Position numbers and translations under genes: made by a program. Shown in pieces: positions 1 through 42,004 of a DNA stretch of 42,004 bases. A model generated the notes under the pieces. That model was not told the DNA's origin. It did not search any database and saw only the letters and a list, made by a program, of their open reading frames with translations. The DNA lies in assembly GCA_963762565.1 (NCBI GenBank), contig CAVXLD010000015.1, forward strand, positions 1 to 42,004. Direction: 5' to 3'. This stretch comes from an uncultured Verrucomicrobiae bacterium (GTDB lineage: Bacteria; Verrucomicrobiota; Verrucomicrobiia; Chthoniobacterales; JAFAMB01). Within the stretch, counting starts at the first letter, position 1; each line of letters opens with the position of its first letter.

Positions 1-39
1 TTGCTTGCCACAGCCTCGCTAGCGAGGCACGCTCCACCC

Positions 40-873
40 ATGAAAGCCTGGATCGGAGCGTCGTTACTCTTGACGGTCCTGGTTGTGGCTGGGCTAGTAA
101 TCCTGTTACAGCGCCGGTTCTTTTATTATCCGCGAAGATATTCTGCTGATGAGATCGAGAGCGCCGAGAAGCGCGGCGCGACGGTGTTGGGCTACGACAC
201 ATCCCAAGGCCGGCAAACTGCTTTCCTGTACGGGACTCCACCATCGGGAACATTGCTTTCCAGTCTTTGGATGGTTTTCGGCGGAAACGCGATGACTGCC
301 TTAGACTGGATAGACATCCTCGGCGAATGCCAGCTAGACGCCGGCGGATTTCTTCTAGTGGATTATCCGGGATACGGCCTCTGTCCGGGTAATCCAGGTG
401 CTGATTCTATATTAGAGAACGCCATTGGCGCCTATCATGCCCTCATCGCTAGTAAACGCTGGATAATCAGACGGCCAATCCTTGGCGTCCTCGGATGGTC
501 GCTTGGAGCAGCGGCCGGTTTGCAGTTCGCTGACAAATGTCCGGTACAGGATTTGGTGTTGCTCTCGCCTTTCACCACCATGGAAGACATGGTTAAACGA
601 TTTACGGGTGTTCGGCCGGGAATGCTGTTACTGGACCGTTTTGACAACGTGGCGGCACTTAGCCGTATTTATGCGCAAACGCCCACGCCAAGAGTGACGA
701 TCATTCACGGCGAGAAGGATAGCCTGATTCCGATCAGCATGGGACGTTCGCTGGCACAGTCGTTCCCCAGTCAGATTGAATTTCACAGTATACCCGGAGC
801 CAGCCACAACGGTGTTTTCCGGGACGCCCGGGAGCTGATCTACGCGAAGCTGCGAAGCGTAAGTGATCGGTAA
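40..873 (+). CDS. Membrane-anchored alpha/beta hydrolase (ABHD13/Bem46-like)
   Basis: N-terminal TM helix then FFYYP; FGGNA, DYPGYG, GWSLG nucleophile elbow, HGEKD, GASHN. The ORF is open from position 1 (TTG); ATG at 40 preferred. Confidence 0.85.
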   Translation: MKAWIGASLLLTVLVVAGLVILLQRRFFYYPRRYSADEIESAEKRGATVLGYDTSQGRQTAFLYGTPPSGTLLSSLWMVFGGNAMTALDWIDILGECQLDAGGFLLVDYPGYGLCPGNPGADSILENAIGAYHALIASKRWIIRRPILGVLGWSLGAAAGLQFADKCPVQDLVLLSPFTTMEDMVKRFTGVRPGMLLLDRFDNVAALSRIYAQTPTPRVTIIHGEKDSLIPISMGRSLAQSFPSQIEFHSIPGASHNGVFRDARELIYAKLRSVSDR

Positions 874-881
874 CCAGCGAG

Positions 882-1166
882 TGGAGGGGAGCCGCTTTGG
901 AGCGTGTCTCAAGACCGGACGAAACTAGTTATATCGCGGGTGCGGGCAGAACTGTATGCCAAGCAGGCGGCTCCCGGGAATTACCAACGGTTAGCAACTC
1001 TGTCGGCCGCGCGGGAATGGATGAGTTTGCGGACAGAAACGCTGGGGTAAAAGCATCGCCAGGGGTTGTTCCCGGGAGCCGCCTGTTCTCGACACGTCCA
1101 GGTTATGCCTGCGCAATTCGAAAATATGCGAGGTCTCCATACGCGCCCCAAAGCGGCTCCCCTCCA
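882..1166. repeat. Four-motif nested palindromic element, copy 1
   Basis: TGGAGGGGAGCCGCTTTGG ... AAGCAGGCGGCTCCCG ... CGGGAGCCGCCTGTT ... CCAAAGCGGCTCCCCTCCA; perfect 19-bp terminal IR. Confidence 0.9.
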
Positions 1167-1175
1167 ATTGTCTCT

Positions 1176-2435
1176 TTAAACTTTCACCCGTTCGATATGC
1201 GCGCCGAGGCTACCAAGTTTTTCATCGATCAATTCGTAGCCACGATCGATATGGTAGACGCGGTTGATTTCGGTCTGACCTTCCGCTTGTAAGCCGGCAA
1301 GCACTAACGCAGCCGAAGCTCTTAGATCGCTAGCCATGACCGGGGCGCCGCTGAGGCCGGTCACACCTCGAATCTTTGCCGTTGCCCCGTCCAGCTCGAT
1401 AGTTGCTCCCATGCGCTTCAACTCGGACACATGCATGAACCGCTGCGGAAAGATATTTTCCGTGATCAGGCTCTCACCCTTCGCCGTAGCCAGCAAAGCG
1501 CACATCTGGGCCTGCATGTCGGTAGGGAACCCGGGATAAGGATCTGTCCGTAAGTCTAACGAACTCACGGCGCCATTAGGCCGGATGGTGATCGAGCCGT
1601 TTGACCGGCTGAGATTGAAGCCGGATGCCTCCAATGCATTCGCCACCGAGACTAAATGCTCATATCTCGCTCGCGTAATCGTCACTTCGCGTCCAGCGAT
1701 CGCTCCGGCAACCAAAAACGTCCCGGCCTCGATGCGATCAGGAATCACCTCATGTTCCGCCCCGTGTAATTCCTTAACTCCCTCAACGACGATCCGCTCA
1801 GTGCCAGCGCCCTCAATTCGAGCGCCCATCTTGTTTAAGAAGTTCGCCAGATCGACAACCTCGGGCTCGCATGCTGCGTCCTCGATCACGGTTGTTCCTT
1901 CAGCCAGAACACTCGCCATCAAGACGTTGTCCGTTCCTAAAACGGTGCTGCCGAATTTCCCTTTTAACGAAATCTTTGCTCCGATTAACTCGGGCGCGAA
2001 AACCTTGACGTTGCCGGCATGGACGCGAACGGCCGCGCCCAGCGCCTCGAACCCGCGAAGATGCAGATCGATCGGCCGGTCCCCAATGACGCATCCTCCG
2101 GGCAAAGAAACCGTCGCTTCTTTTTCCCTCCCAAGCAGGGGCCCCAGAACACAAACTGACGCCCGCATTTTCCGCACAACGTCATAGGGCGCGATCGTCT
2201 CGACTTTCTCCGCTTTGACCGTAACGACTCCGCTCGCTCTTTCCACCTCGGCGCCCAGGTGGTTCAGGATCTGCAACATATAATGCACATCGCTGAGGTC
2301 CGGGACCCGATGGATGACGCACGGCTCCTTGGTCAGCAAGGTCGCAGCGAGAATAGGCAACGCCGAGTTTTTAGAGCCGCTGATCTTAACGGCGCCCGCC
2401 AGAGTATGGCCGCCGTGTACAATAATCTTATCCAT
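1176..2435 (-). CDS. murA: UDP-N-acetylglucosamine 1-carboxyvinyltransferase
   Basis: SGSKNSALP, RKMRAS, LPGGCVIGDRPIDLH (catalytic Cys), PYPGFPTDMQAQ, DLRASA, HIDRGY. Confidence 0.98.
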   Translation of the reverse strand: MDKIIVHGGHTLAGAVKISGSKNSALPILAATLLTKEPCVIHRVPDLSDVHYMLQILNHLGAEVERASGVVTVKAEKVETIAPYDVVRKMRASVCVLGPLLGREKEATVSLPGGCVIGDRPIDLHLRGFEALGAAVRVHAGNVKVFAPELIGAKISLKGKFGSTVLGTDNVLMASVLAEGTTVIEDAACEPEVVDLANFLNKMGARIEGAGTERIVVEGVKELHGAEHEVIPDRIEAGTFLVAGAIAGREVTITRARYEHLVSVANALEASGFNLSRSNGSITIRPNGAVSSLDLRTDPYPGFPTDMQAQMCALLATAKGESLITENIFPQRFMHVSELKRMGATIELDGATAKIRGVTGLSGAPVMASDLRASAALVLAGLQAEGQTEINRVYHIDRGYELIDEKLGSLGAHIERVKV

Positions 2436-3273
2436 ACCTTGCGCTCACAAAGCGTTCCACTCCTTGGTAATCCTTCTCAACAGAAATGTCGCGATATTTT
2501 TGCTGCTGCAGAATGTCAGCAACGCCAGAGGCTTGTGAAATGCCGATCTCGAGCAAAACGCCGGCTCCCGGCTTCAGATGAGACGGTGCTTCTTCGATAA
2601 AACGGCGGATGACGTCTAATCCATCCTCCCCTCCATCCAAAGCCATCGGAGGATCATGCCGCACTTCGCGCGGCAGCGTAGCCATTTCCGCGGTCGGAAT
2701 GTACGGAAGGTTCGCCACTAAAAAGTCGAAATCAGTGTCTACTCCCGATAGAAGGTCTGTTTGCAACCATTTGATACGGCCGTCGATTCCGTGTGCGAGT
2801 CCGTTCTCACGAGCCAGAGCTAAAGTATCGGCAGAGATATCTGTCGCCACGACTTCCAGCCCCGGCCTTTCCAGTGCCAGCGTAATCGCCAGAACCCCCG
2901 AACCGGTCCCAATGTCGGCCAATCGGGCATCCGAGGAGGTATCAAGCGGTATCTGTTTCAACATCAACTCCGCCAACCGTTCCGTTTCTGGTCTCGGAAT
3001 CAGCGCGCGCCGATCGGTTTTAAAGCGGCGGCCATAGAACTCCCAGGAGCCAAGCAAATGTTGCAGCGGTTCGCCTTCCGATCGCCGCCGAACCTTGTCT
3101 CTTAACGGTTCCAGAATTTGTTCCGGCAACCGCTGGTCGTAATCCAAGTAAAGATCAAGACGTCGTTTACCTAGCGCTTCGGCCAAAAGATATTCGATAC
3201 TAAGCCGAGGCGACTCGACCCCCTTGCGCTGCAAAAACGCGGTCGTGTTTTGGATCAGTTCTAGGACAGTCAC
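2428..3273 (-). CDS. prmC: Release factor glutamine methyltransferase
   Basis: LIPRPETE, DIGTGSG, NLPY (NPPY-like), ALDGGEDGL; downstream of prfA. Confidence 0.96.
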   Translation of the reverse strand: MTVLELIQNTTAFLQRKGVESPRLSIEYLLAEALGKRRLDLYLDYDQRLPEQILEPLRDKVRRRSEGEPLQHLLGSWEFYGRRFKTDRRALIPRPETERLAELMLKQIPLDTSSDARLADIGTGSGVLAITLALERPGLEVVATDISADTLALARENGLAHGIDGRIKWLQTDLLSGVDTDFDFLVANLPYIPTAEMATLPREVRHDPPMALDGGEDGLDVIRRFIEEAPSHLKPGAGVLLEIGISQASGVADILQQQKYRDISVEKDYQGVERFVSARYG

Positions 3274-3280
3274 TATCGTT

Positions 3281-3510
3281 GGTGAGAAGTGAGAGGTGAG
3301 AAGTGATTTGGTGCGAGGTAGGAGCGAGTCGGCGATGCAGCGATGAATGAAAGGGGCAAACGCTGGGTGTAGCTACGGATGGGACTTATAGGACATATGG
3401 GACCTATGGGTTGTCCGTCTCATAAGTCCAATAAGTCGTCTATCTCTAATTCGCGTTCCCTCGCCCGACGCGCCTCTCACCTCTCACCTCTCACCAATTT
3501 CACTTCTCAC
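3281..3510. repeat. Inverted heptamer-unit (GTGAGA[A/G]) arms with a nested 9-mer-unit pair, filling the prfA-prmC gap
   Basis: GGTGAGAAGTGAGAGGTGAGAAGTGA (3281-3306) vs CTCTCACCTCTCACCTCTCAC...TCACTTCTCAC (3474-3510); inner ATGGGACTT-ATAGGACAT-ATGGGACCT (3379-3405) vs CATAAGTCCAATAAGTC (3421-3437). Confidence 0.85.
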
Positions 3511-3514
3511 GGCT

Positions 3515-4606
3515 TTAGCCGGCGGTAGCCGGCTCAAGCCCCGCCTCTTTGAGGCGTTGCTCCATATCACTGGCCTGAAGGGCAGTGACCATGTCGTCGA
3601 GTTGGCCCTCCATGAAGAGGTCCAGATTAAATAAGGTTAGTCCGATGCGATGATCAGTGACGCGGTTCTGCGGGAAATTGTAAGTCCGAATCTTTTCCTC
3701 GCGCCCGCCCGACCCGATCAGACTCTTGCGGTGCGCCGAATATTTCTCGGCCTCTTCTTGCTGTCTCTCTTCAAGGAGACGGGCCCTCAGAATCGCGATG
3801 GCTTTTTCCTTATTCTTTTGCTGGCTACGGCCGTCCTGGCACCGGACAATCTTACCGGTCGGGATATGTAATACTTGAACCGCCGAGTCAGTCGTATTTA
3901 CGCCCTGCCCGCCGGGGCCGCCTGCGCGGCAAACTTCAATTCGCAGGTCCTCTGGACGCAACTCCAAGTCGATTTCTTCCGCCTCGGGCAACACGGCGAC
4001 GGTCGCTGTGGAAGTATGAATTCTCCCCTGCGCCTCAGTGACTGGAACCCGCTGAACCCGGTGCACACCACTCTCGTATCTGAGGGTGCGAAAAACATGT
4101 TCTCCGGAAACTTTGAAAATGACTTCCTTAAGACCGCCCAATTCCGAAGGACTGCTTTCCAGCTCCTCGACCTTGAGTCCATGAGATTCAGCGTACCGCG
4201 AATACATTCGATAAAGATCGGCCGCGAACAGGGCCGCTTCGCTGCCTCCCGTCCCGCCGCGGACCTCAACGATGGCATCCCGGTCCTCATGCGGCTCAGG
4301 TGGAAGCAGGGCGACTTGTACTTCTTTCGACCGCTTTTCGATGTCCGCTTCCAAGCCGGGCATCTCGGAGGCAGCCAACTCAGCCATTTCGGCGTCGTCC
4401 CCTGCTGCCAAAACCCGATTCTCTTCGAGCTCGCGTTGCTTCTTTTCCAAGACATCCCATGACTCCAGCACTCGCTTCACATTCGAGTGCTCGCGCATAA
4501 TCTCTTTTGCCCGTTTCGGGTTTTCAAAAAGAGACGAGGAGCCGACCAGAGCGTCTAATTCCTCCAAGCGCCGGCGTTTTTGCTCAATCAACGGACGAAA
4601 ATCCAT
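3515..4606 (-). CDS. prfA: Peptide chain release factor 1
   Basis: GVHRVQRVPVT (PxT, RF1-specific), GPGGQGVN, RTYNFPQNRVTDHR. Confidence 0.98.
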   Translation of the reverse strand: MDFRPLIEQKRRRLEELDALVGSSSLFENPKRAKEIMREHSNVKRVLESWDVLEKKQRELEENRVLAAGDDAEMAELAASEMPGLEADIEKRSKEVQVALLPPEPHEDRDAIVEVRGGTGGSEAALFAADLYRMYSRYAESHGLKVEELESSPSELGGLKEVIFKVSGEHVFRTLRYESGVHRVQRVPVTEAQGRIHTSTATVAVLPEAEEIDLELRPEDLRIEVCRAGGPGGQGVNTTDSAVQVLHIPTGKIVRCQDGRSQQKNKEKAIAILRARLLEERQQEEAEKYSAHRKSLIGSGGREEKIRTYNFPQNRVTDHRIGLTLFNLDLFMEGQLDDMVTALQASDMEQRLKEAGLEPATAG

Positions 4607-4711
4607 AGCCGGAATCGATAAAAAATGCCTAGGGTTATAGCCCCAAGAATCGGCATGCCCAGCGTTCGGGTCACAAACGTGCCGGCATTTTTTGCCGATT
4701 CCGGCTAGTGG

Positions 4712-4936
4712 CTATTTCTTTTTCTCCTTGGAAAGCATTGTCTTGCCGTAACGGCGAGCGAATTTCTCGACTCGCCCTGCGGTATCGACAAATTTTTGTT
4801 CACCCGTGAAAAAGGGGTGGCAAGCTGCGCAAATTCCGATTTTGATATCCCGGCGAGTCGATCTTGTGCGATACGTCGCGCCACATGCACAAACGATCGT
4901 AGTCTCGGTGTAGTTGGGATGAATGTCTGCCTTCAT
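4712..4936 (-). CDS. rpmE: 50S ribosomal protein L31 (zinc-binding type)
   Basis: MKADIHPNY...CACG...CAACHPFFTG...DTAGRVEKF; ATG at 4936. Confidence 0.97.
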   Translation of the reverse strand: MKADIHPNYTETTIVCACGATYRTRSTRRDIKIGICAACHPFFTGEQKFVDTAGRVEKFARRYGKTMLSKEKKK

Positions 4937-4978
4937 GTCGAAAGATGGAGAAAGTAACACAGCCGGTAACTGACGCAA

Positions 4979-6355
4979 GTGCAACCACACCTATTCGAAG
5001 TAACCTGGACTAAAGTTCTTCAACGCTACGGCCAGCAAGGGGCTATCTACGGCAATGATCGGGAGGTGCTGCGAACATTCGCTGATATCGAATCCGAGCG
5101 AATCTCCTGGCGACACAAGCTCTCCTCTTTCGCTAAAGGCTCGACCGTCCTGGTTCAGCTAACCGAGGACGCCGGCTGGCCCGCGATTTTTCTCGCCACG
5201 CTGGATTTGTCACTCGTCATGGTTCCCCTAGAAACCGAGGTCGCCGGTCAACAGCTTGATAATGTGGTTAAGGTCACCCGCCCGCATGCTGCCATTCGTT
5301 CAAATGAGCTTTCGCGCCTTCATTCAGACGCCCCTGACTGGACCAAGCCGCAGCCGGATCTGTTGAAGATAACCTCTGGAACCACCGGACTCCCTCGAGC
5401 GGTCCGGTTTAGCGAGTCTCAACTCTTCAGCGACTGCCGAAACATCTGCAGCTCGATGGGACTTCTTCCAGAGGACGTCAATTTTGGAGCCATCCCTTTT
5501 GCTCATTCCTACGGCTTCAGCAACCTGGTGACTCCAATCTTATATCAAGGAACTCGATTTGTTTGCTCGCGCGATCGGCTTCCCCGGGCAATCCACCGGC
5601 ATATCGAGAACTCAACCGCCACCGTGCTCCCGGCGACGCCAGCCATTTTTCAGGCGTTGTGTTCGCTCAGTGATTGCGACCGCCTCGGCTCCATCCGCGT
5701 CTGCATTTCTGCCGGCGCACCTCTTCCGGCCGAAACCGTCCAACAATTCTTTCGCCGGTACGGCCTGCACATCCATAGCTTCTACGGATCCTCCGAGTGT
5801 GGTGGAATCATGTTCGACCGGGAAGGTCGGCTGGATGCGCCTTCTGGCTTTGTAGGAACTCCGTTAGACGGCGTTCAGATCACCCGCCTCCCAAACGACA
5901 GGATCGAGATTGGCGGTACGAACGTTGGAGACGGTTATTTCCCGGATCAAGACCCGGAAACACTGCAGACGGGCCGGTTCATTCCTGGCGACCTGGTCCG
6001 GTGGCTGGGCGAGTCGGCCCAGCTTTACGGACGCGCGTCCGATTTCATCAATATCGCCGGCAAAAAGATTCATCCATCCCTGGTGGAAGAACATATTCGA
6101 AAGATCCCTGGAGTAATTGATGTGATTGCCTTCGGAGTACCTTCCCCGAACAGGAACGAAGACCTGGTAGCGTTAGTGATGTCTAACCCACCGATCGCCA
6201 GACAAACGCTGGAAGCTCATTGCCGCGCGGGTTTGGCCGATTGGCAGGTGCCCCGCGACTTCCAGATCGTTACTGAACTGCCGGTGAATGCCCGCGGAAA
6301 GATAAAGCGGTCGGAACTGGCGGCTGAGTATTTGGCGACGAGGGCGAGAAGCTAG
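4979..6355 (+). CDS. AMP-dependent acyl-CoA synthetase/ligase (ANL family)
   Basis: TSGTTGLPR, HSYG, SAGAPL, YGSSE, GD, LPVNARGKI motifs. Confidence 0.92.
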   Translation: MQPHLFEVTWTKVLQRYGQQGAIYGNDREVLRTFADIESERISWRHKLSSFAKGSTVLVQLTEDAGWPAIFLATLDLSLVMVPLETEVAGQQLDNVVKVTRPHAAIRSNELSRLHSDAPDWTKPQPDLLKITSGTTGLPRAVRFSESQLFSDCRNICSSMGLLPEDVNFGAIPFAHSYGFSNLVTPILYQGTRFVCSRDRLPRAIHRHIENSTATVLPATPAIFQALCSLSDCDRLGSIRVCISAGAPLPAETVQQFFRRYGLHIHSFYGSSECGGIMFDREGRLDAPSGFVGTPLDGVQITRLPNDRIEIGGTNVGDGYFPDQDPETLQTGRFIPGDLVRWLGESAQLYGRASDFINIAGKKIHPSLVEEHIRKIPGVIDVIAFGVPSPNRNEDLVALVMSNPPIARQTLEAHCRAGLADWQVPRDFQIVTELPVNARGKIKRSELAAEYLATRARS

Positions 6356-6395
6356 CAGCTAGGAGGGTTTGGATAGAAGTTTTGGACCCAGCGCG

Positions 6396-6674
6396 CCTGG
6401 AGGGGAGCCGCTTTGTCGCGTACCTGACGACTTCTCGATACCCGTTATATCGCTGGGCCGACCTGAAAACGTGAAAGCAGGCGGCTCCCGCGAATTACCC
6501 AGCGCAATGTTTCACTAACCGCTCCCTTGATTCGGTTTCCGCGCGACCGGTAGAACTGCAAAGCGCTGGACCATTCGCGGGAGCCGCCTGTTAAGCACAC
6601 TGCTCAACCGTGCCCCAGGACAGAGAAAATTTGCCGCGACTTTTAGGCACGCGACAAAGCGGCTACCCTCCAGG
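6396..6674. repeat. Four-motif nested palindromic element, copy 2
   Basis: 30-bp terminal IR with 2 mismatches (CCTGGAGGGGAGCCGCTTTGTCGCGTACCT / AGGCACGCGACAAAGCGGCTACCCTCCAGG); inner GCGGCTCCC at 6481 and GGGAGCCGC at 6579. Confidence 0.9.
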
Positions 6675-6681
6675 GCTTCGC

Positions 6682-7176
6682 CTATTTCTCGATCAGCTTG
6701 AAATCGCTGAAATAGAACGTGGCTTGATCGACCGAAAGACTGCTAATCGTGACTCGGGCCGCGGGCGCCTTTTCTTGCACGTCAAATTCAACGGTACAAT
6801 CAACCGGTTGTTCCGGGATTTGGAGGAATGTACCTCTGGTAATGGAAGCCTGGTTTCCGTCGGTCTTTTCTAATGTGAAATAGACGTACTCGCTCTGCGA
6901 GCTTCTGGCGCGAAACAATAGGTCGTACTTTTTACCCTGCTCGAAGCTGAATCCCGGGGCCCGTAATTCTACACTCCAGAATTCCGGGCCAGGCTTGGAG
7001 ACGGTGACCATTAACTCTTTGCTCCCGGGCTGGGTCTCATCCTCGACAATGGCAGAGCGCGCTTCCGCTCCTTTATCGACTTGCAGCTGAAATCGGCTGG
7101 GATCAATGGGGATCTCCGCGCCGGGTACACGTGAAACCACAACCAAAAAAAAGATGAAACCAAACCAGTTCTTCAT
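6682..7176 (-). CDS. Secreted carbohydrate-binding-domain protein (CBM4/9-like, galactose-binding fold)
   Basis: Signal peptide MKNWFGFIFFLVVVSRVPGA; WSVEL...FEQGKKYDLLFRARS resembles CBM_4_9. Confidence 0.6.
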   Translation of the reverse strand: MKNWFGFIFFLVVVSRVPGAEIPIDPSRFQLQVDKGAEARSAIVEDETQPGSKELMVTVSKPGPEFWSVELRAPGFSFEQGKKYDLLFRARSSQSEYVYFTLEKTDGNQASITRGTFLQIPEQPVDCTVEFDVQEKAPAARVTISSLSVDQATFYFSDFKLIEK

Positions 7177-7197
7177 CGCACGCTGGCTCACCGTCTA

Positions 7198-7268
7198 AAA
7201 TAGCAAATAGCAGATAGCAAATGGCAAATGAGCAGGAGCTAGGAGCTAGATTCTAGCTCTTAGCTCCT
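7198..7268. repeat. Heptamer tandem tracts: (TAGCAAA)-like run plus a GGAGCTA/TAGCTCC hairpin
   Basis: AAATAGCAAATAGCAGATAGCAAATGGCAAAT, then AGGAGCTAGGAGCTAGA-T-TCTAGCTCTTAGCTCCT overlapping the methyltransferase stop. Confidence 0.75.
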
Positions 7269-7972
7269 TTTTCCATCCACAGCGCCTGATGACTCACCAA
7301 AAACCGGCGATGCCCGAAACCCTCCCAGCCTGCCTCGACCGCTAACTCCTTCATTTCCGGAAACGAAAATGCGCGCCGAATTGAAAGCCGCGCATCGAAT
7401 TTGGTCATCGGATCGCGGAAGATGGTGGAGGTCAACAGGTAAATACCCAATAGACCGGCAGCCGATCGAACCAGATCCGAGATCAAAACTGCGCGCTCGC
7501 CAACCCGGGTGAGCCTTTGCAGGATCTCTACCGCTTCTCGCCAGGCAAAATGATGCAGGGCCAGTGAACACAACACGATATCGAACCGATCCCCTGGCTT
7601 GAACGAACGAATGTCTGCCTGCTGGTACGAGATTTCCGGAAATAGAACGGATCGCCGCTGAGCGATCTCCAGTGTGGCTGGTTGCATATCTATCGCCAGC
7701 ACCTTGACTTCGGAGCCCCGTTTTCGAGCCCACTCAACGACCAAACGGGGGATGTCACCGAATCCGGTGCATGCATCTAAAATCGTTACTGTCTCGCCCG
7801 GCTTAAGCCAGCGGTTAAGAAAATGGCGGATAATCCGATAGCTCCCGAAATGCCGGTTTAACTCCTCTAGATTTAGTAAAGCTCGGACTAAGTCCGGCTT
7901 GGATGGATCCGGCCGATCCATCAACTCCCTAAGGTCCGGATCAAATTTCCGGCTGGTGCGCAGAAGGTTCAA
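7253..7972 (-). CDS. Class I SAM-dependent methyltransferase
   Basis: ELMD N-terminus, ILDACTGFGD motif I, FDIVLCSLALHHF, DARLSIRRAF. Confidence 0.88.
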   Translation of the reverse strand: MNLLRTSRKFDPDLRELMDRPDPSKPDLVRALLNLEELNRHFGSYRIIRHFLNRWLKPGETVTILDACTGFGDIPRLVVEWARKRGSEVKVLAIDMQPATLEIAQRRSVLFPEISYQQADIRSFKPGDRFDIVLCSLALHHFAWREAVEILQRLTRVGERAVLISDLVRSAAGLLGIYLLTSTIFRDPMTKFDARLSIRRAFSFPEMKELAVEAGWEGFGHRRFLVSHQALWMEKGAKS

Positions 7973-8759
7973 GGCCGCGGTCTCCTTCCGTCAGCGTCAG
8001 AAAGGCCAGCATCCTGCCAGTCAACCCTTTTTCTACTCTGTACGAATAAAACCGTTCAAGATCGGCCCCAGTGTTTTCTCCGCAATCATAGATCCGCCGG
8101 ACACCTCCCACCTGGAGCTGCGTAACGATTTGAGCGGCAAAATCCACCTCGTAAAACGGTGGTCGAATACAAGGGCTGAGCTGAACTACCAAATCCTCAG
8201 GGGTCGATCCAAATCTCGTTACGATCCGATCGAGTGTCGCTCCCGCGATATTTTGCTCAGTCCCTTTTCGGCCGGAATGAGCGAGACCAATGACGGCTCT
8301 CACCGGATCGACAAAATAGATCGCGCAACAATCCGCCACATAGATGCCCAATACCACGCCTGGATCATTCGTGATCAAAGCGTCTACCCCCGGAGTTTTC
8401 TCGGGTGACCCACGATCCACTACGGCGACCTCATTCCCGTGGATCTGCTGGCCAACCTTAAGATCCCGGGATCCGAGGCGTTGGAGAACAGTTTGATGGT
8501 AGCCGGATATTCGTTCCAGCGCGGTAGCCCGGTCAGCTCTGACATCCATCCCGGGCACACGCAGAGTGAACCCATGCTGGATAATCGCTAAATCGTCGAG
8601 TGCCGGAAACTTTTGTACCGGAACGTCCGTCGGCCTCGCCACCTCGTCGCGCCGCAGGACTTCGACGCGCTCGGTCGAGTCGCTTGGCGAAGGCGGAACC
8701 TGTCGCGCCGTAGCTTGCGAAGGCGCAAGCGGGGCGCGCTCCACGGTCTCATCAGTCAT
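7941..8759 (-). CDS. pgeF: PgeF/YfiH family (peptidoglycan editing factor / purine nucleoside phosphorylase)
   Basis: QIHG, DALIT, VADC, HSGRKG, FYSYR, GRM motifs; the start may be further downstream. Confidence 0.85.
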   Translation of the reverse strand: MTDETVERAPLAPSQATARQVPPSPSDSTERVEVLRRDEVARPTDVPVQKFPALDDLAIIQHGFTLRVPGMDVRADRATALERISGYHQTVLQRLGSRDLKVGQQIHGNEVAVVDRGSPEKTPGVDALITNDPGVVLGIYVADCCAIYFVDPVRAVIGLAHSGRKGTEQNIAGATLDRIVTRFGSTPEDLVVQLSPCIRPPFYEVDFAAQIVTQLQVGGVRRIYDCGENTGADLERFYSYRVEKGLTGRMLAFLTLTEGDRGLEPSAHQPEI

Positions 8760-10374
8760 TCGGGGTTGAAATCTTTCCTTCAGGCGGCGTAAGTGAAATT
8801 GCCTTCGCCTTCTTTGTTGCCGGCTTGCCGGAATCGAGCGGAGAATCCGACCGGGACGTCAAAGCTTTCCTCGCTTCCTTGGGACTCAAGGTCTTGGGAT
8901 GGAATCCTGACTCATCAAACAGATTGTTATACTTAACCTCGGTTGCAGTGGCGAACTGATACTGAGCGACCGCAGAGATGTACTGATCTTCGGCCGTAAA
9001 ATAGTTCGACCGAGCCGTGGTAAGCTGGGTCTGCTGATTGAGTACGTCCAACTGAGTACCGGTACCGGCTGCGAGCCGTTCATTAGCCAGACGGAGCGAT
9101 TCAAGAGAAACGTCGACTGCCTTCTTTGAGGCCACAATGGTTTCTTGCGCTTGGCGAAGATTGTCGACCGCCGTGGAGACATCTAGTTCCACCTGCCGCA
9201 CCGAGTCGTCGTAGGTGACTTTCGATTCCTCTAGGGACGCTTTGGCCGACTTAACCTTCCCGTAGGTGGTTCCGCCATCAAGGATGTTCCAAGAACCGGT
9301 CACCCCGAAGAACCACCCGTTAACGGTGTTGCGCATGTTATTGCTAAAGGGATTCTCCTCGACTTCCAGGCCGGCACTGGCGCTTACCGTTGGTTGCCAC
9401 CCGGCCCTGGCCACGGAGACATTCTCGACCGACGCCAGAATATTTGACCGCTGCGCCTTGAGCGAGGGACGATTTGCCCGCGCGGTCACCAAAGCCTCCG
9501 ACAAATCGTATTTAATCGGCATAACATCGAGCGAGCCAACCACTGGGAGAGGTTCATCCGTCACATATTGCCGGTCCGCCGGGATACCCAACGTTTTAGC
9601 CAGGGTTACTTGAGAGATCCGATAGTTGTTCTGCGCCGCAATCAGCTGAGGAATCTGGTTCTGTAGCTGGGATTCGGCTTGCAGGACGTTGAACTGCGGT
9701 ACGGTTCCGGCCTCATACCGGCTCTGCTGATCGTCTAACTGGCTTCTCAACAAATTGACCGACTCTTCCTGGACCTGCACGAGTGCGCGGTCGAGAATGA
9801 TCGTATAAAACTGGGTCCGGATGTTTTCGACCAGGATGTCGATCGTATCGCGGAGGGTATAGTAGGCAGCATCTTCGTTAATTCTTGACTCGCGCCGGCT
9901 AGCCAGGGCTGCCCCGCCATCGTAGAGCAACTGGGAGATCGTCACCTTCATATTCCAGGTGTTGGTGATTGGGGCGGAGGCAAAAAGCGAATTCAGCGGA
10001 ATGCCGATCGCATTGGTGGTTCCGTTTGGCCGGATGATAAATGGCTGTCCCTGCGGGAGAAGCAGCAAATCAAAAGGCGCAGAACCGGTGGCAGTCGAAG
10101 TCTGGGCCAGCGTCGGCTCCTGTTGCGTATATTGACCTGACCCCGTCACCTGCGGAATTAAGGCGGCTTGGGCTTGAAAGACCAAACCTGAGAGTCGTTT
10201 AAGTTCCTGGACTTGGTTTAAGACGGTTGGGCTCTGTCTTAGACCCAGCTCGACAGCCTCAGCGATGGTTAGTGGATGCCGGCCATAACCACCCACAACT
10301 CCCGTGGGTTCTCCTGCCATCCCTGCGTTTGTAAGCAGACAAATTCCGATTAAGGCGATTAAACTCGATCTCAT
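8752..10374 (-). CDS. TolC family outer-membrane protein
   Basis: Signal peptide; two OEP repeats (RYEAGTVPQFNVLQAE; RLAAGTGTQLDVL); ATG at 10374 overlaps the marR TGA. Confidence 0.92.
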   Translation of the reverse strand: MRSSLIALIGICLLTNAGMAGEPTGVVGGYGRHPLTIAEAVELGLRQSPTVLNQVQELKRLSGLVFQAQAALIPQVTGSGQYTQQEPTLAQTSTATGSAPFDLLLLPQGQPFIIRPNGTTNAIGIPLNSLFASAPITNTWNMKVTISQLLYDGGAALASRRESRINEDAAYYTLRDTIDILVENIRTQFYTIILDRALVQVQEESVNLLRSQLDDQQSRYEAGTVPQFNVLQAESQLQNQIPQLIAAQNNYRISQVTLAKTLGIPADRQYVTDEPLPVVGSLDVMPIKYDLSEALVTARANRPSLKAQRSNILASVENVSVARAGWQPTVSASAGLEVEENPFSNNMRNTVNGWFFGVTGSWNILDGGTTYGKVKSAKASLEESKVTYDDSVRQVELDVSTAVDNLRQAQETIVASKKAVDVSLESLRLANERLAAGTGTQLDVLNQQTQLTTARSNYFTAEDQYISAVAQYQFATATEVKYNNLFDESGFHPKTLSPKEARKALTSRSDSPLDSGKPATKKAKAISLTPPEGKISTPND

Positions 10375-10847
10375 TCGTATGATGTTTTCTTTTCGCAAAA
10401 GCTCGAAATCTTCCGGTAGACCTCTACCCAGGTCGTTCCTTGTTCTGGGGTCAACTGTTCACGTAGCAACGTCGCTATTGCGTCGACGATATCCTGCCTT
10501 ATCCGCGACACAAGGTTTGATCCTTTCGGCGTGATTCTGACAATCACCTTGCGTCGATCGTCCTGCGCGTGGGCTCGAGCAACAAACCCAAGTCGTTCCA
10601 AGCGATCGACTAAGCCGGTGGCAGCCGCGGTGGTATGCCCCATCCTGGCCGCGATGTCCGACATGGTGATGGGCGCACGCCTGTCCAGATAGGTCAAAAG
10701 GAAGAACTGAGGAAATGAGACGCTGCCTTGGCTGATTTCCTGGGAAAGCCTGGCAAAAAGGCGGCGTTGCAATTCCATCGCGATCTGAGCCAGTTCCTCG
10801 GCCTGAGACCGAAGATCGACCTTTTCCTGGGGCTCGCTCACAAGCAT
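10371..10847 (-). CDS. MarR family transcriptional regulator
   Basis: ITMSDIA...TTAAATGLVDRLERLGFVAR...DDRRKVIVRITPKG. Confidence 0.93.
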   Translation of the reverse strand: MLVSEPQEKVDLRSQAEELAQIAMELQRRLFARLSQEISQGSVSFPQFFLLTYLDRRAPITMSDIAARMGHTTAAATGLVDRLERLGFVARAHAQDDRRKVIVRITPKGSNLVSRIRQDIVDAIATLLREQLTPEQGTTWVEVYRKISSFCEKKTSYE

Positions 10848-10851
10848 ACGC

Positions 10852-10874
10852 AACTTAAAGTTTAACGACGTTAA
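10852..10874. promoter_or_regulatory. Candidate MarR operator (two abutting AT-rich palindromes)
   Basis: AACTT-A-AAGTT (10852-10862) and TTAACG-A-CGTTAA (10862-10874) immediately upstream of marR. Confidence 0.4.
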
Positions 10875-10920
10875 TTGATGGAACCGCCGCAGTTAAGCAC
10901 AGTGCTGAAGGAGTTCAAGA

Positions 10921-10956
10921 GCGTATGGGCGTTTGGGCGTATGGGCGTTTCGGCGA
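10921..10956. repeat. 8-bp tandem repeat GCGT[A/T]TGG x4
   Basis: GCGTATGG GCGTTTGG GCGTATGG GCGTTTCG GCGA. Confidence 0.75.
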
Positions 10957-10976
10957 AGGGGCGACGCGGCAACAAC

Positions 10977-11258
10977 CGCCTGGAGGGGAGCCGCTTTGGC
11001 GCGCGCCTTACGACCTCTCGATATTGTTATATCGCGCGCCTGATCTGAAAACGTGAAAAGCAGGCGGCTCCCGCGAATTACCCAGTGCGAGCTTTCACCC
11101 ACCGCTTCATTGATTCGTCTTCTGCGCGACCGTTAGAACTGCAAAGCGCTGGGCTATTCCCGGGAGCCGCCTGTTGAACAAACTTCTCGACCGTGATCAC
11201 GATAGATTAAATTTGGCGCGATTCTTGAGACACGGCCAAAGCGGCTCCCCTCCAGGCG
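10977..11258. repeat. Four-motif nested palindromic element, copy 3
   Basis: CGCCTGGAGGGGAGCCGCTTTGGC / GCCAAAGCGGCTCCCCTCCAGGCG; inner cores at 11064 and 11162; interior alignable with copy 2. Confidence 0.9.
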
Positions 11259-11368
11259 TTGCACCAAATCGCCGCCGCGCCCTACCGGAGCTTTCCATTT
11301 GCTTTACCAGCGCTTTTAGTTGACGGAGATTTCTCTCGTTTACCCTTCCAAAATACCAGCGCAGCTTT

Positions 11369-12721
<1,353 letters not shown>

Positions 12722-12774
12722 GGGCGCTTTGGGCGCCAGGGCGGCTATGTATCTATCATCGTCGCCCGCCCAGA

Positions 12775-13020
12775 CCGGAGGGGAGCCGCATTCCGCTTTG
12801 CCAAACCACGGAGCTAGGCGTTGGATACGTTACGGGCTTGTCCGATTCGCGTTTTAGCCGCGGCTCCCTCGAACGTGTTGCAGGCCAGGAAACGTGCAAC
12901 GGTCAATGCGCGCGGTCACGGTTTCGGGGCGTCGCAGATATGGCAAACGAACGACCCTGCGCTCGATCCTGAGCACCACACCTCGCTCGGGGCAGCGCGC
13001 GGAATGCAACGCCCCTCCGG
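12775..13020. repeat. Four-motif nested palindromic element, degenerate copy
   Basis: CCGGAGGGGAGCCGCATTCCG / CGGAATGCAACGCCCCTCCGG (18/21 IR); inner GCGGCTCCC at 12860. Confidence 0.7.
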
Positions 13021-13086
13021 TTGGACTTTCGGTACGACGCAAACCGTAATTCGACGTGGCTGCGAACCCCTTCCCGCCCCACCAAG

Positions 13087-14337
13087 CTAGGTCGCAATTT
13101 CGATTTCCGAGTCTTCGCCTTTTGGCGAATTGTCGTCGAAAAAGATGCTCCGTTGGCGAACCCAAACGTAACGGTTCATCAGCACTTTCACCGTGGCAGT
13201 CAAAGGGATCGCTAAGACGGCGCCGAGAAGACCGCCTAAGGCCAAGGTCCAGAAAAAGACCGACACAATCACGGTCATCGGATGCAGGCCCACTGAATTA
13301 CCGACGATCCTGGGAGCCACCACCATTCCGTCGATCTGTTGCACTATGAAAAAGATGACCGTAACCCAGATCGGGTGCGCGATATCGTTAAATTGAACAA
13401 AGGCAATGATTACTGCCGGTATATAGCAGATCGCGAACCCAACCCAAGGTATGAGCCCAGCAATTGCCAGGAAGAGGCCGATCAGGAAGCCAAACTGCAA
13501 TCCGAGCACCGACAGACCAATAGCCGTTAAAACACCGTCGATCATACTGACGACCAATTGGCCTCGGAAAAAGTTGATGAGATAAGAATTTATCTCGGTC
13601 AGGACCACCACCAATTCGTCTCTGAACTCGGATTTTCTGAGGGGCAGATACCGGCTCCAGGTGTGGGCAATAGTGGGACTTTCCTTTAGAAAAAAGAAGA
13701 GATAGATCGGCACCATAAATAAGCCGAACACAAACCCGAACACGCCAAATACCCCGGATAAACTGGATTGCACGAACGCCCAGGTTCTCTGGGCGAAGGT
13801 CGGCAATTGGTCCCGGAGATACTGTAACGACTGCTGAACCCAAGGGTTATCCACTAACTTTGGCTGATTAGTGTTCTCCACCTCAGGCGAAGGAGTGGTG
13901 ACAGCGGGACTGGGAGCTGGTGTCGGGTGGGGACCAATTTGAGGCAACTTCTGCAGACTGTCCCGCAATAAGTTGTCAAGCGATGACCAGCTTCGCTCGA
14001 AATAACCCGGCAACGCGTTCGAGAACTTGAGGCTCTCATTATAGACGTTAGGTCCGATTCCCAGGACCAGCAGCGCGCCGCTCATAATAAAGAGCGCAAA
14101 GACGATGATCACCGCCATCAGACGTGGGAGACCGCGCCGCGCCAACCATGTGACCAGCGGTTCGAGCAGGTAAGCCAAAACTCCGGCAACCGCCACCGGA
14201 AGCAGTAGCGGCTGCAAAAACAAAAGCACCCTCGACGCGAAGTAAACCGTACAGACGACGCTCCCCGCGATTACCAAGAGCGCTAGGCAAGTGATCGCAT
14301 TCCAGAGCGTTTTCCGTTGCCAAGGGGTCGGATACAA
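13087..14337 (-). CDS. AI-2E (PerM/UPF0118) family transporter
   Basis: LAYLLEPLV, FFRGQL, LIPWVG, PRIVGNSVGLHP, LLGAVLAIP; multiple TM segments. Confidence 0.92.
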   Translation of the reverse strand: MYPTPWQRKTLWNAITCLALLVIAGSVVCTVYFASRVLLFLQPLLLPVAVAGVLAYLLEPLVTWLARRGLPRLMAVIIVFALFIMSGALLVLGIGPNVYNESLKFSNALPGYFERSWSSLDNLLRDSLQKLPQIGPHPTPAPSPAVTTPSPEVENTNQPKLVDNPWVQQSLQYLRDQLPTFAQRTWAFVQSSLSGVFGVFGFVFGLFMVPIYLFFFLKESPTIAHTWSRYLPLRKSEFRDELVVVLTEINSYLINFFRGQLVVSMIDGVLTAIGLSVLGLQFGFLIGLFLAIAGLIPWVGFAICYIPAVIIAFVQFNDIAHPIWVTVIFFIVQQIDGMVVAPRIVGNSVGLHPMTVIVSVFFWTLALGGLLGAVLAIPLTATVKVLMNRYVWVRQRSIFFDDNSPKGEDSEIEIAT

Positions 14338-14469
14338 TGCGCCTGTAAAATGCTGGGTTTTACGGCGTGTTTCAAGCCCTTAAAAGCCTGTATCTCAGGG
14401 GGCGGCCTCGCTTCGGTCTGTCTTCGCGAAGCCCTGACGTCCCGGGAGACCCCCGATGATCGTACGCAT

Positions 14470-14635
14470 TCGTTCTCGTCCTCGTCGTCGTCCTCGTCCT
14501 CGATAAGGCGCGCTACCAGGTACCGGTGTCACAAACCCAGGCGCGTTCGCGAAGATTGAATTCGGCGGTAATTCGAAAGTGCTCGAAGAGAACACACCTT
14601 CTCGAGGACGAGGACGACGACGAGAACGAGAACGA
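14470..14635. repeat. Inverted hexamer-unit (CTCGT[C/T]) arms
   Basis: 34-bp IR with 1 mismatch: 14470-14503 vs 14602-14635. Confidence 0.9.
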
Positions 14636-14654
14636 TTCCTGCAAACACGCCCCT

Positions 14655-14688
14655 ACTAGCTCCTAGATTCTAGCTCCTAGCTCCTGCT
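14655..14688. repeat. Heptamer (TAGCTCC) tract
   Basis: 14669-14688 is the exact reverse complement of 7231-7250. Confidence 0.75.
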
Positions 14689-14752
14689 TGTCCGATGCTC
14701 TTACGCATCGGTTGAGGCCTGCGGGCTTTTGGTGTCTACTCCCAAGGGTGTT

Positions 14753-15742
14753 ATGACGTTATCCACCGAGGAAATCACCGAAAAGGTCAGGGCATCCGGT
14801 AGTTGGATCGAGCCACTGGAAGCAGAAATCTCAAAAGTAGTGGTCGGCCAGAAAGCTTTGGTGACCCGCTTGCTGATTGGACTTCTGACCAAGGGCCATC
14901 TGCTGCTGGAAGGGGTCCCAGGCCTGGCAAAAACATTATCGGTTCGTACGCTAGCCGCTTGCATCAAGACTGAGTTCAAGCGGCTCCAGTTTACGCCGGA
15001 TCTGCTACCAGCCGATATCACTGGCACCTTGATCTATAACCAGCGAGACAACGAGTTCAGGCCAAAGTTAGGTCCAATTTTCGCAAACCTGATCCTGGCT
15101 GACGAAGTCAACCGGGCGCCGGCAAAGGTTCAAAGCGCCCTGCTGGAAGCGATGCAAGAGCGCCAGGTCACTATCGGTGACCAATCCTATCCGCTTCCTG
15201 ATCCGTTCCTGGTTCTGGCTACCGAGAACCCCTTGGAACAAGAGGGCACTTATCGGCTCCCCGAAGCGCAGCTCGACCGCTTCATGTTGAAGGTTAATAT
15301 CGGTTACCCAAGTAAAGAAGAGGAACGCAAGATCCTTGATTTGATGGGGACATCGGAGCCGGAGACCAAGGTTCAGCCGATTGTTGGACCGGAACAGATC
15401 ATCGAGTCCCGTGAAGTAGTAAATCAGGTGTTTATCGATGACCGGGTCAAAGATTATATCGTCGACTTGGTGCGAGCGACCCGAACTCCCGGCCAATACG
15501 GCTTGGAGATGGAGGGACTCGTTCGGTATGGCGCCTCGCCGCGAGCCACGATTTATTTAACCCTCGCCTCTCGCGCTCACGCATTTCTCGAAGGGCGCGG
15601 CTACGTAACCCCCCACGATATCAAGAGCGTCGGGCAAGATGTGTTGTGCCATCGGATCATTGTCAGTTACGAAGCCGAAGCCGAGCAAGTGACGAGCGAA
15701 ACCGTTGTGCAACGGATATTCGCAGGCCTTCCGGTCCCGTAG
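14753..15742 (+). CDS. moxR: MoxR family AAA+ ATPase
   Basis: EGVPGLAKT Walker A, QFTPDLLPADI, LADEVNRAPAKVQSALLEAMQE, LPEAQLDRF, GASPR. Confidence 0.96.
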   Translation: MTLSTEEITEKVRASGSWIEPLEAEISKVVVGQKALVTRLLIGLLTKGHLLLEGVPGLAKTLSVRTLAACIKTEFKRLQFTPDLLPADITGTLIYNQRDNEFRPKLGPIFANLILADEVNRAPAKVQSALLEAMQERQVTIGDQSYPLPDPFLVLATENPLEQEGTYRLPEAQLDRFMLKVNIGYPSKEEERKILDLMGTSEPETKVQPIVGPEQIIESREVVNQVFIDDRVKDYIVDLVRATRTPGQYGLEMEGLVRYGASPRATIYLTLASRAHAFLEGRGYVTPHDIKSVGQDVLCHRIIVSYEAEAEQVTSETVVQRIFAGLPVP

Positions 15743-15970
15743 CGATTCGCGTATTACGCGCGAATCGCATGAACAATAGCCAATAGCCGATAGCCAATAT
15801 TGACCGGGGACAATTAGAAGATAATGGAACAAACGAACTCGCGTGAGGCCTGGAACGCGAAGACATTCAAACGAAACACGCCGGCTACTAGCGATTGGTC
15901 AAGCGCCCAGCGCCTTGGCTATCGGCTATTGGCTATTGATTATGTGATTCGCGCGTTATACGCGAAGCGC
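15742..15970. repeat. Palindromic insert with 56-bp IR arms (hairpin plus AATAGCC heptamers)
   Basis: 15742-15797 vs 15915-15970, about 5 mismatches; occupies the whole moxR-DUF58 gap. Confidence 0.9.
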
Positions 15971-15971
15971 C

Positions 15972-16862
15972 ATGCGTTCTACCGCTGAAATCCTGAAAAA
16001 GATCCGGCGCCTGGAAATCAGTACTCGCCGGATCGTCGAGACCGCGTTCTCCGGTGAGTACCACAGTGTCTTCAGGGGGCATGGGATGAATTTTGACGAA
16101 TTCCGGGAGTACCAGGTTGGTGACGACATTCGGGCTATCGATTGGAATGTCACCGCCAGAATGGGAAACGCCTATGTCAAAAAGTATGTGGAAGAACGCG
16201 AGCTTACGCTTTTGTTGCTCGTTGATGTGAGCGCCTCCGGGATTTTCGGAACGACCACGATGACGAAGCGAGAACTGGCGGCCGAAGTCGCTTGCCTGCT
16301 GGCTTTTTGCGCGGTCAACAACAACGACAACGTCGGACTATTGCTGTTTACGGACAAAACCGAGCTCTACATCCCACCTGGGAAAGGCCGTAGCCATGCC
16401 CTGCGTATTATCCGCGAGGTTCTTTTCTACGAGCCGGAACATCGAGGCACCGATTTATTGAATGCGTTGGAGTTCGTAAGCCGGGTCGCCACCAGGAAAG
16501 CAGTGGTTTTTCTCTTCTCGGACTTTCAAAATCTGGACTTCGAACGCGCGGCTTCAGTTTGCAACAAACGCCATGATCTTATTGGGGTCCCGATCGAAGA
16601 CCCCGGAGAATGGCAGTTACCGCCCGCCGGTCTGGTGCGCATCGAAGACCCTGAAACCGGCCAAACGTTTGAAGCGAACTTTTCCAGCAAAAAAATGCAA
16701 CGCGAGTTTGCCCGGATTGTGAGTGAGCGTCGTGAGCTAAGAGATGCTATCTTTCGCCGGCAAGCGATCGATTTTTTGCCGTTGAGAACCGATAAAGATT
16801 ATTTTCCCATTCTGCATAGCTTTTTCCAGCACCGCGAAAAGAGACTTAAACGAGGTGGATGA
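15972..16862 (+). CDS. DUF58 domain (VWA-like) protein
   Basis: GEYHSVFRGHGMNFDEFREYQVGDDIRAIDWNVTAR, EEREL, DVSAS, FSDF. Confidence 0.94.
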   Translation: MRSTAEILKKIRRLEISTRRIVETAFSGEYHSVFRGHGMNFDEFREYQVGDDIRAIDWNVTARMGNAYVKKYVEERELTLLLLVDVSASGIFGTTTMTKRELAAEVACLLAFCAVNNNDNVGLLLFTDKTELYIPPGKGRSHALRIIREVLFYEPEHRGTDLLNALEFVSRVATRKAVVFLFSDFQNLDFERAASVCNKRHDLIGVPIEDPGEWQLPPAGLVRIEDPETGQTFEANFSSKKMQREFARIVSERRELRDAIFRRQAIDFLPLRTDKDYFPILHSFFQHREKRLKRGG

Positions 16863-17350
16863 TTTTTGTTGCCCTGACAGTTACCCGGGAGACCATCGAA
16901 GACATTCGAGGTCCGTTTGTTGGCGATAACGCCGCGTGGAGCATTGCGATAATCGCGATACTCCTGGTGCTGGCACTCCTGGCGTATCTTTTCTGGCCTT
17001 CGACGAGACCGAAGGTGACACCTGTACCTTTACCGCGAGAAATGGCCAAGCTCCGGCTGAACGAAGTCAGAGCCGCTGCTGAAATCGCCAACCCTTACGA
17101 TACCGCAGTTGGTCTCTCGGCTATTGTGCGCGCATTCGTCGAGCAACAGTACGGGCTTAAATCGGTCAGCCGGACAACCCAGGAATTTTTGACCGAACTG
17201 GCGAGCACTAACTGCCTCAATCCGGTTCAGAAAGTCTCGCTCCAGCGTTTCTTATCGACAACCGACCAAATTAAGTTTGCTCACGCTGATCCTCCTGAGC
17301 GTTTGAGCTTGGTTGAGCAAGCAACGAATCTGATAGAGCAAGCGCCTTAA
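16859..17350 (+). CDS. Bat-operon single-TM protein (DUF4381-like)
   Basis: IEDIRGP, TM helix, RTTQEFL, DQIKFA; position between DUF58 and batA. Confidence 0.7.
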   Translation: MIFVALTVTRETIEDIRGPFVGDNAAWSIAIIAILLVLALLAYLFWPSTRPKVTPVPLPREMAKLRLNEVRAAAEIANPYDTAVGLSAIVRAFVEQQYGLKSVSRTTQEFLTELASTNCLNPVQKVSLQRFLSTTDQIKFAHADPPERLSLVEQATNLIEQAP

Positions 17351-17631
17351 GTGTACCGTCTCCAATCTAATGATGACACCGTTGCGTTCAAAATGGGCCT
17401 GCGAGGCGCGAGGAGGGAGCATATTTGAATCGATACGTGACCGACGAGCAACGAAGCAGCCGGCCCATTTTCAACGCAACCCTTCGGGCCGTGGCCGGTT
17501 GGCGGTTTTTCCGCGTTGCTCGCTCGACCCGTATGAATTCGGATATGGGCGCTTCGCTCGCGCCTTGAAAAACCGCCAACTGATCCGGCCGCTGCCGGAC
17601 GGTGCCACCATTATATTGGAGACGGTACACT
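17350..17631. mobile_element. MITE with 33-bp terminal inverted repeats and two internal hairpin modules
   Basis: AGTGTACCGTCTCCAATCTAATGATGACACCGT / ACGGTGCCACCATTATATTGGAGACGGTACACT (3 mismatches); no transposase. Confidence 0.8.
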
Positions 17632-17636
17632 GAGTC

Positions 17637-18635
17637 ATGGAATTTCGTTTTGGCCAACCGTGGTTGTTACTGTTGCTCCTGATTCTGCCGGCACTTTGGG
17701 TGTGGCAGCAGTTAGCGACTCCAGCTGCGGTGCGCTATGCACCCGCTCGCATCTTCGAGCATGGGATAAAGCTTCGCCGATCGATAGTCCCATTGACCCA
17801 GAAGCTTCTGATCTATGCCGCCGCTACTTGTCTGCTCTTGGGCCTGGCCAAACCCCAGTCCGGAGTGGTTGCCTCTGAAGTGCGGGCGAGTGGCATCGAC
17901 ATCATGATTCTGCTCGATGTTTCGCGGTCGATGTTGGCAGAGGACTACAGTATCGGTGCAGATCGAGCGAGCCGAATCGAAGTGGTAAAACAGGTCACTG
18001 AGAAATTTATTCAAAACCGGCCCAACGACCGCATCGGCATTATCGCGTTTGCTGGCCGCCCATTCCTGGTCAGTCCTTTGACCTTGGATCACAATTGGCT
18101 GCTGGCTAACCTGAGCCGCTTGCAAATTGGGCTCACCGAAGACGGCACTGCGATCGGGTCGGCTCTAGTAAGCGCTGCCAATCGCCTCCGAGACATGAAG
18201 GCCAAGAGCCGGGTCATCATCTTACTCACCGATGGAGACAATAACGCCGGAAAAGTCCCTCCATTTACCGCTGCTGAAGCCGCAGCCGGGATCGGTATCC
18301 GCATCTACACCATTGGAGCCGGAACGAACGGGTTGGTTCCTTTCCCGGAAACCGATCGTTTCGGCAATAAGTTTTACACCGAAGAATACATGCCTTTCCA
18401 AGAGGATACCTGCCGGGCCATCGCAAAAATTGGTCACGGGGAATTCTTTCGGGCCATTGATACTCGCAGCATGCAGGACATCTTCGCTTCCATCGATCGA
18501 TTGGAGAAGACCGAGACCAGCGTTCAAAAGATCGAAAACTACGAAGATCTGTTTCCGTGGTTTGTCGGCGTTGGTCTTAGTCTGGTTGGAATTTCCACAA
18601 TGCTGGGCGAAACGGTTTGGAGAAGGATCCCATGA
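17637..18635 (+). CDS. batA: BatA-like VWA domain protein
   Basis: FGQPWLLLLL N-terminus, GLAKPQ, DVSRSM MIDAS, SPLTLD, GTAIG, LLTDGDNNAG. Confidence 0.9.
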   Translation: MEFRFGQPWLLLLLLILPALWVWQQLATPAAVRYAPARIFEHGIKLRRSIVPLTQKLLIYAAATCLLLGLAKPQSGVVASEVRASGIDIMILLDVSRSMLAEDYSIGADRASRIEVVKQVTEKFIQNRPNDRIGIIAFAGRPFLVSPLTLDHNWLLANLSRLQIGLTEDGTAIGSALVSAANRLRDMKAKSRVIILLTDGDNNAGKVPPFTAAEAAAGIGIRIYTIGAGTNGLVPFPETDRFGNKFYTEEYMPFQEDTCRAIAKIGHGEFFRAIDTRSMQDIFASIDRLEKTETSVQKIENYEDLFPWFVGVGLSLVGISTMLGETVWRRIP

Positions 18636-20497
18636 AATTCGGTGCTCCAGAAGAATTGCTTTGGCTACTCTTCATCCCCGTGCTGGCGTTTCTGATGTGG
18701 AACGGGAACCGGCTAGCACGCAAACGCCTGCATAAGCTACTATCTCCGGATCTGCTGGCTCGGCTGGTCGATTCTCCGATAAAATGGCTCAGAATAGTTC
18801 GCCAGCTTTCTCTGCTCTTGGCCAGCACGGCCTTTGTCCTGGCCTTAGCTCGGCCACAATGGGGAGTAACTCAAGAGACAGTCTCCTTCCGCGGACGCGA
18901 CATCCTCATCGCCATCGATACTTCCCGCAGCATGCTGGCTGGAGACGTCTCACCTAACCGGCTGGGAAGAGCCAAATTGGTCGCCGAGGATTTGATCGCG
19001 GCTCTGCCGGGGGAGCGTATCGGGTTGATCGCTTTTGCTGGTGAAGCTGATGTGCAGGCGCCTCTGACCGTCGACCATGAAACCGTGATCGATGCCATAA
19101 ATCATCTGGATACCAACACGATCGCCCGAGGCGGCACCGATATCGCGTCCGCGATCCGCGCGGCTGAGTTGGCGCTCGGTCAGAAAAGTAAATCTTTGCG
19201 CGCACTGGTGCTGCTGACCGACGGCGAAGAACTTGATGAAGATGGAGTTGTTGCTGCCAGGAAAGCTGCTGAATCGGGCATCCGGATTTTCACGATTGGT
19301 ATCGGCTCGCCGAACGGTTCCCAAATTACGCTGCCCAACGGGCAGTTGCTACGGGATCGAGACGGAGAAGTCGTAACCAGTAAGCTGGATGAGGATCGAC
19401 TAAAATCGATCGCCGAAAGCACCGGCGGTTTTTACCTACGCCTCACTTCGACAACCGCGAGTCAAGTGCTCACTCAGGGTCTGTTACACTTAGGGGATGC
19501 CAATCTCACCAATCGTTCACTGACCAAACCCATAGAACGCTATCAATGGCCGTTAGCCGTCGGGTTGCTATTCTTATTCATAGCGATGGTCACCGCGGAT
19601 CGGCTAAGACGAGCGCCGGCGCCCAACGGCCTCGCACCTGTCGCGCGAAAGCGAAGCGAGACGCGCTCCACGATTCGGCAATCAGCCGCCGTTCTGGTGC
19701 TCTCCTTCATCCTCTTGGGGGTTAGTCGAGGCGCGAGCCCGCTCGACTTTTATCGAAGCGGCGATTACGAGGCCGCCTTAGACTTGTGGCAAGACGAGCT
19801 AAAGGACCATCCACACGACCCGCTTCTGAATCTTAACGCCGGCAACGCCGCTTATCGGTTGGACAGATTCGATCAGGCTTTTGAAAATTACTCTGAGGCG
19901 ATGAAAAGCCCAAACCCGACCCTGCGAGAGAATGGCTATTACAACGGCGGTAACTCTCTATTCAAGGCGGGGGACAATCAAGAGGACGTCGAACGGCAAT
20001 TAATGAATTACTACGACGCCAAGTACCTTTACGAGCAAGCACTGGACATCGATCCAAATGATGCTGACGCTAAGAAAAACCTGGATCTTTTGCTGCGGAG
20101 AATCAAAGAGGCAGAGCAGCAAAAGCGGGTCGAACAACAACGCCAAAGTTCACGCGGAACGGGCGGACAACGACAAAAAAGCGGCCATCAGAATCAGAAC
20201 GATTCAGGAAAGTCGGGGAAGCAACAAAATCAGCCTGACGAAGGGAATTCTGAGTCTGACCAGAATAACGGCGGGAGCGAAAATCCGAATTCAACACCGA
20301 AGAACAAAGAAGGAGACTTGAGAGAAATCCAGCCGCGAGATGCCAATCGACCCGATGGTCAAGATAACCAGTCGACTCAGGATGGAAAAATGAGCCGGGA
20401 AGAGGCGCTGGGCCTTCTGGACTCTCTTCGTGGCGAAGAAGACCATGTGAATCTATCCCGGCATAAACGCGAGAGACAGGTCACCCGGGATTGGTAA
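18632..20497 (+). CDS. batB: BatB-like VWA protein fused to a BatC-like TPR domain and Q/N-rich tail
   Basis: LARPQWG, DTSRSM, LLTDGE; TPRs (LNAGNAAY, YYNGGN); MSREEALGLL...RDW C-terminus. Confidence 0.88.
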   Translation: MKFGAPEELLWLLFIPVLAFLMWNGNRLARKRLHKLLSPDLLARLVDSPIKWLRIVRQLSLLLASTAFVLALARPQWGVTQETVSFRGRDILIAIDTSRSMLAGDVSPNRLGRAKLVAEDLIAALPGERIGLIAFAGEADVQAPLTVDHETVIDAINHLDTNTIARGGTDIASAIRAAELALGQKSKSLRALVLLTDGEELDEDGVVAARKAAESGIRIFTIGIGSPNGSQITLPNGQLLRDRDGEVVTSKLDEDRLKSIAESTGGFYLRLTSTTASQVLTQGLLHLGDANLTNRSLTKPIERYQWPLAVGLLFLFIAMVTADRLRRAPAPNGLAPVARKRSETRSTIRQSAAVLVLSFILLGVSRGASPLDFYRSGDYEAALDLWQDELKDHPHDPLLNLNAGNAAYRLDRFDQAFENYSEAMKSPNPTLRENGYYNGGNSLFKAGDNQEDVERQLMNYYDAKYLYEQALDIDPNDADAKKNLDLLLRRIKEAEQQKRVEQQRQSSRGTGGQRQKSGHQNQNDSGKSGKQQNQPDEGNSESDQNNGGSENPNSTPKNKEGDLREIQPRDANRPDGQDNQSTQDGKMSREEALGLLDSLRGEEDHVNLSRHKRERQVTRDW

Positions 20498-20502
20498 AAA
20501 CT

Positions 20503-20701
20503 AACCGCGAATGGACACGAATGAACGCGAAGAAAGGCGCGGAGCGCTGTAAAACCTTAGCCTAGGTTGAGCTTGCGAGGCCTAGGAAGGATCGAAAAAC
20601 AAGCCAGCGCTGAAAGCGCGTCAGAGTTGGAGCGAATCACGTACAAACATGCACGCAAATAATAGACCTTCATTCGTGTCCATTCGTGTCCATTCGTGGT
20701 T
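20503..20701. repeat. Inverted 9-mer-unit arms (CACGAATGG) enclosing a CCTAGG REP-like arm
   Basis: AACCGCGAATGGACACGAATGAACGCGAA / TTCGTGTCCATTCGTGTCCATTCGTGGTT (26/29); 20539-20626 resembles 37522-37610. Confidence 0.85.
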
Positions 20702-22439
20702 GTTATCTTGGCTCTTTCTTGCCTTGTTGTTGCAGTTGCCGGCGCTAGGGGCGGATCCGGTGATTCGGGCGAATCTTTCGGTAGCCGCAACGACGGTGGA
20801 GCAACCGGTTGAACTGCAGATCGAGATTCAGAATGCCAGGGTCATCGATCCGCCGGATGTGGAGGGTGACCATCTTCAAGTCGAAATGGCAGGCCAATCC
20901 ACGAGGTACCAGGTGATTAATGGCCAACCGTCTTTCAGCTCGATCTTTAGCTATCTGGTAACGCCGTCGCAGGAAGGCACTTTCACGATACCGCCAGTCC
21001 CAATTACCATCGACGGGAAAACCTATTATACCAATGAGCTCACGCTCCAGGTCACAAAGAAGGCACCCAATAATGAAGGAAACCCGCCGGACAAGCCTTA
21101 CTTTGGCGAGCTCGTTATTCCCAAGGATTCGGCTTTCGTCGGAGAGCCCGTTCCGATCGAACTTCGTTTTTATTTCGATCGTCGCATCTGGTACCAGCCC
21201 TACCCTCAAGGCCAGTTTCCCATTATCGATGGTGACGGCTTCGTCACTAAGAAATATCCGGATCCGGTAGAAAAAGAGCAGACGGTCAACGGCAAGAGAT
21301 ATCGACTTCTAATTTACCGGACTGCCATCACCGGGGTACACGCTGGCCGGCTGGAGCTGCCTTCGGCATATCAAGAATTTCTCCTTCATTTGCCGGTCAC
21401 TCAGAGCTCACCTGGGTTCGATGACTTTTTCCAACAAAGTCCGTTTGGGAGTCCTTCTAACGCATTTGAGCGAAAAGATGTGAAGGTGGAGACCAATAGC
21501 GGCTCGATCGAAATTAAGCCGTTGCCGGAAACCGGTCGACCTGCCGATTTCAGTGGCGGCGTTGGCCAATTTACTCTGGACACTTCAGTTAGACCTGAAC
21601 GCAGCAAGGTGGGCGATCCAGTTATTTTCCAGGTGCAGATAAAAGGCCTCGGCAATTTCGATCGGGTGCAGGCACCGCACCTAGACCCGATGCCGGCCTG
21701 GAACGTTCATCAACCGGCCACCGATTTAACCCCTCTCGATGAGGTTGGACTCAGCGCGATCAAAGCGTTTGCCTACGTTCTCATCCCCCAGGAACCGGTG
21801 ACTAGTACGCCTGGCGTGACTTTCTCTTATTTTGATCCTGCCGCAGAGAAGTATGTCGTCCTAAGGGCCGAGCCGAAACCCGTGACGGTTTCCGGCCGAT
21901 CAATGTTAGCAGACACTGCCAGTCCTTCGCCCGTTCAACCAGGGGCCCCGGCAGCTGGTCCTTCCGTAGCCGTTGCTACTAATGTCAGCCATTTCTCAGC
22001 CGCTTCCGATTTTGCAACGGTTCGTCAACAGACTTGGTTTTGGATCGTGCAAGGAATCGCGGTTATCGGCTTGCTGGCGATGGGTTTCAGCCAGTGGTGG
22101 CGCGCCTGGAACGCTCAGCATGCGGCGGAAAAGGCGCTTCGCCGGGAACGTCGCCGCCTTTACCGGGAGCTGAAGAGTGAAGACGACGAAAGTGTATTAT
22201 CTGCAGCAACTCGGCTGATCGAAGTCGACTTTCTTCTCCGGTCACCTGAGACGCCCCGGAAGATCACAGCCGAAGAAGCGCTGCGTCAGAGAAATGTACC
22301 AGATCCGTTGCGAGCGAGGTTGTTGGAATTAGTGGCCAAGCGGAGCGATTTTGTCTACGCGCACCGTTTCTCACCCATTACTCCCATGGATCGAATCGGA
22401 ATCAGAGAAACGCTGCGCGAGTGGGAAAAAACGCCGTGA
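20649..22439 (+). CDS. batD: BatD family protein
   Basis: Signal-like segment, Ig-like repeats (GTFTIPPV, AFVGEPV), LPETGRPADFSGGVGQF, FSYFDP, C-terminal TM; start uncertain. Confidence 0.88.
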   Translation: MHANNRPSFVSIRVHSWLLSWLFLALLLQLPALGADPVIRANLSVAATTVEQPVELQIEIQNARVIDPPDVEGDHLQVEMAGQSTRYQVINGQPSFSSIFSYLVTPSQEGTFTIPPVPITIDGKTYYTNELTLQVTKKAPNNEGNPPDKPYFGELVIPKDSAFVGEPVPIELRFYFDRRIWYQPYPQGQFPIIDGDGFVTKKYPDPVEKEQTVNGKRYRLLIYRTAITGVHAGRLELPSAYQEFLLHLPVTQSSPGFDDFFQQSPFGSPSNAFERKDVKVETNSGSIEIKPLPETGRPADFSGGVGQFTLDTSVRPERSKVGDPVIFQVQIKGLGNFDRVQAPHLDPMPAWNVHQPATDLTPLDEVGLSAIKAFAYVLIPQEPVTSTPGVTFSYFDPAAEKYVVLRAEPKPVTVSGRSMLADTASPSPVQPGAPAAGPSVAVATNVSHFSAASDFATVRQQTWFWIVQGIAVIGLLAMGFSQWWRAWNAQHAAEKALRRERRRLYRELKSEDDESVLSAATRLIEVDFLLRSPETPRKITAEEALRQRNVPDPLRARLLELVAKRSDFVYAHRFSPITPMDRIGIRETLREWEKTP

Positions 22440-23167
22440 ACTGGTTCCTGATTGGATGGTTAGTTCTCTTTATCGGCGCCGAGACCTCCAACGGAGATCC
22501 TGCACTCTGGAATCAGGCGAATCAAGAGTTCACGGCTGGTAAATTTGATCAAGCGCGGGCAGACTATTCGCAGCTAGTCGCCACTAGAAACGTAAGTCCC
22601 GAATTATTTTATAATCTGGGGAACACCTATCTAAAGCTCGATGACAAAGGTCGAGCGGTGTTGAATTTCAAAAGAGCATTGGCCTTAGCTCCCGGCTTCG
22701 AACCCGCCAAACATAATCTTAATCTGGTATTGCAGACGGCCGGCGTTGAACCGGACGAAGAAACGTTGGCCAGCTGGTTCGCGAATTATCCTAACGTCTG
22801 GATGTTAGGTGGATCCATTTTCTTCTGGCTACTTGCTTACGCCGGTTATTTGTGGTTCATCTGGCCGCGTTTTCGCCCGGTTTCAAAAATCGTGCTCGCG
22901 GTCGCCATCCCTTGCGCAGTAGTCTGCCTCGCCCTTGCCTTCTCGGTGGGTGATGGGGTCAGGTCCCCAGATTTGGGGGTAGTTATTAATCCTTCGGTCG
23001 ATGTCCGTTATGGGCCGGCTACTGGATCCCGAGTTACCGTGACGCTCGGGCTTGGCGAATCGGTGCACTTGCTCTCAGAGCGCGGCGCCTGGACGCTGTG
23101 CCGGACTGCTGGCGGACCGGCGGGCTGGCTGCCTTCCAACGCCATTGAGCGATTGGTTCCAAGATGA
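22436..23167 (+). CDS. batE: BatE-like TPR + SH3 protein
   Basis: FYNLGNTY...AVLNFKRAL...HNL, two TM helices, VRYGP...GWLP SH3; GTG start overlaps the batD stop. Confidence 0.87.
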   Translation: MNWFLIGWLVLFIGAETSNGDPALWNQANQEFTAGKFDQARADYSQLVATRNVSPELFYNLGNTYLKLDDKGRAVLNFKRALALAPGFEPAKHNLNLVLQTAGVEPDEETLASWFANYPNVWMLGGSIFFWLLAYAGYLWFIWPRFRPVSKIVLAVAIPCAVVCLALAFSVGDGVRSPDLGVVINPSVDVRYGPATGSRVTVTLGLGESVHLLSERGAWTLCRTAGGPAGWLPSNAIERLVPR

Positions 23168-23187
23168 AGCGGTTAATCAAAAAGAGT

Positions 23188-23348
23188 AAAGATCCACGGA
23201 TTACTCAGATTACGCAGATTACTCTTTAAGATCGATTACTACCAAAATGGCTGCAGACTTTAGCGCTAGGGGAATGGTTTCCATTGATCGTCGACGTAAT
23301 ACGATCACAGAACGAAATCTGTGTAATCTGCGTAATCTGTGGATCTTT
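23188..23348. repeat. Inverted 9-mer-unit arms (CGCAGATTA)
   Basis: AAAGATCCACGGATTACTCAGATTACGCAGATT / AATCTGTGTAATCTGCGTAATCTGTGGATCTTT (30/33). Confidence 0.88.
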
Positions 23349-24152
23349 AATCTGCGGATTGTGGGATTAGTCCTCACCGCGTTTTTCGCCATCACCGTAG
23401 CGTACGGCGAGGAGACTAAGCCCTCCTGGGAAAGTTCTGTCACTACCGATAAGGGTCCAGGAAAGTTTCCCGCCCCTCCCAACGTCCATCTTACCTACCG
23501 TTTTGGGTGGAGCGGAATCACAGCCGCGGAGGCCGAAGTGCGTCTGGTTAATAGAGACGACACCACAAAAATAACTGCCTCAGGCGGCACCACTGGCTTT
23601 GCCCGGACCCTGTTCAAGTGTGACATCGACCATGAGTGCACTTCCCAGCGCAATGCTCTCCTGCCCATCCATATCGTGCAGGACGAGAAGTATTCTTATG
23701 AGACCGTGCACACGACAATCGAGTTCAATGAAAAGTCTGTGACTAGTCTTCGGGAAGTAACCCCAACCAAAGATCCACCTAAACCTAGGACCTTGGAGTT
23801 TTATCCAGTATTTAGCCTGGAAACAGCACTCCTCTGGCTGCGGAGCCAGCCGCTCAACGACGGCGAAAGAGAAGTCATGGCAGTGTATGCTAACAACGCG
23901 GCTTATCTGGGAACGATAAAAGTCGTTGGTCGAGAACGAATCCATATCGGCCAAACCGACCGCAACGCGATAAAGGTCGAATTCAATTTCAAAACCATCG
24001 ATCAACACCTCCAGCTAAGAACGTACAAGCGCTTCAAAAGCGGCCGTGGCTGGATCTCTGACGACGAGTACCGGCTGCCGCTTCGCGTAGAAGCAGATAT
24101 TTTTATCGGCTACGTTTTTGCCGAACTCGAGACCAGCGACCTGGGGATGTAG
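23247..24152 (+). CDS. DUF3108 domain exported protein
   Basis: LTYRFGWSGITAA, WISDDEYRLPLRVEADIFIG; the true start may be GTG 23361. Confidence 0.75.
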   Translation: MAADFSARGMVSIDRRRNTITERNLCNLRNLWIFNLRIVGLVLTAFFAITVAYGEETKPSWESSVTTDKGPGKFPAPPNVHLTYRFGWSGITAAEAEVRLVNRDDTTKITASGGTTGFARTLFKCDIDHECTSQRNALLPIHIVQDEKYSYETVHTTIEFNEKSVTSLREVTPTKDPPKPRTLEFYPVFSLETALLWLRSQPLNDGEREVMAVYANNAAYLGTIKVVGRERIHIGQTDRNAIKVEFNFKTIDQHLQLRTYKRFKSGRGWISDDEYRLPLRVEADIFIGYVFAELETSDLGM

Positions 24153-24162
24153 GGGCGTCGCG

Positions 24163-24799
24163 CAGAGGACGCAAAAAGAAAGCCTCGCGCAAAGGACGCA
24201 ACGGACGCAACGTAAGGCAGGAAGAGAACCCGGATTGGGGCCACGCCAACCACTACTACAAACGTTGGAGCCTCGCGCAGAGGGCGCAACGGATTATCTT
24301 TCAGTCATGTTCCACCAAGCGATTTGCCAGTCGTTTAATGCCATTCTTAAGATGTTCCTCGCCAAAGTTGATCAGGTATCCGAGGCGCAAGTTTGTTAAT
24401 CGAAGCTGCGTCAAAACTTGCTTTGCATGAACACGCTCCAGAGCCTCAACCGACTTCAGCTCTACAATAACCTTATTTTCTACGATCAGGTCTGCCGAAA
24501 TCCTTCATCAAAGGACAGGCCCCGATAGATGATGGGGACCGATTTCTGGCGCTCGACTTCCAACCCGATTCCGCGCAGCTCATGTGCTAGAACGACCTCA
24601 TAAACGGTTTCTAACAGCCCAGGCCCAAGCTCGGTATGAATCTCGAAAGCAAAATCTAAGATCCTTTTCCCTAATTGATTTTCAGTCATAGTGAGACCCG
24701 GTTGTAGCAAGCGTCTACTTGGGCCTCAATCTACATTTCCGCCCGCTTTCGTTGCGTCCTTCGCGTCCTCTGCGCGAGGCTTTCTTTTTGCGTCCTCTG
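24163..24799. mobile_element. Candidate element: GxxExxY gene bracketed by 50-bp inverted 9-mer-unit arms
   Basis: 24163-24212 vs 24750-24799 IR with about 3 mismatches; extra partial arm at 24269-24293. Confidence 0.7.
24301..24689 (-). pseudogene. GxxExxY protein (PD-(D/E)XK nuclease-like), 1-bp frameshift
   Basis: MTENQ...LGPGLLETVY...GFR; after restoring one base near 24496 it reads ADLIVENKVIVELKSV...KQVLTQLRLTNLRLGYLINFG...HD*. Confidence 0.9.
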
Positions 24800-25169
24800 T
24801 CAGGGTCTCGTGTTCACAACCGTGACGGTAGCGTCGGAGCTGTTGCTCACGTAAAGCGCTTTGCCGTTTCGGGGCCATCGCCGCCGCTACTGGCACATTG
24901 CCAACCGTGATCGGTGAACCGACGATCGCTCCGCTAAGAGCGTTGAGCATGACAACTTGATAGCCGGATCCGGCTGGGTTCACCTGAGGAACGTAAAGGT
25001 AACGCCCGGTCGGGGTCAATGCCGGCAGAACAGGAACCGCCGAGGATAACGGGCTCGGCGCAAATAGGAATGGGTTACCGATGGCGGCGCCGGTTACGGC
25101 GTTACAGGCAGTGACATAATTGTCTCCGTCCGCGACATACAGCCTTGTGGCGGCGACATTGATCGTCAT
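24800..25169 (-). pseudogene. C-terminal remnant of a YVTN/YncE-type beta-propeller
   Basis: LTPTGRYLYV, ITVGNVPVAAAMAP; removing one A near 24868 gives NGKALYVSNSSDATVTVVNTRP*; no N-terminus. Confidence 0.7.
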
Positions 25170-25250
25170 CTTCTTCTGAAGAACCTTAGAACTCCAACGC
25201 CCCGGAGATTCAGGTCTCATTCCCGAGGGATCGCCTGCCCCGCAACTTCG

Positions 25251-25295
25251 AACTCAAAACCTAAAACCTAAAACCTAGAACCTAGACCCTAGAAC
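25251..25295. repeat. Heptamer tandem repeat (AACCTA[A/G])
   Basis: AACTCAA AACCTAA AACCTAA AACCTAG AACCTAG ACCCTAG overlapping the exonuclease stop. Confidence 0.75.
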
Positions 25296-26200
25296 GGTAG
25301 CTCCCCCTGCCCTAGCACCACATTCTCCGCTTCTCTCTGTACCTCGGGTAGAAGCGTCTTGAACTCATATCGTTCAAGCCCGCGGATATATTCTGGATAG
25401 TCCGGCTTGATTCGGAGCGCGGAAATTTCTACCGGCAAGGGATGGTCCAGCTCCAATTGAACCATTTGCCGATTCTCCCGAATCTGTTTTTCTGACTGCT
25501 GTAACCGAAGCCGCAGTTTTTCATTTTTCACATCCGGCAGATGCTGGAGCAGATTTTCAACCGTGCCGAATTCCTGGATCAGGTTTGCCGCCGTTTTGTG
25601 TCCGATCCCTTCGATCCCGGGAATGTTGTCGACCGTGTCTCCGGTAAGGGTCAATAGCTCCACGATTTGATGAGGAGGGACCTCCCACTTCCGCGTCACC
25701 TCGACTTCACCCAACAGCGCATGAGAGTCTTTCGGGTTTCTTAGGTCGGCCTTATTGGTGGAATAGACTGTGACCCGCGAGTCCACGAGCTGAAAAAGAT
25801 CCTTGTCGTTGGTCGCTAAGACGACCTCTACACCCGTTTTACGTGCCTCCATGACGTAGCAGCCCATCAGGTCGTCCGCTTCCGTATCCGGCTTCGAAAT
25901 TGAGACCAGCCCCATGGCCCCGCAAAAAGACTGGATGAAGTTTAGCTGGGGGATCATTTTATCGGGCATCGCCTCCCGCTGCTGTTTGTAACCGGGCTGT
26001 AACGTCACCCTTTTCTGGGGCATCCCTTCATCCCAAAAAACCGCGGCCAAGTCCGGCCTCACATCCTTTATCATTTTTCGCACGGTCTTGACGAATCCGT
26101 AGACCGCGTTGGCCGGCTCTCCCTTCGAATTCGTCAGATTCTGGATGGCGTGAAACGAGCGATAAACGTAGTAATGGCCGTCAATGAGGAGCAATTTCAC
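25289..26200 (-). CDS. Stand-alone 5'-3' exonuclease / flap endonuclease (PolA N-terminal-like)
   Basis: LLIDG, RSFHA, YKQQR, EADD, NDKDLFQL, GDTVDNIPGIEGIGHKTA; GTG at 26200. Confidence 0.92.
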   Translation of the reverse strand: MKLLLIDGHYYVYRSFHAIQNLTNSKGEPANAVYGFVKTVRKMIKDVRPDLAAVFWDEGMPQKRVTLQPGYKQQREAMPDKMIPQLNFIQSFCGAMGLVSISKPDTEADDLMGCYVMEARKTGVEVVLATNDKDLFQLVDSRVTVYSTNKADLRNPKDSHALLGEVEVTRKWEVPPHQIVELLTLTGDTVDNIPGIEGIGHKTAANLIQEFGTVENLLQHLPDVKNEKLRLRLQQSEKQIRENRQMVQLELDHPLPVEISALRIKPDYPEYIRGLERYEFKTLLPEVQREAENVVLGQGELPF

Positions 26201-26490
26201 TTGGAGGCGATGGGTTGAGTTACAGAGGTCAGAGGTCAACATAGATTCTCTCGAAAAACCGCCAAGCACTTTGTGCCCTAGCTACAAGTGCCATGTTGGT
26301 TAGCAGGCTCTTGAGAAACGATCGCGAGGCGGGGCCAAACGCGTGCACTGCTGCGGCTCCCTGTGCGCGTTCAACGCCGACTGATACGTCCACAATAGCT
26401 CATCGAGACGAACACCGGAGAGATAGATAGGTAATGCTGGCGCACTGAATGAGGAGCCCGCTTCTACCGGCTCAACTGACTTGCTGTCGT

Positions 26491-26757
26491 ATGAAACGTC
26501 TCGAAGCTGAAATCTTAGAGAACGAACCCGAAGATCCTAGGACGGAACCAGATCAACAGCCTAACACTTGGCTCATTCAAGGGAAATTGAGTGAAGACGT
26601 TCTCAATTGGGAAAATGTGCAACTCGACTTTCAGTCTGCTGAAATCGAGACCGAAATCATTGAAAGCAGTCTTTCCAACCCCACTCGTTTTACTATCCGG
26701 ACATCGGGCAGGTCCCCGTTGAAAAAAGGAGATCAGGTACACGTCAATATTCGGTAA
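26491..26757 (+). CDS. Hypothetical protein
   Basis: Open frame MKRLEAEILENE...; natural composition, no recognised motif. Confidence 0.55.
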   Translation: MKRLEAEILENEPEDPRTEPDQQPNTWLIQGKLSEDVLNWENVQLDFQSAEIETEIIESSLSNPTRFTIRTSGRSPLKKGDQVHVNIR

Positions 26758-26949
26758 GCGTTTCTGCGTCTTTAGAGCGGGTTCAAATTACTGATCCTGA
26801 AACGTCGATGATGTTTCGCGTCAGAATTATCGGATAGGCTTGCTAATGGTTGGCTGGCATGCGTCGTTCGGTTGAGAACCGTCCAGGGCTCTCAAGACGA
26901 ACTTGGATGGAATCGCATGTCGTCTCGCAAGTGGTTTCGGCTCTAGCGT

Positions 26950-27342
26950 ATGTCCTCTCATCGTCTCAGTCATTGCACCATCATCGTGGTGGAGGATCAC
27001 GACGACGCGCGCACTTACTTGGGGAAGTTCTTGAGCCGTTTGGGCGCCAATGTGACCTTGGCGAAAGACGGCGTGGAAGGTTTGGAGGCAGTGAAGAATA
27101 ATAATCCGAATTTGGTCATCACCGACCTCCAGATGCCTCGCGTAGATGGTTTCGAGTTATTAAAAGCGATTCGCGCTCTCGATCCCGATGGCAAAGGCAG
27201 TGTACCGATCATCGCGATGACCGCATTCGCTACCCGAGCAGCGCTTGCGCGCTTAGTTCATAAAGGTTTTCGAGCCTGCCTGGAGAAACCGTTCACCGCT
27301 GAAAAGCTGCTGGCTACGATTCTCGAGGCGCTGGAAAGATGA
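26950..27342 (+). CDS. Single-domain response regulator (receiver)
   Basis: VVEDHDD, ITDLQMPRVDG, MTA, EKP. Confidence 0.92.
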   Translation: MSSHRLSHCTIIVVEDHDDARTYLGKFLSRLGANVTLAKDGVEGLEAVKNNNPNLVITDLQMPRVDGFELLKAIRALDPDGKGSVPIIAMTAFATRAALARLVHKGFRACLEKPFTAEKLLATILEALER

Positions 27343-27365
27343 ATGTCTAGTGCTTCCACTGAACC

Positions 27366-27908
27366 TCAGGATTTTGGCCCGCTGTTCTCTACGGGGGTGA
27401 GCACCTGAGAGATTTTCTCCGTCGTCTCTGTGAGGATGTCCGAGGCCTTTTCCACCATCTCTGCTTGAGGCAGTCCAGCTTGTTCTAATTCACCTTTTGC
27501 CGTTTCGATGAGAAAGAGGGCGGCAACGATCGAAGAGGAAACTTCGTCGTGGAAGGCTTTGTTAATCCGATTCAGTTCCTCCTCCCGGCCCAAGAGCCGT
27601 CCTTGCTCAAATTGAACGGACGAAGAGTTAAAAACATCTAGCATCAAATACCCGATTTTACTGTGAGTCCGGACAATAAACCCTGGGACAGGTGGCTCGC
27701 CAAAAGACTTTTTCACGGCACATCCGGCGTACTCGGCCTTTTGAGAATCGCTGTCGTTTGGCAGCCGTGACCACGACTCCCCCACAGTCAGCACTTCTTC
27801 CAGTTGGATAATCTTGATTTCTTCTTGCGAGAAACCAGTCCGCTCGAGAAACTTCGGATTCCAGGCGACAAATGAACTTTGCTCAAAGTTTACGATCGCT
27901 CTGGGCAA
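27366..27908 (-). CDS. PAS-like + HisKA_3-like protein lacking an ATPase domain
   Basis: WNPKFLERTGFSQEE (PAS start); RINKAFHDEVSSSI (H-box-like); ends after the helical hairpin. Confidence 0.6.
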   Translation of the reverse strand: MPRAIVNFEQSSFVAWNPKFLERTGFSQEEIKIIQLEEVLTVGESWSRLPNDSDSQKAEYAGCAVKKSFGEPPVPGFIVRTHSKIGYLMLDVFNSSSVQFEQGRLLGREEELNRINKAFHDEVSSSIVAALFLIETAKGELEQAGLPQAEMVEKASDILTETTEKISQVLTPVENSGPKS

Positions 27909-28112
27909 TGCGAACTCATCCAGGACGGCGCATAGATCTTGCAGCTTTTGTAGGGAGAGGCTGATAAGGCAAAGTAAGACTCCGAAAGATATACAAAGTC
28001 AAGCCGGATGCCTGAGCGCCCCGTCACAAGCCAGCGAAAAGGTGGCACCCTCGCTTGGCTCTCTGTGATGTTCGTGATGCGTGCAACTGTGCCTGTCAGT
28101 CAGCACGACCAA

Positions 28113-28314
28113 TCACCTCTCACTACTCCGGGCCCCTGTACGCTGCGGAGGCCGATTCGGTTCAGGTGTATTCGGCGGTACCGGCTTGGGTGGCTGTGGA
28201 ACAGGCGTTGGCCGAGTGGGAACAGGTCCCGGGATCGGCTCGGTCGGCACAGGCAACGGCGGCTGTTCGGGCGGAACGGGTACTTCCGGCGGAACGTTGG
28301 GTGTGCTCTCTGCC

Positions 28315-28319
<5 letters not shown>
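28113..28319 (-). CDS. Small proline-rich protein
   Basis: MRAESTPNVPPEVPVPPEQPPLPVPTEPIPGPVP...; the start lies within the ATGAGG hexamer repeat. Confidence 0.45.
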
Positions 28320-28486
<167 letters not shown>

Positions 28487-28684
28487 TTATTGGTGTTACC
28501 CCAAGCCCTCGATACTGAACATGCCGTATGAATTAATGAAGTTTGCGCCATGCCGTTTCAGTAACTCGGCGATTTCGCGGATCGGCAATAATTTTGGGCA
28601 GATCCGCCTCGTTCGGCAAGATGGCCACGACTTGATTCACCGGGCTTTTTAGATTGCCTTTATCTTCGTAATCAGTTGCACCTT

Positions 28685-29323
28685 TCATACAAAGTCCTGC
28701 AATAGGGTCAAATCCTTCACCAACCGATCGAACTCCGCGTGGCGAGCGTCCGAGCCGGGCGCGCGCAAAACGGAAGAGGGGTGAGCGGTGATCAAGCACG
28801 TCTTCCCGACGGCCTCAACATGCGTGAGCTTTCCCCGAACATCAGCTAATCGGACAGGTTCCCCGAAAATGCTGGCGGCAGCGGTAGCGCCGAGGCCTAC
28901 CACGATCTCCGGTTGAATCAACTCGATCTCCGCTTGCAGCCATGGACGACAAGCCTGGACTTCCCGAGAGGTCGGCCGTTTGTGCAACCTGCGTCTGCCA
29001 AACGGTTCCCACTTAAAATGTTTAACGGCGTTGGTCACATAGCAGAGTTCACGAGCGATTTGCGCCTCATGCAGAGCGCGGTCCAAGAGTCTACCGGCTG
29101 GCCCGACAAACGGCAGACCGGCCCGATCCTCTGCATCGCCTGGTTGTTCACCTACGAATAGGACCCGGGCTTGGGTAGGCCCAGCCCCGAAAACGGTCTG
29201 GATCGCTCGCTCCCACAGCGGGCACCGCCGGCAGCTCTGGGCAGCAATCTCAGCCTCTCTCAAATCCCCAAAAGCAGGCAAAGAGTCCGACGTTTTGTAA
29301 GCAGTAGCCTTCTCTTCGTTCAC
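28685..29323 (-). CDS. udgX: UdgX-type uracil-DNA glycosylase (family 4, Fe-S)
   Basis: CRRCPLW, GEQPG, PFVGPAG, TNAVKHFKW..GRRRLHKRP (R-loop, KRRIH-like), HPS. Confidence 0.88.
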   Translation of the reverse strand: MNEEKATAYKTSDSLPAFGDLREAEIAAQSCRRCPLWERAIQTVFGAGPTQARVLFVGEQPGDAEDRAGLPFVGPAGRLLDRALHEAQIARELCYVTNAVKHFKWEPFGRRRLHKRPTSREVQACRPWLQAEIELIQPEIVVGLGATAAASIFGEPVRLADVRGKLTHVEAVGKTCLITAHPSSVLRAPGSDARHAEFDRLVKDLTLLQDFV

Positions 29324-29536
29324 GATTTAGCCTATTCGAGGGTCGCGACTAACCTGTCGCTACTCTCTACCGATTGATCGCTACCTCAGCGTTGATCGGA
29401 TGTGTCCCGCTTTTTTCTGACACGTTGTCTGCAATAGGGCCAAGCGATGGTTGGCCGGCGATCTCCCCTTTGGTTTGATTCATTATAAAAATCCGGATCC
29501 CGTCTGATCGGCGAAAGGGGACGTAACCGTTTCTTT

Positions 29537-29851
29537 ATGAATAACAGGAGACCGATATTCCTTTCGTGGATCACGAGAGCAGCTTTTATGGCGATTTTTT
29601 GCCTATCGAGTTGCGAAAAGGCCGCTAGCCCAATGTCGAGACTAACCCGAGCCAATTTTGACCAGATCCACGAAAACATGTCCAAGGAGGAGGTTAAGGC
29701 AATCCTTGGGTCGCCCAGTTCTTCCAGTACTGAGGACAAGTTAATCTATAAGCGCACGACTTGGCGTTATGTCGAAGGCGACAAATATATCAATATCACG
29801 TTCAAAAATGACGAATTGGATAGCAAGGATACCAACTTGGGTACGCAATAA
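29537..29851 (+). CDS. Small lipoprotein (SmpA/BamE-like repeat)
   Basis: Lipobox LSSC; MSKEEVKAILGSP...WRY...ITFKND. Confidence 0.7.
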   Translation: MNNRRPIFLSWITRAAFMAIFCLSSCEKAASPMSRLTRANFDQIHENMSKEEVKAILGSPSSSSTEDKLIYKRTTWRYVEGDKYINITFKNDELDSKDTNLGTQ

Positions 29852-29865
29852 TGCGGGCCCGGCGC

Positions 29866-30090
29866 TTACCTATCAGTATCGAGAGTGAAGCCGACCTTCA
29901 CTGTCACCTGCCAGTCCGCAATCTTGTTGTTTTCGAGGCTGCCGCGCACCTCAGCGACCTCAAACCACCTCATATTGCGGATCGTCTTGCCAGCTCGCGT
30001 GATCGCATTGTTCACTGCGTCTTCGATGCCGTCTGCAGAGGAACCGACCAATTCAATCTTTTTGTAGACCGGGTTCGCCTCTGCAGTCAT
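29866..30090 (-). CDS. Dodecin (flavin-binding)
   Basis: [11 protein letters not shown]...IEDAVNNAI...WFEVAEVRG...[14 protein letters not shown] at 30090. Confidence 0.95.
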
Positions 30091-30265
30091 GACCTCTGGC
30101 GCGGTTTGCCCTAAACTGGCGCCTTCGATGTGCGCATCAACAATTGTTGCCATAGAATAAATTCGCGTTCACGACTCGCGTCGGATTCATCCTGTGGTTT
30201 CGTTCGAAGGAGCAACTATTAGGTTATCAGATAGATTGCAAGAGAACCCGATGATACCAGAAATC

Positions 30266-31150
30266 TCACTCGAGCGATAACATTTCGGAGCGTGGCGAAT
30301 GCTGAACAGCACGCTCAACTGCGGGCTGATATTTACCGTTTATCGTGATTTCTTCGGTGACCACGCTGAACTTTTCAACTTGGTGATTCGCAAACACCAT
30401 TGTAATCGGGACGTCAGCCGCGTCGCGTCCTCTGGCCATAACGATACGGCCAATTCGCCGCTGATTGTGACGTGCATCAAAGCTATACCAGCGGCCACTT
30501 AGATAGACTTCCATCCAAGCACTAAAATCCATGGGAGCATCCATTGGTGGTACACCGATATCACCAAGGTAACCGGTTACATAACGGGCTGGGATATTAA
30601 GACAGCGACACAGCGTGATCGCCAAATGGGTAAAATCACGGCAGACGCCGACTCCCTCCCTGAAGGCTTCCAAGGCCGTGCGATTGGATCGAGCGTGCTG
30701 ATAATCGAAGCGAATATGCCTATGGACAAAATCGCAAATCCCCTCGACCCGGCTCCAACCCGGAGTCATCGGCCCAAATTTCTCCCACGCAAAGGCCATG
30801 AGTTCGCTATCAACTTCGCAATAACGGCTAGGCAAAAGAAAGGTAAGTGCAGTCGGAGGCATCTGGCACACAAGTGCCTCCTTCGCCTCAGGAGCGAAAA
30901 GATCAGGTTCGCCACTGTCCTGGACTACGGCTGAATTGCGAAAATGGATTGCGCCGGCCGGGGCGTTCAGCCGTCCGCAATGATTGCCGAACGAATCGAG
31001 ATAGTATTGCACCGGCAGATCGGGCTCCACTCGGAGATCCTCTCCCGACATCAAAGTGGGCTGACGCGAGGGATGAACTCGTAGGAGAAAAATGACCGGG
31101 CTGGCGTGAAAAAGCCGGAGTACGACGTCGTAACCGATTCGAATTAGCAC
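30266..31150 (-). CDS. Transglutaminase-like family protein
   Basis: VLIRIGYD, DSFGN, FLLPSRYCEVD, GVCRDFTH, PARYVTGYLGD, DFSAW, GRDAAD. Confidence 0.92.
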   Translation of the reverse strand: MLIRIGYDVVLRLFHASPVIFLLRVHPSRQPTLMSGEDLRVEPDLPVQYYLDSFGNHCGRLNAPAGAIHFRNSAVVQDSGEPDLFAPEAKEALVCQMPPTALTFLLPSRYCEVDSELMAFAWEKFGPMTPGWSRVEGICDFVHRHIRFDYQHARSNRTALEAFREGVGVCRDFTHLAITLCRCLNIPARYVTGYLGDIGVPPMDAPMDFSAWMEVYLSGRWYSFDARHNQRRIGRIVMARGRDAADVPITMVFANHQVEKFSVVTEEITINGKYQPAVERAVQHSPRSEMLSLE

Positions 31151-31165
31151 GCTTGTATTTCGTCT

Positions 31166-32164
31166 GTGGGTTTCGAACTGGTTCTCAGAATTTCTCGGCA
31201 CAGGTATTGCTGTCTTTCCTCGCGGATGGTTGCATTCAAAACAGTGGCGCGTTGGACGAATCAAACCGTGGGGCAAGGCCAGGGATATCAGGGCGCTCGC
31301 AGGGAAACCCAGGATCCACTCCTTGGGTCGCGGGCAGCAGAACGCGCGACGTGCTCCCCCACTCACATTTTATTCGAAGAGTTCCGGCACCTGAAACCGT
31401 CCCTAGACGCACTCAATATCGGATTTTCTGTGTCTCGAGCGAAAGGAAGTAGCAGGCGGGGCAGAACAAAAAAGCCGCCGTATTTCGCGTGTTGTTACGA
31501 TGTGGGAAGTCTGGGCCACTTGAATGTGGTAGCCTTCTATTACCCGCTCATTGCTGACTGGGAGCTAATGGAAGCCGATCCCGATCGCTATCGGCGACGG
31601 ATACAATCTGCGGTACGCGAGGAGATGATTCATGCGGTACAGGTCTTGACGGTCAAAAAACGGTACGAAAGATCGTCCGCATTAAGCAGCCATTTTGGAG
31701 ATGCGGAGACTTATTACGACCACCTGCTCGGCAGGATTATCTCGGAACTGGCTCGAAACAGAGTGGGTGAGAAAGCGATTCTAACCGCCGCAAAACTTTA
31801 CTACGAGGATTGGACGATCAACAGCATCGAGAAACTGAAACAGGCTGATCAGAAATACCATGGCCGAGATGGATATCTGGTCTGTGAGCTAATTCGCCAA
31901 GTCACTCAGATCCGGCTCGGTGAGTTGATGAGCGAGGAAGCTAAAGGGAAGGCTTGGGACAAACATCGTATTTTTTTTGTTGGCGAATACGGAACAACTG
32001 AAAATCTGATGAAGGCCATGGCGGCAACTTTGAGACAGGCCGTGCCGCAGTTAATCGATCTAAGCCCGACGTTAACCGAAGCGTTGACCGAGGTCGAAGC
32101 GACGATCCAGACGATCGGCGGTCTTACAGGTGCCATGCTCGTCCGGTCTGGATGCGCACACTAA
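31166..32164 (+). CDS. Hypothetical protein (EExxH zincin-like motif)
   Basis: Long ORF with protein-like composition in the 3' two thirds; VREEMIHAVQ; start uncertain. Confidence 0.55.
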   Translation: MGFELVLRISRHRYCCLSSRMVAFKTVARWTNQTVGQGQGYQGARRETQDPLLGSRAAERATCSPTHILFEEFRHLKPSLDALNIGFSVSRAKGSSRRGRTKKPPYFACCYDVGSLGHLNVVAFYYPLIADWELMEADPDRYRRRIQSAVREEMIHAVQVLTVKKRYERSSALSSHFGDAETYYDHLLGRIISELARNRVGEKAILTAAKLYYEDWTINSIEKLKQADQKYHGRDGYLVCELIRQVTQIRLGELMSEEAKGKAWDKHRIFFVGEYGTTENLMKAMAATLRQAVPQLIDLSPTLTEALTEVEATIQTIGGLTGAMLVRSGCAH

Positions 32165-32212
32165 ATTCTTCTCGAAGCGATTCACTGGCTGCACGCGAGT
32201 GACAAAATAAAA

Positions 32213-32797
32213 TTAAATCATTGCCTGAACTGGAGCCAATTGGCTGAAAAGCTTCTTCTGCGCAAGTTGCAGGCGGGTCTTGACCGTGCCGAGCGGCATG
32301 GATTTGCGAGCAGCAATTTCGCGTTGGCTTAAACCTTCAAAAAAAGCGAGATTGATTACTTCCTGTTGCGGGACCGGAAGATTGCCGATGGCCCCTTGCA
32401 ACAGGTCTGTCAGATCGGAGTTTGGAGGCTGGAAATCACGCATTCTCGTTTCATTTGCAGAAGCGGCTCTTAGTTGAGTTTCGAAACGATCTGTAGCTCG
32501 ACGATAGGCGATGCGCCGGCGTAAGCGGTCAAGGGCTCTGCGACGAGCCATCGTGGCCAGAAAGCCATGCAGACCTTTTGCCGGATCAAACCGGTCTGCT
32601 TGATCCCAAAGCTGGAGAATTACATCATTCAAAGTATCGTCGGTTTCGCCCTCGTCATGCAAGACACTCTGAATCACATTGCGGAGAGTGGATTCGTACC
32701 GCTTGTAAATTTCCTGAATCGCATCGCACTCACGTCTGCCAATCGCTTCCATCAATTCAGCATCCGACTTCGATTTAATGATCGTTTCTGTCTCCAT
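32213..32797 (-). CDS. ECF sigma-70 factor (SigK-like)
   Basis: Region 2 (LWDQADRFDPAKG...RRRALDRLRR); region 4 (LPVPQQEVINLAFFEGLSQREIA..PLGTVKTRL). Confidence 0.93.
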   Translation of the reverse strand: METETIIKSKSDAELMEAIGRRECDAIQEIYKRYESTLRNVIQSVLHDEGETDDTLNDVILQLWDQADRFDPAKGLHGFLATMARRRALDRLRRRIAYRRATDRFETQLRAASANETRMRDFQPPNSDLTDLLQGAIGNLPVPQQEVINLAFFEGLSQREIAARKSMPLGTVKTRLQLAQKKLFSQLAPVQAMI

Positions 32798-33068
32798 AGT
32801 TGTTTTCTTTCTGAAACGATAACAGCCTGAAGGAGTTAGAAAATCGGGCGAGACTATGCTCCTTCGGTAGGGGTGATTTCTGAATCCCTATCGGGTGAAC
32901 CCTGAGATCGTCCGATGCAGATCAGAGGTAAAGCCTAGGCGAAGGCTTCATGGCTAATTTGGATTCTTCGAGATCCGTGAAAGGATGCCAAAGCGAACGC
33001 TTGTCGCAATGACGAGCCCTGATGTGCACGCGGAAGGTCCGATCGCACGTAGCCTGGAACAACAAACG

Positions 33069-33326
33069 GCTGATATGTTCAAAGCGCTCGCGCTCGGAGC
33101 GTCAGCCATCTGTCTCGGGCGTCCCTACGTCTACGGTCTGGCCATTGCCGGGGAACACGGTGTTCGCGAGGTGATCCAAAACATGCTGGCGGAATTTGCA
33201 CTGACCATGGCACTCACCGGCTGCGCGACATTGGAAGATGTCGCAAACGCCACTCTGGAAAGAAATCCGTCGGGACCGCCACCGACGAATTCATCGTGTA
33301 AGGCTCGCATCAGTTGGTGGGAGTAA
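33069..33326 (+). pseudogene. C-terminal fragment of an FMN-dependent alpha-hydroxy-acid oxidase
   Basis: ADMFKALALGASAICLGRPYVYGLAIAGEHGVREV...LTMALTGC; the upstream domain is absent. Confidence 0.8.
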
Positions 33327-33460
33327 TGTGTCAGTTGGGGGGAAAAGACCGGCATGCGAAGCGACGGAGCAGCGCATGCCGGCCAACCGGGTCAACGGGC
33401 ACCTGAAGCTCGTTCCGAATAGTCGTCCGAGGACGAGCACGAGGGCAGCCTCCTCGCGGC

Positions 33461-33494
33461 AATCACCAATCACCAATCACCTCTCACCTCTCAC
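33461..33494. repeat. Heptamer tract (AATCACC)3 then CTCTCAC units
   Basis: Same units as at 3474-3510 and 38653-38684; overlaps the PAP2 stop. Confidence 0.75.
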
Positions 33495-34263
33495 TCCTCG
33501 CCTCCCCCGTTTCCGTAGGCGCCTCCACACTCCCCTGACGCTGGAGCCAGCGAGCAGCCTGGGCGCAAGCGCTGGACCATAGTGAACCGGCAGCCCAACC
33601 GGCCAAAACATCGCTGGGATAATGGACGCCGAGGTACACTCGGCTAACTCCTACGATGACCGCCAGTACTACCGCCATCGATAAGAAATAGGTTTTGGCC
33701 AACGAGCCTGTTACCTGGCGGGAAATAATACTACCGGATGTTAGATAAACTAATGCCGCCCCCATGGAATGACCACTGGGGAAGCTAGCCGGATCAAAAT
33801 GCGCCAGATGCGGGACCACCGTCGGACGCCGCCGCGCGAAAAACCCTTTCAACGATTGGCACAGGAACAAACCGCTTCCGACTGAGCTCAGAAGAAAGCC
33901 GGTCGCGCGGAAACGACGATTCAAGCAGAGAAATCCAACCAAGATTCCGGTCGCAATCGTGAGGTTGGTACCGGAACCTAGCGCTGTTATATCTTTCGCG
34001 GCTTGAGGCAGCCATTTCGGTCCGATCGGGATAGAAAGATCTTCCGGCCGGCGTAAAGATCGGAGCACATGGTTATCGATGGCTTCCAGCCGTCCTTTGT
34101 AGACCTTGGGTACACTTTTCAGCAACAACCACGCGCAGACGGCTCCAAAGAAAAGGTGAAGCAGGGTCGTCGTTTCGACGGTTAAGGCGGGTCGTGATCG
34201 CATGGTAGGGTCAACCGGCGCATTGAATGATGGCGCTGTCGTTCTCGTCCTCATAAGGAACAT
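33484..34263 (-). CDS. PAP2 family membrane phosphatase
   Basis: KxxxxRxRP, SFPSGH, SRVYLGVHYPSDV. Confidence 0.93.
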   Translation of the reverse strand: MFLMRTRTTAPSFNAPVDPTMRSRPALTVETTTLLHLFFGAVCAWLLLKSVPKVYKGRLEAIDNHVLRSLRRPEDLSIPIGPKWLPQAAKDITALGSGTNLTIATGILVGFLCLNRRFRATGFLLSSVGSGLFLCQSLKGFFARRRPTVVPHLAHFDPASFPSGHSMGAALVYLTSGSIISRQVTGSLAKTYFLSMAVVLAVIVGVSRVYLGVHYPSDVLAGWAAGSLWSSACAQAARWLQRQGSVEAPTETGEARSER

Positions 34264-34273
34264 GGCGTCGCCT

Positions 34274-34526
34274 GCCCAGCGCCTGCAGGGGAGCCGCTTT
34301 GTAGTATGGCAGTTCTATCGGTTGGCAGCCACCGAAAGCCTTCGGGGTAAACAGGCGGCTCCCGCGCATAACCCGGCGTGAATTTTTGCCCAGCAGCTCT
34401 GTTCCAAGCTGATCGATACCGCTTGCCCGATAGACCTGCATTATTCAGGGACCGTTCTCGGGAGCCGCTTGCTGCCACATCACACAGCTGCCTACTCATA
34501 AAGCGGCTCCCCTCCAGGCGCTGGGC
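34274..34526. repeat. Four-motif nested palindromic element, copy 4 (reverse orientation, shortened)
   Basis: GCCCAGCGCCTGCAGGGGAGCCGCTTT / AAAGCGGCTCCCCTCCAGGCGCTGGGC; inner AACAGGCGGCTCCCG and CGGGAGCCGCTTGCT. Confidence 0.88.
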
Positions 34527-34581
34527 GGATTCCGAGGCCACGGGTTCCACGCATCCGAGGACGAGATCGCCCCCTCCCGTC

Positions 34582-34869
34582 TCAATCTGCCGAATTTATC
34601 GGCAAAAACTCTTCCCGATGGCGAACGATGAACTCGGAGACCGCATCCCTGGCTATGTCACAGACATACGCGTCCAGGTTCTTCGGTACATCTTGAACAT
34701 GCATCGCAAACCACTCTGTTAAGATCTTCTGTAGAATAACCATTCTGGTCTCGCCGAGCGCTTCGCTCTGCCGGTTCAGCCAGAGTACACAATACGGTGA
34801 CAGATTCTCGACAATGAACGATTCCTCAGAATCATCCGGGTCCTTCTGTGAATTTCCAAAAATAAGCAT
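34582..34869 (-). CDS. Hypothetical protein
   Basis: 95-aa ORF preceded by GGGAGGAGG (Shine-Dalgarno-like) on the minus strand. Confidence 0.6.
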   Translation of the reverse strand: MLIFGNSQKDPDDSEESFIVENLSPYCVLWLNRQSEALGETRMVILQKILTEWFAMHVQDVPKNLDAYVCDIARDAVSEFIVRHREEFLPINSAD

Positions 34870-34914
34870 AATCGCCTCCTCCCAAGGTTCACCAAAGCAA
34901 CACAGAGAGATTCC

Positions 34915-35013
34915 AACCGCAGATTAACGTAGATGTACGCAGATAGACTTTTGACGTCTCGCTTCCTGATTTTATCGATTCATATCTGCGTGCATCTGTG
35001 TTCATCTGCGGTT
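34915..35013. repeat. Inverted 9-mer-unit arms (CGCAGATG[A/C/T])
   Basis: AACCGCAGATTAACGTAGATGTACGCAGATA / TATCTGCGTGCATCTGTGTTCATCTGCGGTT (27/31). Confidence 0.85.
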
Positions 35014-35358
35014 CGTCTCTTGTCTTCCCGCTCGTTCGCGGCTGTTTTTTCTGTTCCGTCCCTGCGTCTAAAGATCGGTTTTGGCCAATCAAATGGTTGT
35101 AGCCCGATACGACCTAGGCCTTCTCCGCAGGCGAAAGCTTAACGTATGATTCTGCATAACGAATCTCGGGACCGTCCCGATGAACGAAAGGTCCGCTATG
35201 CCGGGAACAAATCATCAGCCTGCCAGCAGTTAAGTCCGAGGAACTTATCAATGCGGCGGCTCCAGATGAGAGTGAGCGAAAAGCTCTAAAAATTCCTCTT
35301 TGCGTCGTGCTAAACCAGGCTTTTGTTAGGAAACGTTCGTGTCGGTAGGAGCGATGAA

Positions 35359-37461
35359 ATGACGAACTTCGCGCCGGAGGAACGGAAACGAATTATCGAG
35401 CAGACCGAAGCGACACCCACAATGCCCGGCAGAAGCTCCAAGGAAGGCGTCCAAGAGATCAACTACGCATTAGCGGTTACCCGCGCTACTCTGGAAGCGA
35501 CCGCAGATGGGATTCTCGCCATCGATGCAACGGGCCGAATCATAAGCTGGAATGCCAAGTTTTCGGAACTATGGCTCATTCCCCAGGAGTTAATTGCTCA
35601 GCGTGAGGCTCAAAAAGTCCGAGCTTGGATTGCTCGCCAATTGAAAGGGCCGGAAGAATATTTGCATCGCATTGCCCAAATCGAGGCCTCGGCCGAGAAA
35701 AGCGCCGATGTACTCGAACTGCAGGACGGCCGGCAGATCGAGCGATATTCCGAACCGGTATCAATTAAGGGCACCGCCGCAGGCAGAGTCTGGAGTTTCC
35801 GAGACGTCACCGCGCGCAATCAGGCGGACTTGGTCTCCCGGCGGCTAGCCTCCATTGTAGACAATTCAGATGACGCAATTGTCGGCAAGGACCTTAACAG
35901 CATCATTACAAGCTGGAATCAGGGCGCCCAAAGGATCTTCGGATATACGGCTGAGGAGATGATCGGGACCTCGATCAAGAGACTGATCCCAGCAGACCGC
36001 CAGGACGAAGAAGACGTGATCCTGGCCCGCCTACGAAGAGGGGAGCGGTTCGATCATTTCGAGACCATTCGCGTAACCAAAGAGGGCCGGGAGCTACACG
36101 TTTCATTAACGATTTCGCCAATTAAAGATGCCGGCGGTAACGTTGTCGGTGCGTCTAAGATTGCCCGTGATATTACCGATCGAAAACTGGCGGAGGCGGC
36201 TCTAAGGACTGCGCAAAAGGCCACCGAAGCAGCCAACACAGAGAAAGCGCAGCTATTGGAGAGCGAGCGCCTGGCCCGGGCCGAAGCTGAACGGGCGAGC
36301 CGGATCAAAGATGAGTTCCTCGCGACTCTCAGCCATGAGCTGCGAACGCCGCTGAACGCGGTGTTAGGATGGTCCACCATTCTCCGAGGGAGAGAAAACC
36401 TGGACCCGGAAATGATCCAAGCTCTTGAGACGATCGACCGCAATGCTCGGGTTCAGGGACAGATCATCGAAGACTTATTAGATATGAGTCGCATCATTTC
36501 CGGAAAGGTGCGGCTTGATGTCCAACCGCTCGACCTGCCAGGGATTCTGCTTGAAGCCGTCGACACCATGCGCGCCAGTGCCACAACCAAGGGCGTTCGT
36601 ATTCAAACCGTGATTGATCCCTTCGACGCGACCATCTTGGGCGATCCCAACCGGTTGCAGCAGATTTTTTGGAATCTCCTCAGCAATTCTATCAAGTTTA
36701 CTCCGAAACACGGACGCATTCAGGTGTTGTTACAGCGAATCAATTCGCACGTAGAAGTCAGTGTTATCGATAGCGGTGAAGGAATTTCACCTGATTTCTT
36801 ACCTTATATTTTCAACCGATTTCAACAGGCGGATGCATCTACTACTCGCCGCCATGGCGGCCTGGGCCTAGGCCTGGCCATCGTAAAAAACTTGGTGGAG
36901 TTACATGGCGGCACCGTCCGCGCAAAGAGCGGCGGAGCCGGGAAAGGAGCAACTTTCATCGTGAGTTTGCCATTAACAGTGTTTCATCCGCCGCCGGAAG
37001 AGGGGGAACGCGACCATCCCAAGTCCAAGCCAGCGCACGAACTGCCGATTCTCCCTGCTATTTCGCTCGAGGGCATACGAGTATTGGCGGTTGATGATGA
37101 TGCCGACGCTCGCGGTCTGCTCAAAGTGCTGCTGGAATCCGCGGGCGCTACCGCCTACTTAGCAAGGTCGGCCAAGGAAGGAATGGAGCAACTTCTCAGC
37201 CGACCCGTTGATGTCTTGATTTGTGATGTCGGCATGCCAGAGACCGACGGTTACTCCTTAATGCGGCAGATTCGGAGCCTCGATGATCCCGAGAAAAGTG
37301 AGGTCGGAGCCGTGGCATTAACTGCGTACGCCCGCCTGGAAGACCGTATGGCAACAATGCAAGCCGGTTTTCAGAATCATCTGCCGAAGCCGGTTGAACC
37401 CGCGGAGTTGTTATCCGTAGTGCGAAGCCTGGCTAGTCCAAGGTCGAAGCCGGCGCAGTAA
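35359..37461 (+). CDS. Hybrid sensor histidine kinase (PAS-PAS/PAC-HisKA-HATPase-REC)
   Basis: [48 protein letters not shown]. Confidence 0.96.
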
Positions 37462-37521
37462 GAAGTGATTGGTGAGGGGCGTCGCGTGGGTCCGGAAGAG
37501 AGCGAGGTAGTTTTTTGAGGT

Positions 37522-37767
37522 GTGAAGCACTGGAAGAGAATAGCCTAGGGTGAGTCCGCGAGCCCTAGGTCCGTCGCAAAAAAGGATCCAGCGCTGAAAG
37601 CGCGAAAGAATCGCAGTGCCATCGTTACACAATCGCCACTTGGTCCTGACTCGAAATGCCGCTTAGTGGGCCCCCTTTCTTGCGCGCCTTCAGCGCTAAC
37701 CGCATTCTTAAACCGCATACCTAGGCCTCGCAGACTCAGCCTAGGCTATAGTCTTTCACCGCTTCGC
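37522..37767. repeat. REP/REPIN-like doublet (AGCCTAGG...CCTAGG...AGCGCTGAAAGCGCG)
   Basis: About 90-bp imperfect IR, 37522-37610 vs 37677-37767; single arm also at 20539-20626. Confidence 0.8.
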
Positions 37768-37833
37768 GGCTCTAAATCCGCCGCGATACAACCCAATCTT
37801 CTCCCTAAGGCGATCAAGGAAGGAAGTACAAAT

Positions 37834-38352
37834 ATGAAAAAAGCTGTATTACTCGCATTCCCGTTCCTGGTTGCAGTCGTTACCGGCGCCTACGCTCAAG
37901 GGTTATCGACGGCAGAGAAAACTTTCGTTACTAAAGCAGCAAAAGGTAATTTCGCCGAAGTCGAGCTTGGGAAGTTAGCCTCGCAGAAATCGCACAACGC
38001 TGATGTCAAAGCATTTGGGGAACAAATGGTAACTGATCATTCAAAAGCGAATGATAATCTTAAGCCGATCGCTGATTCAAATGGTGTCCAATGGCCGACC
38101 AAACTGACCGGAGAACCTAAAGCTTTATACGACAAGCTTTCCAGCTTATCCGGCGCCGCGTTCGACAAGACCTACATCCACGCCATGGTGGAGGGCCATC
38201 AACAAACCGCGAAAGACTATGAGACGGAATCCGGCAAGGTGAAAGACCCCCAACTGAAGTCTTATATCGACCAGACATTACCCGTGGTTCAGCAACACCT
38301 GAGTCATATCCAGTCGATACAGCAGTCTTCTGGTAAATCGGCCCGACGGTAG
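37834..38352 (+). CDS. DUF4142 domain secreted protein
   Basis: Signal peptide MKKAVLL...AYA; EVELGKLA, VKAFGEQMVTDH, FDKTYIHAMVEGH, TLPVVQQHL. Confidence 0.92.
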   Translation: MKKAVLLAFPFLVAVVTGAYAQGLSTAEKTFVTKAAKGNFAEVELGKLASQKSHNADVKAFGEQMVTDHSKANDNLKPIADSNGVQWPTKLTGEPKALYDKLSSLSGAAFDKTYIHAMVEGHQQTAKDYETESGKVKDPQLKSYIDQTLPVVQQHLSHIQSIQQSSGKSARR

Positions 38353-38353
38353 C

Positions 38354-38671
38354 GGTGATTAGTGATTGGTGGTTGGCAGTAATCAGTAGTACGTGAAAGG
38401 TGGTTCGCGGTTCGTTTGGCGAGGACAGGGCACGCCCAATCCTTGGTGGGGCGAGGCTCCGGAAGAATCCTCGATTAGAACGAAGAGCTCGGTGTGCCCC
38501 TAATCCAATGCCACCTGCTAGACCTATTAACGCGCCGAGCCGTGGCACATGATAGACCACGGCTCGGCGCATTTATCCGCCTTGCCCATTTTTTTTAAAA
38601 GGTTTGAACGGTTGCCTTCGGTAACTGTTTGCGGCCTTTCTGGAGCCTCGCCCCACCAATCACTAATCACC
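38354..38671. repeat. Composite palindromic element (heptamer arms + GGGGCGAGGCTCC REP-like arms + 14-bp hairpin)
   Basis: 38354-38372 / 38653-38671 perfect 19-bp IR; 38443-38464 / 38638-38659 21/22 IR; hairpin 38532-38570. Confidence 0.8.
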
Positions 38672-38680
38672 AATCACCTC

Positions 38681-39424
38681 TCACTTCCCCCCATCCGCGC
38701 TCGTGGGCGCTGCGGCCAGTTTCGCTAGCTCGATGTCATTCGTCAGATCGACTCGTAACGGGGTAATGGAGATCCACCCGTTTTCGAGTGCCCATCGGTC
38801 CGTGCCTTCTTCGGCCTCACGAACGGGTACCACCGTGAACCAGTAAATCTCTCGCCCCATCGGATCCTTTCCCTGCACCATGCGACCGTCGTATTGACGA
38901 ATGGATTGCCGGGTCCAACGGATCCCTTTCGGCTCCGGCGGCAGATTAACATTCACCAGCTGCAACGAAGGATGCCGGGTCAGTACTTTCAGCACTGCCT
39001 CAACGTGAGGTTGTAATTTCTCGAAAATCGGTTCCTCATGCTCAGCCGCGGTGCTGAAAGCGATCCCGCGCGCTCCAGAAAGTACCGCCTGCTTTGCCGC
39101 TGCTAAAGTTCCGGAATGCCAGAGTGCACTGCCGAGATTAAGGCCGAGATTGATCCCCGAAAGTACTAGGTCCGCCCCTCCCCATTGGTGCAGGCCGAGT
39201 GCAACGCAATCCGCCGGAGTACCGTTCACCCGGTAGGCGTCGAATTCTTTGACCCGAGTCTTCAGATAGTTGAGCGGCCGGTTTGCGGTGATGGCGTGCC
39301 CCATGGAAGACTGTTCGACATCGGGAGCCACAATCCGAACCTCGCCGAAGCGGGTGGCAACCTCGGCTAAGGCAATGATTCCCGGACTATAAATCCCGTC
39401 GTCGTTGGCAATGAGAATCCGCAT
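38681..39424 (-). CDS. surE: 5'/3'-nucleotidase SurE
   Basis: RILIANDDG, VAPDVEQS, GTPADCV, SGINLG, SGT, NVN, SITPL. Confidence 0.95.
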   Translation of the reverse strand: MRILIANDDGIYSPGIIALAEVATRFGEVRIVAPDVEQSSMGHAITANRPLNYLKTRVKEFDAYRVNGTPADCVALGLHQWGGADLVLSGINLGLNLGSALWHSGTLAAAKQAVLSGARGIAFSTAAEHEEPIFEKLQPHVEAVLKVLTRHPSLQLVNVNLPPEPKGIRWTRQSIRQYDGRMVQGKDPMGREIYWFTVVPVREAEEGTDRWALENGWISITPLRVDLTNDIELAKLAAAPTSADGGK

Positions 39425-39726
39425 AATAAGCGCTAATCAACCTCGAATGGATCCGACTTCGCCAACGCCGACACCCACCGGGATGGCTTCGTCCGGCGAG
39501 CTGCGAAGAAATGAGATGCGTTCACCTGCAGTTCCCTCTTGTTTTCGTATCCATTCGCGGTTTGTGAGCCTCTTATGAAATGTTTCGCTAAACGGCTAAA
39601 GCCCGGATTTCTCAAGGAAGCTATATTCGCCTCTGTGAGAAATCCGGGCTATTGCCTGCATTCTCAGAGCACCAAAAACGTGGGCTCTGCGAAATGCAGG
39701 CTTTATGCTAAGATAAGGGCTAGCGG

Positions 39727-40098
39727 ATGAGCACCCCCTTAAGGATTCTGCTGATAGAAAACCACGAGGTCACCGCAACGTTCATCTCGTTATTCTTGCA
39801 GCGTTCGGGGCATCAAGTCACGATAGTCCCTGACGGGCAGACAGCGTTAGGCCGCGACGATCTCGCGGAATTGGATGTGATTCTTAGCGATATCGGGTTG
39901 CCGGATGTAAACGGCTGGGACCTGATGAAGCAACTTCGCCCCCGTACGCCCGCATATGCGATTGCGATGAGCGGCTTCGGTGGCGAAGCCGACATTCAGC
40001 GAAGCCTTGCGACGGGCTATCAGCATCACCTGGTTAAGCCTTTTGTGCCGGCAGCATTGGAAGAGGTGCTGCGAAAGGTAGGGCCGGCGCATGATTAG
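39727..40098 (+). CDS. Single-domain response regulator
   Basis: LSDIGLPDVNG, AMSGFG, HLVKP. Confidence 0.9.
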   Translation: MSTPLRILLIENHEVTATFISLFLQRSGHQVTIVPDGQTALGRDDLAELDVILSDIGLPDVNGWDLMKQLRPRTPAYAIAMSGFGGEADIQRSLATGYQHHLVKPFVPAALEEVLRKVGPAHD

Positions 40099-40206
40099 TC
40101 AGCTCCAATCGGGCGGGCTTGAGCGCAAGTAACCCGTAATCTCCGGTAGAGATGAGCTCGCGAACGGATCCAACGTCCGCGCCACGAACGAACTAGGGTC
40201 ACCTCA

Positions 40207-40545
40207 ATGGCGGACAAGAGCATTACCAAAGTCAGTTCTGACCACGCCCCCAAGGGCGCGGCTGGGCAAATATACCTCGCCTCAGGGGTCCATCTTTCCA
40301 TGCGACTCTGGGAAAAGGAGAGTCCGACTGAAGACAAGGCGGAAGCGGTACGGGATTACGAAACCATCGGTTTTGTCATTGAAGGTAAAGCGGAGCTCTA
40401 TATCGAAGGCCAGCGCATCCTCTTGGAACCCGGCGACTGCTGGGTCGTGCCGAAAGGGGCCAAACATCGATACAAGATTTTGGAAACTTTCACGGCAGTA
40501 GAAGCTACCAGCCCGTCGGCGGAGCTGCACGCTCGGGATACCTAA
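40207..40545 (+). CDS. Cupin domain protein
   Basis: YETIGFVIEGKAEL...LEPGDCWVVPKGAKHRY. Confidence 0.88.
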   Translation: MADKSITKVSSDHAPKGAAGQIYLASGVHLSMRLWEKESPTEDKAEAVRDYETIGFVIEGKAELYIEGQRILLEPGDCWVVPKGAKHRYKILETFTAVEATSPSAELHARDT

Positions 40546-40562
40546 GCGCGGAAAGCGAAGAA

Positions 40563-40891
40563 AAATCTCACGCAAAGACGCAAAGGCAAAAGGTAACAAG
40601 AGGGGAATAGCCGCAAAAGAACACAAAGAACGCAAAAAAGTGGGGTTTTGATGACGCCGGGCGAACGCTCCGATCCCAAACCTCTACGAACCGAGGCGCT
40701 AGATAAAAGCATCACGCCAAGACGTTTCCGGGTAGGCGCCGGATGTTAGCCAATCGAAATGCTACCAATTGCCTCCCGGCGGGAAACCGCTGGCTGCTCG
40801 CCTGATCAGAACCTAATTTTTTCGCGCTCTTTGCGCTCTTTGCGGCTATTCCCTTCTTCTGCCTTGACCTTTGCGTCGTTGCGTGAGATTT
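40563..40891. repeat. Inverted 9-mer-unit arms (CGCAAAGA[A/G]), about 76 bp
   Basis: AAATCTCACGCAAAGACGCAAAGG...GGGAATAGCCGCAAAAGAACACAAAGAACGC vs its reverse complement at 40817-40891. Confidence 0.87.
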
Positions 40892-41019
40892 CTCCGTCGT
40901 TTTGGCCGCCGCCTTGACTGCCGACATTTTCGCCCGGCGATTTCTCCCTCTGTCCGGCGAAAGTTCCTTCTGTCACTGGTCTACGAGCGCCTGTTGCCGG
41001 ACCGGATGATGTCAGTCGA

Positions 41020-41568
41020 GAAGGGTGACCACCCTCGGCAAATTCTTCGATCATCTTCTTGTTGAATGCCGGGTATCGTCCGGCTTTCGGCTTGTCACCA
41101 ACCCCTGGTCCGTCACAACTTCTTGATCAACCCACTCTGCGCCAGCGTTCCTCAGGTCGGTCTTGATCGATGGAAAAGAAGTCATTCGCCGTCCTCTTAC
41201 TCCGTTAGCCTCGATCAAGGTGAGGGGTCCATGACAAATCGGCGATGGGTTTGCCGGTTCGAACAAATGACTCGATGAATCGAACAGCGCTTGTGTCCAT
41301 GCGCAGATTATCTGGATTCATCTGCCCGCCAGGCAACATCAATGCGTCATATTCATTAGGGTCTGCCGACCCCAACTCTCTATCGACCACGACGTCAAAG
41401 CCCCCCAGTCAGTGTATTTCCATCCCTTAACCTTGCCGGATTTCGGCGAAACGACTTCGGTCTGGCTCAGGCCTTTTTCCACGCTTGCCTCGGTTTTTCC
41501 AGTTCGTCCTGTTCAAAACCGTCTGTAACGACCCCCGCGACTCGTTTACCAGTTAGTTGCTGTGGCAT
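41020..41568 (-). pseudogene. PfpI/YhbO (DJ-1 family) protein with multiple frameshifts
   Basis: MPQQLTGKRVA..DGFEQDE / [17 protein letters not shown] / ICHGP...VTSRKPDD / [11 protein letters not shown] in different frames; breaks near 41468, 41403, 41240 and 41073; 3' end approximate. Confidence 0.9.
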
Positions 41569-42004
41569 AAAATTCTCCTAAATCAAATGATCCCAGAGCC
41601 GCTCCGCAGAATTAGAATATCCCCTGCTCGGCGCACCGGTTCCACGCTAGAAGTTCACGGGCAGCGACTACGCCGGATGCGATCCGAAGTGCGCTTCCCA
41701 ATTCACCTGCGGTTCGAGTCTTCCCGCGGCTATCCGATCGCGGTTCTAATCCCACGTAGATTCGATGTAGGAAATGAGAAGCCGTAAACTAATTTCCCGG
41801 ACTCGACTCTAATGATATCAAGGCGAGACCGGCTTCTTTATTGAATCTGCGTTCTAAATGAGCAGGGAGACTCCGTCGAGAATCACTGCGAGCGTGGAAC
41901 GTACTTCTGTTTCCCACAAGGTGACCGCCACAGGTTGAGACCGTCTCGCTTTCCAAGGACAACATGAGCATGGATGTACGCGTTCGCCGTCGCTAATCGT
42001 AACG

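Follow-up and report, generated by a model that had tools for sequence, protein, structure and literature searches.

The closest described relatives of the arrangement considered here are the Ssn/NTS/SRM elements, in which a small single-domain nuclease gene lies between its own hairpin-forming repeats (Chenal et al. 2025, PMC11893778). According to the accessible part of that report, the repeats also occur scattered and gene-less, each homologue has its own variants of them, the unit comprises no transposase, and cleavage by Ssn has been demonstrated in vitro. In the RAYT/REPIN and TIRYT/TIRtron systems, the enzyme gene is chromosomal, is inherited for the most part vertically and has cognate repeats at its flanks; the portions of the literature at hand further describe gene-less intergenic inverted doublets, several families per genome and a long co-evolution of gene and repeat (PMC3116915, PMC3733652). 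The GxxExxY family, PF13366, is listed as being of unknown function (PMC3424549), and the GxxExxY passage in the accessible part of the myRT preprint is unrelated to repeats. Among titles and the beginnings of abstracts, we found no description of a pairing between GxxExxY genes and repeat arms, which subscription journals or supplements could hold.

Here, we analyse such a pairing in a stretch of DNA of 42,004 nt (hereafter the window), which is contig C15 of genome G000 (6.1 Mb, 15 contigs). Soil metagenomes contain the stretch, and no RNA dataset is among the listed datasets containing it. The closest named homologues of its GxxExxY gene belong to Chthoniobacterales or Verrucomicrobiota. 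The features of the locus are as follows.

23247..24152, plus strand: left host neighbour, a DUF3108 gene, at whose stop the cassette has its outer boundary, conserved within the genus
24155..24216, plus strand: left arm, with head units at 24155 and 24182 and a 9-bp-period array, purine-rich strand inward
24269..24293, plus strand: inner, third copy of the arm, immediately past the GxxExxY stop (gene strand), pairing with 24757-24781 at 88%
24301..24689, minus strand: GxxExxY gene (TIGR04256 / PF13366), 389 nt (130 codons less one base), a pseudogene here
24495/24496, minus strand: 1-nt deletion, two codons ahead of the invariant Asp (D67 in the intact sibling)
24690..24745, minus strand: leader from the right arm to the start codon, common to same-clade cassettes and retained in internally deleted copies
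24746..24799, minus strand: right arm, reverse complement of 24163-24216 (93%)
24800..25220, minus strand: right neighbour, a small frameshifted gene with a weak propeller-like match (PQQ_2, E 0.079)
25247..25283, plus strand: heptamer array of the AAAACCT type, the right arm of another palindromic element that is complete in L212
25289-26269, minus strand: right-hand host neighbour, a 5'-3' exonuclease gene

The arms constitute a 54-nt inverted repeat (24163-24216 and 24746-24799) that is 93% complementary and spaced by 529 nt; with the arm sequence left out, the next-best inverted pair in 23500-25500 measures at most 17 nt. The inner part of the arm is an array with a 9-bp period, reading CGCAGAGGA CGCGAAGGA CGCAACGAA on the gene strand, and ahead of it stand a non-periodic head, AGCCTCG, and an A-rich linker. 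On the left the motif begins at 24155, 2 nt past the DUF3108 stop (24150-24152), and on the right the outer head unit is shortened where it meets the minus-strand TGA stop at 24800-24802. On either strand the arms can pair into a long stem that surrounds the gene, and no transposase or recombinase domain was found among the 37 window ORFs scanned. The first-pass annotation of this DNA had correctly recognised arms of about 50 bp bracketing a GxxExxY gene, their 9-bp units, the stop abutting one arm at 24800 and a single missing base near 24496; its placement of the other arm 10 bp past the stop at 24152 has to be corrected to the 2 nt given above.

The small gene at 24800-25220 was not found in the five same-genus genomes (G001-G005), and it abuts DUF3108 directly in contigs with an empty site; a base at 24867 within it is missing from X9 and X13 contigs. 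The gap between the DUF3108 and exonuclease genes accepts several unrelated hairpin families, and in L212 the heptamer element after the DUF3108 stop encloses a further, REP-like palindrome. Elsewhere in the window (20506-20698), a gene-less palindrome of the CRCGAAT family lies between two genes of a MoxR/vWA/BatD cluster.

The GxxExxY gene reads on the minus strand from an ATG at 24689 to a stop at 24303-24301, with GPGLLETVY read directly. Its two halves score 60.6 and 69.8 bits against TIGR04256, for which the curated cut-off is 35 bits, and an intact sibling scores 144.2 bits. The missing base at 24495/24496 was judged against the intact paralogue and all orthologues. The break is real and recent, since the same break, with no indel listed, is seen in contigs of four out of four runs from one study (runs that may include the source sample and are thus not independent), and contig X6 from another study, otherwise identical over 24238-24509, has the extra base and is intact. 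An assembly error as the cause of the frameshift was ruled out by these same contigs. Being frameshifted, the window copy cannot be the autonomous member as which it had been proposed; an intact same-clade cassette with the same arms is found at G000:C11:163317-163703 and is its closest paralogue (84.5% nucleotide identity).

The protein comprises 129 residues, with no accessory domain and no CRISPR context. PF13366 is its sole Pfam match at E <= 1, nothing besides PF13366 / TIGR04256 was matched, ESM Atlas returned GxxExxY clusters only, and the single match of a PDB sequence search (E 0.22) was rejected. Residues E27, Y30, D67, K79, Q91 and F109 are invariant in 101 sequences, E77 is conserved in at least 90%, and D..ExK is present in 168 of 176 proteins. 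QxxxY, a motif of the RecB family, occurs in 127/176, and in the focal clade the Y of this motif is replaced by Q (31/176). The predicted model (pLDDT 93.5) matches restriction-endonuclease-like folds. Foldseek gave no match at E <= 0.001; its best were SSO0001 (4ic1; E 2.9e-3, TM 0.56), which we take to be a Cas4, and the Hjc structure 2wiw (E 1.3e-2), with the Cas4 structure 4r5q also among the best. A wide fold search was led by restriction-endonuclease-like chains with Z of 8.5-7.0, the best being 3ijm (rmsd 3.3 over 100 residues). Since Z values of 8.5-7.6 are common to several unrelated nucleases, the fold does not pick a substrate. The model supports a minimal PD-(D/E)XK nuclease fold for this protein and says nothing firm on what it acts upon.

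The window copy belongs to a larger population of genes and repeats in G000. TIGR04256 has 14 matches there, including 11 near-full genes, two of which are split or frameshifted. Judged by eye, inward arms stand at 11/11 of these genes, each with a private word of 7-10 nt (CACAGAG, CGCAGAT, CACGAAT and CACAAAG are examples); by a strict two-word pattern, arms are present on at least one side in 11/11 and on both sides in 6/11. Four of the six G000 ORFs that are strictly enclosed by inward arms are GxxExxY genes, and none of the ten Y1 transposase genes above the cut-off, which are located elsewhere, has these arms nearby under the strict pattern. Arms of three or more words number 503 in the genome, and C1 holds 124 three-word arms versus 8 and 12 in same-length Markov simulations. 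Arm pairs are inward in 141 cases versus 35 outward, with spacers below 300 nt in 125 of the 141, and gene-less inverted doublets are present in intergenic space. Fifteen family patterns were defined by the analyst, 11 from GxxExxY flanks and four from heptamer arrays. In 223 of 225 two-direction clusters every opening arm precedes every closing arm, which is the inward arrangement, and where two families are closed in one cluster (29 pairs), 26 are nested, two sequential and one crossing.

The exact focal-arm pattern has 28 matches in G000 and 13-23 in each of G002-G005; in G001 neither this pattern nor the protein query found a match. Internally deleted same-clade copies (G000:C14:122981, G000:C5:122407 and G002:C293) retain both arms, the leader and the 3' end of the gene. 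No target-site duplication beyond chance was found at 17 closed elements, one of which has a direct repeat of at least 4 nt, compared with a mean of 0.17 and a maximum of 2 in shuffles. No clean pre-insertion site was obtained for the derivatives on C14 and C5 or for a second-site cassette in G004; at these positions the relatives have rearranged neighbours or other palindrome families.

Other genes in G000 share parts of this layout. Four-helix-bundle genes of TIGR02436, presumably not nucleases, have nine matches, and the six with inspected flanks (G000:C5:443059, C11:106028, C11:16010, C7:441183, C1:1345332 and C5:382239) adjoin inward tandem arms of 7-9-nt words, a parallel layout with a different protein. 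At G000:C10:94538-95683, a two-gene unit that resembles a toxin-antitoxin pair by eye sits between two direct copies of the focal-family palindrome, as if carried, and about 22 kb at G000:C12:477500-499100 are dense in focal-family and nested palindromes.

The association extends well beyond this genome. In the focal subfamily (80 loci, 76 with full flanks), the inverted-repeat score reaches at least 16 at 51/76 loci versus 10/500 control ORFs, the controls being six-frame ORFs of G000 that are not taxon-matched; arms are enriched around GxxExxY genes, as the cassette idea had anticipated. Across the whole family, 184 loci entered the analysis, 181 gave a full match and 176 had flanks; 129 of the 176 score at least 16 (48/69 in the class sample), and 47 fall below. 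The arms point inward at 118 of the 129 scoring loci. One Acidobacteriota clade (L184, L192, L193 and L203) has outward arms, the opposite of those 118.

The word itself varies with the protein. Its tail (AG or AT) requires three changes on the protein tree against a shuffle minimum of 20 (151 labelled rows, with 25 unlabelled rows left uncounted), and its head (TC or CC) two changes against a minimum of 35 (137 labelled rows, 39 uncounted), each with 200 shuffles. A single genome can contain both word types, and 12 named phyla share the TC head. Judged on this tree, the arm word follows the protein rather than the host. Protein identity correlates with arm similarity over 114 loci (rho 0.38; permutation maximum 0.10), kin among these loci not being independent, and in a nearest-neighbour check two of eight G000 arms (L002 and L007) are clearly closer to the arms of the nearest outside proteins than to the average.

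Among 151 class genomes, 88 have a GxxExxY gene and 63 have no match; at least five arm matches are found in 84/88 of the former versus 10/63 of the latter. For family f17, arm matches number 11 and 18 versus 0-1 in 19 genomes; for families f26 and f18, gene-less genomes still have 4-17. A profile search of five of the ten gene-less arm-bearing genomes found no full gene (nothing in four, weak partial matches in one), and 20 arm regions sampled in gene-less genomes contained no GxxExxY. Either orphan arms persist in such genomes or the gene is unassembled. GxxExxY is rare on plasmids (8 of 72,556 records), and viral contigs contain two loci.

Comparison of the focal site among relatives captures the cassette in several states. 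Of the five same-genus genomes, G002 has it oriented as in the window, G003 and G005 hold it inverted, G004 retains the left arm only, and G001 has neither arm nor gene. Nine metagenome contigs add alleles, forward in L205 and L210 and reverse in L208 and L209; L207 has left arms and ends 153 nt further on, and L211/L212 have no cassette, with the heptamer element in its place. When L204 (the G004 allele), L206 (the G002 allele) and L211 (the same as L212) are omitted, 11 alleles remain for comparison, with the gene reverse in four, forward in four and absent in three. L205 and L209 are 98.2% identical in their DUF3108 flank and opposite in cassette orientation. Further broken alleles are those of G004 and L208, the latter interrupted at a different place from the window copy.

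Empty forms of the site also occur. In X3, a close strain, 24151 is joined to 24804 with eight other letters (one contig, depth 2.5); in X13, about 95% alike, 24153 is joined to 24797 at depth 18.4, and a second X13 contig retains the beginning of the left arm; in X9, 115 other letters replace 24153-25264. These forms may be pre-insertion or post-excision states, either being compatible with the joints. L210 has its DUF3108 flank fused to the flank of the second locus and is a recombinant or a chimera. G004 carries a broken same-clade cassette at a distance of 3 kb, in a position occupied by another palindrome in G003. No strand-changing joint that would mark inversion within a population was listed among the contigs, and no co-conversion gradient was seen at the focal site. 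At the focal site of G002:C325, G003:C382 and G005:C467, amplification of the arms has produced 2-4 higher-order units, each about 90-110 bp long and with the leader included, and their number varies between genomes.

The gene tree at the focal site broadly tracks the tree of the DUF3108 flank and host, and the reverse alleles of G002 and L209 cluster in it (98/94). Values of dS (0.42-0.64 in the gene versus 1.07-1.22 in DUF3108) had suggested that the window allele was transferred from G003-like donors; this idea was dropped, as the gene tree broadly matches the flank tree. The locus varies in presence and absence, with both orientations, gene-less alleles and empty joints, and the first-pass view of a selfish cassette survives to the extent that arms and gene behave as a unit. 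The picture of active spreading is not supported, because the gene tree follows the host, the closest paralogue is 84.5% identical and there is no target duplication.

Similar behaviour is found at other loci of the genus, where 40 GxxExxY loci fall into nine orthologous groups and 11 singletons, clades map to loci with the word retained, and three of the nine groups include both orientations. Values of dN/dS lie between 0.01 and 0.14 in all unsaturated pairs, indicating purifying selection on the genes. At the L001 site, G002 and G005 are 88-100% identical per 50-nt window more than 100 nt outside the arms and 62-88% identical nearer to them (left 62, 84, then 96-100%; right 88, 86, then 94-100%), with a gene that is 70.1% identical, saturated in dS and flipped in orientation. 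By these identities we read the site as an allele swap by recombination, a reading that concerns mainly one locus in draft genomes; ordinary homologous recombination leaves the same trace in the flanks as homing-type co-conversion. Inheritance thus appears to be mainly vertical, with flips, losses and some exchange in addition. Beside the second cassette, a host gene is inverted (G003:C775:6433-7250 versus G000:C11:162527-163242), and because focal-family arms border this gene, the arms may also mediate flips of host genes.

We interpret the locus, with a probability of roughly 55%, as a recently frameshifted gene-plus-arms cassette that encodes a small protein of PD-(D/E)XK fold; this protein likely recognises and cuts the repeat word specific to its clade, after which host repair likely yields flips, deletions, swaps and nested gene-less hairpins. 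Co-variation makes it likely that the protein recognises its own arms, since the same word is retained in different phyla at protein identities of about 60%, the paralogues of one genome have different words, and no G·U bias is seen. We envision that the protein would bind its word, most likely where the DNA is single-stranded or has been extruded as a hairpin, and would nick or cut there with its conserved E/D/ExK site. A nuclease alone has no joining activity, and since the cassette has no transposase or recombinase either, the break would be left to the host, whose repair would proceed through strand invasion or template switching from one arm to another. As a result, the interior would be inverted or lost, or it would be copied, in one orientation or the other, into a further hairpin that carries arms. 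Symmetrical arms would allow both orientations, loss of the interior would leave gene-less hairpins, and repair into an existing hairpin would produce nesting. The window copy would now be a passive substrate, which the intact C11 sibling could serve in trans. Movement would be slow, and the cassette would be mainly a long-term chromosomal resident, like RAYTs.

Several points weigh against this interpretation. Arms and gene are physically linked, so that shared descent alone would give some co-phylogeny; inversion and excision between 50-bp inverted repeats are possible without a dedicated enzyme, and passive hairpin instability can also give flips and deletions. The layout needs no nuclease, since four-helix-bundle genes of this genome are enclosed by similar inward arms of heptamers. 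Further points are the 47 of 176 loci below the repeat threshold, the ten gene-less genomes with arms, the nearest-neighbour check that was clear for only two of eight G000 genes, fold matches that stay short of E <= 0.001 and the Q that the focal clade has for Y in QxxxY. A more far-reaching version, in which GxxExxY cassettes would be mobile DNA without transposase or recombinase, with a 129-residue Cas4/RecB-like nuclease reading a 7-10-nt word on hairpin DNA and driving the copying of cassettes and gene-less forms into hairpin centres, is tentative and, as a whole, rather doubtful.

The binding and cutting steps would be shared by an arrangement in which the protein recognises the arms and is kept for a host function, for example cutting incoming or replicating single-stranded DNA that bears the word, as SsnA does in Neisseria, with flips, losses and nesting as by-products of hairpin instability. 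Strong purifying selection, mostly vertical inheritance at fixed loci and the rarity of the gene on plasmids and viral contigs all agree with such a role, for which the accessible part of PMC11893778 offers a precedent. We nevertheless consider it unlikely: breakage and loss are frequent (2/11 G000 copies frameshifted; L208 and G004 broken), 63 of the 151 class genomes have no match, and many paralogues with private words suit selfish lineages better than one host task. Quite improbable in our view is that a different enzyme acting in trans, Y1/RAYT-like or another transposase, mobilises the arms, with GxxExxY as a co-descended passenger. The ten Y1 genes of G000, the arms that persist in genomes without detected GxxExxY, the second protein family with a similar layout and the general knowledge that a nuclease alone cannot join DNA would all be accommodated, but 0/10 Y1 genes lie near these arms, four of the six strictly arm-enclosed ORFs are GxxExxY, and no target duplication accompanies the elements (1/17 with at least 4 nt); moreover, the word tracks the GxxExxY clade across phyla and differs between the paralogues of one genome.

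The position of the cassette right after a stop codon and between convergent genes, and the long stem around the gene that can fold from either strand, could also point to arms that act as RNA, as two-way terminators or processing stems that keep an inserted gene harmless, with a protein that does not read them. This is very improbable, however, as mismatches in the paired arms (gene strand) comprise 79 G·T versus 74 A·C (p = 0.75), with no preference for G·U, the primary word, and not pairing alone, is conserved by clade across phyla, and Rfam gave no family at its gathering score (best 21.3 of 42 bits, treated as chance). Recognition and cutting of the arms by the encoded protein, followed by host repair, is the reading that we favour.

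GxxExxY/PF13366 is widespread, being present in 88/151 class genomes, yet listed as of unknown function, and the flanks provide each clade with a specific candidate substrate and a built-in control for cross-specificity, which makes the function directly testable. If cutting of the arms were confirmed, this would be the third unrelated enzyme fold tied to its own dispersed palindromes, after HUH (RAYT) and GIY-YIG (Ssn). Intergenic hairpins, which run into the hundreds per genome (G000 has 503 three-word arms), would then have an explanation, as would one source of local inversions and rearrangements, and very compact nucleases with sequence specificity could be obtained from the family. Should transposase-free mobility also hold, the intergenic palindromes of many environmental phyla would come mainly from this family, which would also be a natural library of very small sequence-specific cutters of single strands or cruciforms whose target can be read from the flanks.

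Set against known systems, the GxxExxY cassettes share features with several and coincide with none of those compared. Fold-level matches, the E…D…ExK residues and QxxxY recall Cas4/RecB-like nucleases and Hjc, whereas no match reaches E <= 0.001 and the short protein is devoid of accessory domains and of a CRISPR context. Terminal inverted repeats, internally deleted derivatives and both orientations at one site are found in MITEs, IS elements and invertons; here, no transposase or recombinase domain was found among the 37 window ORFs scanned and no target duplication at the elements, and, in contrast to MITEs and IS elements, near-identical full copies of the cassette are not dispersed. Like RAYT/REPIN, GxxExxY is chromosomal, largely vertical and accompanied by gene-less intergenic doublets. 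RAYT and TIRYT are HUH Y1 tyrosine transposases (PF01797) that cut and join, whereas GxxExxY has no such domain and, unlike them, occurs with same-clade genes at more than one locus, internally deleted copies and families nested in each other. The likeness to RAYT/REP with a different enzyme class, which the first-pass annotation had drawn, therefore holds in genomic behaviour, and a nearer parallel is found in Ssn/NTS, where the gene likewise has cognate repeats on either side and further copies of them are scattered over the genome. Ssn is a GIY-YIG protein (cd10448) with cleavage shown in vitro, whereas GxxExxY is a putative nuclease with a PD-(D/E)XK fold; its repeats, unlike those of NTS, form a pair of inward arms built from tandem 7-10-nt words, with the gene enclosed in one long stem, and neither flips nor nesting is reported for Ssn/NTS in the accessible part of PMC11893778. 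Taken together, the window copy is an ordinary-looking broken member of an apparently unpublished system, to which, by analogy of layout, Ssn/NTS is closer than RAYT/REP.
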